Part shown: piece by piece, positions 1-64,000 of the stretch
Layout of the letters: the number at the start of each line of letters is the position of its first letter
Numbering within the stretch: the stretch's first letter is position 1
Program-made: the position numbers and the translations under genes
Assembly: GCA_946965045.2 (NCBI GenBank)
Contig: OX337242.1
Location: 1,302,001 to 1,366,000 of the forward strand
Direction: 5' to 3'
From: Epithemia pelagica
Taxonomy: Eukaryota > Protista > Bacillariophyta
DNA length: 64,000 nucleotides
Notes under the pieces: model-generated
The model's input: the letters and a program-made list of their open reading frames with translations, nothing else
What the model was told of the DNA's origin: nothing
Database searches by the model: none

Positions 1-210
1 ACATTTTTGGATCAACAAGGATTTGCGCCTTTTGCGGAAGTGGTAGAAGGGATGCAATACATCGAGGCCATCAACAAAGAATACGGGGAACGGCCGGACC
101 AAGGGCAAATCGAACGCGAGGGCAATACATATCTCAACAGGGAGTTCCCAAACCTTTCGTACATTGTCATCGTGTACGAAGAGACTCCCATTGCAAAGGG
201 CGGAAACTAG
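1..210 (+). CDS. Cyclophilin-type peptidyl-prolyl isomerase, 3-prime end (partial, runs off window start)
   Basis: Frame is open from base 1 (TFLDQQGFAPFAEVVEGMQYIEAINKEYGERPDQ...EFPNLSYI) to TAG at 208-210. It is clearly similar to the C-terminus of the cyclophilin at 1666-2676 (YLDKEGFAPFAQVLQGMEYVDKINAQYKEKPNQ...EFPDLSYI). Confidence 0.85.
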   Translation, partial: TFLDQQGFAPFAEVVEGMQYIEAINKEYGERPDQGQIEREGNTYLNREFPNLSYIVIVYEETPIAKGGN

Positions 211-419
211 GGGCGCAATAAGGATCAACTTCACAAGGGATGATAGAGAAGGGCTGACGGAAGTTTTACCCGTGACTCGTGACGCTTCATAAAGAGCAAC
301 ATTCAACAACCTTTCACGTTTTCATTATATTGCATAAACTTCTGTCATTTGTGGTAACTGTAATAGACAAAATATTAAAGATGCATTGAATGTCACTTCC
401 ATTGTGCTCCCCGATAGTT

Positions 420-1151
420 TTAGTCACTGCGACAAGCCACATTTTGAATCCATGAAGAAAGATGATCCTTCGAAAGCGGTCCCAATCGCTGATCAAGCAC
501 CTGGCCATTGGAACGGTGGAGGACCCATGTAGGGCTTCCTCTGGCCCGAATCGAGTAGAATACATGGGCAATCTTCTCAGGAAGTACTCGTTGGTCAATG
601 GTATTTAATAGGTTCTGCAATGCATGGTGAGGGATTCCGCCACGCGAAAGGACTTCCCGCTTGACCTGTTCTTTCGTCGCGTCCAGAGCCAACTGAATCA
701 AGTCATGTGGTGCCTTGTCCTTGTCCACCACAATGTCGTGTGCCACGGGCATGACAAGCTTTTCGTAGTAGCGAGCGGCGGATGAGCCCAAGGCCTGTTG
801 TGAAACTCCCACCAATTCTTGTTTCTCAAGCATCGCTTTGGCAGATTCGACCGTGTTGTACTCAAAATCTTCAAAGGCAGTCGAGACAACGTATATATCA
901 ACTGGGAAATGTTGTTCTGGACAATCCTTCGTATTCTTCTTGGCGGCTTGCTGTTCCAGGTATAGGTCGTTGAGAACGGGAAGAGCCGCTTGGTGACAAC
1001 CAGGACAATTGGGTTGAATTAGCAAACAAAGCTTGAGTGCAGACTTGTCCGATCCGTTAATGTCATCCGGTGACCCTTGCAACCAAACCAATGAATCCAG
1101 TGGTGGCATGAATTGTGATGGTGGGGAAGTGGTCGATGAATAATCGCTCAT
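420..1151 (-). CDS. Thioredoxin-fold protein with CPGC motif
   Basis: 243-aa ATG ORF. LLIQPNCPGCH CxxC motif followed by VVSTAFEDF and a late GSPTW cis-Pro-like motif, as in TlpA/peroxiredoxin-like folds. Confidence 0.65.
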   Translation of the reverse strand: MSDYSSTTSPPSQFMPPLDSLVWLQGSPDDINGSDKSALKLCLLIQPNCPGCHQAALPVLNDLYLEQQAAKKNTKDCPEQHFPVDIYVVSTAFEDFEYNTVESAKAMLEKQELVGVSQQALGSSAARYYEKLVMPVAHDIVVDKDKAPHDLIQLALDATKEQVKREVLSRGGIPHHALQNLLNTIDQRVLPEKIAHVFYSIRARGSPTWVLHRSNGQVLDQRLGPLSKDHLSSWIQNVACRSD

Positions 1152-1665
1152 GGTTCCAACACAAAGTCAACAAGTTATGGTATCTGTTCAGTTTGAGATA
1201 TGTAACAAGTTTTGGTGTCTGTTCAGTTTGACATATGTTTTGTGATCATTCTTCCAAGTACGAGGGAGACAAGGAAGATCAAGAGGGTCACATCGTAGAT
1301 TCATTCCTCATGGTTCCTTGATTCAAGTGCAGGAAGTTTGGAGCCCAAAGTCCATCGTCGTGTCATGAAAATGTTGCCCAAGAAGTCTCGTATTATCGTC
1401 CCCCAAATCCCCCAAGCCATACGCGCGCCACGCCACTTGCCGCCGTGGCCCTTTGGAGAGGGTAGAGTTTCCAAGGAGAAGGCATAGCTAAGCAACTGGA
1501 GTAAATACGGATACTCCTACTACCTACAAGCTTTTAGAGCGAAAGTCTCAACCACATTCAGTCTATTATCACGAATTATGATCCCATGACATGTCCTTCA
1601 AACGCATCTTTCTATTCCCGGTACCTGACAAGCCCTTGATTCCTTCGCCTCCAATTTCCCCCCAT

Positions 1666-2676
1666 TCAAATTTGACTTTCAATCATATCCTGGTCCTCTT
1701 CTCGCAGAGATACAATGTAGGAGAGATCCGGAAATTCCTCCATGAGATATTCGTTTCCGCGCTTTTGAATCTTGGATTGATTCGGCTTTTCCTTGTACTG
1801 TGCATTGATTTTGTCCACGTACTCCATACCCTGAAGAACTTGAGCAAAAGGAGCAAAGCCCTCCTTGTCCAAATAAGCGTTATCACGCTTGTTGATGAAA
1901 AGTTGGGTATTGCGGGTGTTCTTTCCCGATGTTGCGTAGGTGATTGTTCCTCTTTGATTGCTTCGTTCTACAGGATCGTCCACCAGCTTGTCGTGTCTGA
2001 TTTTCTCCCGCCATTTCTGCTGAACTGAAGGGTTGGCAGCAATCCCAAATTGTACCACAAAATTTGGAACCACTCGAAAGAAACGACATTGATCATAGAA
2101 TCCTTCTTTTACCAACTGTTGGAAATGAGCAACACCCAAAGGTGCCCAGTCAGGACGGGTTTCGATTATCACTGTGCCGATATGGGTCTCTGTCAGTTCA
2201 TTTCCGACCAATCCTGCCAGTTCCATGACGTAACGCTTGGAAACAAGCATCTCGTCGCTGTTATTATCCTTAGTGGCAGCCTTGTCATTTACACTTTTCG
2301 GTCGGTCTTTTGGTTCGTTGTCAACTGCTTTGGGGTTTTCCCGAAGTCTTTGGTCAGATCTCTTCAAGTTTGCAACGGGTGTTGTCTTCTTATCTATTGA
2401 GGATGAAGTCCGTAATCCATTGGAATCCTTTTCGGCTTGACTACCACTATTTCGCAACAAGGTTCCAATAATTAAAAGCACCATACTAAGACAAATCAGG
2501 CACAAGGACAGTTCTCGGCGCCGATGAAACAAAAACTCAGACGTTGCCCTCGAGACCTCCTTGCGCCGCCTCCATCGGTCCGGACCTGATCCACCAGTTT
2601 GTCTGTATTGGATCAACTGCGGACCTCCAAGGTCATTCTCTTTGGTATTGGCCGAACTTCGTTTCATGGTCGCCAT
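1666..2676 (-). CDS. Membrane-anchored cyclophilin-type PPIase
   Basis: First in-frame ATG at 2676. Hydrophobic segment LSLCLICLSMVLLIIGTLL, then cyclophilin motifs APLGVAHF, FFRVVPNFVVQFG, RGTITYA, TQLFIN, GFAPFA. Confidence 0.9.
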   Translation of the reverse strand: MATMKRSSANTKENDLGGPQLIQYRQTGGSGPDRWRRRKEVSRATSEFLFHRRRELSLCLICLSMVLLIIGTLLRNSGSQAEKDSNGLRTSSSIDKKTTPVANLKRSDQRLRENPKAVDNEPKDRPKSVNDKAATKDNNSDEMLVSKRYVMELAGLVGNELTETHIGTVIIETRPDWAPLGVAHFQQLVKEGFYDQCRFFRVVPNFVVQFGIAANPSVQQKWREKIRHDKLVDDPVERSNQRGTITYATSGKNTRNTQLFINKRDNAYLDKEGFAPFAQVLQGMEYVDKINAQYKEKPNQSKIQKRGNEYLMEEFPDLSYIVSLREEDQDMIESQI

Positions 2677-2955
2677 AGAAAAAGATTTGAAAGAAGACCG
2701 AGAGAGGCTAAAAAAGTGCCTCACATGTTTTGGTCGTGGTGTTGTTGGTGACTGTATTTCAGTCGCGTTTCGTCTCGACTTACGAACGCGCACCTTTTTT
2801 GGCTACGTGCTCTAGGTACTATAGCTGGAGGATATAGAGAGTGGATTGATAACAATGAGACACACAATAGACGTTTTGCGCTTACGGATGACTATATAGG
2901 GAGCAAATTCGTTCGAGTCAGCCCTTTGATAGATAATGGAACGCGTCAAGCTTTC

Positions 2956-4092
2956 TTAAATACCGGGGGCCATGGAGCGGAGCTTCTCCAAAATGTCACT
3001 AGGAACGAGCCCTTCCAATAGAATCGGTTCTCCGGACGGCTCCTCCAGGCAAATTGGACTGTAGGAGATCCTTGTTCGAATGCCCTCGCGGAAGGTCAGA
3101 CAATCGTAGGCGCGGGCCGCAGTACCGTGCTGAGCCAATTTCTTTTTCTTGTACCAGACCACGTCACCCTCGACACAATAGTCGTTGGGGTTTCCAAATC
3201 GACCACAAGGGAAGGGCTCCTTTGTCATTGGGTTGACAAATACAGCCGAGAAGTGAGGCTCGTGGTCGCCCTTGCCTGGTTTCATCCATGTTATATAATC
3301 CTTGTTTCCAGCAGATATACGACGAGGAACATCGAACAACCATGCGTGCAAGGTTTGGCATGGAGCCTGGGTAAGACTTGTGGGACGAGACGGTGGAGTG
3401 ACAGCGGGGGCTGATGCACCATTGGCTGTGCCATGGCGTGGCGAGGACGAAGCGGCGTAGAATCTGCTTGAGTTCTCTGGCTCATTACCAGAATGAGGCG
3501 TCACCGTGGACACACTGTCCGCCGACGGAATCACGTGCACTTCCGTTGTCTGACTAGGATGATGGTTATCCCGCAATGTGGCCATTCCGTCACCTGACCT
3601 TTCTTCTACAATCAAGGTGAGACAACAACCAAGCCCTGATGGGACAACACTATTTTTAGCAATCTTCAACATACCTTGATACTGCTGGGTGTGAAAAGGA
3701 TTGTGGCTTGGCAGGTTTGTTTGCAAAAAGGGAGTTCCCTGGGCCAGCGAAGCCATCATGTCCGATGTACCTAATTGAACATGACGGTTGCTTGCGCGTA
3801 CACTCGAAGAGGAGAAAGAGATGTCCATTCCATCCATAGGACTCTGTGTTGGTGGAGCCTCTCCATGGCCATGCTTTTGAGGGAATGACTGTACATGCGA
3901 AGAAGCATCAGAGAACTGGTTGTGTGAAGCAGCGCTGGAGAGTGAAGCAGCGCTGGAGAAACCAAGTGTCGGTGCTGCAGAAGAAGCGTCATTTTGCGTG
4001 AAGTCGGCAGTCATCATGTTGGTTTCTTGACCATAAAAGTTTCCCGTGGGGACCTCAGGCATCATGTTTGGCGTTCGACCATCAGCTTGCAT
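2956..4092 (-). CDS. Protein with C-terminal divergent dsRBD-like domain (copy A, domain ~3085-3357)
   Basis: 378-aa ORF with low-complexity N-terminus. C-terminal LHAW...YITW...H...FSAVFVNP.T.E.FP.GRFG...WYKKKKLAQHGTAARAYDCL matches three other ORFs in the window. Confidence 0.7.
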   Translation of the reverse strand: MQADGRTPNMMPEVPTGNFYGQETNMMTADFTQNDASSAAPTLGFSSAASLSSAASHNQFSDASSHVQSFPQKHGHGEAPPTQSPMDGMDISFSSSSVRASNRHVQLGTSDMMASLAQGTPFLQTNLPSHNPFHTQQYQGMLKIAKNSVVPSGLGCCLTLIVEERSGDGMATLRDNHHPSQTTEVHVIPSADSVSTVTPHSGNEPENSSRFYAASSSPRHGTANGASAPAVTPPSRPTSLTQAPCQTLHAWLFDVPRRISAGNKDYITWMKPGKGDHEPHFSAVFVNPMTKEPFPCGRFGNPNDYCVEGDVVWYKKKKLAQHGTAARAYDCLTFREGIRTRISYSPICLEEPSGEPILLEGLVPSDILEKLRSMAPGI

Positions 4093-4333
4093 GGTTACTG
4101 GAAGTGGAGAAATGAAAACTATGAGACAAAACGCACATGTATTTCAAGTTTTGGTGAAAAACACGTACCTCCACTCTTACAATGCACAATTTCAGACTTT
4201 TGTGTGAAAGTGTGCGTCACTTGATTGATTGATATCTTTTCAATCTGCGTACTTCACACCAACTACCAAGAACGATCGACGCACCAGCCCATAGCGAATT
4301 TGTTCCGTCCTTGCTTTCAATGGCCCTTGTTTA

Positions 4334-6301
4334 TCAGCGACGAAACGAAGCTTGAACCTCTTTTATACGTTCAAGGACGTCTGGTGGTAGGTAATCAGGG
4401 AGATTGAGTCGATCCACGGACGGAGTCTCCAAACAAACAGCCTCGTATGGAACTCCCAGTCTCACGGACTGACGGTACTGTAGACAATCGTACGCTCGGG
4501 CGGCCGCCGCGGTTTCGGCACCTTTCTTGTTGAAAAACCAAATAATAGAAGTCAACTCTGGATCCGTTTGCTCCACAACAAACTGATCCTCACTTCCATA
4601 ACGAGCAGATGGGAAGCATTCTCCTGACGTTGGGTCCACAAAAATACTAGAAAATCTCTTGAGATGACAGGGACCGCCATTATCCCAAGTCACGTAATTG
4701 TGTGCGCCAATAGAGACTCGCATTTCCTGGCTAAACCATTTGTAGAGGCTATTCCGGACTTGTAGATTGGATACACGGGATGTTGGGGACGAGTGTGAAT
4801 TTACCGATGGAGATGGCGGTTGCGGTGAGGGTTCTGCGTGGCTGGCTTGTGCGAATGGTCCCGGTGTCGCTTCTTGACCAACATCACTGCGTCTACCTCC
4901 GGATAGAAGTGCATTAAAAATATCGTCTTTTGTCATCAAATTTTCCCCAAAAGAAGGTCCATACGTTTCGAGTAGAATTTGCCGGAGTTGTGGAATCGAC
5001 AGTTGACGCAAGGACTCTACGGAACGTTCCTCCCCTCGCGGAGAAGGATCCACAGCACTTCGACGACTCCCTTTCAAGTAGTTTACCAGTTCGGAATGTT
5101 GCATGCCATGGCAGTTGTGATTCGTCGGTAGCAACGACTGTATCTCATCCATACTCAGTCGATCCAATTCATGGTACAATCGAGCATGCATGCGTTCCAG
5201 ACGTCCACGCTCAAACTCCGGATCGTCCGTTTCCAGTTCCCAGCGACAGGTTGGGCATGAGCAGTGTTTCCTCAACCACGTATTAATGCAGTTTCGGTGA
5301 AAGCCATGTTTGCAAGGAAGATGAACAACGGCATCTGCTAGCTTGTACGTTTGACAGCAAATTTCACAGCTCTCGTTCGCATCGAGATGGTGTTGGCGGA
5401 TACGCGTTACTGGCAAGCTATTCACAACCCGTTCGGAAGCACGAGGAGATGCTCTTGGTTGCCCAGTTGCTTCCTCTAACGAAGCCTGCATGGCTGCTCT
5501 TAGTTGTTCTTCTTCCAGATTATGACTTGGAGGTACGTCCGCCAGGGAGTTATTCATTGCCTCTGTGAGATCGGCATCAAACATACCTTGTACTTCTTCC
5601 GCATTCATTGAATCTAGCAATGGATCTTGGTCGACTGGAGAGGTGGAGGAGGGTGGCTCTGCAAAAATGCGATTCACTCCCCAATCAACAGCGACCTCAA
5701 CCGACTCTTGACCTCCATGAGGGACACTTGTTGTCCAAGGATTCGTATCCTCCCTGTGTGCCGTCGCACCGTGCCTTTCAGAGGCATGTTGCGGGTGAAG
5801 AACATGCCCACTGCCCAAAAGCTGACTGTTGATTCCTGACGGAGCCGAACGAGAGGTCCTCTCGGTGGCGGCACCACTTTGGTCATGACGCAAAGAAACA
5901 TTTTGCGGCGAGTCAACGGGGCCTTGTGTGTATCCGAGGCTTTCCATCAGGTCGACACCACCGGATGTTGGATTTCCCGGTGACGTTGAATGTTCTTGAG
6001 AGAGAGCAGTCGCAGTACCTCGTTCGAGTGATTCTTGCTCTTCAACCCAAAATGAGTTTGGACGACGAGTCGGTCCTTCCTGAGAGTGTGTGGATACAGG
6101 TGGTGGGGATGCTTCGGTTGGGGAACTAGGCTCCTCGACGGATTCTGCGAATACCAAAGGAATGGAGTGATTTTCATCATGTTCGCTTGGAGATTTTGCA
6201 GCCGTCTCTGTACTAGGACCACCACCACCACCTAGCAAGGAAATCCATTGGTCATCGTCCGGAGGAGCTCCTTCGTCGCAATCTTCAAACGCCGCGTCCA
6301 T
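4334..6301 (-). CDS. UIM + RING-H2 + dsRBD-like protein (putative E3 ubiquitin ligase; copy B)
   Basis: First ATG at 6301. UIM-like EEEQLRAAMQASLEE (~5471-5515); RING-H2 CEIC..CKHGFHRNC..W..CPTC (~5243-5368); shared dsRBD-like domain at ~4469-4756. Confidence 0.8.
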   Translation of the reverse strand: MDAAFEDCDEGAPPDDDQWISLLGGGGGPSTETAAKSPSEHDENHSIPLVFAESVEEPSSPTEASPPPVSTHSQEGPTRRPNSFWVEEQESLERGTATALSQEHSTSPGNPTSGGVDLMESLGYTQGPVDSPQNVSLRHDQSGAATERTSRSAPSGINSQLLGSGHVLHPQHASERHGATAHREDTNPWTTSVPHGGQESVEVAVDWGVNRIFAEPPSSTSPVDQDPLLDSMNAEEVQGMFDADLTEAMNNSLADVPPSHNLEEEQLRAAMQASLEEATGQPRASPRASERVVNSLPVTRIRQHHLDANESCEICCQTYKLADAVVHLPCKHGFHRNCINTWLRKHCSCPTCRWELETDDPEFERGRLERMHARLYHELDRLSMDEIQSLLPTNHNCHGMQHSELVNYLKGSRRSAVDPSPRGEERSVESLRQLSIPQLRQILLETYGPSFGENLMTKDDIFNALLSGGRRSDVGQEATPGPFAQASHAEPSPQPPSPSVNSHSSPTSRVSNLQVRNSLYKWFSQEMRVSIGAHNYVTWDNGGPCHLKRFSSIFVDPTSGECFPSARYGSEDQFVVEQTDPELTSIIWFFNKKGAETAAAARAYDCLQYRQSVRLGVPYEAVCLETPSVDRLNLPDYLPPDVLERIKEVQASFRR

Positions 6302-6726
6302 GAGAAAGGTGTTTGTTGTATGCAATCCGCCGATGTTCGCGGGGGGCTTCTAGACTTTGCAGTGAAGGGAATGAACTGCGACTCCAATCTCCTAGACTCC
6401 GTGGGAGTTTTTGTTGCGAGTCTACAAAGTGCTGACGGTCCAACTCCAAACACATGGAACGCTTCTATCCCGTAAGACGATCATGAGGTGGGCGTACCAA
6501 CGATGCACATGGTTTTTCGTTTCCTGCCTATCGTCATGGTCCATGAAATAGACGGATCGAAAGACGTTGACAACCGATAATGTCATATCGATGTCTCATT
6601 GAAGTCGTCCCTGTGTCACAGCGCGTCTCTAAGATCGTGATGGATCTTTTCTTGTTGGATTGGATGGACGACATGCCAACAGAATTGGACCAACAAAACA
6701 ATCTTACGATTTGTCATAGAGTTATA

Positions 6727-8094
6727 ATGGTCAAAGTCCAAGCATCGTTTGAGAGTCTTTGTGTCCTTTTGTTGGTATCTGCATCATCGACGCTTTCATT
6801 GTCGCGTCCTGTTGAACATCGGATATCACGGCGTCAATGGTTGAGAGTGCTCCCCGCCTTGCCTTCCACACTGTTATGGCATCGTCAGGAAGATGACTCG
6901 AGAGCCAACGCTGCCATTGTGGATGAACCCACCGCTTTCAAACGGCCGTTGGGCCCCTCGCTGGCCCCCGAATATTTTCAATCACCAATCGACACTGCCC
7001 CAAGCGCCGGACGGTCGTACTTCCCGACCCTTACACCACCCTTTCAAAACAGAGCCACGTTCCGCTACACGGTGGGTCGCAATACGTGGGCCTTGGAACA
7101 GTTGCTCACCTTTGTCAATGTCACGGCGTCGATTCGCTGTCACGTCGTGAAATTGTAGTCCACGGGGGGACTGTGGGTGCACAGTCCTCAATGGCCGACG
7201 GGAGAATTGTGTCACTTGTTGAATGACTTGGGTGCACCCGTCCAACACATTGTCCTCCCCTGCAATGCCTTGGAACACAAGGCACCGATGAAAGCCTTTG
7301 TGCAACGGTACCCGGAGGCAAGCGTGTGGATATCACCCGGTCAGTATGGACCCTTTGGATCGTGTGGTCAAACACAAAAGGATCCAATGACTATGGGATA
7401 TCGAGTCGATGGTGTTCTGGGAAGTCCAGAAATGGCCTTAGAACCTCCACCATGGGCCGATGAATTTGACATGGCTACCTTGTACTTGGACTTACCCAAG
7501 AATGCCGGACCCGTTTCGGAAGTGGCGTTTTGTCATCGTCCAACCAAAACCTTGATTGCTACAGACGCGGTCGTGTACATTCCTAATACCGATACAGCTC
7601 GTTTAGACTTGTTTGAGACGTACTTTGCTCCCAAAGTAGTGCAAGACGATCCCACTTTTTGGCCACGAACAGTCTTACAGGCAGTCTTTTTGCCCCTTCG
7701 TACCGACCAGGATAATCCGATGCGATATCCTGGCTATGAGGCCATTCGAGAGAGGCTGATTCGAGCTCCCATTCTTCGAGCCTTTGTGGATGCTCGTGCA
7801 CCTATCCAAGTACAAGAATGGACCAACCAGATTGCCCAATGGGACTTTGATCGAATCCTGACCAGTCATTTTGCGTCACCCATTTGGGCCACACCCCGTG
7901 AGTTTGTCCAAGCCTTTGCCTACTTGTCGCCATCCTCCGAATCCGGCAGTGACGATGACAATCGTTTGACGCTTCCTCCCATTGCCTGCCAAGATTGGGA
8001 GTTGTTGCAGAATCTCAATGCTGTAATTTCCGACTACAATTTGGGAGAACCCGCCATTTTCGATTATCAGCGGGGCTGTGTAGAAACCAATTAA
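6727..8094 (+). pseudogene. DUF4336-family (metallo-beta-lactamase-like) gene interrupted by an in-frame TAG at 7156-7158
   Basis: ORFs 6580-7158 and 7177-8094 are in the same frame and read IRCHVVKL*STGGLWVHSP, a continuous DUF4336-like motif. Downstream: EHK, EVAFCHRPTKTLIATDAV, WDFDRILTSHF. ATG 6727 starts a signal-peptide-like sequence. No intron can remove the stop. Confidence 0.7.
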
Positions 8095-8647
8095 TTTCGA
8101 TGAAAACAAGAGTAACATTAAAAGGAAGACAATCGTGGAGATGCTTGGATCAATAAACGATTGGGAAACTTCCGCATGGGCATGAGGTTGTATTTACATT
8201 GCAGGAGGTTCGTTTTCTTTTCTGCTATGGTCTGCGCCGTCATCCGCTATTGATGGATGGAACGCCTTTTGTGAAGAGAAAGCGCTTTCTTTGAAGTACT
8301 TCTTGTAACGCGATGAGGAGGGCGTGATTTAAGGCATGACCAATTTACAAGAAGAGGCTGTTTCGATTCATCCATGAGTAAGGTTTGAGACCGTTTTTGT
8401 GATGCATCGATCGATGCTCATTCTTGGATGTAAATAAGGTCTTGATGGTAGTTAGACACGCAAAAGTTACAAATAGCAACATCGATATATCTTGTACAGA
8501 TTCTACATCTATTGTTGAAAGGTATCTTTGCCTTTGGCTGTGCTCTGTATATTGTCATGAATGGAGGAAAATTGCACATTGTCGTCATGTTTGTTTCCCT
8601 CCAACCAAGGTGGTGGTTGTAGGCCCTCTACTCTATCTGCTGCTCTT

Positions 8648-9178
8648 TCAATCCCACCATTCGTTGATGGCGCAATTGCATGTTATGTACTGCTTCGTGA
8701 TTGGATCTCTTCGGACAAGGCACATTCCATGATGCCATTTACGAAACCAAATCACTTTTCCTTGTTCTTCATCAAAGTATCCGACGACACCACCATTCCA
8801 TTCTTCTTCCCATTCCACTTGTTTCGTCAAGGGGTTGTAAACACCGGCAACGCCATGATGCCAAGATTCGTGCCATTCCACTTTTTGTGTGTGAGGGTTG
8901 TACACACCGGCTACACCGCCATTCCACAGTTCCTTCCATTCCACTTGTTTGATATGAGGATTATACACTCCGGCCACTCCATGATTCCAAACCTCCTTCC
9001 ATTCAATTGTGTTGGTACTTGGGTTGTATACACCGGCTATGCCTCCATGCCAACGCTTCCGCCATTCCACTTCTTTCGTGTTGGGATCGAATACTCCACA
9101 GATGGATCCATTCCAATAGGTTTCAATGACCCCATCTGGTACATTGTACGTTTCTTCAAGGGATTGTGCGCAGCCCAT
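8648..9178 (-). CDS. Small Trp-rich 21-aa tandem-repeat protein with N-terminal MGC lipidation motif
   Basis: 176-aa ORF starting MGCAQS, with about 6.5 repeats of consensus W(N/H)xGVAGVYNPxTxxVEWxEx. Confidence 0.75.
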   Translation of the reverse strand: MGCAQSLEETYNVPDGVIETYWNGSICGVFDPNTKEVEWRKRWHGGIAGVYNPSTNTIEWKEVWNHGVAGVYNPHIKQVEWKELWNGGVAGVYNPHTQKVEWHESWHHGVAGVYNPLTKQVEWEEEWNGGVVGYFDEEQGKVIWFRKWHHGMCLVRRDPITKQYITCNCAINEWWD

Positions 9179-9701
9179 ATTTTTCTTCGATATCTAGCGG
9201 TTGTTGTTTCTTCGATTTTTTGGTTTTATGAGAAAAGACATTGGTTTTGTGAGTAGCGCGTACTCCCGCCTATCCGGTTTTGCCAAAAACAAACGACCCA
9301 CCACAACCCGCTGTTCCGAGTGCCGACGAGTATTCGCGCTTCCCCCAGTAGTTGTCGCCCTTCTTCAGTTTTGGGGGGTGCTATCTTCTTCACTTGGGTC
9401 CGGTGGGGGGGGAGAAATTTTAGCGCTATTGCAGCCATGGCTCAATGGCTATGGGGTCTTGAGTGCATCACATAGTAGATCTAAGTTTCCTCCGCCTTTG
9501 TCATTGTTGGCTTCTGACATCAGTTCATGAATAAACCTTTGTGTTTTGTGTTTACATTTACGATGGGCAGAATCCATGATTTCTTGACAATCGACTGCAA
9601 AGTATGAAGGTACGCGAAAGTCAAAAAAACAAAGGGCAACAGACTTTAAAGAGATGGCGCGAAAGATCTTCAAACCTAGGTTAGGACTCAGTCACAAACT
9701 G

Positions 9702-11078
9702 TCAATCACTTTTATCTGGCCTTGCTTGGTTTCGAGCTCGTCCAATCAGCTCCAGGGCCGATGGAGGAATCAGGCTTGTTGCAAGGACTAAAGGCTGAGC
9801 AGCCGGTTCGTCCAAACCCATTTGTTCGTACTCTTGGTTTTTTTCCAGTCCATACCGGTATGTCAAACAGTCGTAAGCCCATGCGGCCGCACCATTTTCC
9901 GCCGCACGTTTGGTCGCAAACCAAATCAAACCAGTGGCTTGTTCACATGTGGCGGTGAAATCCCCTGCCCTGCGTCCATCGACCCAATATTCGTTTCCGT
10001 AGCGCCCCGACGGAAAGCATTCCCCCGTCCTAGGATCCACAAAAACACAGGAAAACCGCTTTTCGTGGTCTCGTTTTCCATCGTCAAACGTTATGTAGTC
10101 CGATCCCTTGGGATAAGAGCGATAGCGCTTGGAACACCACGAGTAAAGTGCTCCTTTGGGAGCATGTGCTTGTTTGGGCGGAACGGGGATTTTCTCTGGG
10201 TGTGGATTTTCTTTCTTAATGGGAGCAGCGGTAGCAGACGGGGGAAGAATGCTCTTCTTCGTGTTGTCATGGCTTTGATACACTTTGGGTTTCTTCTCTG
10301 TTCTGTTTTTAGTGGAGGAATGAAACTGGGGATCCCCCTCCGAGGCGGTCTTAGCTGAGAATCCGGGTGGTACTGGGATAGAGGTTTTGATGTCCTTGGG
10401 CTTGGACGGATCATCGGCGAGTGACAGTTGCTTTTCTGGAATGGGAGACGCGTCCGTGTCGCCGGGGCTTTGACGAGCAGTATTCTTCGTTTCTGTCATG
10501 AACTTCTTGGTGGAACGAAACTGGGAATCCTTCTCTGAAGCGTCTTTGGCAGAGAATTCAGGTGCGACTGGGGAAGTGGTTGTCATGTCCTTGCGTTTGG
10601 ACGGAACCGTTAGTTTCTCGGTGAGTAGCTGTCGCGTTTCTGGTATGGGAGTAGCGCAGGGTGCTGGTGGGGATGGAATATTCTGGTCCATAACGCTCTG
10701 GCTCCCCTTGTTCTTCGTCTCTGTCATGTATTCCTTGAAGGAATGATGTTTGGAATCCCCCGACGCGACCATGGTGGAGAATCCGGGTGGGGCTGGGAGC
10801 GTGGTAGTAATCACGCGGTTGGACGCCGCTACCGACGGTTGAGACGGTAATGTATTGTCCCCTCTGGACATGTCCCCTTTATGGACTTGAAGTTGATGCC
10901 GACGTTCGTGTTGAGACAGCGATTCCGAAACAACCTTGTCTGAGTCATCGACTTCCTCGTTTACCATCTTCAGTGCTGTTTCAGTGGATGGATTCGACAC
11001 TTTCGGTGATGCTCCCTCGTTTTCCAAATTACTGCCTTCTGCAGAAGCTACAGGTGTGGGACATTCGGAACTTGTCAT
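9702..11078 (-). CDS. Protein with internal repeats and C-terminal dsRBD-like domain (copy C, domain ~9852-10160)
   Basis: 458-aa ORF with three P(P/E)xFS...TETKN-type repeats. C-terminal PKGALYSW...YITF...HEKRFSCVFVDP.TGECFPSGRYG...WFATKRAAENGAAAWAYDCL. Confidence 0.72.
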   Translation of the reverse strand: MTSSECPTPVASAEGSNLENEGASPKVSNPSTETALKMVNEEVDDSDKVVSESLSQHERRHQLQVHKGDMSRGDNTLPSQPSVAASNRVITTTLPAPPGFSTMVASGDSKHHSFKEYMTETKNKGSQSVMDQNIPSPPAPCATPIPETRQLLTEKLTVPSKRKDMTTTSPVAPEFSAKDASEKDSQFRSTKKFMTETKNTARQSPGDTDASPIPEKQLSLADDPSKPKDIKTSIPVPPGFSAKTASEGDPQFHSSTKNRTEKKPKVYQSHDNTKKSILPPSATAAPIKKENPHPEKIPVPPKQAHAPKGALYSWCSKRYRSYPKGSDYITFDDGKRDHEKRFSCVFVDPRTGECFPSGRYGNEYWVDGRRAGDFTATCEQATGLIWFATKRAAENGAAAWAYDCLTYRYGLEKNQEYEQMGLDEPAAQPLVLATSLIPPSALELIGRARNQARPDKSD

Positions 11079-11614
11079 GAATACGCCTCCAGCTCCTTCG
11101 GTCTGAATGATGAGCGATGATATTCGACAGATTGACCTACAAACGTGGTCGGTTCGGACTTTTGAGTAAAGCGTGTCAACTCATCAAGAAGTTTTTCAGT
11201 GAAGGTCGCACCGTGAGAGAGTTGCTCCCAAAACCAGTACCACAAGTCCCTTGTGGTTTCTCGAGTTTCTTTATTGACTAGAAGGTCGGCATCACGCAAG
11301 AAGGATGACAAGCGTCGTAGTACCAACGTTCAAAATAGCATTAAGGAAATCGTTGGCAATACCTGCGAATAAGCGCACCGTCACTAGCAGTCTTTAGATC
11401 TCGTCCTACCTCGCAAAGCTGCCTAGACGAAAGAACGGTAGAATGAGGAACAAGTGAATTTCCGTGTCATTCACGCGTCGACAGACAGTCCAAGTTGTGT
11501 AGCATTACTGAATAATTTTGACAGCGCTGTGTAGCATAGCTGTCAGCAGTCAATCGAAAAGGACTTTTGTCCTCCATAAGTCTTTGTCGGAAGACCAGTG
11601 ACAATAATTTTCAT

Positions 11615-14600
11615 CTATTTCGCTTCGTACCAAGTCTGGCAATCATGAGAGCCATCGACGAGTAGCGGCACAGATGTTGGATTGAGACCGTAAGTCCACG
11701 GGTTTTCCATGCACTGAACAACTTCTTTGAATGCTTCTTCAGCGGTTTCTTCCGGACCTTCCAAAATGACTTCGTCGTGAATCTGAAGCAATAGAATCCA
11801 TCCCAGATCCTTGAGTTTCTGAGAGTTGTTGATTTTATTCATGGCCATCATCACCACATCGGCCGCACCGCCTTGGATCGGCGTATTGATGGATGCCCGT
11901 TCCACACCTCCAATGGTACGCCAATCAGTGTTTCTTGCCTTTGGCAAGTGCCGGTATCGTCCCATGAGAGTCCTTGTGTAACCAAATTTTCGGGCTGTTG
12001 CTTTGGTAGCCTTTTGCCATTTTTCGACCTCCCACCGAGCGGCGTACCACTTCTTGACGATGTTTTCTGCTTCCTGTTGCGACACACCCCAGTCTTTGCT
12101 GAGTCCATGTGCCGTCTTGCCATACGCAATGGAGAAATTCAAAGTTTTGGCTTTTCTTCGTTCCGAAGCGAACTCGTCCTTCAGTAGTGGTTTCGGTGCT
12201 TTGCCTTTGGTAGAATCCCATTCCAACAAAACTTCACCACTATCCACCTTTTTGCGAATGTAATCAAACATATCCAACGCAGTTCGGGAATGAAAGTCAC
12301 CACCAGACAAAAAGGCATCTATCATCGATTTGCACTCTGTCAGGCTGGCCAAAATCCGAAGCTCTAGCTGTCCGTAGTCAGCCACAATCAGGTTATTTCC
12401 GGGAGACGAACAAAAGGCTTTTCGGATTTTGTACTTGTCTTTTTCCAATGCCGGTTGATTTTGTAGGTTAGGACGTCGTGAGGATAAACGGCCAGTCTCC
12501 GTATTTAGATTCAGACCGCAATGAACACGGCTATCCTTATCAGCTGAATCTTGCAAGCTGGTCAAGAAATTGGAAATCATTGTATCGATAGAACCAATCG
12601 AGCACAAACTGAAGAGTGCTTTGCAGCCTTCCTCTCCAACCAAATCATAAGCCTAAAAGAGACGAGAATACCAAAAAGTGAGATTCAGGCTTGTCCACAT
12701 CAATTTGCCAAGCATTTCACGAGGACAATCGACGTACCTCTCCTCGTTTGGGGGGATCGGCAAAGGGATCCCCTGCAAGTTTTCGGAGCACGTCCGCAGT
12801 GACACTGGGAGATCCCCCTACAGTTTGTTTGGTAGGCTCGAGGGCTTTTACTTGCCCGTTTGGGGATTTTTCTTTCATGAGCTCTTGCAAGCTAATGACT
12901 TCCAATTCAAAGTGTTTGGGGGGAGGTTTTGGTTCCGCTGGTCGTGACTCTAAATAATCTGCCACCATTGTCCCGGACTTGCGGGCTATGTCGGCCATGG
13001 CTCCTGCAACCTCAGCGGGTGAATCATATTCTCCCATCAATCCTTTATAGAGCTTCATTTGTTGCTTGTACTCTTTTTCCATTTCTTCGCGCGGACAACC
13101 ATCCACCACCCTTATACTATAGGCCGTCAAGGCGTCTTTCAGGTCTTTGTCTGACATTTCTTTTATGGCTTTGGGTTCATTCTCTTGCTCTTGTGTTTGC
13201 GTTTTCAGTGACTTTATAAAGTGTTCTAACAACCGGGCTTGCAACTCCGACTTTTTGCCGCTGACTTTCAGGCGGTGATGTTTGCAATCTTGTTTCAATT
13301 CGGCCACCTTACTATTCTGAAGTTTTTCGTTCAATTTGGCAATGGTTTTGTCAAAGTCACTGAGTTCGTCTGAATGAATATAATAATGAGGAAATACAAA
13401 ACAAAGCAGTATCGTGAGGCAAACCAGTGGGACTCTAGGCAAGGTGAACCCATTTTCAAAGCGAGACGCACCATTCTGTTGCGCCGAAATGCCTTCTTGC
13501 TCTTGACGTTCTCGTTCCAGTTGCTCTTCATGGGCATCCAAGGCTTCTTGTGGAATTTCCGTTCGCGGAACGGTAAAGATGCGTCGTGTCTCCAAGGTGG
13601 TTTGTCCCGTTTTTCCAGTTTTGCATCCTCCAAACAAAAAGGTTTGCAACTGCGCCGACGAGGCTGGATTCAAGGCGAGACCATGCGCTCGTTTTTCGGG
13701 CGGATACAGGCTCGCCACCCAATTGCGAAAGGTGGATTCGTGATAGTGTCGATCCTGTCGGGCCGTTTGTTCGACCGAGGCCAAGTAATCCTTGGCATCG
13801 ACGCGGATTCCGCGACGTTCCATGTCCGTCAAGACTTGTCCAAAGGGACGCATATGCATCCAATAATAATCCCACATGGTCTTGTCTTCAATCCATTCGT
13901 ACGACAGCTTGTCTTCAAAAGCGTCCGACAGTTGTCGGCCCGACAGCAAGTCTTTGAGGACTCGTCGCAATTCCCACGTCATGCGAGCATCCTTGGCGGA
14001 ATATTCAATCCATTTGGTTCGATGCGCGGGATCGCGTTGCAGCACTTCAACGGGTGGTACCAACTTGACTTTGCCATCGGTCCCATCTTTGCGTTTTTTG
14101 GGTACTCCAAAAATTTCCTTCATGTTGGTTTTGCGATCATCGGCGGTTTCTCCACTGGTCTTTCCATCCGCAGTGGATGTTTGGTTGTCCATCGGTTGGT
14201 CACTCGACGACGTTTGTTCCTCGGGGTTGGCCAACAAGAGTGTCGTCAGTCGTTCCAAGGAATATTGGATGCGACTGGTATTTTGCAATCGCGCCATGTG
14301 CATGGTATCTCCTCCAAAGCCTTGAACGTCAATGCCTTCGTTCCACAAGACGTGTCGATCAAAGCCAACATTGTGCCAGACTTTGAGAAAGCGATCATCT
14401 TCCAACCAGTCCTTAAATTCCATCAAAATACCACAGGCATCGTCCAAATTGTCAATCCACAAGGTTGTGCCCGGTCCATCGCCCAAACCATAATCAAAAT
14501 CCGGTCCGGCATACATGGAAAGACAGGTGACGTAGCCATTGCCGACGGGACCTTGTTGCTTGATATCAATTTCCATGACTTCGGTATCACAGGCATGAGA

Positions 14601-15725
14601 CATGGATTGACTGTGCGCACTAAAGAGTTGTTGCAAGACGATTTGCGCTTGTTCCTGGGTGCGTACAATCGTGACATTGGGAGGCGCAGGCACGGCAGTG
14701 ACATCGAAATAGCCATCGTCGCCCGGTCCCAATCGAATCAAGGGATCCAATTTTTCTTTGGTATCTTGCGATCGACGACCAAAGTCCTTGGCCCATTTCA
14801 AGGGATTTTGAACATTCCAATTGCCATTGGGTTTGGGACGACTGGTAACCCCCCTGCTATGCAAATACTCTTCCACCTCGGTTTCATCCATTTCGGGTTG
14901 GTCGGATGAAAAGGAGGAGGATGCGACATGGTCAATCGAGTGGTGGGGTGGTTCGTCCTCTACGACTACGGCCGGAGGGAAGATGGGGGGTACGGTTTCC
15001 TCGGGCCGTAAGGATGCCGCCGACGACGATGACGACGAGGGAGGAAGTTCATCCTCTGCCTCTAGTTCGTGAATCGATTCCATGAAATCCTCCCCATACT
15101 CCTCCTCTGGATCCACAACTACAGTGGAGGAGGAGGGTTGAGGGAGGGTCGAACTCCAGGCCACGCGGTCACTGGTATGATTCTTCCAGGTTGTCGGTGA
15201 TGGTGGACCGAGGACGGAAGACGAAGAAGAAGAACTTTGGAATGGCAATGGTTGTGCTCCTAGCAACGTCCGTTTTCGGATTCGTCTTGGATTTCTGTTC
15301 CCGAACTGTCGTTTGGAACCGTCCCAGGAACATGTTCCCAGGCATTGCATCCCCAGGACAGTGTTCTGCTGGCGACCATACCGAGTGGTGCACCGTAGTA
15401 GTGGAACCACCATGGTTGTGGTTGTTGTTGGTTGTGTGGTCCTCCTCCGGAAACGTTGCTGGACAAATGCTGGTGTTGGAGCTGCAGCAAGGACCGGAAC
15501 GGACGACAAACTTGCCACCAAAACTCCAAGAAGCAACAGGACGAGACGGCTGTCGAACCAACCACAAGAAGCAAAAGCAAAAGATTGTCTTGGTGAACGA
15601 TGACAATCTCTGCGTCGTGGATGACAACGACGACGACAAAACGTGGAGGAACTTGACGACGACGACGACGGGTTTTGTTGTAAAGGAAGAAGAAAGGATC
15701 GTGGACGACGCCGTTGTCTCGTCAT
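11615..15725 (-). CDS. POP: Organellar family-A DNA polymerase (POP / Pol I-like) with 3-5 exonuclease; exons 13472-15725, 12738-13369, 11615-12652
   Basis: Exonuclease motifs HACDTEV, WHNVGFDRH and YSAKDA; polymerase motifs ETGRLSSRRPNLQN, ADYGQLELR, RRKAKTLNFSIAYG, INTPIQGGAAD and QIHDE. GT-AG introns at 13370-13471 (102 bp, in frame) and 12653-12737 (85 bp). N-terminal hydrophobic signal followed by AFV resembles a diatom plastid-targeting leader. Confidence 0.93.
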
Positions 15726-16353
15726 GCTCGGATTTTTGGGTGGTGCGTCTTTGGGGGCGGTGGAGGAGGTGCGGGGAGGAGAGTTGTTGTGTGGTGTCTG
15801 TCAGCTGCCTTTCGTGTTGAGCAATGACTACTTAGCTTTAATTAATTGTAATTCATTCAATCAATTATCTACAATTTGAGCTTAGCCACGCTGGAGTGTC
15901 TGAAAAAATGGAAAATTCCCTTCTGTCCTCCCTCTTCAGATCCAGAGGTTTATAACCACCCCCATCATATGGTCTACCTAGACCATGGCGATGGCGCACT
16001 ATGCAACAACAAGGTTGGGAGAAACTCAGCCCACCATTCGACTTTTATCCATAGGGACGGACAAGTGCTCTTTTACTCTACATCAGTAATAGTAGAGAAA
16101 CTAGGTAGAATCCATGGGCAAAACACATTTGTTTGGGAAACAATAATTGTTCCATGCTATTATCTTGTAGTGCACTGTCTTTTGTTGCTTTGAGACTCTA
16201 CTTCTTCTAATTGACCAAAGATTCCGAATCGAAAGCGTACAAACACATTCCTGTGCTTCGTGTCCACCGAGTGCCGTGCCAGCAGGCACGATCCGTTCCA
16301 TGGAAACACATATACAAACACACACACACACGCACACACACGCAAACACACTC

Positions 16354-17175
16354 TCATCGTCTGGTCGGTGGGACTTGTTCCAGGACCACTTCATCGTCAT
16401 CCTGGTCGTGGTCCGAGTAGTGGTCCACTTCCTGTTCGTCCACCATTACACCATTGGCCAACAAGGCCTGTTTCAATTCCTCTTCGGACATGTCGTCCAT
16501 GGCTCGCACCTGCTCCAAGAGGCCTTGTTGCAAGTCGGCATTCATGTCCGTGTTGTTGGCCAGTGCTTGTGCCAACGCCTCCATGCGGTCGTCATTGTCA
16601 TTGTCGTCGTGTGGCAGTCCTTCCCCTTCCAAGTCCTCGTCGCCAATCTCCAGGGAAATTCCACATGGTTCTTTTGGTTCTGGTTCGTGCCGTGTGGGTG
16701 GTGGTGCTTGAGATGACGACGACTGAAGGTGTGCCGCATACGCATCGCGCAATCGATGTTGCAAGACCGACTTTTTGCCCTGGGAATTCAACCCCCATTG
16801 GTGACATGTGTGTTTCAGATCGGCCACCGAACTGCTCATCCAGTGTTCGTCCCAGGCCGCCAATTGTCGTTCGTACTGGTGGTCCCTGTTGTTGTTGTTG
16901 TTGTTGTTGTTATCATCGTGGAGGGTGGCTTTGCTGCTGCTGCTCTTACGACGATGATGACGTTTGGTACTACTGCTACTGAACCAGGATACCAACGACA
17001 ACGACGACAGGCCACTCCTGGAGGAGGGCGCAGCAGTGAGTCGTTTGCTGGGATCGTCCACCATCCACCCAACGAGGGGAGCGGAACACGAGGAACGACC
17101 TTGTGGTTGTCGAAGACTCTGACAAACCGTTGTCTGGAGTGGCATCCAGCCGGAACGCAACCGACAAAGAACCAT
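16354..17175 (-). CDS. SAP-domain protein with Arg/Ser-rich transit-peptide-like N-terminus and acidic tail
   Basis: 273-aa ATG ORF. SVADLKHTCHQWGLNSQGKKSVLQHRL fits the SAP consensus; a second helix-like DMSEEELKQALLANGV is near the C-terminus. Confidence 0.6.
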   Translation of the reverse strand: MVLCRLRSGWMPLQTTVCQSLRQPQGRSSCSAPLVGWMVDDPSKRLTAAPSSRSGLSSLSLVSWFSSSSTKRHHRRKSSSSKATLHDDNNNNNNNNRDHQYERQLAAWDEHWMSSSVADLKHTCHQWGLNSQGKKSVLQHRLRDAYAAHLQSSSSQAPPPTRHEPEPKEPCGISLEIGDEDLEGEGLPHDDNDNDDRMEALAQALANNTDMNADLQQGLLEQVRAMDDMSEEELKQALLANGVMVDEQEVDHYSDHDQDDDEVVLEQVPPTRR

Positions 17176-17989
17176 GGTCGACCAACAGCTAGGTAATAAG
17201 ATGAGAGAAACAAAGATTGACTCAAAGATACCCTATTGTCCGTCCGTCCGTCCGTCCGTCGTAAAGGCTAGCACTGCTAGCCCTCCAATCGACGGGTCGA
17301 CTCCCATCAGTATCATGTACTACTCCCCAACGGTTTAGTTAGTCGAGTCTGATCCCATAAAAATAGTGGAGTTCGATCATAGTGAAGAATGCGAGTCTAT
17401 CACGATCGGAGTTACAGAGACTCTCTCGGACCACCAACGATTCCCTCATCCTTCGATGATTATTTTTTTTTTGTCGAGCGTCGAGAGGCCTCATACGATT
17501 AGATTGAACGAGTGTTGTTTGTGGTTGCGAACGAACTATTCCCCAACAGCAAGCAAGCGCACGGTGTGTGTGCTTGTGAAACGCACAACAACCCCGCACC
17601 AACTGTTGTGAAGAGACGGGATCCACGACGAGACGCGTGCCACAAGAAGCAGTATTTTATCACGTTCTACCATTGGTGGGTGGGTATCCGAATAATAATA
17701 AGAGAGTGGTGGGACTTTGCATCATCATTGAGATTTCCAGGTGAACTTGGAGGGGAATGTGACTTTGCGATTTGGTGCGAAACCCAAAGTAAGCACAACC
17801 ACCAACAACCATTACCACAAACGCAACAACCGTGAATGTTCGCACACGTTTCCTTTCTTTTCCTGTTCCAATCACGATTGCCACTCCACAATCTGGATCC
17901 ATTGGTCTGGTAGTTAGTGGTGGTTGGTGAGAACGACACAACATCCATCCAACGATCCCAAACGACGCAATAACAACCACAACAACGGT

Positions 17990-19678
17990 ATGTCGTACAA
18001 TCGCGGATTTTTGAATCGACCATCTCGGACTGGGAATTCTCAACCACAACAAGGGGTCTTGGGCGATCCTCGATCCGATCGTCGCAGTTGGTCCGAGTAT
18101 TATGGTGGGAACGTTGGTATTAGTGCTAGTTCTTCGTTTCGAGGCGGCGATCGTGATCGTGTGGGAGGAGGAGGAGCTACGGGTCGATCGGTCCCGCTGT
18201 CGTCCAATTGGGGTGCCCTGTCATCCTCCTCACCACCACCCAATAACAACAACAGCAGTACCACAACGACAACCCCCATGGAGACTAGTACCACTTCGTT
18301 TACGACGACGACCAATGTGGTGAAACGGGTCATTGTGGTGGACGCAGCAGCCGGAGCACCACCCACTCCTTCTTCTTTTTCCTCCTCCTCGTCGATTCCC
18401 ACACACACCACTCCAATCAGCAGCAAAGTACCATCATCATCCTCTCCTCCCGATTCGCGATTGCCACCTCGCAAACGACAATACATGCCCATGGAACATG
18501 ATGACGATGTTGTCATGAAGATGAAGGACCAACCATCACCAGTCGTGGTCAAGGCCGAGCCCATGGAAGAAGACGAAGACGACCACAAGACTGTCACGAC
18601 CGCAGCAAGTACACAACCCTCCTTGGCATCGTCGAGTAGTCGAACCACGTCTACCACGACATCCTCTTCCACCTCCTCTGGCGGCCTGTCCCATCCCCTT
18701 GAACCACTCGTGACCCACAAGATTCCTCCCCCGATCAAACAAGGCATGGTTCCCAAGGCGGCCTTGTATACCTGGTGTGGCAAGAGTCGCTTGGTCTTGG
18801 GGGAGGCCAATTACATTACCTGGGACAATGGAGGCCGACCGCATGAAAAACGATATACCAGTGTCTTTTGCCATCCCACGACCGGTGAATGCTTTCCCTC
18901 GCGACGCTATGGACACGACAAGTATTATACCCTTCAAGAACAAGCGGCCGCCGCACCGGACCAAACGACTGCTGCTTCGTCGACCATGATTCAAACCGTT
19001 TGGTATACCAAAAAGGCCTTTGCCGAACATGGTGCGGCGGCCCATGCCTATGATTCCTTGACGCATCGAGTTACATTGGAACAGCAACAACAATTGGCAC
19101 AACGACATGGCCAACAAGGCCGGCCCGTCCTGCAAGTGTATGAACGCATTAGTGATGATCCTCCTCAAGTCCATCCACCGCAACCCACCTGGCATGCGCA
19201 CTTGCCACCCCCGTCCCAAATTCCCGCCGAAGCCTGGCAAAAATTGCAAACGGCCCATGAACAAGCGGCCGCAACACCCGCTCCAGCACCAACCACGACA
19301 GCCACACGAACCATGCCGGCACCCGCGTCCACCACTCCCACGAGTCGCATGACGATGCCACCCCCACCTCCACCCATTCCCCTCCCACCACCGCATTGGT
19401 CTCAACCCGTGCAACGAGGAGGAAGCTCGCAACGATATTTTGCGGCCCCTCCCGAACATCCCAGTCAACAATATCATCATGCGTCCTATTATCATCCTCG
19501 ATCGTCACCACCGAATCACCACCACCAGGATGCGGCACGTGCTCCGCCGCCGCAACAGCAAAAGCCCCGTCGAGGGCCGTCCCAGCAGCCACCACACCCT
19601 GGACGATCGTCGTGGAATACTCCACCCTATCATCCACGGGGTGGTGGTGGTCCGGGGGGTCGTGCTCCGTATTCCTAA
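17990..19678 (+). CDS. Low-complexity protein with central dsRBD-like domain (copy D, domain ~18752-19072)
   Basis: First ATG at 17990. PKAALYTW...YITWDNGGRPHEKRYTSVFCHPTTGECFPSRRYG...WYTKKAFAEHGAAAHAYDSL, flanked by S/T-rich and P/Q/H/RGG-rich disordered tracts. Confidence 0.72.
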   Translation: MSYNRGFLNRPSRTGNSQPQQGVLGDPRSDRRSWSEYYGGNVGISASSSFRGGDRDRVGGGGATGRSVPLSSNWGALSSSSPPPNNNNSSTTTTTPMETSTTSFTTTTNVVKRVIVVDAAAGAPPTPSSFSSSSSIPTHTTPISSKVPSSSSPPDSRLPPRKRQYMPMEHDDDVVMKMKDQPSPVVVKAEPMEEDEDDHKTVTTAASTQPSLASSSSRTTSTTTSSSTSSGGLSHPLEPLVTHKIPPPIKQGMVPKAALYTWCGKSRLVLGEANYITWDNGGRPHEKRYTSVFCHPTTGECFPSRRYGHDKYYTLQEQAAAAPDQTTAASSTMIQTVWYTKKAFAEHGAAAHAYDSLTHRVTLEQQQQLAQRHGQQGRPVLQVYERISDDPPQVHPPQPTWHAHLPPPSQIPAEAWQKLQTAHEQAAATPAPAPTTTATRTMPAPASTTPTSRMTMPPPPPPIPLPPPHWSQPVQRGGSSQRYFAAPPEHPSQQYHHASYYHPRSSPPNHHHQDAARAPPPQQQKPRRGPSQQPPHPGRSSWNTPPYHPRGGGGPGGRAPYS

Positions 19679-20429
19679 GAACCGGGTCTCGAATACCCAA
19701 GGGTTTGGCCACTATGCAACAAACACACGGAACGAGAGTGCGTCCAACACTCTAGCACTCTTCAAAACCGAACAAGGACGAGCATGACCATGACTCTATG
19801 ATAACAACAACAAGTGTGTCAGGAAAAAGGAACCATTTTGTTTGTTCGGGTTTTTGTTTGATTCTCACCTATTATTACTGTGTTTTGCTTTGTGGAGAAA
19901 GATGTACCACATGAAGAAGAAGATGATGATTTTGACACGAGAAGAGAGGAGGAGGAGGAAGATGGTGATGGTGATGATGTTTTTTGTTTGGGTTTTCTGC
20001 GGATCGGGTCTCTTTCTTTCTCGTCTTTTTGTGATTTTGGAACAGTCAACAATTACTCTCGAATGAGTTTCGCTCTTTGTGTTGCAATCACATCTGGAAG
20101 ACTGACTTATGGGAGGAGAAAAACAGCCACATGTGCCTTGGAGGAGGAAAGGACTCGATGGAAAAAAGGCTGTGGTTGGTCTCTCATGTCAGTTTCTGGA
20201 TGTGGTTGGAATCGGAGATGCCCATTGGAGAATGAATGTTGCTTTTTGCAAAACGATAAAACGATAGATAGAGAGGGAGGTTCGGAAACACACCAACATC
20301 AAAACACTAGAGAAGAGAACCACAAAGGCTACACATACACTTGTTTTATAAAGTTTCAAAATAGTGGGTGGCTATGTTGTGTCATTTGGGCTATTGTACG
20401 ACTAGCTCTATGTTGCTTTATTTGGCTCA

Positions 20430-23400
20430 TCATGTCGTGGTGCGAGATTTCAAATAGCGCTTTCGCACATATTTGCGAAGGGCATCGCGCTCAATCGATC
20501 GTCGCGATTTGCTGCTGGCGGATTTGTGGCCGAGCTCGGAACCCGAATCCAAGGTCGACACGTCTTCCCCAAAATCAGCCATCCAACCACCTTCTCCCGA
20601 GGCCGAGTTCGTCGACATGGATTCCGCCGTCAATTCCGGAATGTTGTCGTGGGAACTCGCTGTGCTACGCGAGGAGTTGGAAGGCGAATCTCCAAACTTG
20701 GGTGAAGGAAAGTGCTCCGTCTCCTCTTTCATCAAGGCAAATCCATGCTCATCCACTTGTTCAGCGGCTTTACTGACATACTCGTGGAGACGATCACTTT
20801 TACTGGACTTGGATCGCTCACTTTTGCTGGAAGATCTGGAACGACCACTCTTGTTGGACTTGGACCGTTCGTTTTTCTCAGACTTTTCCTCTTCTTTGTC
20901 GGCCGAACGCCGGTGAGACGAGAAGCTGCTGTCAGCCGCAGCCTTTCCGTTCAGCTCACGTTCTAGCATGGCTGCTCGTTTCTCCAAGTGGTCGTTCTTA
21001 TCTGCCAAAAAGTCAACCGTTGACTGAAGGTTGTGAATCTTGTCTTCAAGCTCACTTTGTCGCTTCGATCCTTTCTCTTTGCTTCGAGCTTGAATATCCT
21101 GTGCAGAGGCAATTGCTTTCTGAGCAATGAGTTTGGCATGTTCAAGTTCGTCGTCACGTTGGGCCAAAATCTTGGCAAGAGATTCAATTTCCTCCTCTCT
21201 GTTTTGAACCTCATGAATAACTTCCTCCAATGCAGATATTACCTCTGCACGTTCCGATGTGGCCTTTTGCAATCGTTCGCTAAGATCCGTTTGCTCATGT
21301 TTGGCCTTCTCCAATGTCTCTTCCATTCGCTTCTTTGTTTTCTCAGCGTCACGCGCAATTGTGCGTTCCAGCTCAATTGACTTTTCAAGAGAAGCAACGC
21401 GATCACGAAGACAGCTAGCTTCCGAGGAAACATCCGAAACACTGAGCAAATCATTTTTAATGGCGTCAACTTCTTTCTGCAATTTCATCTTCGTTGCAAG
21501 CTGTTCCGACAGTTTGGTTTCCAGATCAGATATTTCTGTTGTGTAACGCTCAACGATATCACGGATTTGTTTCTCCTTTTGTTCAACTGCAGCTTCGGCA
21601 TCACCGACTTTCAATTTGAGAGACCTCTTTTCCTTGGACTCTGCCTCAAGCTTCGCCATGAGATCCTCGATCGCCTTGTTCTCGTTTTCACCCATCTCTT
21701 TTCTCATCGTATTGAGTCTCATTTCGAGCTCGTCATTACGAGCCTGTAGTTCCTCCTTTGTACTCAAAAGATCTCCGATCCTATTGTGCAGATCAGAGAC
21801 TTCTCCGTTGTATTGGCTCGATGTCACGCTCATGAATTGTGACTTTTTCTCCAGCTCAGATTCCGCTGTAGACAACTTTTGCTTGAGTGTAGTTCGCGAC
21901 TGCGTGAGTTCCTCGACCTTGGCGCGTAAATCTCTGATTTGGTTCGAGTATCTTTCTTTTGATTCTCGAACTTCTTGCTCTCGTTCATCTCGATCTTCTT
22001 CGTATTCTCTGAGCTGAGCTTCCAGTGATGCCTTGGTCTTTGTCAGTTGCTCGACCTTCATTTGTAGTTCAAACGAAAAATCTTCCTCCTTGACAGAGCG
22101 TGTACTCGCGTCTTTCTTCATCTTGGCTAAATCACCTTCAACTCGACTCAGCTTCGACTTGAGGCTTTCAATTTCGTTATTGCGTTCAGTAAGGGTCAAT
22201 TGAAGACCAGACTGAGTCTCTGACAGTTTACCCTTTTGCTGGTCCAACTTTGCCTCTGCTTCTTCGAGAGTTTGGCGAAGGTTTACAATATCTCGGTTCT
22301 TATCATCAACCTCGCTCTGCAAATCGGTAATTAGAGAATTGTATCGTTGAGACTCGCGAGTCAATTGCTTGGATCTTCGTTCGAGGTCCGCCTCGACACC
22401 GCCCAACGCCGCTTGAAGCTCTTCTCGTCCTTTAATCATTTCTTTCAATTGCTGTTGTAACTTCGGTAGCCGGCTCAACTGGTGTTCTTTGACTTCAAGA
22501 TCTGCTTCCATGTCACCCAATCGATCGATGAGCTCCTGTTTAGCCCTTGTCTCGTCGCGTAACTTTGATTCCAGATCAGCAACGCTCTCCGCGGCGGAAC
22601 CCGCTTCTCGGTATTTCAGTTCGAGGTCGGCGGCTCTAGAGCTGTGCTCTTCTACTCTGTTTTCATACTCTGAAAGGCGGTCCTTCAAGTTTGCATGTTC
22701 CTTCTGAAGCTTGGTGAGAGCCACAGACGCCACGATCTTATCATCTTCCGCATCAGCAACCGACTGGTGCAAGCTCGAAATTGCTCCTTCCATTTCTTTC
22801 ATTTTATCTGCCTTGACTCGAAGCTCTTCGATTTCGTCATGCAGTTCATTTGCTTCGTCATGTTTGGCACGGAGCAACGCCCTTTCCTTTTCGAGTTGGT
22901 GCTTTGTTTGTCGCAGATCTGTCTGAATTTTCTCCAATTGCTGTTGATGACCTTCCACACTGGATGCAGAAAGTGAGCGCGCTTGTTTCAAGTCCTCTTG
23001 CAACTCGGCGATCGTTACATCTTTTTGCTGAATCTCATTTTCCGTTCTCTTCAGTTTTGATTCAAGATCATCCAACAGAGACCTCATTTCCTCAGCTGTA
23101 GAAGTGTGTGTGGATTGCGCTTGAGTAAATTTGGTCTGGAGTTTCGAGTGTGCCTCTGATAATTCCTCCAACTCCTTCTGCAAGACCGTCTTATCCTCAA
23201 CATTTTTGCGAGTTTTCAAAAGAGCAGAACGAGTCTGGTCAAGCTCCTCTGACAACTCGCGCGTTCGTGCTTCCATGAGTTCGCGAGTCTTTTCCAGGTC
23301 TTTGTCTGCCTCCTCCAAGTTCTTTCGAAGGGTGTGTTCCACGGAGCGGAATTCATTCTGTAATTCCACAATTTTTTGTTCTCGTTTCAACGCATCTTCC

Positions 23401-25904
23401 TCGTGCTCAGACTCCATGCGCGATAGTCGGGACATACTGCGAGTCTCGCTTTCGGAAATTCGTTCTTCCAAGTGTCGTATTCTCTCATTCCGGTCCTCGA
23501 GTTCCCGCTGCATCCGTTCCATTCGTTCTCTGGTGCGCTTGATCTCTTGCTCTCGTACACTTTCTTGCAATTCTAATTCCTTGTAAGACTTGAGTGCTTC
23601 CTTTGTTGCTGGATCATCAAGTTGCTTTTGGAGATGCTTCTTCTCTTCTTCCATTCGGTCTAGTTCATTTTTTAGAGCTTTGATCTCAATATCCAATTCT
23701 CTCGCAACTTCTTCTTGCTCGGCCATTCGCTCCTCAAATTCCGCCTTCTGCGCCGCCAATTTTTCTCTCATTTCGTGCTCTTTTTGTGCCAGACTTTTTC
23801 CATGTCGATCCGTTGCTACGGTAAGTTGCTCTTGCATATTTTTCAAACGACGCTCCACTTCCTTACTTGTTGTGGATCGAAGCTCGACCACTTCATTGAG
23901 TCTTCGTTTCTCCTTAGTGTCGTACGTTTCACGCATTTCTGTGATCTTGACTCGGTATTCTTCATGAAGTGAATCCAACTCTTTCGTCAACTTTTCAATG
24001 ACTTCGGTTTGTTCATCCAACGCTTTCTGGTCATCCTCTACATGTTTGGACAAGTCTTCAATCTTTTGTTGCATGGCCACGTTGTCATCCTCGAGTTGTT
24101 TGGATTTTGTTCGTTCCGTTGAAAGCTCCTTTCTCAGATTGGATAGCTGGCCCTTGTACTCTTCATGTTTCTTTACTCTTGCCTCGAGTTTTTCATTCAG
24201 CACTGTCACCTTTTCTTCTTCCGATGTCGCCCGGCCATGCGCCAATGACATTTCCTCCTGAAGTGTGGCAATTGTCATTTCCTGAGAAACCACTTTTTCA
24301 TGCAATCCCGAACGCTCTTCTTCCGACTTTTTTGTTTCCTCCTTGGCTGCCGCCAACTCCTCTTGTAGACTGGCCAGTTTGGCTTCATAGGCTTGATCTT
24401 TGGACTGCTTGGCTTCGAGCAGAGCCTTTCCAGCTTCGGCCAGTTCTTCCCGAAGTTTTTCCATTTCCTTTTCCTTTTTGGCTACGGCACTTTGAACATT
24501 GACCACTTCCTGATTGGCCTCGGAAATGCGCAATTCCAGGAGGGCTTCCTTTTCTTGAAAGGAATCTCGTTCTCCTCTCCATTCATCGCGCATTTGAGCG
24601 TTGCGTTCCTTAAACTCTTGCTTTCGCTTTTCGGCATCCTTCCGCGCCTTGTCCCGTTCACTCTTGAGTGTTTCAATTTGTTGTTGCGTCGCTTGCAAGG
24701 TTCCCCGAACTTCGGACAATTGTCCTTCGTACTGCGATGCCAATTGTCGTCGGACATCTTGGTAATCCTGTTGCGTCGCTCTCAATTGGCCCGAGGTGGT
24801 TCGCAGTTCGGTCTCGAGCCGTTGAATATGTTCGGCATTGTGAACGTGTTCGGTTTCCAAATGCTTGACACGCTGGGCGGCATCGCTATGATCCTGAATG
24901 GTCAATTCGTACATTTCCACTGCCGACGTCAAGGCCTGCTTTTCATTGGTCAACACTTCGACTTTGCGACAAAGGGTTTGTGTTTCGAGTTCCAGCGTGG
25001 TACGGTCCATTTTGCCAATGGTGCGGGGTGACAGTCGGTAGTTGGAGGACGTGACAGCTGGAAGGGCCGGTGGACCACGCTGCTGCTGTGGTGGTGGAAC
25101 GGGTTGGCTTGTTCGAACCACGGTGGGCAAATCACCGCTGTTGCGTCGACTTTTTTGGGGAGTCGGTTGTCGTGGAGCGGCTCCCAATGTCTTTTGCGGT
25201 GGACTCGCACTGGTATCATCCAATTCTTGCAAAAATCTCAAATCATCAATTTCTTGTTGCAGACCATTGATCTTGTGCTGGGTCATGTTGTTGTTGTTGC
25301 CGTTGCTGCCATTGTTGTTGGAGGCTGCATAATAGGCAGTGGTGGTGGGCGGTTGCATGGAGGGGTAATTGGCCGTCGGTGCTTGTGGTTGTCGTGGATG
25401 AGCCGCATGTTGTTGTTGTTGGTGTTGATGCTGTTGTTGAATGGCGTAAGCTGGAGATGGATTCCGGTTGTAGCTCGGAGATGGAGCACGGTTGGCATAG
25501 GTATTGTTGTTGCTGTTGCTGCGCGAACTGTTTTTGCGCTTTTCCCGCAAATCGAGAATGGCCCGTGCGACTTGATCGGGATCGTCCAAATCGTCCCGTT
25601 GCACGACCGGTGGAGGTGCTGGACTTTCACTGCGCAATCGTCCCGTACTAATGGGACGCGGTCGTTGATGATAGGAATCCAGAGCCGTGGCGGCCGCGAC
25701 CGCCTCGGCTCCGCGACTCATGGACTGCGACGGCAGGGGCATGTTGTTGTTGTTGTTGTTGTTCATGTTGCCATTCGGTCGCCGTGCCGAAGGAGCCGTA
25801 CTCTTGCTTCGTTGTTGATGTGGATGTGATGGTTGTGCGTATTGTGGATAGTGCTGTTTGGCCAAGGCCGACATTTTCGAAACAGATTTGGATCGTTGCT
25901 GCAT
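20430..25904 (-). CDS. Large coiled-coil protein (1824 aa), function unknown
   Basis: Uninterrupted 5.5-kb ORF. Q/N/P-rich head, about 1400 aa of E/K/L/Q heptad-like sequence, and an S/K-rich tail ending LRKYVRKRY. Confidence 0.85.
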   Translation of the reverse strand: MQQRSKSVSKMSALAKQHYPQYAQPSHPHQQRSKSTAPSARRPNGNMNNNNNNNMPLPSQSMSRGAEAVAAATALDSYHQRPRPISTGRLRSESPAPPPVVQRDDLDDPDQVARAILDLREKRKNSSRSNSNNNTYANRAPSPSYNRNPSPAYAIQQQHQHQQQQHAAHPRQPQAPTANYPSMQPPTTTAYYAASNNNGSNGNNNNMTQHKINGLQQEIDDLRFLQELDDTSASPPQKTLGAAPRQPTPQKSRRNSGDLPTVVRTSQPVPPPQQQRGPPALPAVTSSNYRLSPRTIGKMDRTTLELETQTLCRKVEVLTNEKQALTSAVEMYELTIQDHSDAAQRVKHLETEHVHNAEHIQRLETELRTTSGQLRATQQDYQDVRRQLASQYEGQLSEVRGTLQATQQQIETLKSERDKARKDAEKRKQEFKERNAQMRDEWRGERDSFQEKEALLELRISEANQEVVNVQSAVAKKEKEMEKLREELAEAGKALLEAKQSKDQAYEAKLASLQEELAAAKEETKKSEEERSGLHEKVVSQEMTIATLQEEMSLAHGRATSEEEKVTVLNEKLEARVKKHEEYKGQLSNLRKELSTERTKSKQLEDDNVAMQQKIEDLSKHVEDDQKALDEQTEVIEKLTKELDSLHEEYRVKITEMRETYDTKEKRRLNEVVELRSTTSKEVERRLKNMQEQLTVATDRHGKSLAQKEHEMREKLAAQKAEFEERMAEQEEVARELDIEIKALKNELDRMEEEKKHLQKQLDDPATKEALKSYKELELQESVREQEIKRTRERMERMQRELEDRNERIRHLEERISESETRSMSRLSRMESEHEEDALKREQKIVELQNEFRSVEHTLRKNLEEADKDLEKTRELMEARTRELSEELDQTRSALLKTRKNVEDKTVLQKELEELSEAHSKLQTKFTQAQSTHTSTAEEMRSLLDDLESKLKRTENEIQQKDVTIAELQEDLKQARSLSASSVEGHQQQLEKIQTDLRQTKHQLEKERALLRAKHDEANELHDEIEELRVKADKMKEMEGAISSLHQSVADAEDDKIVASVALTKLQKEHANLKDRLSEYENRVEEHSSRAADLELKYREAGSAAESVADLESKLRDETRAKQELIDRLGDMEADLEVKEHQLSRLPKLQQQLKEMIKGREELQAALGGVEADLERRSKQLTRESQRYNSLITDLQSEVDDKNRDIVNLRQTLEEAEAKLDQQKGKLSETQSGLQLTLTERNNEIESLKSKLSRVEGDLAKMKKDASTRSVKEEDFSFELQMKVEQLTKTKASLEAQLREYEEDRDEREQEVRESKERYSNQIRDLRAKVEELTQSRTTLKQKLSTAESELEKKSQFMSVTSSQYNGEVSDLHNRIGDLLSTKEELQARNDELEMRLNTMRKEMGENENKAIEDLMAKLEAESKEKRSLKLKVGDAEAAVEQKEKQIRDIVERYTTEISDLETKLSEQLATKMKLQKEVDAIKNDLLSVSDVSSEASCLRDRVASLEKSIELERTIARDAEKTKKRMEETLEKAKHEQTDLSERLQKATSERAEVISALEEVIHEVQNREEEIESLAKILAQRDDELEHAKLIAQKAIASAQDIQARSKEKGSKRQSELEDKIHNLQSTVDFLADKNDHLEKRAAMLERELNGKAAADSSFSSHRRSADKEEEKSEKNERSKSNKSGRSRSSSKSERSKSSKSDRLHEYVSKAAEQVDEHGFALMKEETEHFPSPKFGDSPSNSSRSTASSHDNIPELTAESMSTNSASGEGGWMADFGEDVSTLDSGSELGHKSASSKSRRSIERDALRKYVRKRYLKSRTTT

Positions 25905-26806
25905 GGTTTCCAGATCGTTTAGTTCGATGATGAAGTTGTTATCGTTGTTGTGTGTCTTTTCTGAAAAATCCTCACGATAGGGTGGACTTGTTCACGGATA
26001 AAATCGACAAACCCAACAGGTCACGAGGAGTGCGCGATTTTTTTGGGCTCAGTGGTAATATCTGGCGGATCCTTGTGTTTTGGGATGGGCCGCCACTGCA
26101 ACTCTATCTGGAAGACCAATCCAACTAGTACAACACAACAACACCAACGACGAAAGGACACAACCACTGTGCGCTTCTCGGAACAAGAGTCTTTGTGTTG
26201 AGTGACCCTTCTTTGTTGCAAGCGAGTTGGAGCCAGAAAACACCCAAGGATGAACCAAGCACCAAATGCGACAACAGGAGAAAGACGGCCGGACAGGTGA
26301 TGGCCAGTATGGTGATGGTCAGTATGGAAAAAGAGAAACAGGAGAAGAGAGGAGCCAAATCGCTCAGCGAAGAAGAAGAGCTCCCCAACCTTTTCTTCCC
26401 GTTTTCGTTATTGGCGTTTGGGTTTGGCGTGTCTCTCTCTCTCTGGTTCGGCGGATTTGGTGTGGTAGTCGTGTTGCTCGCCACATTTTTTCAGACTGTC
26501 TGTATCGACAGGCGCGCGGTGTCGTGTGATTTCAAATACTTAACGATCAGTGGCTGGGCATGCGTGAGAAACGAGAAAGACATACAAAGTGCCGTTAGCG
26601 CGAAGCAGGAAAACTTTGGGAAGACGAGTGTCAGTACAATCTTCGTACACCATCATCACCAAGTGGGGAAAGCGAGACGGTCTTCGGGGTTTCGAAGCTT
26701 TGGGCGTTTTCTTGGGCCCAGAGGCAGCAGCAGCAGCAGCAGCAGGGTTGAAAAATCCATCTCCGGGAGCTCTCCCCCTTCACATCTTGTTAATGGAATC
26801 ACAATA

Positions 26807-27862
26807 ATGTCGACACAACACTCCGGAACAAACAATGCGTCGGAACCCAGCAGCGTTTCTCATAACGGCTTTTCTTCGAACGCAAAACAAGCTTTGCTCT
26901 TCTATGTGTTCGTGGTGCTTTCCTTTGCTGGCATCTTTTCCCAGTCCATGCGTTTTATGCCCGAACCATGGACAAGCGTTGATGAAGTCCAGCGTCGTGA
27001 TGGTGAAGAGAAAAAAGACAACAACTATGTTGGAGTCATTGAAGAATTGTATCAAGTCGTAACCGCGGAACGCCTGAGCAAGATTGCACGGGATCACAGA
27101 GAAGCTTACGCGCAAGCGGACCCGTTCCCGCACATTGTGATTGACGGGATCTTCCCGAGGCGTATCCTGGAGGCTATTTCCAACGAAATTCCGGAAGAGA
27201 AGGCCCAGCAGAACGGATGCTACAACCCGAAAAAGTGTTTCTTGACTCCCAAGCAAAACAAGAAGTCCGCCGTTGACGACGAAAACAATATGGGTTTGTA
27301 CACGCGCGTCTTCTTTGGGTTTCTAAAATCCAGCACGTGGGTGAAATTTCTCGAAGAACTATCCGGAATCCCTAACATCATCCCGGATCCTCACTACCGA
27401 GGTTCCGGCTTGCACGTCACCGCATCGGGAGGCAACCTGGACATTCACGCCGATTTTAATCGATACAACGCGTACCAGTTAGATCGTCGAGTCAACACGT
27501 TCGTGTACATGAACGACGATTGGCCCGATAGCTACGGAGGGCATCTCGAGCTCTGGGGTCGCGACATGAAGTCTTGCTATCAAAAAATTTTGCCCGTCAT
27601 GGGTCGCTTCGTGGTCTTTTCCTCCACGGATTTTTCTTATCACGGTCATCCGCAGCCCCAAACGTCTCCAAAAGACAGGCTTCGGCGATCGATAGCGCTC
27701 TACTATTTCACAAACGGACGTCCGACGGAAGAATGTTTGGATGGAGATTGCGCAGGAAACAATCATAGCACATTGTTCAAGAAACCTGAAAACTGCAAGG
27801 TGTGCGAAGAAGCAATGTGCAAACGTTATGACGAAACCGCACCATATTGGGTTGACGCTTGA
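26807..27862 (+). CDS. 2OG-Fe(II) oxygenase (prolyl-4-hydroxylase-like) with N-terminal membrane anchor
   Basis: ATG at 26807, one TM segment (LLFYVFVVLSFAGIF), then DPFPHIVID, HADFN (HxD), GGHLELW, SYHGHP and RRSIALYYFT (2OG-binding Arg). Confidence 0.88.
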   Translation: MSTQHSGTNNASEPSSVSHNGFSSNAKQALLFYVFVVLSFAGIFSQSMRFMPEPWTSVDEVQRRDGEEKKDNNYVGVIEELYQVVTAERLSKIARDHREAYAQADPFPHIVIDGIFPRRILEAISNEIPEEKAQQNGCYNPKKCFLTPKQNKKSAVDDENNMGLYTRVFFGFLKSSTWVKFLEELSGIPNIIPDPHYRGSGLHVTASGGNLDIHADFNRYNAYQLDRRVNTFVYMNDDWPDSYGGHLELWGRDMKSCYQKILPVMGRFVVFSSTDFSYHGHPQPQTSPKDRLRRSIALYYFTNGRPTEECLDGDCAGNNHSTLFKKPENCKVCEEAMCKRYDETAPYWVDA

Positions 27863-28624
27863 ATAAGAGACACAAGCATGCTCCTTCCTTCCGCGGCTAA
27901 CAACACCGGTGGTCTGTGCGATTGCGTCATGTAGGATGAGAGCATGTTGCATAGTAGAGAATCGCGACAGCTCTATTATACTTTCTTTTTGAATCGCGAC
28001 GGTTTTCTGTTTGAATTGCGACGGCTCTATTTTTGTATTGCGCCGGGGATTATACTTTCTTTTTGTCGAGCGCAAGGAATCGATACTTAATTGCGACGGC
28101 AAGTTTCTTTTTGATTGCGACGACGGCTTTCTTTTGATGAATGGCGGGTTGCACCTCATAGCAAACTACCGTTTCTTCGACGAGCTTTGCGCTCTGCATC
28201 GCGTTCTGCTCACGGGCTTCTTGTTCCTTGAGGTATTGCCGTACGCCCGTGGGTGCGCCGTTGGGGAAGCAGCTCACTAACAAGCGACTTTGAACAAGAA
28301 ACATCATGCAGAGAATTGATTCGGTTTTGGAGATCTAGTCTTGGACTGGCTGCTTGGAGGCCTTTGGATCGCAAGCAGAAGAGTCCCACTTGGCTGGACA
28401 GTTTGTAAGAATAGAATAATGTGTATAATTTAGATTTGGCTTTGATTGCAAAAGGTTTCATCTATCTTATCAATCCTATAGAAAACGATTCAGTTTATCA
28501 GACCCAAGCATCTACCTAGTCAATGCTATGAAGAGAGATTGTCGATTGATTGCGTTCATCGCTTGGAAGAACGCAATTGCATCAAAAGACAAGACGAGAG
28601 TGAGTCGGCGCACATGACTGACTG

Positions 28625-29248
28625 ATGGATTCCCTAGACGATAACCTTCCGTTTTTGGACTTGCCCATCCCCGATGCAAATGATGAAGAGACTTGGAAAT
28701 GGAATAAAGATGACGACAGCTTCGGTCATCCTCTTCATTCTGACTTGGATCACAATGATCCACATGACGACGACGAAATACACGAGGGAGCCTCGCACCT
28801 ATATCTAACGGACGAGGATTCAGTGGCTGTGGTATCGCCTGGATCGTCCAAGAGAAGAAGAAGAATCTCCAATGACAAGATTCACGATGACCAATTCGTC
28901 GATTCAATCGTAGTATCACCTCTTGCGTCTCAGACTTTGAACGAGAGTGAGAGACATGAAGATACGCTCAGAAATCTCGACCATGGCAAGATCCATGACT
29001 TCAACGAAGGAGTCAGCAATTCTTTGATCGGTGAATCCCCTGAATCCATACATCTTCAGTACCAACGACTCATGAAGCGCCTTGCAGACTCCATGCAACG
29101 GACAGAAGAAACTCGCCAATTCATCAAACGACGAAGATGTGACATTGGAGGAAGTTTCTTTTTGAGTTCCGACAGCGAAGAATCGCGAAAATATCTGTTC
29201 GAAGTCTTTCGCCGAGACTCGGGATCAGGTTGTTCATTCTCACCATAG
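28625..29248 (+). CDS. Acidic protein of unknown function with a helical C-terminal motif recurrent in diatom proteins
   Basis: 207-aa ATG ORF. C-terminal YQRLMKRLADSMQRTEETRQ...FFLSSDSEESRKYL helix motif; assignment is from recall only. Confidence 0.55.
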   Translation: MDSLDDNLPFLDLPIPDANDEETWKWNKDDDSFGHPLHSDLDHNDPHDDDEIHEGASHLYLTDEDSVAVVSPGSSKRRRRISNDKIHDDQFVDSIVVSPLASQTLNESERHEDTLRNLDHGKIHDFNEGVSNSLIGESPESIHLQYQRLMKRLADSMQRTEETRQFIKRRRCDIGGSFFLSSDSEESRKYLFEVFRRDSGSGCSFSP

Positions 29249-30153
29249 GTTCTCCGCTGATATGCATGCGGCTTCAGCTTAAACAATCCGTTCCTACTTG
29301 CAGACAGACGACGTCTCCAAAATCGACCAACCATTGTAAAAACACGATGGGACTTGCATATTACTCCTAACCAAACACCAACGGCCCTCACCAACCGTCT
29401 GCTGTAACATGTACATGTAGCTCGTTGCGGTCGATGGGTTTGAATACGAAACTATTCAAAGGCTATCATTTTACTTCCAAATCGCATCTTCCAATATACC
29501 ATTAGGATTACCTATAGGTGTAGGACTTGGTTATGACGAATGACGATGGCAGATGACAGTAGGTACGACAACTGACACCGAAGACGGACTCTGACGATCT
29601 ATGTGACTTGTGACTGGCCGTGTCAGTTTAACCATCCTCAGTTCCGCGACTCAGGAATCCGGAAGCTGGTTGAGTCCTGCTTCTCCTTCTGGTTGCGTGC
29701 GTGCACTAACAACGATAGACGCGTGTCCCATCCATTTTTGGTCGGTCTTTCATTTCGTGCGACACGAACCATCTCTTGTCGTTGCGAGATACGAATGGGA
29801 ACCACCATCGCTTGCTGGAACCTCGCTGTCGATGTACCTAATAGAAAGCTGCACATTCCTATAATTTATCCGTTGGTACCGTCCCGAATGCCAATTGACG
29901 GCCAAGAAGGGCGAACAAGAGTGTTTCTCATCACACAAAGTGTCGCCTCGCCATCCAAGTCACTCGCAACTTTTTGTGGAAGAACTAATTTGAGAACCGG
30001 TCTGTCGCTGGGGAACGTAACAAGACACAAGAAGGACTCTACCAGCCTTGGACTTCACTCCCACTCATACGCAAAAACGACAGGGAACCAATCCTCCTCT
30101 CTCAGCCTCTATTGGACAGACAGTTGAATCCACCAACTTGCTTGATAGGAAGC

Positions 30154-30717
30154 ATGCCCGTTTCATCTCGTCGCTTGTTGCCTCGGCGGTTGCTGCGAAG
30201 CCGCAGTGGCGAAATGCTGTGTCACCACGATCCTGCTGGCACGTGTGGTGGGGAATCCAGCACGTTTAGTATTGCTGACACGGCCAAGTCCAAACCGCAC
30301 ACAACAACAACGACATCTCCAGAAACCACCACCACCACCAAAACTACGACTGCCCTTGCGGAACCCAAACATGTGACCTTTAGTTCCATTGAATTTCGTT
30401 TGTACCAAGTTGTTTTGGGGGATCATCCCTGCTGTCATTCCGGGTGTCCATTGACATTGGGCTGGCAGTACTCGCCTGGACCGAGCTTTAGCTCGATTGA
30501 GGCCTATGAGGCCCATCGCAGTGGCGGCGTGGCCGATCGACGAACCTTGCATACCACCACATGCGACGAACGACACCATCGCTTGCTCGAAACACAGACA
30601 TCGGGGGAACTTCGTCGGGCCAGTCGTATGCAACAACGACATCGTGATCGACGGATCCAAAAAGCTGAACAACAAGTCTTTTTTCATCCAGCACGAGACG
30701 ACGAGGCGGATGTGTAG
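30154..30717 (+). CDS. Diatom-type uncharacterised family protein (VxF...Y...LGDHP..S.G.PLTLGW motif), duplicate 1
   Basis: Motif VTFSSIEFRLYQVVLGDHPCCHSGCPLTLGWQY...IEAYEAHR; near-identical to 34684-35238. Confidence 0.7.
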   Translation: MPVSSRRLLPRRLLRSRSGEMLCHHDPAGTCGGESSTFSIADTAKSKPHTTTTTSPETTTTTKTTTALAEPKHVTFSSIEFRLYQVVLGDHPCCHSGCPLTLGWQYSPGPSFSSIEAYEAHRSGGVADRRTLHTTTCDERHHRLLETQTSGELRRASRMQQRHRDRRIQKAEQQVFFHPARDDEADV

Positions 30718-31162
30718 TGTGGTGCATAGACAGATAGTGACTGTTTTACGTGTATAACAGTGTTATAGATGATGACAAACAATTGTGTGCGTACTTGTAC
30801 TTGAATGACGTATGGGGAGTACTCTGAAAGAAGAGTTCATCTGCCTAGATTCTTGAAACACAGCGCCAATGTCCATACCATTAGAATAAACAGTGAGTGG
30901 GTACCAGAACGGATCTTTCGGAAGCCTTCTCGAATCGATTGTTTTGGGGTCTATCAGGCCCTGCAACTGCCATACACACATTACCATGTGCATGCTCTTC
31001 CACCATGCCGAGTTCCTGTTCCTTGTTCACATGCATAAGCCGTTGACCGTCTGTTTGTCTCTCGGTTTCCTGCGCTGTGTTTTGAGGAGAGGATTTGTTC
31101 CTTGGTAGCCACATGGTCATTATGCAGAAGCACAGGGATACGAACCTACATTTGCTCCCTGA

Positions 31163-31780
31163 TCAATCCAATCGGATTTTGGCTTTGCCCAGTTTCCAGG
31201 TTCGTGCTTCGCCATTCGAGTCATTGTTCCCCGTGCTGGCCAAGGTGCACGTTGGCCCCGTCGAAGAGTGCAAGGCTTCGGTAAGTGACATTTTGGACCT
31301 GTTGGACGATGCCATGTGACTAAATTGATGATAGGTGGTGGAATGAGAAGTCACCAACCAGGCAAACATGCAGAGCGAGGACGATTGAAGGACGGCAGCT
31401 CCAGAAAAGACGGCTGGATGTCGAAGGTAGTACGGAATAAAGCTGCAACACCAACTGAGCAGAGGCAAGGAAATGAGCCATCCGGCTCCCAACACGGCAA
31501 CCGTGCCATAAAAGGACTGCAAATGCCGGACCGTGCACTTGTTGCGTGTTTGTACGGTCGCAACGACCAGCAACAGAGCACAGAGAACACGAAAGATCAT
31601 GAGAATCTGACCGGGCAAATGTTCCAAATCATGGTACGATTCAAAGTCGTCATTGTAGGTGCGGCCCCACTGGGCCAAAATCACAAGAATGGTGCAAGTC
31701 ACCACGGCCGTGGATTTCTTGGGTTTGACCAAATCCGTCACAAGCTTTTGGACGACGGATTCATTGGGATTGACGGTCAC
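31163..31780 (-). pseudogene. 5-prime-truncated copy of the GPR180/TMEM145-like gene
   Basis: Matches the last ~205 codons of 35681-37316 but homology stops at 31780. It also has a 9-bp in-frame deletion (ILVILAQW versus ILGFHVILAQW). Confidence 0.85.
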
Positions 31781-32242
31781 TAAATTATTGTACATAATCA
31801 TTATTTGTCACTCTTACATGTACAGATGAATGCATAACAGGCACACAAGTACAATGTTTCACTGCCCATCCGTAGAGTTGGTGCGTGTCGTAGATGTCCT
31901 GCTGATCGAGGTGGGTCACTTGATCTTGTGTTTTTTGAAAGGCGGGCCGCTGCGCAGACGGCCTTTCAAAAGACGCATAGATTGAGTGTCCTAACCTCCA
32001 ATTGGAGAGGGAAAACCCCGGAGGTACCTGCAACCGGCGCAGTATTCCTTCGCCCATGGCAGCAGCAGTAATAGCAGTAGGTGGACCAGAAGCAGCAGCG
32101 GGATGAACCTCCGTTATTGTTGTTGCGGTGCTTGTTGGGAGCTGCCGTCGCAGGGATGGTGATAATTACCACCAAAGATTTTTGTACGATAGAGTGAACC
32201 ATCTCTAAAGTACAAAACTAATCGCGCGGAGCTCATATTCAC

Positions 32243-33700
32243 TCAAGCTAGCAGCTGATTGCCTCGATAAAGGCACTTGGTCGTCATCACAAAGGTAAAA
32301 ACTCTTTCATTGTATATATCGCCACGGAAAAAGTTGTCAAACGGCTCCATTGGTTCATCGCCATAATTTTGGAAATTCAGTACTACAAATTCCGCATTTC
32401 CAATCCGATAGTATGGCGGTGCCACATGCTTCGACGAGTCATGGTAACCTTCCCAATAGAACCTTGAGATGTGCTCGTCGAGTTTCTTCCGTTCAGTCGC
32501 GGTGTTCGAAGTAGTCAAAGCGCATTCAACATAACTTCCAACAGTTGTGTTGATGTAGAGGTCAGGTCTTCTCCCTGCGTTGTAGTTGACTAGTTTCGGG
32601 TTGAAGAGACGCGTATCCAAGGCGGACACGCGCGACAATGCCAAAAGCAGTTCGAACGACAAAGCGTCTTCAGTAGGCCCCCCATGGAGTTGGTATTGCT
32701 GCCATTGTATGTTTGGAAGCACAAATTTTAGAAGCTGCTGAACGCCAGGGATACCATGAGCTAAGCGATCGTGGAGAACCACGTTCCCAGTCCGAGATTT
32801 GACGTATTCATCGAACAAAAGCTGTGAAATTACGGCATTGTCTTCATCGATTAAACCGTGTTTTTTAAGTTCTGACAATGATGAAGGATCTGGATTCGTG
32901 GTGAGGAGTGCACGAAAGACCTGCAAATTAATCTCGGGCAATATGCGTTCCACCATATCAATGAACTCTTGCTGGTGACGAAAATGGTTGGAATACAGGT
33001 AATGTACTTGATTCTCTTCGGTGTCACCGGCCAGAATGGCCGGAACTAGTTGCTCTGCGAGAAACATCATGGGATAGATATGCCCCCCAACATATGATCG
33101 AATATGTTGCAGCAACAACTCGATCTGGTCTTTCTGACCTTGGGTGGTTGCATCACTAGAGAAGTATTGCACCACGTTTTCGCTAACAAGCATTTCGGGG
33201 CTCAGAAACAGACGATCAGTGGTGATCTTAGTCTTGAAGCTACCAGACATCGAACTAAATTTTGGAACCCCGGCACCGATGGTTGTAATCTTATGACCAG
33301 CGATATTCTTAAGAAGCGGAGTCCACACGCCAGCACCAGAATTGTTTTGTGTTTCGTCCACCAGAATGTAAGCTTCATGATTTGAGCTCACCAGGTCCCT
33401 GACCCCCCTTCCAGTCGCAGGCATCGAGAATTCCGCTGCGTTATCAAAGTAGTATACTAGCTTTCTTTTCGCAGTAAGAATTTGACCAATCCGCAAAAGC
33501 ACAATAGTTTTACCCGCGGCTTTGCATCCGCTAATGTGGACACTACGTTTCGGTCCTGCGGTCCTCAGGATCTCATCCAGAAGCTCACGCCTCTCAACGA
33601 GAAACGGCCCAAAGCCGACATCTTCAAAAGAAGGGTTTCTGATGAACACCTGGCGACTAAAGAGGAACTCTTGCAAGGAATCGGGGCCTTCGTACGCCAT
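32243..33700 (-). CDS. Crinkler-type P-loop NTPase + PD-(D/E)xK-like nuclease protein
   Basis: 485-aa intact, intronless ORF. Walker A ISGCKAAGKT, Walker B ILVDETQ, C-terminal RRPDLYINTTVGSYVEC...LDEHISRF resembling CR-REase motifs. Confidence 0.7.
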   Translation of the reverse strand: MAYEGPDSLQEFLFSRQVFIRNPSFEDVGFGPFLVERRELLDEILRTAGPKRSVHISGCKAAGKTIVLLRIGQILTAKRKLVYYFDNAAEFSMPATGRGVRDLVSSNHEAYILVDETQNNSGAGVWTPLLKNIAGHKITTIGAGVPKFSSMSGSFKTKITTDRLFLSPEMLVSENVVQYFSSDATTQGQKDQIELLLQHIRSYVGGHIYPMMFLAEQLVPAILAGDTEENQVHYLYSNHFRHQQEFIDMVERILPEINLQVFRALLTTNPDPSSLSELKKHGLIDEDNAVISQLLFDEYVKSRTGNVVLHDRLAHGIPGVQQLLKFVLPNIQWQQYQLHGGPTEDALSFELLLALSRVSALDTRLFNPKLVNYNAGRRPDLYINTTVGSYVECALTTSNTATERKKLDEHISRFYWEGYHDSSKHVAPPYYRIGNAEFVVLNFQNYGDEPMEPFDNFFRGDIYNERVFTFVMTTKCLYRGNQLLA

Positions 33701-33820
33701 GGTTGCGATTGCAATTAATACTGGACGACATTTTTTTTGTACAAGTTAGTGGTTCGTGTACAGCTGTACCAGTACCCTGTAGCTCCTGCTTTTGGGTTCG
33801 TCACGGTAGCTCTAGTAATT

Positions 33821-33917
33821 CCGTTTAGCGCCTTTCTTCCGTTTAGCGCCTTTCTTCCGTTTAGCTCCGATCTGCCGTTTAGCTCCGATCTGCCGTTTAG
33901 CTCCAATCTTCCGTTTT
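33821..33917. repeat. 18-bp minisatellite, about 5 copies (ccgtttagc-core)
   Basis: ccgtttagcgcctttctt x2, ccgtttagctccgatctg x2, ccgtttagctccaatctt, then a partial copy. Confidence 0.9.
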
Positions 33918-34308
33918 GAGTTTTCAGCTTATCCTCATTATTTGGCTAGCTTCATCGTAGCTAATCCTATGTTGTGTGAATGTCGTTTGTCTCCATCTCA
34001 TTTTTTCATTCTATCAGTGCATTGGTTTGTTGTGTCACATAGCAGTGCATAGCACACGAAGGGCTGAGGATTGAGGATGCACACCGATCACAATTAGCAA
34101 TTAGCTACGTAGATAAAGAATAACATTGCCCTAAATCAATGAACATGGATCACACTCAATCGTAATCTTGATAGTTTCTATTATCTTATTCTAGCTAGCT
34201 TAGCAGTTTGGTTCCACATCACGGTGGGTTGGACGATTTGGGATTTTGGTTTGCCATTTGCCATCCAATTCTCGACCCAGAACGCAAAACGCAATTTCGC
34301 GGTGTTCC

Positions 34309-36307
34309 AACCATCTCTTGTCGTTGCGAGATACGAATAGGAACCACCATCGCTTGCTGTCGATGTACTATATAGAAAGCTGCACATTCCTATAATTTAT
34401 CTGTTGGTACCGTCGCGAATGCCAATTGACGGCCAAGAAGGGCGAACAAGAGTGTTTCTCATCACACAAAGTGTCGCCTCGCCATCCAAGCCGCCCGCAG
34501 CTTTTTTTTGTGGAAGAACTAATTTGAGAACCGGTCTGTCGCTGGGGAACGAAACAAGACACAAGAAGGACTCTACCAGCCTTGGACTTCACTCCCACTC
34601 ACACGCAAAAACGACAGGGAACCCATCCTCCTCTCTCAGCCTCTATTGGATAGACAGTTGAATCCACAGACTTGATAGGCAGCATGCCCGTTTCATCTCG
34701 TCGCTTGTTGCCTCGGCGGTTGCTGCGAAGCCGCAGTGGAGAAATGCTGTGTCACCACGATCCTACTGGAACGTGTGGTGGGGAATCCAGCACCTTTAGT
34801 ATCGCGGACACGGCCAAGTCCAAACGGCACACAACAACATCTCCGGAAACCACCACCACCAAGACTACGACTGCCCTTGCGGAACCCAAACATGTGACCT
34901 TTAGTTCGATTGAATTTCGTTTGTACCAAGTTGTTTTGGGGGATCATCCCTGTTGTCATTCCGGCTGTCCATTGACATTGGGCTGGCAGTACTCGCCTGG
35001 ACCAAGCTTTAGCTCCATCGAGGCCTATGAGGCCCATCGCAGTGGCGGCGCGCCCGATCGACGAACCTTGCATACCACCACATGCGACGAACGACACCAT
35101 CGCTTGCTCGAAACACAAACGTTGGGGGAACTTCGTCGGGCCAGTCGTATGCAACAACGACATCGTGATCGACGAATCCAAAAAGCCGAACAACAAGTCT
35201 TTTTTCATCCCGCACGAGACGACGAGGCGGATGTGTAGTGTGGTGCATAGACAGTGACTGTTCTACGTGTATAACAGTGTTATAGATGATGACAAACAAT
35301 TGTGTGCGTAATTGTACTTGAATGACACATGGGGAGTACTCTGCAAGAAGAGTTCATCTGCCTAGTAGATTCTTGAAACACAGCGCCGATGTCCATACCA
35401 TAAGAATAAACAATGAGTGGGTACCAGAACGGATCTTTCGGAAGCCTTCTCGAATCGGTTGTTTTCGGGTCTATCAGGCCCTGCAAAAGCCATACACACA
35501 TTACCGTGTGCAATCTCTTCCACCACATGCCGAATTTCTGTTCCTTGTTCACATGAATAAGCAGCTGACCGTCTGTTTGTCCCTTGGTGTCCTGCGATGT
35601 GTTTTGAGGAGAGGATTTGTTCCTTGCCACATGTTCATTATGCAGAAGCAAAGGGATACGAACCTACCCTTGCTCCCTGATCAATCCAATCGAATTTTGG
35701 CTTTCCCCAGTTTCCACGTTCGTGCTTCGCCATTCGAGTCATTGTTCCCCGTGCTGGCCAAGGTGCACGTTGGCCCCGTCGAACTGTGCAAGGCTTCGGT
35801 AAGTGACATTTTGGACTTGTTGGACGATGCCATGTGACTAAATTGATGATAGGTCGTGGAATGAGAAGTCACCAACCAGGCAAACATGCAGAGCGAGGAC
35901 GATTGAAGGACGGCAGCTCCCGAAAAGACGGCTGGATGTCGAAGGTAATACGGAATAAAGCTGCAACACCAACTTAGCAGAGGCAAGGAAATGAGCCATC
36001 CGGCTCCCAACACGGCGACCGTGCCATAAAAGGACTGCAAATGCCGGACCGTGCACTTGTTGCGTGTTTGTACGGTCGCAACAACAAGCAACAGAGCACA
36101 GAGAAGACGAAAGATCATGAGAATCTGACCGGGCAAATGTTCCAAATCATGGTACGATTCAAAGTCGTCATTGTAGGTGCGGCCCCACTGGGCCAAAATC
36201 ACATGAAAACCAAGAATGGTGCAAGTCACCACGGCCGTCGATTTCTTGGGTTTGACCAAATCCGTCACAAGCTTTTGGACGACGGATTCATTGGGATTGA
36301 CGGTCAC
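34309..36307. repeat. Segmental duplication, copy 2 (likely the source copy)
   Basis: Colinear with 29767-31780. Here the GPR180-like gene continues intact beyond the breakpoint. Confidence 0.95.
34684..35238 (+). CDS. Diatom-type uncharacterised family protein, duplicate 2
   Basis: Same LGDHPCCHSGCPLTLGW motif; differs from copy 1 by short indels in the Thr tract and a few substitutions. Confidence 0.7.
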   Translation: MPVSSRRLLPRRLLRSRSGEMLCHHDPTGTCGGESSTFSIADTAKSKRHTTTSPETTTTKTTTALAEPKHVTFSSIEFRLYQVVLGDHPCCHSGCPLTLGWQYSPGPSFSSIEAYEAHRSGGAPDRRTLHTTTCDERHHRLLETQTLGELRRASRMQQRHRDRRIQKAEQQVFFHPARDDEADV

Positions 36308-37316
36308 CACATCCGAGGGCAAGGTCCAACCGGCTCCAATCAAGAGCAAAAACAAGACAAGGGCAGCATCGCAGAGCGCCTCACAATGCGCCGCCAAGGC
36401 ATCAATCGCATAACTCCCCACCCCATTCTTATCGTAGATTCGGATATGGACAATTTCCAAAAAGGACGACCCAATATCCAAACTGGCCGCCAACAAGACA
36501 ATCAAGACAGCCGCATGGACGGAATTTTTGCGGGCCATGTTAGCAACAATGGTGGACATTAAATAGGCCGCCACCACAGAGGAAAGAACCATGGTGAGCA
36601 TGTGCAAATTGGTCAAGCCCAATTCATCCGCACTCAAGTGTGTTTCTTTCGGACTCTTGCCCGGTCGTATGGGTGCCATGTTGACAACTTTCAATTCATA
36701 ATTCACTGGAGGGATTTGACCGTCTCGTTGATAGCCGTATTCCAAACTGCAATCGTCAATGACCACATACCAGTCTGAGGAAAAAGAGAACGAGGCAGAA
36801 ACACGAGGAAGAGTCACATTAGAGACGGATCCGTCAGTCATGTGTACCAATAGTAATCAGAGAGAAATCGTCGAACGTACAATGAGGTCGACTCGTGGCT
36901 TTGGAATTGCTGTCTGAATTGACAATTTCCATTTCAATCGGCTTGGTTCTCCATTGTCCACTTCGGTATTCAAAGGAGACCGTATTGGATTGACGGGCCA
37001 CCAACACCTTGTCCGAACAAGTCAAGGCCTTTTGAAATTGGGGCCATTCCACATCACGAAACAAGTGCAATCGCAAATTCTGATCTTGCTCGTACATGGT
37101 CGTTCCCGAGGTGAAATTCACCGTCAATTGGCCTCCGGTTGGAACCACGGCAAAGCTCGTCAAGACAATTTCGGATTTTTCGCCCGATAACCGAAACTTT
37201 CCCGAGACCTTCTTGGCATACGTCGGAACCGACAAAAGTGTGAACCACTGCAAGAACAGTAGTGATAGTAGAGAGGGACGCAACAACATGTTGACAAAAC
37301 GGTGACTTTGTGCCAT
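35681..37316 (-). CDS. GPR180/TMEM145-like 7-TM protein; exons 36881-37316 and 35681-36774
   Basis: Signal peptide from ATG 37316. GT-AG intron 36775-36880 restores RPHYWYVVIDDC. Followed by seven hydrophobic helices, LIGAGWTL and YHDLEHLPG. Confidence 0.8.
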
Positions 37317-37811
37317 TGTCAAACAACCTAATAAATGGATGAACCTAATAAATGGATGAATGACCCTTTGGGAAGAAAAATTCGCTGGGTTTGTTTTCTG
37401 TAACCCAACCTATGAGCGATCCAAAAGCGATACAGTGCTGTCCCTTGTATCAGCCCAATCTCTATCTGCATGTCTACCTCTACCTTTGTTTGTGCGAAGG
37501 GGTAGCGGTGCGTTGCTTACGTCTGAAACAATCCAGAGTCTCGTGCTTGAGTTGGATCAATGAGTGAATGCTGCCATGGTGCGAATCATGTTACAGTGTT
37601 CTGTATCTTGAAAAACAAAAGGACAAGAACCAACGATGCGATTCGTATGCTTGAATTGTGAGCAGGAGATGGACTTCTGTGCCATGAGGGACCTCTTGAT
37701 TCGTATATGGGCTGACACGAACAAGAAAAGAGAAGTTTGGAGACTATATCTACCAACAACCGTTTAATGCTCCTATTTTCAAATCACTTTAACGTTCATA
37801 CCTATACTCGA

Positions 37812-39068
37812 CTACTCGTATGCCGAAAGAAATGGTTCTTCTTTTGCCAAGAGAATCCTTGGGACTTCAAAGTTGACAAAGGCATAATATCCTTGCCCAT
37901 CCGAACCCCTCAAGAACCCAGTGTGCGTCACTTGCTCATTGAAGTAGTATCGTTCGCCAAGGACTTCTCCTGTCTTGAGATCTTTCACGGTCATGTTGGG
38001 ATTGTTGGCACGGGTATCCTCCAAATCAATCTCGAAATGCCGACAGTTTCCGTCGGGTTGTTGAAAGAGAATCAATCGAATCGGTGCCGGGTCAACTCCT
38101 TCCTTTACATATGTATTGGAAAAACTCAGACTCACTTCTGGATCACGAATGGCTTCGGCAAATTTTTCCTTTCGCATAAAGGCAGTGGAAACTTGGTAAT
38201 AGAACAGCACGGCAGACATGAGAAAGCCTCGCTTCATGATTTTGTTCACGGCCGTCTCTGAGGCGGTGGAGTATGCTGGACAGAGGATGATTCCCTTGTC
38301 TGTGACATCAATGTTATCCGCCAGCCAGACGTTCCCATCTCCGTCGTTGCCTTTCCATGTCACTTTGGGAGCGCTACTGGAACCCTGCAAGTCTTGCGTG
38401 AGGACATTGTACAATTGTGCGAGCCACAGTTTATGGTCCACAACTTCGACACCCGCAAGGGTTCGGAGTCCCTTGGCCTGCGTGGTAATCTCCGGTGTAT
38501 TAGGATCACTGACATCCACCTTGAATACCACCCCGCGTGCACTGTTGGAGAATTGGTACACACACATGACGGACGTAAAGGTTCCACCCACGACATAGAG
38601 GGTAGTCTCATTGTTGGGATCGAAACAAACATCATTGGGGGATGGCAAGTCCCCCACTTCCCAGAGAGCAGTAATGGGTTGCGGGGAACCACCTTGTTGA
38701 TCCAAAATCTTGGATAGATCAACCGCCATGATGGAGTTACGGTTGAACGCACAGAGGTACCACACGCCCGAGCTCGTCAAGGCGCTCCCAAAGACTGTCA
38801 CGTCCGTGGATCCGTCAGCCGTCTGGAGAGGCCCAGCGATATGCTTCGCCTGCGTCATACCGGGAGAAATTTCGTACAAATGTGTCTCTTCGGTTCCATT
38901 GATGACTCGCTGTACTGGAACAAAGCCAACATGGGGTCGGAACGAGCTGTTGGAACTCACACTTTCCATAAAGATGACATCCTCGGGAAACTCGACGAAC
39001 GAATATCCACAGTCGCTGTCTTTGAGCTTCACAGGCGCTACGGTAGCGGGACTAGAGACTTCTGGCAT
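37812..39068 (-). CDS. Six-bladed beta-propeller of the paraoxonase / SMP-30 / strictosidine-synthase-like group
   Basis: 418-aa ATG ORF with PSPNDVCF, LAGVEV and WLADNIDV motifs (PND and DN calcium-ligand positions). Confidence 0.6.
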   Translation of the reverse strand: MPEVSSPATVAPVKLKDSDCGYSFVEFPEDVIFMESVSSNSSFRPHVGFVPVQRVINGTEETHLYEISPGMTQAKHIAGPLQTADGSTDVTVFGSALTSSGVWYLCAFNRNSIMAVDLSKILDQQGGSPQPITALWEVGDLPSPNDVCFDPNNETTLYVVGGTFTSVMCVYQFSNSARGVVFKVDVSDPNTPEITTQAKGLRTLAGVEVVDHKLWLAQLYNVLTQDLQGSSSAPKVTWKGNDGDGNVWLADNIDVTDKGIILCPAYSTASETAVNKIMKRGFLMSAVLFYYQVSTAFMRKEKFAEAIRDPEVSLSFSNTYVKEGVDPAPIRLILFQQPDGNCRHFEIDLEDTRANNPNMTVKDLKTGEVLGERYYFNEQVTHTGFLRGSDGQGYYAFVNFEVPRILLAKEEPFLSAYE

Positions 39069-39632
39069 ACTGCTATTGTAATGGCAAGAAGCGGGTATGG
39101 TACGTCGTTGGACGCCGCAAGTGACACGATCTTTGCTGTTATCAAGGAAAAGATTCGTTTGTTCGAAGGTTACTCGTAAACCCCCAAAATGGTATCCTCG
39201 GTTCTATATCATACCCCCAAGAAGCCGGGGTGAGCTTTCGGTCGCGCGTGATCAACCTTACGGAGCACAAGACTCAGGCTGACCCTTAAGCTGGGATCTG
39301 TAATCGACCTTATTTCGCCTAGAGTACTAGTATCGAGTACAGCCCTAATGTGAGAGTACGAGTATCGAGTACCTACTTCTGTACTCATACATGTTCGAGT
39401 ACGAGTACCCAGCCACTCCTGACTGTACGAGTACGAGTATCAATGATTACTCGTCCATCGAATGTATAGAGAGTACGAGTATCGAGTATATACTCGCAAG
39501 TATTCCACTATACTCGAGTATTACTTGCACGAATCCCGCTATGGTAGTCACGAGTCGTACTACGTGCTAGGCCGGCTAGTTTTTCATTTTAGCCGTGCCG
39601 ATTTGTCCCCACTTTTTATGCTCTTTTTCCTT

Positions 39633-39850
39633 CACATGCAATTCGTCCCCACTTTTCTCGCTCTCTGCTTCATCCTATTTTGTCCTCACTTTTCCTGCTC
39701 TTTCCTTCACATGCAATTCGTCCCCACTTTTCTCGCTCTCTGCTTCATCCTATTTTGTCCTCACTTTTCCTGCTCTTTCCTTCACATGCACTTCGTCCCC
39801 ACTTTTCTTTCTATCCTTTTCATCGCCATTTGTCCCCACCTAGCCTGCTC
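39633..39850. repeat. 75-bp pyrimidine-rich tandem repeat (about 3 copies) inside the hAT-like element
   Basis: cacatgca(a/c)ttcgtccccacttt starts at 39633, 39708 and 39783. Confidence 0.85.
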
Positions 39851-40202
39851 CTTTTGTCACTCAGGGATCAGGGAATCTACGTACAAGCCACTTTTCACAA
39901 CTAAACATCTACCTAAAATCCAAGTATATCGTCTCCTTCTTACAACATGATCCACCTCCTCTCATTTACAGCTAGGTTTACGTCCTCTTCATTGTTTTGG
40001 GTCTTGGGAGAAACCAGAGTGTTACAGGGCATAGCATTGTTCAATACATTGTTGCGACGAGGTCATGTGGACGTGAGTCTTTATTGACAATCCATGTCAA
40101 ATGTCAAGGCAAGTTCTTCCATGGAAGAGGTGGAGAGATCTTGGGTGGGGTATCGCAACTAAGTTTCCACTCAAGTTTGATTCCGCTGAAGAACCATCAA
40201 GG

Positions 40203-40550
40203 CCACCATTTTGTGGGTCCATCAAAGGAGCCACCGATGTGCTTGGTGCTGTACTACTGGGAACTGGGTGTCGGGACAGGTAAGAGTGTCCTGCATGGTA
40301 TCAGTGAATGGTGTTGGTTGGTCAGGTCTACAGTTGTTTTTGTTGGTCACCTTTTGTGGGTCCATCGAAGGAGCCGCCGATGTGCTTGTTGTACCACTGG
40401 GTACACAGGTACTCGTGCTGAGCGTGTCCTGCATGGTATCAGTGAATAATGGAGGAGTGCAGTGTTGGTTGGTCTACAGTTGCTTCTCTTGGCCACCTTC
40501 TGTGGGTGCATCAATGGAGCCGCCAATGTGCTTGGTGTACCACTGCTGAT
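40203..40550. repeat. Degenerate ~146-bp repeat (3 copies) inside the hAT-like element
   Basis: tgtgggt(c/g)catc.a.ggagcc.cc.atgtgcttg recurs near 40203, 40349 and 40496. Confidence 0.8.
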
Positions 40551-43500
40551 GCACCATCCATATCGTCTACAGCTAGATTGATCTCCTCTTCATCTTCGCT
40601 AATAGAACTCTTCGGGTTCTCCTCATCTGCCGAGTCTAGAGTCATGGTTGGGCCGGCATCATCTTCAGTTTCTGCCACTTTATATTTGGCATCAAAGGGT
40701 GTCTACTGGGCAAGATATCACATGATCGTCGTTTCTGGGTGGGCTGTCAGTACTGGCGAGGCCGCAGCGGGCAATGTGGCCACCACAAAGGCGAGCGTAT
40801 GTGACACGACAGTCACCGAAGGCCACACTAGCTACACCATGGACGATGAGACTGTTGTTGTTGTCTCATTGGAATCCACACCAACAAACGGTGTGTACAA
40901 GCACAGTGCCAATGCCAGGAACAGGGCGAGTGTCATACTCAAGAAGGATCCCCACACATGACTACGGGCCAATCCACCTCATCCAGTCTGGGGTTGTTGG
41001 TATTGTTGGTATTGTTTGTGTGGATGGCATGGAGGAGGTGGTTGTTGTCGCATTCGTTGTTGGTGGCGGCAAGCCATGGGGCTTTAAGTGATGATGAGCA
41101 TGATTGGTGTGATTGGAAGTGTTGTGGCGTGAAGGTGAAAAGCGAGACGAAGCAGGACCACCAGCACCACCATTGGTATGATGATTGTGATGAGTGGTGG
41201 AACAGTTGGAGGATCCATCGTGTGGTGGCAAAACATGATTGGGAGATTGGTGCGCGGATGGTGGCGGCACTCGTTCCGGATTTTCAGTTTCAGGATGAGG
41301 AGGAGCGGTTCCAACGGTCCAACAACAACAATATTCCCGTCGTCCGGCTGGGACTTGTTCCAGAACCAAACTGGTCCAGGGGACCACACATCCAAGAAGG
41401 CCATGGCCGCCACTGCGAACCACGGAATGCCCAAGGGACGACGCCACCAGTACAATAACGAGGAGGATGCTGTTGCCGTGGCAGTAATGCCGGCGCCAAA
41501 GCGAGACGTCGTGGCGGGTACCATTCAGTCTCCTCCACCTCAAACAAAGAACCCAGGGGTCGTTGTTGTGTGGCAGTATTGTTTGTGGAGGAATCGTCGT
41601 CGTAGCCCAGACCCCAGAGGGGACGACGACGACGACGAGGCCCAGGGAGGAGGACTGCTATCCAGATAGTCCTTGCTGGTACATGCCAGTTGTCCGTCTG
41701 CTTGTTGATGACAAGCTGCCGCAAACTAGGGATGAACCACTGGAGCAGATCCTCCCACGGCTCCTTGACCAAAGAAACTCATAGAAAAGGTTGTTGTAGT
41801 TGTTGAAAACCAAAACTCATTTTCAAACCACAAGGACATTTGCTCCCATAGTAATGATGGAGGAGAATGAGGCATTGATTGTCTTGCCATTCTTGTGAGT
41901 GGCCCAATACCGGATTGTCCCAAATCTTGAATCCTTTTGTGACTGCTGAGACAAGACCATTGAGCCATGGGTTTGGACAATCCCACACAGTCAGCGAGTT
42001 GACAAATGATGGTAAATGGAGTAGAGCGATGCATCAAATCTTCAGTCCTCATGACCATAGAGTCAAAAATGGAATTGGTTGGCCTGGCCAGCAATCGACC
42101 TTGGGCCCACTCATGAAACTTGGTGATTCAATGAACAGAAATTGGGCAAGAGTTTGCAAATCACCGCAGGTTGAAATTGAATCCATTCCAGGGATCGTAA
42201 GTGTGTTGTTCTTCATTGAATCGGCTGGAACAGACGACTCTGTCCGACAAACAGAAAGGCTATGGATGATGGACGAGGTAGGATAGAGGATGGTCGATGA
42301 TCGATGGTTGATGGTTGATGGTTGATGGTTGATGGTCGATGGTCGAGGGTTCATGAGTGATGATACAAAAGAAATAGGTGCAAATGGGGGGACAAACCAT
42401 GCGCATAGAAAATACTCGAGTACGATGAAGTAACACTCGAGTATTACTCGGGTATTGGATGTAGCTCGAGTACGAGTAGAGAGTATGTACTTGCCGAACT
42501 ACGAATCCATGAGTACGAGTACACGAGTAATACTCGACAAGAAAGTAAGAGTATCGAGTAATTACTTGTATGTCAAAATTGGAGGAAGTACGAGTATTTT
42601 AGCACCAATACTCGAGTATTACTCGAGTATTATGCTCGGTACTCGTACTCGATTACAGATCCCAGCCCTTAAGCCTCTACGAAACGAAAGTTGAGAGCTG
42701 ACATTTCGTTTTGGCGGGATTTTGCTTCCTTACGCGTCTGCGAAACGAAAACTAGAACCGCGCCTTGTCCCCCATTCATCCCCCATTTCCCCCCCATTTT
42801 CACTTGAATAAATTGAATACTAAAATAATTCTCATAGAATTGTGACGTACACAGGACGCACCGACCGTTGGAGCTGAACGCCAGTCCATCAATACTCTTG
42901 AGCGTTATGAACAACTTCACATTCATACATTGTCTAAACGATGTGCACATCTGAAACGCCTTCTACTTTCGTTGGCCTACGAAAGTTGGCGCTAACTTTC
43001 GTAGCCCCGAAAGCTGAAAAGCAAGAGTACCCGGATATAAGAGGTAAAATGATGACGTGTCAGCTTTCAACTTTTGTTTCGTAGAGGCTTAAGGGTCAGC
43101 CTCAGTGTCGTCCGTGTAGATGCCTTATGGACCTGAGGTTAAGTTTGTCTCAATTACCTCCCAAAAATGAGCATGCTACGGCCATTTTTGGAAGACCTTT
43201 GCTGTTTGAAGGAATATCTTACGAACGCTACAATCAAACTCAGTGAAACTTCGCCCAACCCTCAGTTGAGAGATGATGGATCTTCTACTTTGCGTAGAAG
43301 ACCCACAATCAACTGAGGGTTGGATGAAGACAGGTACCGTCATGGTGCAAGTGATGGATGAGAAGCTTTTTTCTGCAGGTTCCAGCACATTTCGCATGTG
43401 AATTTGACGTACGGGCGTCAGACCGAGAAGACACCAAATCGGTGCACCCAGCCCTTAGTCTAGTAGGGCGTAGTCATTATATTTCCTCCTTTTAAGCCGG

Positions 43501-44195
43501 GACTGCCCGGCGCGGGAGGTAGCATGACGACGAGGCCAGGCGAGGAGGGCGAGACAATTCGTTGTACAATACAATAGATATATTCTGTTTTCGTCCGAAG
43601 AAAAGTCTCAGATCGTAAAATCATTCGATGTACAACTCTAACATGAACGTTCGATGCAGACAACCGTGCAGGAAGGGAAACGGCCTTTCAAGAGGCCATC
43701 CAAGAGTTGTTCCATGACGGGACCTTGACAATTCAACTGCAGAATAGGTGGTGTATTAGAGAAAGAGAATGTGTGGGGTATAGAGTGGTAATAGGAAGAG
43801 AATGTGTGGGGTATAGAGAGAAATCCGGAACCGGCCGTGTGAGACATGTGTTTGTGGCGCGTGTAACCTGTGCATCCCAGCGACCGACCATCCCACTTTT
43901 TGTGTCGACAACCACAGTACTTCGACCAAAACAGATCGTGGGCGAACGTGGAACGTACCAAATCGCAATCGGATGGATCCATTCCACAATAATGCAAGAG
44001 CCTTAGAAATTGTTCCATGACAATCTGCAATTATCGAAACAAGCCCGGTCGGTTGCGACACACAGACAGAAAGCGTGTGAAAGTTTCGGATCGTCCTCCT
44101 TTGCGTATATTGTGCTCTATAATAGTTTGTTGGTTCCTCCAAGAAGACAATGGTGCATATAGTTTTTGCCACGACCGTATACCTCAAAAGAGCCG

Positions 44196-44528
<333 letters not shown>

Positions 44529-45428
44529 TCAGACAAGTGTTGGTCTCGTTGGATTCCGGTGGACCGCCCCAACAGTAGTGGTCCAATGAGAATAACAGGA
44601 CGACGGATGGAAGGAATCCAACCTGGGCCATCGTCGTTGTCGCTGCTGTCGTGGATGGGCGTGGATTGGTGCATCCACGACGAGTAGTGGCACAAAACAA
44701 CAACAAGTCGTCGTCGTCGTCCTTCTGGTCCAGGTACCTGTACCACACAGAATCATGTTGTTGTTGTTCTTCTTGTGCCATGATTCTGGTGGACTAGTAA
44801 GGATTCTCCTGTGGTATCCGGTGAATCCCCGAATAATACTCCTACTACTCGTCCAGCATGCGGCCATTGATTGGAGGAGTGGAGGAGTGCCGGAAAGACA
44901 TGACGCATGGTCCGTCTCCTTTGTTGTGGTGAAGAAGCACAAAAAGATCCCACAACAAAACGATTGCAATGGGCGGTCGAGAAATGGTTCCGAATCCACA
45001 CGAAACGCGACCTAGAAGCGTTTCCCAGAGTGCTAATAAGCGCCGGCCGGTCACCACGAGTGAGAGGGTCGGTCGCACAAACAGACATTCGGAAGAACAC
45101 CACGCACGCAGACACACAATGACAAAGAGAAAATGAGACAGCGCATTTCAAGAGCAGAACAACATGGCAATGACCCCTAAATGGGAAATGTGTTGTTGCA
45201 TTTCACGAAACAGCCACGACGACAAGGACAAGTGAAACGAAGTCTTTGTCACACCCTGTATTTTACGCCTGCGGAAGAAGAAGAAGAAGACGAACATCTG
45301 TCACAGTGTGGAAGCCATTCGTGACAACAACAGCAGCATCCATTGTGAGTTGCCTCTCGCTCCTCTCGGGTCGATCGTCGTCCTTGAGAACCACCACCAC
45401 AAGGCGAACCGCCGTGTGGCAGACCACC

Positions 45429-45668
45429 ATGGGGACAAAAATGACAATAACGGAGAAGCAATATGACTTGTCCATTCATTGGTTTCGCAATGGATTGCGT
45501 CTGCACGACAATCCCTCTCTATTGGCGGCCTGTCAATCGTCCCACTCCGTCTTGCCCTTGGTCGTGATTGATCCGGAAGCCCCCTTTGCACAAACGACGA
45601 ATCGTCGTGCCGGAATCCTGCGTGCCAATTTTGTCTTGGAAAGTTTGCACGCATTGAATACCCAACTG

Positions 45669-45699
<31 letters not shown>

Positions 45700-47702
45700 C
45701 GCAATTGTGTGTCGTTCTGGGAGATCCCCGAGAGGTTATTCCTCAAGTCGTGCAAGCCCTCAAGGCCCAAGCCTTGTTTTACGAAAAGGACATGGCCGCT
45801 CCCGTACGGGCCGTCGATCGACAAGTCCGTCAACACGTTCAGAAACTATCGTGTGACATTCGAGCCTTTGATTCTCAAACCTTGTTCCCCCTGGACACGT
45901 ATTTGAGCAACTGCAAACAACAGGTACGTCGTGGTTTGTCGTGTTTGGAAAGGCAAAAGCAACGATTCCCAATTGTGCAATAAAAGGATATACCAACACA
46001 GTCTTGTTTGTTTCAACCGGCATCTCTCAATCTCTCTCAATCCCTCGACAATGATGAGGATTGCAGGTCGCTCCATCCACCTATGGTGGCTTTACCAAGA
46101 TTTTTCAAAGCCTGACAGTCCCTCCCGAGGTGGAACCCGTGACCCAGCTGCCCCCTCCTCCGAGTCGGGACGTGTTGAGTTCCAAACTAGGGTTCCTCCT
46201 TCGTCGAGACTCTGACACTAGCAAGGAGAAGAATAATCCCTTTGCCATTCCATCCTTGACCGACTTGGGATATACTAGTGCGGAGCAGCGGGAGAATGGA
46301 TTGAAACACCGCGGCAAGGGTGGTATCGACTTTATGGGTGGAGAAACGGCCGGTCTACAACTTTTGGATACCATGATGCAACGTCATCAATGGGTCGCCA
46401 CGTTTGAAAAACCCAAGACGAGTCCCAATGCCTTGACGGTCGATACGACCGGCTTGAGTCCCTGTAAGTAACAAGCGAACCGAACGAATGCACCGCACCA
46501 TATATGTGAATGCGCCGTACGTCCCCTCATGTTGCTGGCGTTTTTCTTGTGTGTGTGTGCGTTTCCACTGTCTGTGAATATTCTAGATGTTAAACATGGC
46601 TGTGTGTCACCGCGTCGCTTTTTTCATGCCTTGTCGGCCGTCTATGCCAAATTCCCCGCCCGGGAACGATCCAAACCCCCCGTCTCCTTGCATGGTCAAC
46701 TCCTGTGGCGCGAATACAACTATCTCATGGGCTACAGTACCCCCAACTTTGATCAAATGGTGGACAATCCCGTGGCGCGTCAAATTCCCTGGGACGATGA
46801 TCCCGCCTTGCTCCAGGCCTGGCGGAATTCGCAAACGGGATATCCCTTTATCGATGCCATCATGACGCAACTACGGGAAACGGGATGGATTCATCATTTG
46901 GCACGACATGCTGTGGCATGCTTTTTGACCCGAGGGGATTTGTGGCAATCTTGGGTACGTGCAGCAGAAGTTCCTTTTCGCGTGTGTCAGTTGTCGTCTC
47001 ATTTTTGATTGCACAACACTCTGTCGTATCTCTCCTTGTACGTCACACACAGGAAAAGGGAGCAGAAGTATTTGAAGAATTGTTGATTGATGCTGATTGG
47101 AGTATTAACAATTTCAATTGGCAATGGCTGTCGTGTACCGCACACTTTTATCAGTACTTTCGCTGTTATAGCCCCGTGGCCTTTGGCAAAAAGACGGATC
47201 CGTAAGTATACCGCCGGACAGGCATGTTTGGCGTCGTCCTGTGGTCCCACTTGTTTTCATTACGACGCTTCTCACCACAAGCGTCTCACCACAAACAACA
47301 CCACAACAACAATAGGAACGGCGATTACATTCGCAAATGGCTCCCTCAATTCAAGAACATGCCCAAAGCTTTTATCTATACACCGTGGGAGGCACCTATT
47401 GAGGTACAACGAAAATGCGGTCTTGTCATTGGAAAGAATTATCCACCGCCCATTGTAAGTCTCATAGATAATGTCGTCGTCGTGGTTTGTTCTCGTTGGG
47501 TGCTATGATGGTTGACTCAATTTTCTGACGCTTTTTCTTTGAACGCCCCCAGGTGGATCACAGTGTCATTTCCAAGGCCAATATGGGCCGCATGAAACAA
47601 GCCTACGACCAACAAAACGGCGCCAACTCGGCTCCACAACCACCACCCGCTCCGAGGGCATCAGCACGAAACGAATCGGGCCGCAAACGACGGAGAACTT
47701 GA
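45429..47702 (+). CDS. CPF1: Cryptochrome / (6-4) photolyase family protein; exons 45429-45923, 46067-46463, 46587-46954, 47053-47201, 47316-47454, 47553-47702
   Basis: HWFRNGLRLHDNP, TGYPFIDAIMTQLRETGWIHHLARHAVACFLTRGDLW, DADWSINNFNWQWLSC and GDYIRKWLP. Five GT-AG introns restore the frame; basic RKRRR tail. The start codon is tentative. Confidence 0.9.
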
Positions 47703-48259
47703 CGACACAACACAATGATGAGTCAATGCGCGCGCAAGTATCTACCTAGATAGATAACACAGGTTATGAAAGGATTGCAAACCATCATACCCACAACACA
47801 AATACAATGGAAAGACTCGAACCCTGATATTGGGCTGAGGAAACGGGAGGTGAGTGTGTATAGCAAATAGCACATGAGTGAGGTTGTCTAGAGTAAGTTT
47901 GTCAACTACGGGCTATATCTCTATTCCACGAGTAGTCTCTAATCCACGAGTAGTAGGCGCACAACTTCCGTCCTTCTTACTTGAGGGTGGCATCAATGAT
48001 GAAGATTATTGAAACAAAAAGTGTTCTTGCTGGACCTCGGGTTGTCGATGATGCATGCGAGGCACTCGGGATTCCTCGTCATCCCACTGACGGTGGTGTG
48101 AAAATGTAGAAGACTGACCGGGACAACGTGGATGTTAAGCGTTTCGTCTTGGACAATCAGCACGAACACCTTAGTAACACCACACACGTATTCGTGCTTC
48201 GTGATCTTCCGTCGTTGAGTTTCAAAAAGATTCTTCCTCACACTTCCTCACCTTCGAAC

Positions 48260-50855
48260 CTAGTTCTCCTCCTCCTCCTCCTCGGTGTCACGGAGTTGAA
48301 ATGTGGATATGGTCGGTTCCAACATTTCACGAAACCAAACACGGGCGTGCTTGTATTCGGGAATAGGGAATTCTGCAGTAGGCGGTACGCGGAAGCTACA
48401 CGCCATGATGCGATCACCTAGAGATATTTTTGCCGATGGATGCTGTTGCTGTAACCTTGTCTCCAACAGACTGCGCAGGGCCTCCAGACCAGTGTAAGAG
48501 TATCCAGCTTTACCAACTTTGGGGCTGAAATCGCTGTTTTGAAATGAAATTCCGAGGGATGCCCACCAGGATTTAATTTTTTCGGCACTCGCCACTGTCC
48601 TTTGATGTTTGCATTGAATCTTCACTAGCTCACCGGTCTTGTTTTTGTTGTCGAAAAGAAGAGCAAGGACATCCCCACCTTGCGCAGAAGCTGTTCCTTG
48701 GGAAAAGACAATGCACTCCCGACCATCTTCTTGTCCGATGGAAAGGTTAGGTAGCCCCATCTCCGATTGCTTTGCTAGCTTCTCTTTCAGATCCTTGATA
48801 ACCGCGGCGGTAATATTGTCATCACGTTTGTTGGACATGGGTGGCCATGCATACCGCAGCGTGACACGCCGCGAACGATATCCGTGGATTTCCATTAAAT
48901 GCTGGTAATGTAAAGCGGTCAACTCTTCCAACTCATTGCCAAATGAGGGTCGGATAGGACAGGTTAAACCAAAACAGGACATGTATTTGAGAGCTGCTGA
49001 GGTACCCGACTTGACAGCAAGGCCCACTTTGAAGATCTCGTTTGAAGGCTTCCTGAGGTTTTTCACTTTCTCTAGCTCAATCTGTCGAATTCTCGAGACA
49101 GATGCGTGTTCTCTCAGTGGTGGTCCAATCGCCGTCGATAGATGATACACAAAGGATTCTTTCAACAACTCATCACGCCTCTGTGAGGACAAGTCACCCA
49201 CAATATTCTGGGCGACAGAGGAACCTGACCCCGTAATCCATGAGTGGGCCAAACGATGCGATTGCCTTCAATCTTTCCTCGTAACATCTTGTCTTCGCTT
49301 GAGGATCAAAGTCACCGTCGACTGAGTGAAAACCTTGCCGAAGAACGGGGAGGATCCCTCTAAAGAGCATTCTTGCGTTGGTCTGGAGAACTCGAGAGAA
49401 CAGCCCGTTGGATACTGCCCGACTTACTTCTGGTTTTATCACGCTTGTCTTTTCAAGATGCTGCAGATCTGGTCCTTTCATTCGAATTAGCCTGCTATAG
49501 GCAGGGTTTGTTCCTACCTGATTGCCATCACGGATTAAATCCAAACCAGTGCCCACCAGGACAAGAATGATCTGTTCCTTGACTAAATCATCCATCTCGC
49601 GGTACGTCTGCCTCACAGTGTCAATCAAGCCCTCGACCAGATCAATATCCGTTGCCTCATCAAGAATCAGTGCAACCTTACTTGGCAATGCATCACTCGA
49701 CCAACAACCCTCGCTCCATGATCGGGCGTTTGCATCGCCTTCACAAAATTTCTTGAAAGCTTGTTCGAGAATCTCCCTCGCCCAGTTGTTTCGTGATACG
49801 TTTAGCTTGGTCTTCAAGCTATAGATGACATCAATATGATTGCTGCTCTTTTCTTTGTGAACGTTTAGGACCCCCTGCAAAAACTTATGTATGTGTGGAA
49901 ACTCGCTTTCTGGTTTCCTGGCGTAGACCTCGGAAACATCGGTCCTCTTACCCTCTCCTTTCTCCTCCTTCTCGCTTTCTTCGTCCCCTTTCTTGTCCTC
50001 TCTCTCATTCTCCCTTTGGTTTTTCCGCAAGCGTAGCAACATGTATATTGGGACAAAACCACGCTCCATTGATTCAAGGCAAGAAAAGACAGATTTACCA
50101 CTGCCGCTTTCTCCGGCCACCACCAACGCATACGATTTGTCTTGTTGGATGTTGCTGTCTAGATTGTCAAATTCATTGACGCCATGAACTTGTACGTATT
50201 CCCTTCTTGTGGGGAGAACGCCGTTCTTATCGCTATCTTGGATAGGTTGGAGCTGCGCCTCGCAAAATTTCTTGAATTCGTCCCTGTTTCCCTTGATTCG
50301 GCCTAGTTTCTTGTCGGCGGTGTACATGGTGTACTCGTTTCTGTCTTGGTAGAAGACAATATTTTGTCTTCTAACGTCTTCACCGCTCCGAAAAGAGACT
50401 ATCAGTTGCAGTTCTTTTCCTTCGACAGTCGAATCGGTTGCCGCCGCCAAAAGTTCAGCGGCTGACCCATAATCCTTTGCTTTAAAAATATGTTCCCCGT
50501 CAACAAGAACGGAATCCAGATTCATCCACTTTTTATCCTCCACCAGAGCATTCAACACATATGCTAGAAACTCTGGGTAACTCAAGGGTTGGTCGACGTT
50601 TGCTTTGCTGTGAACATTTACGTCACTGTCACTGGCACTGCTGCAGCTGCTGCTGTTGCCCTCATTGTCGATGCTACGACTATCGATAACATTGGCAATG
50701 TCGGCGTCTGGATTTCGAATCAATTTTTCCAGCAAGGAATACTCGTCGCCACTGAGGAGTGCTTGCGCAGCATCAAGCTCTTTTTTCAGTGCCCCTGATT
50801 CTTTATCTAGTTCTTCCAAACGTTGCCTCTTGATAGGACGGTTCCCGTCCTGCAT
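48260..50855 (-). pseudogene. Second Crinkler-type NTPase + nuclease gene with a one-base frameshift near 49220
   Basis: ATG 50855; Walker A VAGESGSGKS, Walker B LILDEATD. The frame shifts after MDYGVRF into VAQNIVGDL...; the distal part has GGDVLAL...IQCKH (D...QxK nuclease-like). No usable intron at the junction. Confidence 0.65.
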
Positions 50856-52703
50856 GGTTGTCTGAATAAAGGTGGTTTTGTTGGTTTTGATAGAGAAGGG
50901 GGGTTGGGGGTTGGTGTTCGTACACAAAATAGTACGAATCATGGTAGGATTTGGACCTACAAGAACAAGAAAAGGCATGGCGTCTGGGACCAAGACCAAA
51001 GGCAATATCAGAGATATAATGCTTCTTGCTGAGTTTTGGTCGGGTGAGCAGGAACACACACTCTCAAACTTAAGATCTGTCGAATGGATTGGTCCATACC
51101 GAACAAAAACGATTCTGCGGCTTTCCCCCGAATTTTAGATTGCCCTTCAAGACATGGATAAAAAAAGTGGACCAATTGTACCAAAACAAAGACACTCGGC
51201 ACCGTCGTCAAGAGAGACAAAACTTATCAGAGTGGGGCAATGTATGAGACAATTGCTCCCATGGTCAAGATCCAATCTGCAACCATTGATTATAGCTGCA
51301 CCCTTTGTCCGAACAAACAAGAAATAATAAATCGTGAGCGGTGGACGCATTATTATTTCAATCACACACGATCCTTGTCAAAGCACAACGCAGAGATGGA
51401 ATACAATGATATCTCACCAGTGGAAAGAATTCCCCGTTCGGACACTTGTTTCACCGTGTGCATCCAAAAAGTCTCCTCGCTTCATTCTTGGCCGTAAAAT
51501 CTACAAACCGACTTTTTGCCTCCACAACAGTCCTCACCGTCTCTCCACAAAAGCACAGATGGATCCTTGTCCTGCATGCACAAAGGGAACAAGACCACCC
51601 CCCTGTTCTATTACCAAGCTCCCAGACGTCATGAAAGAAAGAAAGATCGCTTTAATGGATGGAATGCCAGAGCTCTATCCAGACTATCTATATACTCCCA
51701 AGGCGGAGAGTGCTTTGGTTCCGAGTAAGACTGCTGAACTGTCATGAGTCTCATTGCCTCAATCAAGATAACTCCTGCTAACTCTCACGCTTTCGTTGAA
51801 CATTTCCTGGACGCTTCCAGTTCTTGTTCCATGTACCATCATGGCGTGCGTTCACAAGCACCTCATGCTCGAGGTATCTGGGTACAATCCATACAGGTTT
51901 CGCTGAGGAGACGGGCAACACTCTCAAATACAAACCATGTCGGGTTGTGCGCCGTAGACATGTGATTTGCTTTAGAAAAGATTAAGGACACATGCGTCCA
52001 GGCTCCAACCTCGTCTCTCACACGATCGCGGTGATTCGGGCACACGAAACGGGTTTGCTATCATTACTTTTTCTCTCATTCATTCTTGGGGACACAGTTT
52101 TAGTGACCGAGAATTTGAGTTGAGAAACGAATCCGTCCCTACAGCTTCAAACGGCTGATTCGAATCTCCGAAGCTGGATGCAAGAGGGGAACTCTTTGGG
52201 ACAATGTCTTGGTGGGTGGAACACGTATGGACAGGACGTTCTGCCGTGATGTTCCTTCCTGCCAACTAGAAGACAGGACATGAGACACTTCTTGTTTGTG
52301 AGCACTGTGGATGCATCAAGTCCTGACTCAAAACTCTAGACCAGTGCGGCGTTTTATACGACCAGAAACCACACAACAATCCAGAAACCGCCATACTCCA
52401 AAGATGATGAGACAAATTGGAAAAGTATCCATCTGTATTCGTCATTTGAAGGAAAAGAGTTTGTAGATGTCGATTGCTAGGAGCTCTATCCTCTCTTGTT
52501 GTCGAACTCAACTACTCCTTGGAACTACTCCTACGAATACAATAGATTGACAAAATTTTTGTGAGCACGAAGACGACGGGCTTAAGGATAAAGGGTTAGT
52601 AAGCCCCAACCAAATTTTATCCCCGCAAAGATTCGCCATTAGAGGTCCGCAGAAACAAGGACAGCAGACAGACTAATCCTTAACCTCAACGTACCAACTC
52701 CAC

Positions 52704-52749
52704 CGCCTGTCACACCTTTGTACACGCCTGTCACACCTTGTACACGCCT
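52704..52749. repeat. Subterminal ~20-bp direct repeat of the MULE
   Basis: cgcctgtcacacct(t)tgtaca occurs twice plus a partial copy, just inside the left IR. Confidence 0.75.
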
Positions 52750-52853
52750 AAGTAATCGTCAAAGAAATAACCGTTCTCTTTCAAATCTGAAAGTCTTCAG
52801 ATCGGCATTGGAAGATATTTCGCTATTGCATTCAATTCATTGAGTATCTAGCC

Positions 52854-55800
52854 ATGGACGACAACAACAACGATGGAATGCTACATGATCAAATTCATCA
52901 ACAGTTGGATCGATACTTCAACTCCTTAGAAACAGAATGGACTTCTCCAATGACCTTTGCAATGCACACTGGTGATGATTGCATATGCAACCAAACAACA
53001 AGTTGCTTTGACATTTGCGCTTTCATTGGATGGGGCCCTCAAGCGGAGCACGTCAAAGGGAACTTCGCATATTTCTGTCGAACAGCATACCCTCCATGTA
53101 CAAACCCAAGCAATATATTCGATGAAAATGGGTCCTATTTGAAGCTAAAAGCTGATATCTCCAAAACTGCGATGTGTGGAGGATTTTCTATTGTCTCCAA
53201 TGGTACATCACACAAAAAGGCGTTGGCCACTCGCAAGGCTTTCCCTAAAGGAAGTGAACCTCCGTACATGCAACGTACCTTCACTTGTGACCGCTACCGT
53301 CGCTATACCAACAAACGGAAGCGAGTATCTGTGGGAGACCCCAACATGGAACACCGTAAGGTTTCACTTCACAATGACAAGAAAGGCAACAGTAGGGGGG
53401 TTGATGGCAAAAAGGGACCAAGAAAAAACGTGACAACACGTGCATTACAAAATGAAGACACATGCTCCTTTCGCTTTGATATATTTGTCGATATGTATGG
53501 CTTTTATGTCAAGCGTAGTTCTGGATCTGTCACCCACTGTAATCATATGAAGCGGTTGCCTGCAGATATTCCAATAAAACTTCGTCATTTGACGTCAGAA
53601 CAGAGACGGCGTACAGCTGAACTTGGTAAAGCCCTGACTCGTCCAGCTAATGGTCGAAACTTCTTCCATGCAAATCACGATCTCACACTGACTCCACAAC
53701 AACTTCGGTATGCATTTCACAACTTTGCATCAGATTCAAAATATCACTATAATGGTATTGAAGTAGGTGCTGGAGCAATTGTTGAATGGTTGCGATCAAC
53801 ACCAGACATAAGTTACTGCATATGGGGGGCAAAACCTCCTAATGTCGTAAACGCTCAGGTCCAGCGACAAGCTGGCTTAATCTTCAGTGAAAACCAGGTC
53901 GATTGTGGAGTGAGAGATATATCAGACCTTACTAATTTTTGTCAGGAAGTTCTTCAAGAATACACTGCTGATATGGAAAATTTAGGTCTACAAGAAAACC
54001 AGCATTTCTTCATCGCTTGTGCATGGATCACCAACAAGGAAAAGAGAATGTTCCGCTTATTCCCTCATGTCCTCAAGATTGATGTTACAGAGGGAACAAA
54101 CAAGGAGTCACGACCACTTCTTACAGTTTCTATCCGATCCACCTTTGGGAAATATATTATAATTCTGCGGATGTTTCTACGTGATCAGCGTCAGGGAACT
54201 TTCCGATGGGTATTTTCCTTTGCCCTGCCAAAACTTCTTGGAGATCAATGGACATCCCAAATTCAAAGTGTCATAACCGATGGTGACTCACATGAGATTG
54301 TTGAACTTGAAGAGGCCTGTCGTCGTTACATGCCAAATTGCTTTCGTGTTCGTTGTGGGTGGCATATTGTTCATAAGGGATGGTTACGACATTGCTCATT
54401 CGGGAATGCCATTGACTCAACGTACATTCGACAATACAAACTGTTTTGCTACACTGTGAAACAGTGGTGTTACACGTTCATGTACCCAAGATATTGTGAA
54501 AATGAAAATGAGTTGGTGATATCGAAGTGCCTGCTCTTGGCCTACATTCATTCACGGCAGGTTCGAAAGTTCCTTCCAGACAACTTACGTTGGAAGGTGC
54601 AAAACTTTTTGATTGGGTATGTTTTTATTCACGATCGACAACTTGTGCACTATTACAGACAAAATCTTCGTCATTATGAAGAGTGCACTAACAGCAGTCA
54701 CGAAGGTACGAACTGTGGTATCAAAGAGCACTCAGCTCCAGTTTTACCAGGTGGAACAGTCCAAGGCAATGCAGCGTTGTTGAAGTTTCAATCAGACATT
54801 CTAATCAATTCACAATTACGTCTCGCAGCAACGCGAGTCGAAGCTAAATCTGTTTGGATGAAGGAGAATCTCCTACCACTCAACGGAATGGTAACTGAAT
54901 TGTGCCATGATTTAGTCCACAATGCATGGACGCGCCGTGACAAATATGCAATTCGACGTGATAGATCATCACCATGGAACTGGCATGTCAAAGTGGTAGA
55001 TACCAACTGTTTGGATACAGAGAAGAAACGCCTTCATCCAGTATGGCATCGTACAAGAACGGTAACATTGGATTCTTCTGGGCGTTTGTTGTGTTCCTGC
55101 GGTACGTTTCAAAGGTGTGGTTACCCATGTTTGCATCAAGCCGCAGTACTGTGTTTTGAATGCCGGGACTACCAAGGCTTCACCCATCACAATGTGAGTA
55201 TTGTGTGGTGGAAGAAATACGTTTTCTTTGGCTTTCGCAATGAGAACAATGATACTGAGAATGCTCTAAATGATTGTTTGAAAGAACTATTAACAAATGA
55301 TATTACTGGACCAAAGTTACCATTTGACACGGGACCAACATGGTGTGAGAAAGAGGAATGGTGCTACTGCCCAACCGGTTTTGATTTGCCGGATTGGGAA
55401 ACTGAAGCATGCCTGAATTATTCGCAAGAACAAATAACAAGAGCCCTCACAACATTTTCTGGTTTCTTTAACTACACTGAAAATGTACCTTTGGACCAAG
55501 ACAACCTGACACAGGAGTCGTTTACTGCTCCGGATGGGATAAATCCACAATATGGGCGCTCAATGCCTTCACTTCAAGGAGTCAGGGATAATCCATGCCC
55601 AAGTGATAGTGAATCTCTCCAAGACGACAATGTATCTCATGATGAGTCTAATCGTGGCCTTGAAAACGACACAATTGACAATGTTGATGAAGGAATTGGG
55701 GACATATTTGTTGATGATACTGATGATGCAACTGATCTCCACACAAAATGTGATGAGGTGTATGGCAAAGCATTAGCGCCCAATTCATTTGTTCAACTAA

Positions 55801-56039
55801 TGAGAGAAGAGTTGAACGAAATCAAGAAACTGTGCCGTTCAGCGAATTACAATAATAATGGAGTGGATTTGATGAAACCACTTGTTTGTCTGCGTGAATT
55901 AACAAGATCAATCCGCAAGGACATGGCTACTCGAAGTAATCATAATCATGGGCAAGAGTGGGTTTCTTCGAATTCAGAGCATTCCCGCCATTGCCGTAGA
56001 TTCCGCGGTGCTAGATTGGGGTTAACCAAATTTGATTGA
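52854..56039 (+). CDS. MULE DDE transposase with SWIM zinc finger
   Basis: Intact 1061-aa ORF. KIDVTEGTN (D, ~54081), ITDGD (D, ~54279), CGWH (CxxH), SHEGTN (E, ~54702), and SWIM CSC..CGYPCLH (~55092-55136). Confidence 0.9.
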   Translation: MDDNNNDGMLHDQIHQQLDRYFNSLETEWTSPMTFAMHTGDDCICNQTTSCFDICAFIGWGPQAEHVKGNFAYFCRTAYPPCTNPSNIFDENGSYLKLKADISKTAMCGGFSIVSNGTSHKKALATRKAFPKGSEPPYMQRTFTCDRYRRYTNKRKRVSVGDPNMEHRKVSLHNDKKGNSRGVDGKKGPRKNVTTRALQNEDTCSFRFDIFVDMYGFYVKRSSGSVTHCNHMKRLPADIPIKLRHLTSEQRRRTAELGKALTRPANGRNFFHANHDLTLTPQQLRYAFHNFASDSKYHYNGIEVGAGAIVEWLRSTPDISYCIWGAKPPNVVNAQVQRQAGLIFSENQVDCGVRDISDLTNFCQEVLQEYTADMENLGLQENQHFFIACAWITNKEKRMFRLFPHVLKIDVTEGTNKESRPLLTVSIRSTFGKYIIILRMFLRDQRQGTFRWVFSFALPKLLGDQWTSQIQSVITDGDSHEIVELEEACRRYMPNCFRVRCGWHIVHKGWLRHCSFGNAIDSTYIRQYKLFCYTVKQWCYTFMYPRYCENENELVISKCLLLAYIHSRQVRKFLPDNLRWKVQNFLIGYVFIHDRQLVHYYRQNLRHYEECTNSSHEGTNCGIKEHSAPVLPGGTVQGNAALLKFQSDILINSQLRLAATRVEAKSVWMKENLLPLNGMVTELCHDLVHNAWTRRDKYAIRRDRSSPWNWHVKVVDTNCLDTEKKRLHPVWHRTRTVTLDSSGRLLCSCGTFQRCGYPCLHQAAVLCFECRDYQGFTHHNVSIVWWKKYVFFGFRNENNDTENALNDCLKELLTNDITGPKLPFDTGPTWCEKEEWCYCPTGFDLPDWETEACLNYSQEQITRALTTFSGFFNYTENVPLDQDNLTQESFTAPDGINPQYGRSMPSLQGVRDNPCPSDSESLQDDNVSHDESNRGLENDTIDNVDEGIGDIFVDDTDDATDLHTKCDEVYGKALAPNSFVQLMREELNEIKKLCRSANYNNNGVDLMKPLVCLRELTRSIRKDMATRSNHNHGQEWVSSNSEHSRHCRRFRGARLGLTKFD

Positions 56040-56084
56040 ATAAAGTAACAATTGATCAATTAATAAATTTTATTTTACCTATAT

Positions 56085-57353
56085 TTAGTTATCCTTTTTT
56101 TGTAATTGGTTCAAAATACACTCTTCGATTCCAGTGAGGGGGATGGTATTGTCGTTTTTTCCAACAACCGCTGTCTTGAGGTAGAACGATATGCAAAAAA
56201 CATCCTCACTGGTAACCTTCTTCGAAACACAGTGATAGACTTGGGGGTTGAAGAACAGAATGTCCATGTTTCGAAGGGCAACTGCATGTCCACATTGTGG
56301 AAAGACAAAATAGCAAAGAATATTGTTTCCAACTGACTCTGGTTCAGTGGCCATGGCCATCACTGCAGAATAACCAAAGTCTTGGTCGGTGTGTGCACCA
56401 AGAAATACATTCCTTCCAAAAGCGATTGACGAGAAAAATGTGCTGTCGTTGCTCCCGTCTGAGAAAGTTGGTATACCTTGAACAGCCTTGGTAATGGAAT
56501 AGCTCTGTATTATAGACCAGTCCATCCACTCGCAAAATAAATGCTTGACTCGTCGCACCAATTTCATCAATGCCTGCTTGTCTTTGCCTGTCATGAGTTT
56601 CTTTTTGGAATCAACAATTCCGTGTCGACCTTGATTTGCATGTTTGCCAATGGTTACATACGAAGATTGATGTGATTCCATTCCGACATATCGAAACTTC
56701 CCTCGTTGTTGGAAAGAACATGCAGATTCCAATGATTCAAAGACAGAAATTACTTTCTTCTGTACTGGGAACGATAAATGATTCTGTCCTGGTACCTTGA
56801 GAAACACAGGCAGTGTGGAATCACTGGGTTGATATAGAGCTCCACCATCAGTATTGGTAGTATGGAACTTAGAAAGAGACACAAATATCGGTCGGACGGT
56901 TTTGGTGCCACTGCCTTCAAAGTATTCATTGTCTGTACTATCACTTTTGAATGTGACTGTGTTCCTCATCAAGTAGTCTGGTGTCATTTGTGAAGCCAAT
57001 GGAGCCTCGGGCACTTTCTCAAGAGTATCTTGTTTGTCATTCTTTCTCTTGTTTCTCTGTCTGTTGCATTTCCTGAAAGGTGTAGCACATCCTTGAATGA
57101 TAGCTTCTGAGACCTGTGTTCGACGTGAAGAATTATTTCTTGACTTGTACGTATGAACAACTGAAGAAACATCAATGTGTTGTCGATCTTGTAGATGCGA
57201 AAGTATTCTTCCCATGGTGGGTATCGTTAACAGCCCCGCCCTTCTTATGGAGGCCTCCCCTAAAGGAGGACCTCCCAAAGGCAAAGAGGTAGATCCATTG
57301 TTGTCAGGTTGCTGACTCAGGGTCAAACGGCCTCTCTTGACTGGTTTGGACAT
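56085..57353 (-). CDS. Fe(II)-dependent dioxygenase-fold protein, TET/JBP-like, carried by the MULE
   Basis: First ATG at 57353. AHTDQD (HxD, ~56385-56393), YFVFPQCGHAVALRNMDILFFNP, YHCVS (distal His ~56232) and CISFYLK; basic N-terminal half. Confidence 0.65.
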   Translation of the reverse strand: MSKPVKRGRLTLSQQPDNNGSTSLPLGGPPLGEASIRRAGLLTIPTMGRILSHLQDRQHIDVSSVVHTYKSRNNSSRRTQVSEAIIQGCATPFRKCNRQRNKRKNDKQDTLEKVPEAPLASQMTPDYLMRNTVTFKSDSTDNEYFEGSGTKTVRPIFVSLSKFHTTNTDGGALYQPSDSTLPVFLKVPGQNHLSFPVQKKVISVFESLESACSFQQRGKFRYVGMESHQSSYVTIGKHANQGRHGIVDSKKKLMTGKDKQALMKLVRRVKHLFCEWMDWSIIQSYSITKAVQGIPTFSDGSNDSTFFSSIAFGRNVFLGAHTDQDFGYSAVMAMATEPESVGNNILCYFVFPQCGHAVALRNMDILFFNPQVYHCVSKKVTSEDVFCISFYLKTAVVGKNDNTIPLTGIEECILNQLQKKDN

Positions 57354-57370
57354 TTCAATACTCAAGCAAC

Positions 57371-58976
57371 CAAAGAGAGCTTCCAAACAGTATCAGCCTT
57401 CCCAAAAGAGTAGGATGGAGAAGCCCCAAATTTCCAGGGCTGTATCTTGTGATGGAAATGAGATAAAAGGACGAACAGGGATGATTTAGAATTGTCTTGG
57501 CATGGTCCAGGTTGCCCAAGTGTCAGAATGGGCGTAGCACTTACGGTTTCAAAGAGAGCTTCCAAACAGTATCAGCCTTCCCAAAAGAGCAGGATGGAGA
57601 AGCCCCAAATTGCCAGGGCTGTATCTTCTGATGGAAATGAGATAGAAGCAAGACTAGGAATGATTTAGAATTGTCTTGGCATGGTCCAGGTTGCCCAAGT
57701 GTCAGAATGGGTGTAGCACTTACGGTTCCAAAGAGAGCTCCCAAACAGTATCAGCCTTCCCAAAAGAGCAGGATGGAGAAGCCCCAAATTGCCAGGGCTG
57801 TATCTTGTGATGGAAATGAGATAAAAGGACGAACAGGGATGATTTAGAATTGTCTTGGCATGGTCCAGGTTGCCCAAGTGTCAGAATGGGCGTAGCACTT
57901 ACGGTTTCAAAGAGAGCTCCCAAACAGTATCAGCCTTCCCAAAAGAGTAGGATGGAGAAGCCCCAAATTGCCAGGGCTGTATCTTCTGATGGAAATGAGA
58001 TAAAAGGACGAACAGGGATGATTTAGAATTGTCTTGGCATGGTCCAGGTTGCCCAAGTGTCAGAATGGGCGTAGCACTTACGGTTTCAAAGAGAGCTTCC
58101 AAACAGTATCAGCCTTCCCAAAAGAGTAGGATGGAGAAGCCCCAAATTGCCAGGGCTGTATCTTGTGATGGAAATGAGATAAAAGGACGAACAGGGATGA
58201 TTTAGAATTGTCTTGGCATGGTCCAGGTTGCCCAAGTGTCAGAATGGGCGTAGCACTTACGGTTTCAAAGAGAGCTTCCAAACAGTATCAGCCTTCCCAA
58301 AAGAGCAGGATGGAGAAGCCCCAAATTGCCAGGGCTGTATCTTCTGATGGAAATGAGATAGAAGCAAGACTAGGAATGATTTAGAATCGTCTTGGCATGG
58401 TCCAGGTTGCCCAAGTGTCAGAATGGGTGTAGCACTTACGGTTCCAAAGAGAGCTCCCAAACAGTATCAGCCTTCCCAAAAGAGTAGGATGGAGAAGCCC
58501 CAAATTGCCAGGGCTGTATCTTGTGATGGAAATGAGATAAAAGGACGAACAGGGATGATTTAGAATTGTCTTGGCATGGTCCAGGTTGCCCAAGTGTCAG
58601 AATGGGCGTAGCACTTACGGTTTCAACGAGAGCTTCCAAACAGTATCAGCCTTCCCAAAAGAGCAGGATGGAGAAGCCCCAAATTGCCAGGGCTGTATCT
58701 TGTGATGGAAATGAGATAAAAGGACGAACAGGGATGATTTAGAATTGTCTTGGCATGGTCCAGGTTGCCCAAGTGTCAGAATGGGCGTAGCACTTACGGT
58801 TTCAAAGAGAGATTCCAAACAGTATCAGCCTTCCCAAAAGAGCAGGATGGAGAAGCCCCAAATTGCCAGGGCTGTATCTTCTGATGGAAATGAGATAGAA
58901 GCAAGACCAGGGATGATTTAGAACCGTCTTGGCACGGACCAGGCCACCCAAGTGTCAGATTGGGCATAGCACTTAC
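57371..58976. repeat. Tandem array of nine 179-bp units
   Basis: Units start at 57371, 57550, 57729, 57908, 58087, 58266, 58445, 58624 and 58803. Two variants (aaaaggacgaacaggg and agaagcaagactagga) are ordered A B A A A B A A B-like. Confidence 0.97.
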
Positions 58977-59499
58977 TCTCCAGAAGTTGTGCTTATTGGA
59001 ATGAAAGGATTGTTTTGGTGAAGCTGTTGCTGCTGATACAGATGCTGGTGAAGCTTGTGCTGCTGCTGTTGTTGATGAGAAGTTGAGGTGTGTATTGCTG
59101 TGGTGTGGAGAAAAGGAGGGATAGGACAGGATTTTTCTTCAATGTGGGTGGCAGTTGGTCTGGGCAAGCCGGCCTGGTAGGCAACCGTGCACAGTTTTGG
59201 CTACATTAAGGTTAAGGATTAGTCTGTCTGCTGTCCTTGTTTCTGCGGACCTCTAATGGCGAATGGTCGTACTATTATTTAATAATATTCCGAACACCAT
59301 AGCAACAGTAGAAAAGACATGGACATTTTGCAAACTCCTCTAGAGCTCTCTCTTTTTGTGTTTCGTTGCGACTGTTTGCAGCGTCGAGCGAGAGCGCCAT
59401 CAAGGAGAGAGAGAGTGTGTGTGTGAGAGAGAGAGAGAGACTTTCCGAGCGACTACGCAACAGGACAAGGGGCATACAAACTCGAGTCTATCGAGTCCA

Positions 59500-60591
59500 A
59501 TGGAAGCATGTGTCAAGCGCCCCATCAAGCCAGAACAAGAAGCACCAGCCCTTGTTCGTTCCAAAACCCACAGTGACGACGATGAGGATGATGCCCGATC
59601 AGTCTTTAGTGAACTCACAGACCCCATGTCTGACCAAGATCATGCTGCCGCAGTGACAACTGCAAAACCCAAACACGGTGCTTCGTCGTCGTCTCGGCCT
59701 ACAACAACCAGAGCTGCCTCACCTCGACGACCACACAAGATCCCTGTTGAGCAGCAACAACCACAAAGTCCAGATCGGAGAAGTGCCTACCACCAAAAGT
59801 CCTTGTCATCTCGTAACATACCATCCCCCAGCAAAATGACTGCAACCGTTCGAAACCACCAGCAAAACAACCATTTGAGCATGTCGGATCATGCACTGCA
59901 CAGTCCCAACCGGAACCGGCCAACCTTTCAACCATCACAGCAAACAATTGCCGACGATCCCTATGGGAATTTGACGGCCGAACCGTACAAAAAGTATTCG
60001 TCTCGTAGTTTGTTGCAAATGTGTGGGAGTTGTGCTCCCCGACGATTTAGTATGGGCAATAGTTCTCGAGGCTCTTCGGGTTGTGGTGGTGGTGGTGGAC
60101 GTCGAGGAGGAGGAGGAGACTATAGTGAGAGCCACAATGACGACGACGATGATTCCTTGGGTGACGAAATACCCCAATTTGAAATGATCATGGCCATTGT
60201 CAGTTCCTGGGAGGGGATCAAAACCATTGATGGATACGAAGAAAAACTTTCGGAACAAATCTTGCTGCGAATGATGGAACTCGACTCGCATGTGCGCAAG
60301 GATTTGGGTCTCTTGTCCATTCGGAGTCCGGAATTTTGGACCGTGAGTGAAAAGATTATTTCCGTCATTGATGGACTAGTCTCCTTTTTGGGACCCGACT
60401 TGGAAGACTTTTACGACAAAATTTCCGATGTCGGGGACAAGTACCGATCCGATGGCTTTAAGGAATACTTGTTGGCACCCGCATTGGTCGATGCCCTCAA
60501 ATATGTCGTGCCCGAACACGAGTTTCCACCCGAAACGCAACGGGATTGGACGACCGTCATGAACTTTTTGGTTTCCAAAATGGAAGCTTGA
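59500..60591 (+). CDS. Protein with disordered N-terminus and C-terminal globin-like domain
   Basis: First ATG at 59500. C-terminal AIVSSWE...LGPDLEDFYDKISDVG...WTTVMNFLVSKM follows the globin helix pattern seen in diatom globins. Confidence 0.65.
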   Translation: MEACVKRPIKPEQEAPALVRSKTHSDDDEDDARSVFSELTDPMSDQDHAAAVTTAKPKHGASSSSRPTTTRAASPRRPHKIPVEQQQPQSPDRRSAYHQKSLSSRNIPSPSKMTATVRNHQQNNHLSMSDHALHSPNRNRPTFQPSQQTIADDPYGNLTAEPYKKYSSRSLLQMCGSCAPRRFSMGNSSRGSSGCGGGGGRRGGGGDYSESHNDDDDDSLGDEIPQFEMIMAIVSSWEGIKTIDGYEEKLSEQILLRMMELDSHVRKDLGLLSIRSPEFWTVSEKIISVIDGLVSFLGPDLEDFYDKISDVGDKYRSDGFKEYLLAPALVDALKYVVPEHEFPPETQRDWTTVMNFLVSKMEA

Positions 60592-60995
60592 GAGAGGAGC
60601 CGGCGCAACACGACAACAAACAAACAAGAGTGAATAGGGAGAATATCAAAACAACAGAATAATGTTTATGCAATAGATTTCATGTAAGAGGCTTTATTAT
60701 TTCTAGAATCCCAGATCTTGTCGCCACAGTATACTCGATATCTTTGGCGCGCCGCCTGTAGTTGCCAGACACTCCAACGTTCCATTGGAACACGACTGTA
60801 CCGAGGGGGATACACCCGACTGGAGAGTCGAGTCCCCTCCTTGGTGGTGATCCAACCAGTGGTAGTCTTTGGACCGTGTAGACTCGTTCGAGTGCGTACA
60901 AAGGTGCAACTCTTGCTGCACCACCGACCGTACCACCAATCTCCTACCATACATCCACACAGTATGACACCTCATTGTGTGTTTCTCGTTTTCGA

Positions 60996-62423
60996 CTATT
61001 GGGACGAATTGGCGGGTGCATCCCCACGTTCGACATCCATCCCTACATGGTTCCCCATGGCCACGGACGACGGTTCATCCGGAATGGCTTCCACACTGGG
61101 AGGAGTCGCCGCGGGTTCCGATGCTTCTGCTTCTACTGACGGTGTTGTGTGTCCCAATCGAATCTTTTCTTGTTCGACAAAGGCAGCCAATCGGGGTGCC
61201 AAAAAGGTTCCAATGACCAATTGCATGGGATGCCAAATCAACAAGGGCAGGGTATAGAGACCCACGGCCGAATTGTCTTCATAAATGGCATTAATGAGGG
61301 GAACACCCATGGCCACCGTCTTGTGGGTACAGCCAAACAAGCCCATGACACGTTGTTCGGGGGCATTGGGAAACAAGAGTCCCAAGGCAAGCCAGGCAAT
61401 GGCCATAAAGCTAATCAAGAACAAGAATATGAAAAGAATCATGAGAAAGACGTCACCAATGGAGGAATCGGACCCATCTTCAAAGGTTCGACAAAAGACG
61501 GTGTAGACAACAAAGACGAGACAATATTCTTGAAACTTTTTGAATTGTTTCTTGTGCTTCTTTTGAAAGGCGACGACTTGTGGCATGGTTTTTTGAATCA
61601 CTTGTCCCACGGCCACGGGCAAGACGACCCGCAAGGCCAATTTGTAAAAGACTTCGGCCAAATCAATGTCTCCCGTTACACCCAAATATCCCAAAATGAG
61701 AACCGGACTCAAAAAGACACCCACGAGATTGCCACTGGCGGCATTGACAATGGCCAAGGATTCGTCTCCTCCCGAAGCCTTGGTCAAGACCAGGACCATA
61801 TTAATGGTCATGGGCAAACAGGCCGACACGACCATGCCATCGGCCAAATCGGTCGACAAGATATTAGCCGCTTCCAATCCGCGGCTCCCCGCATAAATGA
61901 CAAAGGAGACAAAGCCAAAATTATAGGCTTGAACAAACAAATTGAACCAAATCTTTTGAAAGGCCTTGCTGAATTCGTCCGTTTTCAAGCCCAAGCCGGC
62001 CAAGACAAAAATGATACACACGGCAATCCAAGTGGCGGTAATTTCCGGCACCAAATACTCGGCTCCCAAGGGAGAATAGGCCCGAGCCAACAAAATGGCA
62101 CAAATGACGAGAATCAAAAATTCATTGTCGCGATAAATCTCCCCCAAACGAACCCATAGCGATGGCTGTTCCGGTTCGTCCGATTTGTCATCGTCACTCC
62201 CTGCCAAAGTCTCCATGGTACTCAAGGTGCATTGGTGATTCTTGTGAGGCGGAGCATCATGGTTGTTGGTTTCGCTGGCCGACACGGACGATTCGGCCTC
62301 TTCCGTCGGAGGTAGCTCTGCTGCTTTGGTATCTGCCGGTGTGGAGGAGGACGTTGTTTGCTGCTGTTGGGACTCCTCCTCCTTCGCTGTAGTAGTCGTA
62401 GTAGATTCCGTTGTGGGATCCAT
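60996..62423 (-). CDS. Sodium/bile-acid symporter-like transporter (SLC10A7/SBF-like)
   Basis: ATG at 62423; multiple TM helices with [47 protein letters not shown] and [11 protein letters not shown]. Confidence 0.88.
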
Positions 62424-62925
62424 GGTTGTGATTGATATTATCAATGAATGATGATTATGACTTGTGGTTCAAAAGTAGGTAGAACAAACAGCGAGAATGC
62501 AATGAATGTGTCAATTTTGTCAAGAATGAGGAGAGAGGGTTTGCGTCAACAATCGCCTCTCTCTACGGGTCAATCGTTCGCTTCGATGAATGAACGTGTC
62601 TGTGGTGTCGAGAGTGTGAACCACGCCGCCATATGGTATCCTTCGCATTCGTGATGTGTGTAGTGGAGATTCCAATTCTCTTCAAATTGCTCAGGATGCG
62701 CTGACCTGTTCGGTGCGTAGATAGAGCATCGCGTTGTTGTGGACCGCTTCGCACTTGCTTACACACAAACGTCGCGTGTCGCGTCAAGCCGAATTCTTTT
62801 TGTAGGCGAGAAACAGTGACGCAGAGGCGGAGCATCTGCCCCGGTTCCCATTGTGACGTGGAGAGTGGAGAAAGAACCTTCTTTCTGTCCCGCTTCGTGT
62901 CGTACTTGGGAATGATGAATCCCGA

Positions 62926-63936
62926 ATGAGTCGCTCTTCCCCCATAACCCCCAAGTCCAGCCAGTTTTCTCGTTCCTGCATGGAAAAACCGGTGGGGAAA
63001 CAAGATGTAGGGGAGAGCAACAATGACCATGAAATACGGCATCCTGGAACGGCAAAACCAAAACTAGGACTGAAGAGACTGTTGTGGTTCCGCATTCTTT
63101 CCTACGAACCATGTCGTTGCTACCACCCATCCAAAGCAGCTTCCATAACATCCAACACCAAGGGCTACTACGAGCACTTTCTTTATGTCCTCCAAAGCCC
63201 TGAGTCCATGGTGGAGCTTTCACTTGTCGCAACAGCAACAACAACCTCCAGCAATTGCAACATTTTGTATTCTATCGCAACGACATCCCGAGGCCCGGAT
63301 CGAACATGTCGTCGTCATGGAGAACATGACACCTTGGCAACAATTTGCCTGGTGGTCGAAACAATCCATTGTGTTGTTGTTGTCCCATGCCTCGACCAAT
63401 CTCTTGTGTTTCTTTCCGCAGCAGCAGCACAGCAACAACAACAACAAACTGCTGCTACCGGTGGATCATCCCGAATGGCTCCTTCTTCACCCGCCATGGT
63501 CGAAATTTTTCCTCCTCAGTATGACTGGTGGGGATTTTGGAAACTGGCCCAGTCCTGCCATGTCCGCTAGTACGCCTATTTTCCCATTGTCGTGAACCAC
63601 CCAAAGAACAACAACAAGAAGAACCAAAACACGACAAGAGACGACCTCGCCTGGCAAGTCTTGGCGGCGGATTATGGACAACATTGTCCCCATTTGGCGG
63701 TATCGGGGCAAACGATTGTTGAAACCCTCCATTCCTCAGGTCCTAGTTTTGTTGGATCGGGCCATTGCCGACGGGCACGCACAAGCACAAGGATCCAATG
63801 CTTCCTTCTACTGTCGTCATCCTCCTCCTACGTTCCTCACATTTTGTACATGGAAACCAGTTGTGAGAAAATTCAGCAGTTGGTCGTGGATTCCAACATC
63901 ACCAACAACAACATCCAGATTGAGAGGTCTCATTGA
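62926..63936 (+). pseudogene. Disrupted glycosyltransferase-61 (DUF563)-like sequence
   Basis: MENMTPWQQFAWWSKQSIVLLLSHASTNL lies in one frame and MVEIFPPQYDWWGFWKLA in another. An in-frame TAG at 63568-63570 is followed by further coding-like sequence. Confidence 0.4.
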
Positions 63937-64000
63937 GTACGCATGGCATTGGATGACGATCCGCACCGCCAATCTTGTTTGGTGGCCACTATCGTCGTCA

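Follow-up and report, generated by a model that had tools for sequence, protein, structure and literature searches.

Four clustered genes of the diatom Epithemia pelagica, here called W1 to W4, encode otherwise unrelated proteins with one C-terminal domain of about 135 residues in common. In our preferred reading, to which we give a probability of about 0.6, this domain represents an extended dsRBD family with the usual core plus three additions, it would serve as an RNA tether for variable partners, and W1 to W4 are old tandem duplicates within that family. The domain belongs to a familiar type of module as a new, unannotated subfamily and does not amount to a new type of system.

Four genes with one common domain

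All four open reading frames were verified in the window (the whole stretch of 64,000 nucleotides that was analysed), where the cluster spans 17 kb; W1, W2, and W3 are on the minus strand and W4 is on the plus strand. The sole region common to W1–W4 in an all-against-all BLASTP comparison was the domain, with E-values of about 3e-15 to 3e-30 (65-112 bits), and every pairing outside it had an E-value above 1. This agrees with the sequence-only reading, which had described four unrelated-looking proteins sharing one domain and whose four ranges fall inside the domain limits given below. In a MAFFT alignment of the four window copies (alignment A1), 23 columns are invariant and mean column identity is 56%. 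The consensus motifs proposed earlier were confirmed: L(Y/H)xW, Y(I/V)T(W/F), H, F(S/T)xVF, PxTxExFPxxR(Y/F)G, W(Y/F)xxK(K/R)xA, and AAxAYDxL. Exactly four copies were found in the window by a six-frame scan with the family profile.

W1 (positions 2956-4092, minus strand; 378 amino acids) has an N-terminal part that matched no Pfam family at E ≤ 1, followed by the extended dsRBD-like domain at its C-terminus (2959-3375, minus strand). Within this domain, the dsRBD core covers amino acids 240-340, and the rest, up to amino acid 378, is a C-terminal extension that contains a third helix. W2 (4334-6325, minus strand; 663 amino acids, or 655 from the first ATG at 6301) runs from a RING-H2 finger through a helical linker to the domain, and the alignment with its relative P0013 starts at amino acid 9. 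The finger (amino acids 319-361; 5243-5371, minus strand) matched Pfam zf-RING_2 with an E-value of 3.1e-11 and 43.8 bits, above the cut-off of 27.3. The W2 domain including its C-terminal extension (4337-4777, minus strand) was delimited by alignment A1 together with the second AF2 model described below, and its loop motif has the exact GPxH form, as GPCH. Two helix-loop-helix units lie between the RING and the domain and look SAP-like by eye.

W3 (9702-11078, minus strand; 458 amino acids) contains three internal repeats of about 45 amino acids, seen in the translation, and then the domain (amino acids 300 to about 445; approximately 9744-10181, minus strand), for which the HMM envelope covers 300-427 and the alignments supply the extension. 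W4 (17924-19678, plus strand; 584 amino acids, first ATG at 17990) has a low-complexity N-terminus, the domain (18731 to about 19258, plus strand, from alignment A1), and a proline-rich tail. Its variable hairpin tip, at 26 residues, is the longest among the four window copies. Two flanking genes lie outside the domain family: a cyclophilin gene (1666-2793, minus strand; Pfam Pro_isomerase, E 1.4e-24) and a family-A DNA polymerase gene (11615-15725, minus strand) made of two open reading frames with Pfam matches to DNA_pol_A, DNA_pol_A_exo1 (3'-5' exonuclease), and SAP.

Predicted fold and relation to canonical dsRBDs

The AF2 model of the W1 domain (maba8b9e214ec; pLDDT 91.7, pTM 0.86) contains the elements H13-22, E35-39, E50-55, E62-64, E74-77, E80-83, H86-109, and H134-143. 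The model of W2 (m2b681c0abb87) has the same element order (H231-246, E255-259, E269-274, E281-283, E293-296, E305-308, H311-334, H359-373), and its pLDDT averaged over blocks of 10 residues is between 88 and 98. As modelled, the domain is a divergent dsRBD fold with an alpha1-beta1-beta2-beta3-alpha2 core. The models add three elements to this core: a conserved loop of 18 residues, one more beta-strand with a hairpin tip of variable length, and an extension at the C-terminus that ends in a third helix (residues 134-143 of the W1 model, with averages of pLDDT over 10-residue blocks of about 95).

When compared with 48,161 PDB representative chains using VIA-align, the best 50 matches were dsRBDs without exception (50 of 50). 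HYL1 dsRBD1 came first (Z 8.3, 1.8 A, 72 of 72 residues aligned), and further matches included DRB7.2 (Z 8.2) and DCL4 dsRBD2 (Z 8.0). VIA-align itself classes Z values of about 8 as common, and the argument for the fold is the uniformity of the match list, not the height of Z. A repeat structural comparison gave 100 chains at Z ≥ 5 and upheld the dsRBD result. Foldseek searches of PDB and BFVD returned nothing at E ≤ 0.001; their best rows contained many dsRBD or DRBM proteins amid unrelated ones, with weak E-values. The named neighbours in a comparison of ESM features all carried names or Pfam families of dsRBD type, at scores below 0.9.

At the level of sequence, Pfam dsrm (PF00035; gathering cut-off of 23 bits) did not match the W1–W4 domains even at E ≤ 1, which places them outside the Pfam family in the strict sense. 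The same profile matched 13 of 48 family members at E ≤ 1 (best E 3.5e-5). In the relative P0087, profile positions 1-63 of 66 were aligned at 22.6 bits, and other relatives scored 22.1, 19.5, and 18.1 bits. The alignment of dsrm from end to end with relatives below the cut-off, together with the structural match list, bears out the earlier proposal of a dsRBD-like module with an alpha-beta-beta-beta-alpha fold. Profile searches of PDB sequences gave no match at E ≤ 10 with A1 and, with alignment A3, only the DUS2 dsRBD at a non-significant E of about 0.7. The E. pelagica genome also contains at least one match to a canonical dsRBD (six-frame scan, standard dsRBD model); when a single canonical dsRBD from this genome was compared with A3 using hhalign, alpha2 alone was aligned, with a probability of 5%.

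The domain shares its core with canonical dsRBDs (PF00035; HYL1 dsRBD1, DRB4, TRBP, and the RNase III C-terminal domain), at Z 7-8.3 and an rmsd of 1.6-2.0 A for about 72 aligned residues. It also has their loop His between beta1 and beta2 and KKxAE followed by AAxxA at the alpha2 start, and like them it is often arrayed in tandem, here as 2-4 copies. Unlike them, it carries about 20-25 additional residues ahead of alpha2 (the CPxTGExFxSGRYG loop and the extra strand), a conserved W-Y just before alpha2, D-C..R on alpha2, and, at its C-terminus, about 35 further residues with D.PY...LP..P and the third helix. Canonical beta3 may be represented either by the strand directly ahead of alpha2 or by its predecessor. 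The PxTGExF..G..YG..W segment, already described as non-canonical, defines the family, with P in 93%, E in 92%, F in 96%, and G in 91% of 201 copies. Other family-specific positions are conserved to a similar degree (D 95%, C 91%, R 91%), and a variable stretch in the insert ranges from 7 to 64 residues across the family.

Yeast Rnt1p has a dsRBD with a third helix after alpha2. The C-terminal domain of S. pombe Dcr1 likewise combines a dsRBD core with a C-terminal segment packed on the core (PMC3199388). Neither was among the 50 best structural matches. A zinc site of the Dcr1 type was rejected for the window copies, which have N, D, D, and H where 66% of the family has a Cys after beta2; W4 also lacks the cysteine of D-C.

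Range of the family and age of the cluster

A full HMMER search returned 532 cluster representatives, and all informative names among them are those of diatoms. The family spans centric and pennate diatoms, a range at odds with the idea that the module is lineage-specific. Some members are expressed, since they are present as MMETSP transcriptome sequences. Domain copies occur singly or 2-4 in tandem, with fusions to RING, DnaJ, SAM, or PPR; a conserved PPR protein carries tandem copies in both the E. pelagica genome and Cyclotella. The 60.5-Mb E. pelagica genome has six genes with the domain. Four of the six genes lie in the window, but the family is diatom-wide and not local. A word-index protein search gave three matches with W3 and three with the 64-row alignment A4; low-complexity words probably crowded the candidates, and this search was of no use for taxonomy. 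No description of the family was found in a literature search on diatoms with dsRBD or DSRM, nor among the titles listed for diatom Dicer and small RNAs, with most subscription journals outside its scope. The family is a large diatom group that is not covered by Pfam.

Epithemia clementina has the corresponding genes in an identical order: polymerase, W3, W2, W1, cyclophilin. The W1 orthologue in that species (P0030, 44% identity over 202 amino acids) adjoins cyclophilin, the W2 orthologue (P0019) has two RINGs and the domain, and the W3 orthologue (P0002) adjoins the matching DNA polymerase gene. The nearest relative of W4 is P0024 (50% over 189 amino acids). In a tree of 201 tips, W1–W4 fall within a 15-tip group that the AU test does not reject. 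The conserved gene order in E. clementina therefore identifies the cluster as an old tandem array, and W1–W4 are old tandem duplicates of one subfamily whose order has been kept since before the split from E. clementina. A recent local expansion was ruled out, because for every paralogue there is a separate orthologue or closest relative elsewhere, with BLASTP identities of 44-50%. Of the local expansion and shuffling envisaged by the sequence-only reading, the locally duplicated subfamily stands in the form of the 15-tip group, but a recent shuffle beside transposons does not, given the synteny with E. clementina.

Proposed role and alternative readings

Double-stranded or structured RNA is, we infer, the most likely ligand of the domain. 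Contacts would be made by the His loop and the Lys-rich alpha2 start, both retained, and the domain would tether its partners to RNA. These partners would be disordered regions in W1, W3, and W4, a putative RING-H2 ubiquitin ligase in W2, and DnaJ, SAM, or PPR elsewhere in the family. In the loop between beta1 and beta2, the GPxH His is invariant in W1–W4 and present in 131 of 201 family copies (65%), with the exact GPxH in 36 of the 201. At the first position of KKxAE, at the alpha2 start, Lys is invariant in W1–W4 and K or R is found in 165 of 201 copies (82%), while the second position reads K, K, R, and A in the four and is K or R in 96 of 201 (48%). The His and the first Lys occur together in all four window copies and in 62% of the 201, so the echoes of GPxH and KKxAE that had been pointed out are kept. 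Alpha1 of canonical dsRBDs supplies a Glu that contacts RNA. In this family alpha1 reads PKaaL(Y/H)x(W)YGK and shows no conserved Glu, the candidate position being W/L/Y or A/S/Q depending on the alignment. Conservation is strongest at family-specific residues (CPxTGExFxSG, DC, R) away from the canonical RNA-contact positions, a pattern that may hint at a different partner from generic dsRNA.

The same pattern, with the strongest conservation at family-specific positions and not at the loop His or the second Lys, would also fit a dsRBD fold that has lost RNA binding and become a protein-protein or dimerisation module ('type B'), with the loop and C-terminal extension as a docking surface for a common partner. 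We consider this unlikely on balance but a serious contender. Several of the top structural matches were solved in protein complexes (DRB7.2:DRB4, DCL4 dsRBD2 with the DRB4 C-terminal domain, Miranda/Staufen dsRBD5, and TARBP2-Dicer), and many matched dsRBDs serve protein contacts (Staufen dsRBD5, DRB7.2:DRB4, and TRBP dsRBD3). The His is also often lost in later copies of tandem proteins, being kept in 74% of first copies but only 38% of second copies. The joint retention of His and first Lys described above argues against a loss of RNA binding, as do those family members in which the exact GPxH is followed by three residues and an aromatic. The PPR fusion likewise fits an RNA context, because PPR is an RNA-binding repeat class.

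Recognition of a special nucleic acid (tRNA-like folds as for the DUS2 dsRBD, DNA, or RNA:DNA hybrids), with the extensions giving specificity, seems improbable to us. In its favour, the nearest PDB sequence is the dsRBD of human tRNA-dihydrouridine(20) synthase (DUS2). The DUS2 dsRBD is also extended, at its N-terminal side, and is attached to a flavin enzyme. It has PKxxLxxW in alpha1 and LW.KSKKLAEQAAA before and in alpha2 in common with the family (W..KKLAE..AA at the alpha2 start), and its 22% identity is the highest among the structural matches (Z 6.8-7.0; PDB 4wft, 5oc6). The SAP-like pair between the RING and the domain of W2, recognised by eye, would also suit a nucleic acid of this kind. 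However, the sequence relationship to DUS2 is not significant, the conserved loop and C-terminal helix are not seen in the aligned stretch, and no DNA-binding-specific feature was found.

A locally expanded small-RNA, antiviral, or anti-transposon toolkit beside a TE-rich region, as first suggested from the sequence, appears more doubtful still. The dsRBD fold itself would suit such a role, but no link to one was found. The genes next to the cluster are of the housekeeping type (cyclophilin, DUF4336, family-A DNA polymerase, and a SAP protein), the gene order is kept in E. clementina, the cluster contains no Argonaute, Dicer, or RdRP, and a scan of IMG/VR with patterns from the four window copies (A1) found no relative. 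Separate dsRNA-binding partners are nevertheless conceivable, as at least one diatom Dicer candidate, that of Thalassiosira pseudonana, is reported to have two RNase III domains only and to lack a dsRBD (PMC4156623). The family might then supply such partners to a reduced diatom Dicer machinery, with RING members such as W2 coupling dsRNA recognition to ubiquitination in a diatom-specific RNA-silencing or antiviral branch, but we hold this to be a long shot.

Under the preferred reading of an RNA tether, W2 would join a RING-H2 finger and a putative nucleic-acid-binding module in one protein, its ligase activity being a prediction. Roquin, MEX3, and Makorin are RNA-binding RING ubiquitin ligases with comparable architecture, built on other module types (ROQ, KH, or CCCH). 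We know of no described ligase that combines a RING with a dsRBD.

The machinery for RNA silencing and RNA processing is poorly defined in diatoms, which rank among the major primary producers. The value of these results is in annotation and not in mechanistic surprise. With the domain recognised as dsRBD-like, many 'hypothetical' diatom proteins, among them a conserved PPR protein, a DnaJ protein, a SAM protein, and RING ligases, receive an annotation that can be tested, and the family becomes a defined candidate set for RNA-binding studies in Phaeodactylum or Thalassiosira.

A C-terminal domain common to four proteins

The four window genes read as ORFs of 378 aa (W1, 2956-4092, minus strand), 663 aa (W2, 4334-6325, minus), 458 aa (W3, 9702-11078, minus) and 584 aa (W4, 17924-19678, plus). 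The first ATG of W4 lies at 17990 and that of W2 at 6301, where the near-identical database protein P0013 also starts. In an all-against-all BLASTP comparison, the C-terminal region was the sole common part (E-values of 3e-15 to 3e-30), and all other pairings outside the domain had E-values above 1. When the C-terminal parts are aligned with MAFFT, 23 columns are invariant and column identity averages 56%, and a six-frame profile scan found exactly four domain copies in the window. The shared motifs and coordinates described in an earlier sequence-only reading are correct.

Outside the domain, W2 carries a RING-H2 finger (aa 319-361; Pfam zf-RING_2, 43.8 bits), three internal repeats of about 45 aa each can be seen in the translation of W3, and W1 and W4 had no Pfam match. 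Between the RING and the domain of W2 (aa 392-474; window 4904-5152, minus), the AlphaFold2 model has two helix-loop-helix units with pLDDT mostly 80-90 (10-residue block means), SAP-like by eye and without a Pfam call.

Predicted fold and its sequence support

We modeled the W1 domain (window 2959-3399, minus strand) with AlphaFold2 from a 48-row family alignment (mean pLDDT 91.7, pTM 0.86). The model runs from a helix (residues 13-22) through strands at 35-39, 50-55, 62-64, 74-77 and 80-83 to a second helix (86-109), which is followed by a well-ordered loop and a helix at 134-143. The domain elements were ordered in the same way in a second model, from the W2 RING to the end of the protein (domain pLDDT 88-98, 10-residue block means). 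Foldseek searches of the PDB with the domain gave weak E-values, with many dsRBDs among the best rows. With VIA-align, dsRBDs made up all 50 of the best rows from 48,161 representative chains. These matches included HYL1 dsRBD1 (Z 8.3, rmsd 1.8 A, 72/72 residues), DRB7.2 (Z 8.2) and DCL4 dsRBD2 (Z 8.0), a Z of 8 alone being within the common range by VIA-align's own scale; further matches were TARBP2, the DHX29 dsRBD-like domain, bacterial RNase III, MLE, Staufen, R2D2, Loquacious, DUS2, HEN1, ADAR and PKR. Re-comparison of Foldseek's 1000 best chains gave Z>=5 in 100, the best 50 of which were all dsRBDs or dsRBD-like domains. Because the match list is uniform and small targets are fully covered, the modeled structure settles the predicted fold of the W1-W4 domain as that of a dsRBD, and the earlier guess at a dsRBD-like structure was right.

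Pfam dsrm had no matches to W1-W4, even at E<=1, and the four-row profile retrieved nothing from the PDB sequences. Among 48 family members, 13 matched dsrm at E<=1 (best 3.5e-5). In the relative P0087, dsrm profile positions 1-63 of 66 align to residues 112-194 (22.6 bits vs a cut-off of 23), covering the domain in full, with some 20 additional residues; in other members, dsrm aligns to the alpha1-beta2 half or to alpha2. These matches to relatives agree with the dsRBD fold. The named ESM-feature neighbors all had dsRBD-type names or families (LIX1, dsrm, DSRM_DHX29, DND1_DSRM) with scores below 0.9, and we therefore count them as a lead only.

Departures from the canonical dsRBD and RNA-contact positions

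The family consensus, built from 201 domain copies, reads PKaaL(Y/H)xWYGK, then Y(I/V)TW(D/N)xGGxpHexkFTSvFvCPlTGExFxSGrYG, a variable stretch, GvVWYkkKKlAEHAAAARAlDCLxyRe, and a C-terminal D.PY...LP..P segment plus a helix. Compared with the canonical core, the family adds the CPxTGExFxSG segment after beta2 and one extra strand. The segment, already singled out from the sequence as a non-canonical insert, does serve as a genuine signature of the family, with P kept in 93%, E in 92%, F in 96% and G in 91% of the 201 copies. Ahead of the final strand, the variable stretch measures 9, 15, 21 and 26 residues in W1-W4, respectively, and anything from 7 to 64 in the family as a whole. In the W1 model, alignment gaps and an alanine-rich insertion of W4 map between the final two strands, which may therefore form a hairpin with a length-tolerant tip. 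The C-terminal extension has a block-mean pLDDT of about 95 in the W1 and W2 models, and two of its prolines are kept in at least 90% of alignment rows.

The GPxH-loop His and the first Lys of KKxAE are present in all four window copies, with an exact GPxH (GPCH) in W2. Across the 201 copies, the His is found in 65%, K/R at the first and second KKxAE positions in 82% and 48%, and the His and first Lys together in 62%. In proteins with tandem dsRBDs, it is common for some copies to bind RNA and others protein; in the tandem proteins here, the His is kept in 74% of first copies vs 38% of second. No Glu is conserved in alpha1 across the family. From these positions, we consider RNA binding plausible, at slightly better than even odds.

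A diatom-wide family and an old tandem array

A word-index protein search returned P0001 (98% identity), P0002 of Epithemia clementina (53%) and P0003, which has two copies. With a full HMMER search, we recovered 532 cluster representatives at E<=0.001, of which 374 also passed E<=1e-10, and the domain was present in 150 of the 150 proteins listed among the 532 when rescored with a profile of the four window copies alone. The 168 proteins retrieved contain one (114), two (35), three (11) or four (8) copies. Informative names were all diatoms (E. clementina, Cyclotella cf. meneghiniana, Thalassiosira exigua, T. pseudonana and Thalassiosira sp. NH16 (MMETSP)), so that the module, previously thought lineage-specific, is diatom-wide. 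One Alexandrium transcriptome entry, which clusters at 90% identity with proteins of T. pseudonana, is presumably diatom contamination. The T. pseudonana member XP_002294282 / B8CDL9 is named after its SAM domain only. Pfam fusion partners are RING, DnaJ, SAM and PPR.

Searching the 60.5-Mb, 23-contig E. pelagica genome with the family profile gave six genes, a lower bound: the four in the window (C18:1302001-1366000) and one each on contigs C13 and C2. The C13 gene (C13:2535087-2540537, plus) encodes 1816 aa, with one copy towards the N-terminal end (aa 185-284) and DnaJ at the C-terminus; because P0074 is of the same length class with the same C-terminal DnaJ, the two are likely orthologues. 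The C2 gene (C2:708579-713675, minus; 1698 aa) has at least two copies and a PPR_3 match, a make-up shared with the 1556-aa Cyclotella protein P0034 (PPR match plus tandem copies) and with centric-diatom proteins of 1500-1700 aa with up to four copies; since these are built alike, the architecture appears conserved across diatoms. Canonical dsrm was found at one place (also a lower bound), a 1288-aa ORF some 52 kb past the window (C18:1415825-1419691, minus; 29.5 bits). The family profile had no match to this ORF, so the canonical and extended families are separable.

On the minus strand, the gene order is a family-A DNA polymerase (exonuclease, SAP and polymerase Pfam domains; 15725-11615), W3, a small repeat protein, a DUF4336 gene (other strand), W2, W1 and a cyclophilin (2793-1666, minus), which flanks W1; W4 lies past the polymerase and a SAP-domain gene. 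The polymerase reads as two ORFs with 73 bases between, probably a short intron; its E. clementina orthologue is called as a single 1119-aa gene. The repeat protein (8648-9178, minus; 176 aa), without a Pfam match, consists of about six tandem 22-residue repeats of the type G-V-A-G-V-Y-N-P-x-T-x-x-V-E-W-x-E-x-W-x-G. A (TG)n/(CA)n microsatellite at about 16280-16330, between the SAP-domain gene and the W4 upstream region, shows in translations as V-C and T-H runs.

E. clementina contig JBGMNV010000045.1 has the same order: polymerase, P0002 (orthologue of W3), about 43 kb, P0019 (W2, with two RINGs), P0030 (W1) and cyclophilin, with 43-49% identity to W1-W3. The nearest relative of W4, P0024 (50%), lies on a contig from a different assembly, alone within 10 kb in both directions. 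In a tree of the 201 copies, the window copies and their nearest relatives form a 15-tip group with weak support, not rejected by an AU test (p 0.77; the constrained tree has the higher likelihood). From the E. clementina gene order and this group, we therefore conclude that the array arose by tandem duplication within one diatom sub-lineage, was already in place when E. clementina split off, and has been kept with housekeeping genes around it. The four genes, once viewed as shuffled locally, are instead one old, syntenic tandem array.

We found no description of the extended dsRBD-like family in the literature searched. For the small-RNA, antiviral or anti-TE role proposed in the sequence-only reading, the fold itself is the sole support. 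The extended domain is a new and so far unannotated version of a familiar one; it is useful in annotation and supplies candidates for studies of diatom RNA biology.

Follow-up and report, generated by a model that had tools for sequence, protein, structure and literature searches.

Within the window, that is, the whole 64,000-nt stretch of DNA that was analysed, positions 52631–59264 form a single Mutator-like DNA transposon (MULE), which extends from one terminal inverted repeat (TIR) to the other (Table 1). The two 63-nt arms match at 97%, and their perfect run of 56 nt corresponds to the perfect 56-bp inverted repeats reported in the earlier note. The tip of the arms occurs twice in the window, against a chance expectation of 0, and is common to this element and a second family, L003. 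The other parts described in that note were also recovered: an intact transposase (ORF1), an intact second gene (ORF2) lying tail-to-tail with it, the stop codons being 45 bp apart, and a tandem array of 9.0 copies with a period of 179. A search of positions 52000–60000 against Rfam found nothing. The element is full-length, autonomous and recently mobile.

Table 1. Features of the transposon (positions in the window).
Feature	Position	Strand	Remarks
Left TIR	52631..52693	+	First 56 nt perfect; tip ATTCGCCATTA
Subterminal 21-bp tandem repeat	52704..52749	.	2.2 copies; between left TIR and transposase start
MULE DDE transposase with SWIM zinc finger (ORF1)	52854..56039	+	1061 aa; intact
Transposase catalytic core motifs	54075..54713	+	
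SWIM zinc finger	55092..55136	+	CxC...CxH; aa 747–761
Spacer	56040..56084	.	45 bp, between convergent stop codons
TET/JBP-fold Fe(II) dioxygenase (ORF2; predicted, divergent)	56085..57353	-	422 aa; intact
Dioxygenase catalytic core	56148..56426	-	aa 310–402
Tandem array	57371..58976	-	Nine 179-bp units, directly upstream of dioxygenase ATG
Right subterminal region	58977..59201	-	Between TIR and array; candidate promoter/first exon of dioxygenase transcript
Right TIR	59202..59264	-	

ORF1 is uninterrupted by stop codons over its whole length, and its homologues measure 1047–1073 aa, which indicates that it is full length. In Pfam, it matches the ZSWIM1-3 RNaseH-like domain (PF21056, 35.2 bits, cut-off 27.2) and the SWIM domain (PF04434, 25 bits, cut-off 19.6; aa 746–766), while the MULE domain (PF10551) falls just under its cut-off of 27.6 with 27.4 bits; the latter is carried by all 55 of the 55 homologues of this transposase. 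Three motif blocks, KIDVTEGTN (aa 408–416), ITDGDSHE (aa 474–481), and NSSHEGTN (aa 613–620), which we read as candidate DDE motifs, are all kept in the 24%-identical transposase of family L002. The element therefore displays the MULE traits of a DDE RNase H-like domain, a SWIM finger C-terminal to the catalytic domain, and long TIRs, those of the sister families being 34–45 nt. SWIM zinc fingers are common in MULEs, but not universal.

Recent mobility is shown by an insertion polymorphism. An empty-site allele, which differs by 6 bp (CTACCT), was found on one contig and is present in three sequencing runs; the runs with element and empty site are DNA-like assemblies, with contigs of up to 509 kb. 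In addition, at least four other left flanks abut the TIR tip. No direct repeat of at least 4 bp was found at offsets of up to ±6 around the copies in the window, L003, and L004, and the search at L002 returned a spurious 7/1 match only; the L001 copy, one end of which is degenerate, is uninformative in this respect. Target-site duplications (TSDs) of MULEs are typically 8–11 bp, and their absence at four copies is atypical for these elements.

The units of the tandem array match at 95%, and the array stops 18 bp short of the ORF2 ATG. Every unit holds one GTAAGT and one TTCTAA(A/C) block on the dioxygenase sense strand, and splice-signal-like motifs recur from unit to unit in this way. A coding repeat was rejected, because a period of 179 is not divisible by 3 and the 67-aa ORFs listed for the array overlap one another and use different frames. 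If the array acted as a leader, each unit would comprise a short intron (GTAAGT donor, TTCTAAC-like branch point, and YAG acceptor 81–106 nt downstream) and a mini-exon of 74–93 nt devoid of ATG, and the dioxygenase mRNA would carry a multi-intron leader. Alternatively, the array would be a family-specific cis platform, by analogy with the target repeats of VANC in Arabidopsis. Either role, if true, would serve the evasion of RNA- or methylation-based silencing. The joint proposal that the 178–180-bp array is functional in one of these two ways and that these MULEs insert without a TSD seems doubtful to us.

The ORF program opens ORF2 with the TTG codon at 57386, whereas the 422-aa protein considered here starts from the first ATG (57353). 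Its predicted fold is a double-stranded beta-helix that is closer to TET/JBP than to other 2OG oxygenases: TET/JBP matches score 3–7 Z units above those to AlkB/FTO and cover about 275 residues, versus about 190. Searches with the sequence itself fell short of significance. Neither Tet_JBP (PF12851) nor 2OG-FeII_Oxy_6 (PF20515) was matched significantly in Pfam (best, PF20515 with 13.8 bits, cut-off 27, E 0.06), only 2 of 25 homologues scanned matched, weakly and below threshold, PF20515, and a profile search against all PDB sequences returned no TET and chance matches only (E > 0.08); across Pfam and the PDB sequences, no characterised enzyme was matched significantly. The assignment of homology thus rests on the fold, on language-model features, and on a few motifs, and these support the view that ORF2 is a very divergent TET/JBP-type nucleic-acid dioxygenase with an intact iron triad, and not a generic one. 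The fold comparison gives the TET/JBP type and not a dioxygenase unrelated to nucleic acids; the proposed kinship with Tet_JBP stands at the level of the fold, but not at that of a significant PF12851 match. Profile searches extend the family to 1574 cluster representatives, none of which is named beyond "hypothetical."

The core motifs of the dioxygenase are IAFGRNVFLGAHTDQDF (H321, D323, D325), FNPQVYHCVS (H374), and VFCISFYLKTAVVGKNDN, which contains C387, Y391, and K393. The HxD...H motif already noticed in ORF2 corresponds to H321-x-D323...H374; these three residues, together with R217, Y391, and K393, are invariant in an alignment of 25 sequences, and 160 of 170 family members have a motif of the HxDxD type. 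Overall, the iron triad and some 25 further positions are invariant across sequences only 23–30% identical. Conserved basic, NLS-like clusters are found at aa 3–9 and 94–108.

In TET2 (R1261) and CMD1 (R244), an N-terminal Arg binds the C1 carboxylate of 2OG and stacks on the base, and a C-terminal Arg (TET2 R1896, NgTET1 R289), situated 6 residues before the stacking aromatic, binds the C5 carboxylate (PMC7854593). In spacing only, R217, 104 residues before H321, resembles the N-terminal Arg (101 residues in CMD1, 121 in TET2; PMC7854593). The canonical C-terminal Arg, judged by motif spacing, is absent: in the strand 385-VFCISFY-391, position Y391-6 is Val and position S389-2 is Cys, and across the family C, S, or V is found at this place. 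A YLK[TS] motif is present in 117 of 170 family members, its Lys (K393, invariant in the 25) lying two residues after the conserved Tyr. As the canonical C-terminal Arg is missing, the co-substrate, and hence the chemistry, may differ.

In the same genome, four families (L001–L004) combine a MULE transposase, tail-to-tail with a dioxygenase, with TIRs and a 178–180-bp array, and all four keep the same layout of array, dioxygenase, and convergent transposase within the TIRs. Dioxygenases are 38–45% identical among families and transposases as little as 24%. Strict co-divergence of the two genes was ruled out by discordant identities (L002 versus the window element, 45% for the dioxygenase and 24% for the transposase; L004, 38 and 50%, respectively) and by differing tree topologies; this discordance could reflect module exchange or unequal rates. 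The MULE-borne dioxygenases form one clan in the tree (SH-aLRT 100), and in the L001 copy the dioxygenase is intact beside a broken transposase. A dN/dS of 0.37 between copies (p = 0.019), as well as pN values of 0.38–0.45 among families versus a saturated pS of 0.75–0.83, indicate that the dioxygenase is under purifying selection. The single clan and this selection contradict a one-off capture of the gene from the host, and the closest relatives included no stand-alone host gene. The features that characterise a TET-positive transposon were all found: the gene lies inside the termini, has remained intact, and recurs in more than one copy and family. We are highly confident of the anatomy of the element and of the long-term status of the dioxygenase as transposon cargo.

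Linkage to transposons extends beyond this genome. Among 80 metagenome loci of the dioxygenase family, the neighbours include 12 Plavaka, 15 Helitron, and 1 MULE, and one of these transposon types is adjacent at 20 of the 29 loci that are 7 kb or longer. Related dioxygenases occur on different superfamilies, and there are signs of cargo transfer between carriers. However, the family is not specific to MULEs, which is ruled out by these Plavaka and Helitron carriers, by tblastn searches that found no MULE transposase near distant homologues (Seminavis, Cyclotella, and five metagenome/assembly contigs), and by related MULEs without the dioxygenase in Fragilaria crotonensis (L012) and in a metagenome (L013). 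The L013 MULE has a SET-domain gene close by. The expectation that ORF2 homologues are linked to transposons is thus borne out by the four families here and by the metagenome neighbours, but linkage to MULEs is not general across diatoms.

Between copies of the element, 27 of 80 substitutions fall at CpG, although CpG makes up 5.8% of sites (p = 3e-14), and the observed/expected ratio of CpG is 0.57 in the element and 0.28 in the array, versus 0.85–0.9 in the flanks. Read as methylation decay, this bias shows the element copies to be methylated; protection, if any, would thus be incomplete, and the copies are not kept unmethylated. That the dioxygenase family is cargo in three transposon superfamilies suggests that it probably helps elements to resist silencing by DNA methylation. 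As an explanation of the whole locus, we favour, with some reservation, a Mutator-like transposon whose TET/JBP-family cargo would weaken its methylation silencing. The mechanism itself is put forward more tentatively, at slightly less than even confidence: guided by its conserved basic clusters, the dioxygenase would enter the nucleus and oxidise a modified DNA base, most likely 5-methylcytosine at CpG, in the element's own chromatin or more widely, and the resulting weakening of methylation-based silencing would keep both transposase and dioxygenase expressed. Points that count against this reading are the CpG decay itself, the missing C-terminal Arg, the sub-threshold sequence matches, thymine hydroxylases (JBP1/2) as the best Swiss-Prot fold matches, the report of undetected 5hmC in diatoms (PMC9033121), and the missing TSDs.

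Among the alternatives, the one that survives best, although improbable, is that the enzyme modifies DNA bases without demethylating them and leaves a stable hypermodified base, by JBP-like thymine hydroxylation or as a CMD1-like adduct with a co-substrate other than 2OG; such a base would mark or shield the element DNA or alter the local chromatin. In keeping with this idea, the top Swiss-Prot fold matches are the thymine hydroxylases JBP2 and JBP1, CMD1 is the second-best solved structure, and throughout the family Cys, Ser, or Val stands in place of the C-terminal Arg, an invariant Lys being nearby. In CMD1, whose co-substrate is vitamin C, loss of C-terminal Arg function goes with the changed co-substrate (PMC7854593). 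Moreover, a review reports that 5hmC is undetected in diatoms and attributes this to the absence of TET (PMC9033121). However, the CpG signature on the copies makes 5-methylcytosine the obvious available substrate, and 2OG could still be used through the Lys/Tyr pair. Such pairs bind 2OG in other 2OG oxygenases.

It is a good deal less probable that the dioxygenase acts in transposition itself and not in expression; it could, for instance, alter TIR or array bases and thereby let the transposase bind or cleave methylated ends, or it could direct the repair that follows excision. The strict linkage with the transposase inside the TIRs of four families and the unusual insertion, without a TSD and with 6 bp differing at the empty site, are consistent with such a role. 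Against it, the L001 dioxygenase has stayed intact beside its broken transposase, and carriage of the family by Helitrons, which are rolling-circle (HUH) elements, and by Plavaka makes a role tied to one transposition chemistry unlikely.

Less probable still is that the protein has no catalytic activity, or has RNA or protein as its substrate, and is retained for some other function, for instance binding. The missing 2OG-binding Arg and the lack of a significant match to characterised enzymes would fit this possibility, as would the FTO/AlkB-type RNA/DNA demethylases that are the next-best fold matches after TET/JBP, but the invariance of the triad and of about 25 positions at such low identity is expected of an active enzyme, the TET/JBP matches have the higher Z scores and longer coverage, and the NLS-like clusters are conserved. 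Finally, a one-off capture of the Pack-MULE type, with no function for the element, is largely refuted and hardly credible: MULEs do capture host gene fragments, and the dioxygenase is missing from two related MULEs of other organisms, but here the gene is intact, keeps its position and orientation in four families at saturated synonymous divergence, belongs to one MULE-borne clan within a family that is cargo in three superfamilies, and has no stand-alone host copy among its closest relatives.

The favoured reading, cargo that weakens methylation silencing, bears on the biology of diatoms, whose transposons are silenced by cytosine methylation and for which no enzyme that demethylates DNA or oxidises 5mC has been characterised. 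The element and its family point to a large, unannotated TET/JBP-fold clade in diatom-like eukaryotes, carried by MULE, Plavaka, and Helitron elements, and would add stramenopiles and the Mutator superfamily to a pattern known from fungi and Chlamydomonas, in which a transposon encodes an enzyme that oxidises DNA bases. Such recruitment, repeated by convergence or by horizontal transfer, suggests a general counter-defence. The locus also offers experimental handles, namely an intact polymorphic element, the mutable residues H321, D323, and H374, an atypical co-substrate pocket with Lys for Arg, and the leader array. More generally, the dioxygenase could bring to light a novel modification of diatom DNA or yield a compact domain for epigenome editing.

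DNA transposons with TET cargo are known in fungi, where about ten superfamilies carry such genes and escape from methylation silencing is their proposed role (PMC12730594). The carriers of TET/JBP genes include Kyakuja/Dileera/Zisupton, Plavaka, EnSpm, hAT, Harbinger, IS3EU, ESTA, and Helitron (Iyer et al. 2014; Kojima 2025, PMC12730594). As here, the ends of a cut-and-paste element enclose a second, intact gene, which encodes a TET/JBP-fold dioxygenase, several families occur in one genome, related dioxygenases are found on different superfamilies, no retrotransposon carrier is seen, and, by analogy, the proposed benefit is the same. In contrast to the fungal systems, the host here is a diatom-like stramenopile and the carrier a MuDR/MULE, the dioxygenase lies below the Pfam Tet_JBP/PF20515 thresholds and lacks the canonical C-terminal 2OG Arg, and a conserved 178–180-bp tandem array precedes the gene.

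In Chlamydomonas, TET cargo is borne by a cut-and-paste element and a Helitron, and deletion of the TET gene of an endogenous giant virus provided evidence for an anti-silencing role (bioRxiv 10.64898/2026.10.09.758095). The present element differs from the Chlamydomonas TET genes, CMD1 included, in algal lineage and transposon superfamily, and a profile search against PDB sequences detected no similarity to Chlamydomonas TET/CMD1. The earlier note knew of no described MULE with such cargo. This novelty holds for the superfamily, as MuDR/MULE is absent from the TET carriers listed in PMC12730594, but not for TET cargo on DNA transposons as such; within the searchable literature, TET-carrying transposons are known in fungi and Chlamydomonas and are not described for MuDR or diatoms.

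MuDR and Harbinger families of Phytophthora carry SET histone methyltransferase genes (PMC12730594). These MuDR elements are likewise stramenopile transposons with a chromatin-modifying enzyme as cargo, the presumed target being a histone there and a DNA base here. Maize MuDR, with its 9-bp TSDs, has two convergent genes (mudrA and mudrB) that run in from both ends and long TIRs, and it shares with the present element an accessory gene on the strand opposite the transposase; however, MURB is not an enzyme of dioxygenase fold, and no TSD was seen here. The Arabidopsis MuDR element VANDAL21 (Hiun), which PMC12730594 cites, reportedly encodes an anti-silencing protein, VANC. The target motifs of VANC lie within tandem repeats of the non-coding regions and differ from family to family. 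By analogy, both Mutator elements would encode a transposase together with a factor thought to undo their own methylation silencing, and the VANC target repeats parallel the family-specific arrays described here, but VANC is a DNA-binding protein without an enzymatic fold, whereas the cargo of the present element is a dioxygenase.

The data are best explained by an autonomous MULE, at window positions 52631-59264, whose long-term cargo, kept under selection, is a base dioxygenase of TET/JBP fold, an enzyme that likely counters methylation-based silencing. The anatomy proposed in the earlier note (inverted repeats, transposase, a second ORF and a tandem array) was recovered in full (Table), including the perfect 56-bp repeats and the intact DDE/SWIM transposase. 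The 30-nt tip of the inverted repeats (TIRs) occurs twice in the window, at the TIRs themselves, with none expected from shuffles. In the transposase, PF21056 (ZSWIM1-3 RNaseH-like) and PF04434 (SWIM) exceeded the Pfam cut-off; the MULE domain PF10551 fell 0.2 bits under its own cut-off and was present in all 55 database homologues. Three blocks that we read as its DDE motifs (KIDVTEGTN, ITDGDSHE, and NSSHEGTN) are kept in a transposase of just 24% identity. For ORF2, the ORF tool placed the start at a TTG within the array, and the first ATG was used here.

Table. Positions of the element's features and of observations at related loci (window coordinates unless a locus is named).
Feature	Position	Strand	Remarks
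Left TIR	52631-52693		63 nt, 97% match to right arm; first 56 nt perfect
ORF1 (transposase)	52854-56039	+	1061 aa, no interruption
ORF2 (dioxygenase)	ATG at 57353	-	422 aa from first ATG; tail-to-tail with ORF1, 45 bp apart
Tandem array	57371-58976		Period 179, 9.0 copies, 95%; ends 18 bp upstream of ORF2 ATG
Right TIR	59202-59264		63 nt, 97%; pairs with left TIR
411-aa ORF	59356-60591		Immediately right of element; no Pfam match at E <= 0.1
GA/GT low-complexity runs	59405-59448		Right of element
Sister copy	L001:7343-13318		98% nt identity to window element; transposase split into three ORFs by 602-bp internal tandem duplication; one TIR tip degenerate; dioxygenase ORF intact
Second 180-bp repeat	L002:8038-8511		2.6 copies within dioxygenase coding region; encodes 60-aa in-frame N-terminal repeat
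820-aa ORF	L003:12937-15399		Herpes_ori_bp/AAA_30 (PIF1-like helicase) matches; just outside L003 MULE; may be a neighbouring Helitron-like element
DDE_Tnp_4 transposase gene	L004:847-2142		PIF/Harbinger-type; ~5 kb from L004 MULE
Tandem dioxygenase paralogues	L006:3785-7385		Two, side by side on a single metagenome contig; identity to ORF2 about 29% and 28%
MULE with 1081-aa ORF	L013:329-8980		Transposase 48% identical; ORF tail-to-tail, unannotated
UCH and UCH+RING genes	L057:2063-5587		UCH, ubiquitin hydrolase; beside dioxygenase; also L006, L021, L063, L065, L068, L075

Several observations together argue for recent mobility: an allele with an empty site, four or more further sequences that abut the TIR tip, the perfect TIRs, and the two intact ORFs. 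At the empty site, found in contigs from three public runs of this organism (X1-X3), the left flank (...CAAAG, to 52630) is followed by CTACCT and then by the right flank (GGTCGTAC..., from 59265); the filled allele lacks these 6 bp. The other TIR-tip junctions, from the same runs, indicate other insertions. Target-site duplications in the Mutator superfamily normally measure 8-11 bp; none was found at any of the four TIR-bounded copies. CTACCT may be a footprint left by excision, a deletion at the target site, or an indel between haplotypes. Around the left TIR (window 52600-52760), summed contig depth, which is not equivalent to copy number, was about 6 times (X1, X2) to 9 times (X3) the value in the adjacent bin, a hint of additional TIR-bearing, possibly non-autonomous relatives.

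The closest homologues of ORF2 (97, 45, 43, and 38% identity for P0001 to P0004) are all found on long contigs from a single assembly, that of this genome. At each of the four loci (L001-L004) the dioxygenase and a MULE transposase are arranged tail-to-tail; the transposases of L002 and L004 are intact, those of L001 and L003 decayed. Every pair lies between TIRs of its own, 34-45 nt long, and the tip ATTCGCCATTA is common to L003 and the window element. Arrays with a period of 178-180 bp and 6.5-9 copies lie directly upstream of the sister dioxygenases. In the tree, the five MULE-borne enzymes group as a single clan with a long stem (SH-aLRT 100). The window and L001 dioxygenases differ by 10 synonymous and 13 non-synonymous changes (dN/dS 0.37, binomial p=0.019); between families, pN is 0.38-0.45 and pS is saturated at 0.75-0.83. 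The link between cargo and transposon within this genome is thus old, selection on the dioxygenase is purifying, and ORF2 is not a one-off captured host gene, a possibility that the earlier note had raised. Relative to the window, identity is 50% for the transposase and 38% for the dioxygenase in L004, and 24 and 45%, respectively, in L002; these divergences do not run in parallel, which suggests that MULE lineages exchanged modules or that rates were unequal.

Sequence comparison revealed little about ORF2: its sole Pfam match was to PF20515 (fungal "Tet-like 2OG-Fe(II) oxygenase"; E 0.06), and a profile of 25 homologues picked up no TET when run against the PDB sequences. The AlphaFold2 model computed from these homologues was usable (pLDDT 74.6, pTM 0.79; N-terminal 45 residues disordered). 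Its best Foldseek matches in the PDB were of TET type, as the earlier note had anticipated (CcTet, CMD1, NgTET1, TET2); in Swiss-Prot they were JBP2, JBP1, and NgTET1, and among AlphaFold-DB clusters "JBP1/TET oxygenase" and fungal "Tet-like" proteins. Once the enzyme's own clusters, which are unnamed, are set aside, its language-model neighbours bear PF12851 or PF20515. The HxD...H motif previously noticed is invariant in the alignment of homologues (H321-x-D323, H374). Residue roles were compared with those in TET2, NgTET1, and CMD1 (PMC7854593). Invariant R217 has the right spacing for the N-terminal Arg (R1261 in TET2, R244 in CMD1; PMC7854593), and invariant Y391 and K393 fit as a candidate for the aromatic-x-His/Arg pair by which the flipped base is held in place (PMC7854593). 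The C-terminal Arg, which binds the 2OG C5 carboxylate (PMC7854593), is absent; its candidate positions are Val385 and Cys387, with C, S, or V throughout the family. ORF2 is thus an enzyme of TET/JBP fold in which the iron centre is intact and the co-substrate pocket atypical.

The element's copies bear a methylation signature. Of the 80 substitutions that separate the window and L001 copies, 27 are at CpG, a context that accounts for 5.8% of sites (p=3e-14). The observed/expected ratio of CpG is 0.57 for the element, 0.28 for the array, and 0.85-0.9 for the flanks; GpC is not depleted. The copies are, or once were, CpG-methylated, so that a substrate exists for the proposed enzyme and any protection is partial. 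Together with the fold and with precedent, this makes an anti-silencing role likely. TET-positive transposons are known in fungi (PMC12730594), and in Chlamydomonas 10 of 11 TET genes lie on a cut-and-paste element or Helitron, and a provirus gains 5mC once the region with a giant-virus TET is lost (bioRxiv 10.64898/2026.10.09.758095). The main rival is that the enzyme makes a stable hypermodified base, as JBP or CMD1 does, a reading favoured by the missing C-terminal Arg and the JBP fold matches; the modelled fold does not discriminate between 5mC (TET, CMD1) and thymine (JBP) as the substrate.

The arrays of the four families cannot be aligned to one another save for short blocks. With units rotated to a common phase, each contains exactly one GTAAGT on the dioxygenase sense strand; TTGNAATTT is common to all four families, and AGACA(A/G)TTCTAA(C/A) and, immediately before GTAAGT, (C)ATAACTTTC to three. 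Each GTAAGT is followed, 81-106 nt downstream, by a plausible, pyrimidine-rich YAG, and the remaining 74-93 nt of each unit are free of ATG, every ATG falling within the putative intron; since acceptors were picked with the sequences in view, this absence is no more than suggestive. The introns annotated in homologues from Seminavis (108 nt) and Cyclotella (about 78 nt) are of similar size. We hypothesize that each unit comprises a short intron and a non-coding mini-exon, so that the dioxygenase mRNA would have a spliced leader made of repeats. Alternatively, the array could be a family-specific binding platform, by analogy with the VANC target repeats of VANDAL elements, or a nucleosome-length spacing device. 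Copy number varies, from nine units in the window to about two in L001.

A profile search of 1.84 billion representatives returned 1574 relatives of ORF2 (467 at E <= 1e-30), none with a functional name; the only named organisms were diatoms (Seminavis robusta and Cyclotella cf. meneghiniana), and the nearest named relative of ORF1 is from Fragilaria crotonensis. MULE linkage of ORF2 homologues, as raised in the earlier note, holds at the four loci of this genome but was not found for distant family members, and two related MULEs elsewhere lack the dioxygenase. In 80 metagenome loci, neighbouring ORFs were clustered and recurrent ones scanned: a Plavaka transposase adjoins the dioxygenase in 12, a Helitron Rep/PIF1 helicase in 15, and a MULE transposase in one (L079, head-to-tail). 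Among the 29 loci that span 7 kb or more, 20 have a transposon hallmark. A UCH-plus-RING gene pair recurs in seven loci and, because it accompanies a Helitron protein in three (L006, L068, L075), may be further Helitron cargo. Carrier labels are clustered on the dioxygenase tree, yet at least eight changes are needed against a minimum of three; the MULE label has two origins, L079 being nested among Plavaka-borne sequences. Judging from neighbours and the labelled tree, the family is cargo in three or more superfamilies of DNA transposons and has been transferred from one to another. At metagenome locus L013, a SET-domain gene (PF00856, E 6e-7) lies beyond the 1081-aa ORF; the element may be a MULE that carries a histone methyltransferase, as has been reported from Phytophthora.

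Relative to the literature searched, the novelties are the diatom-like host lineage for a TET-carrying transposon, the enzyme's extreme divergence, the conserved putative leader array, and MuDR as the carrier superfamily, which is not among the fungal TET carriers listed (PMC12730594). TET cargo on transposons is already known as a general phenomenon, and the fungal TET transposons present the same picture of cargo spread over several superfamilies, with transfers among them (Kojima, 2025; PMC12730594).
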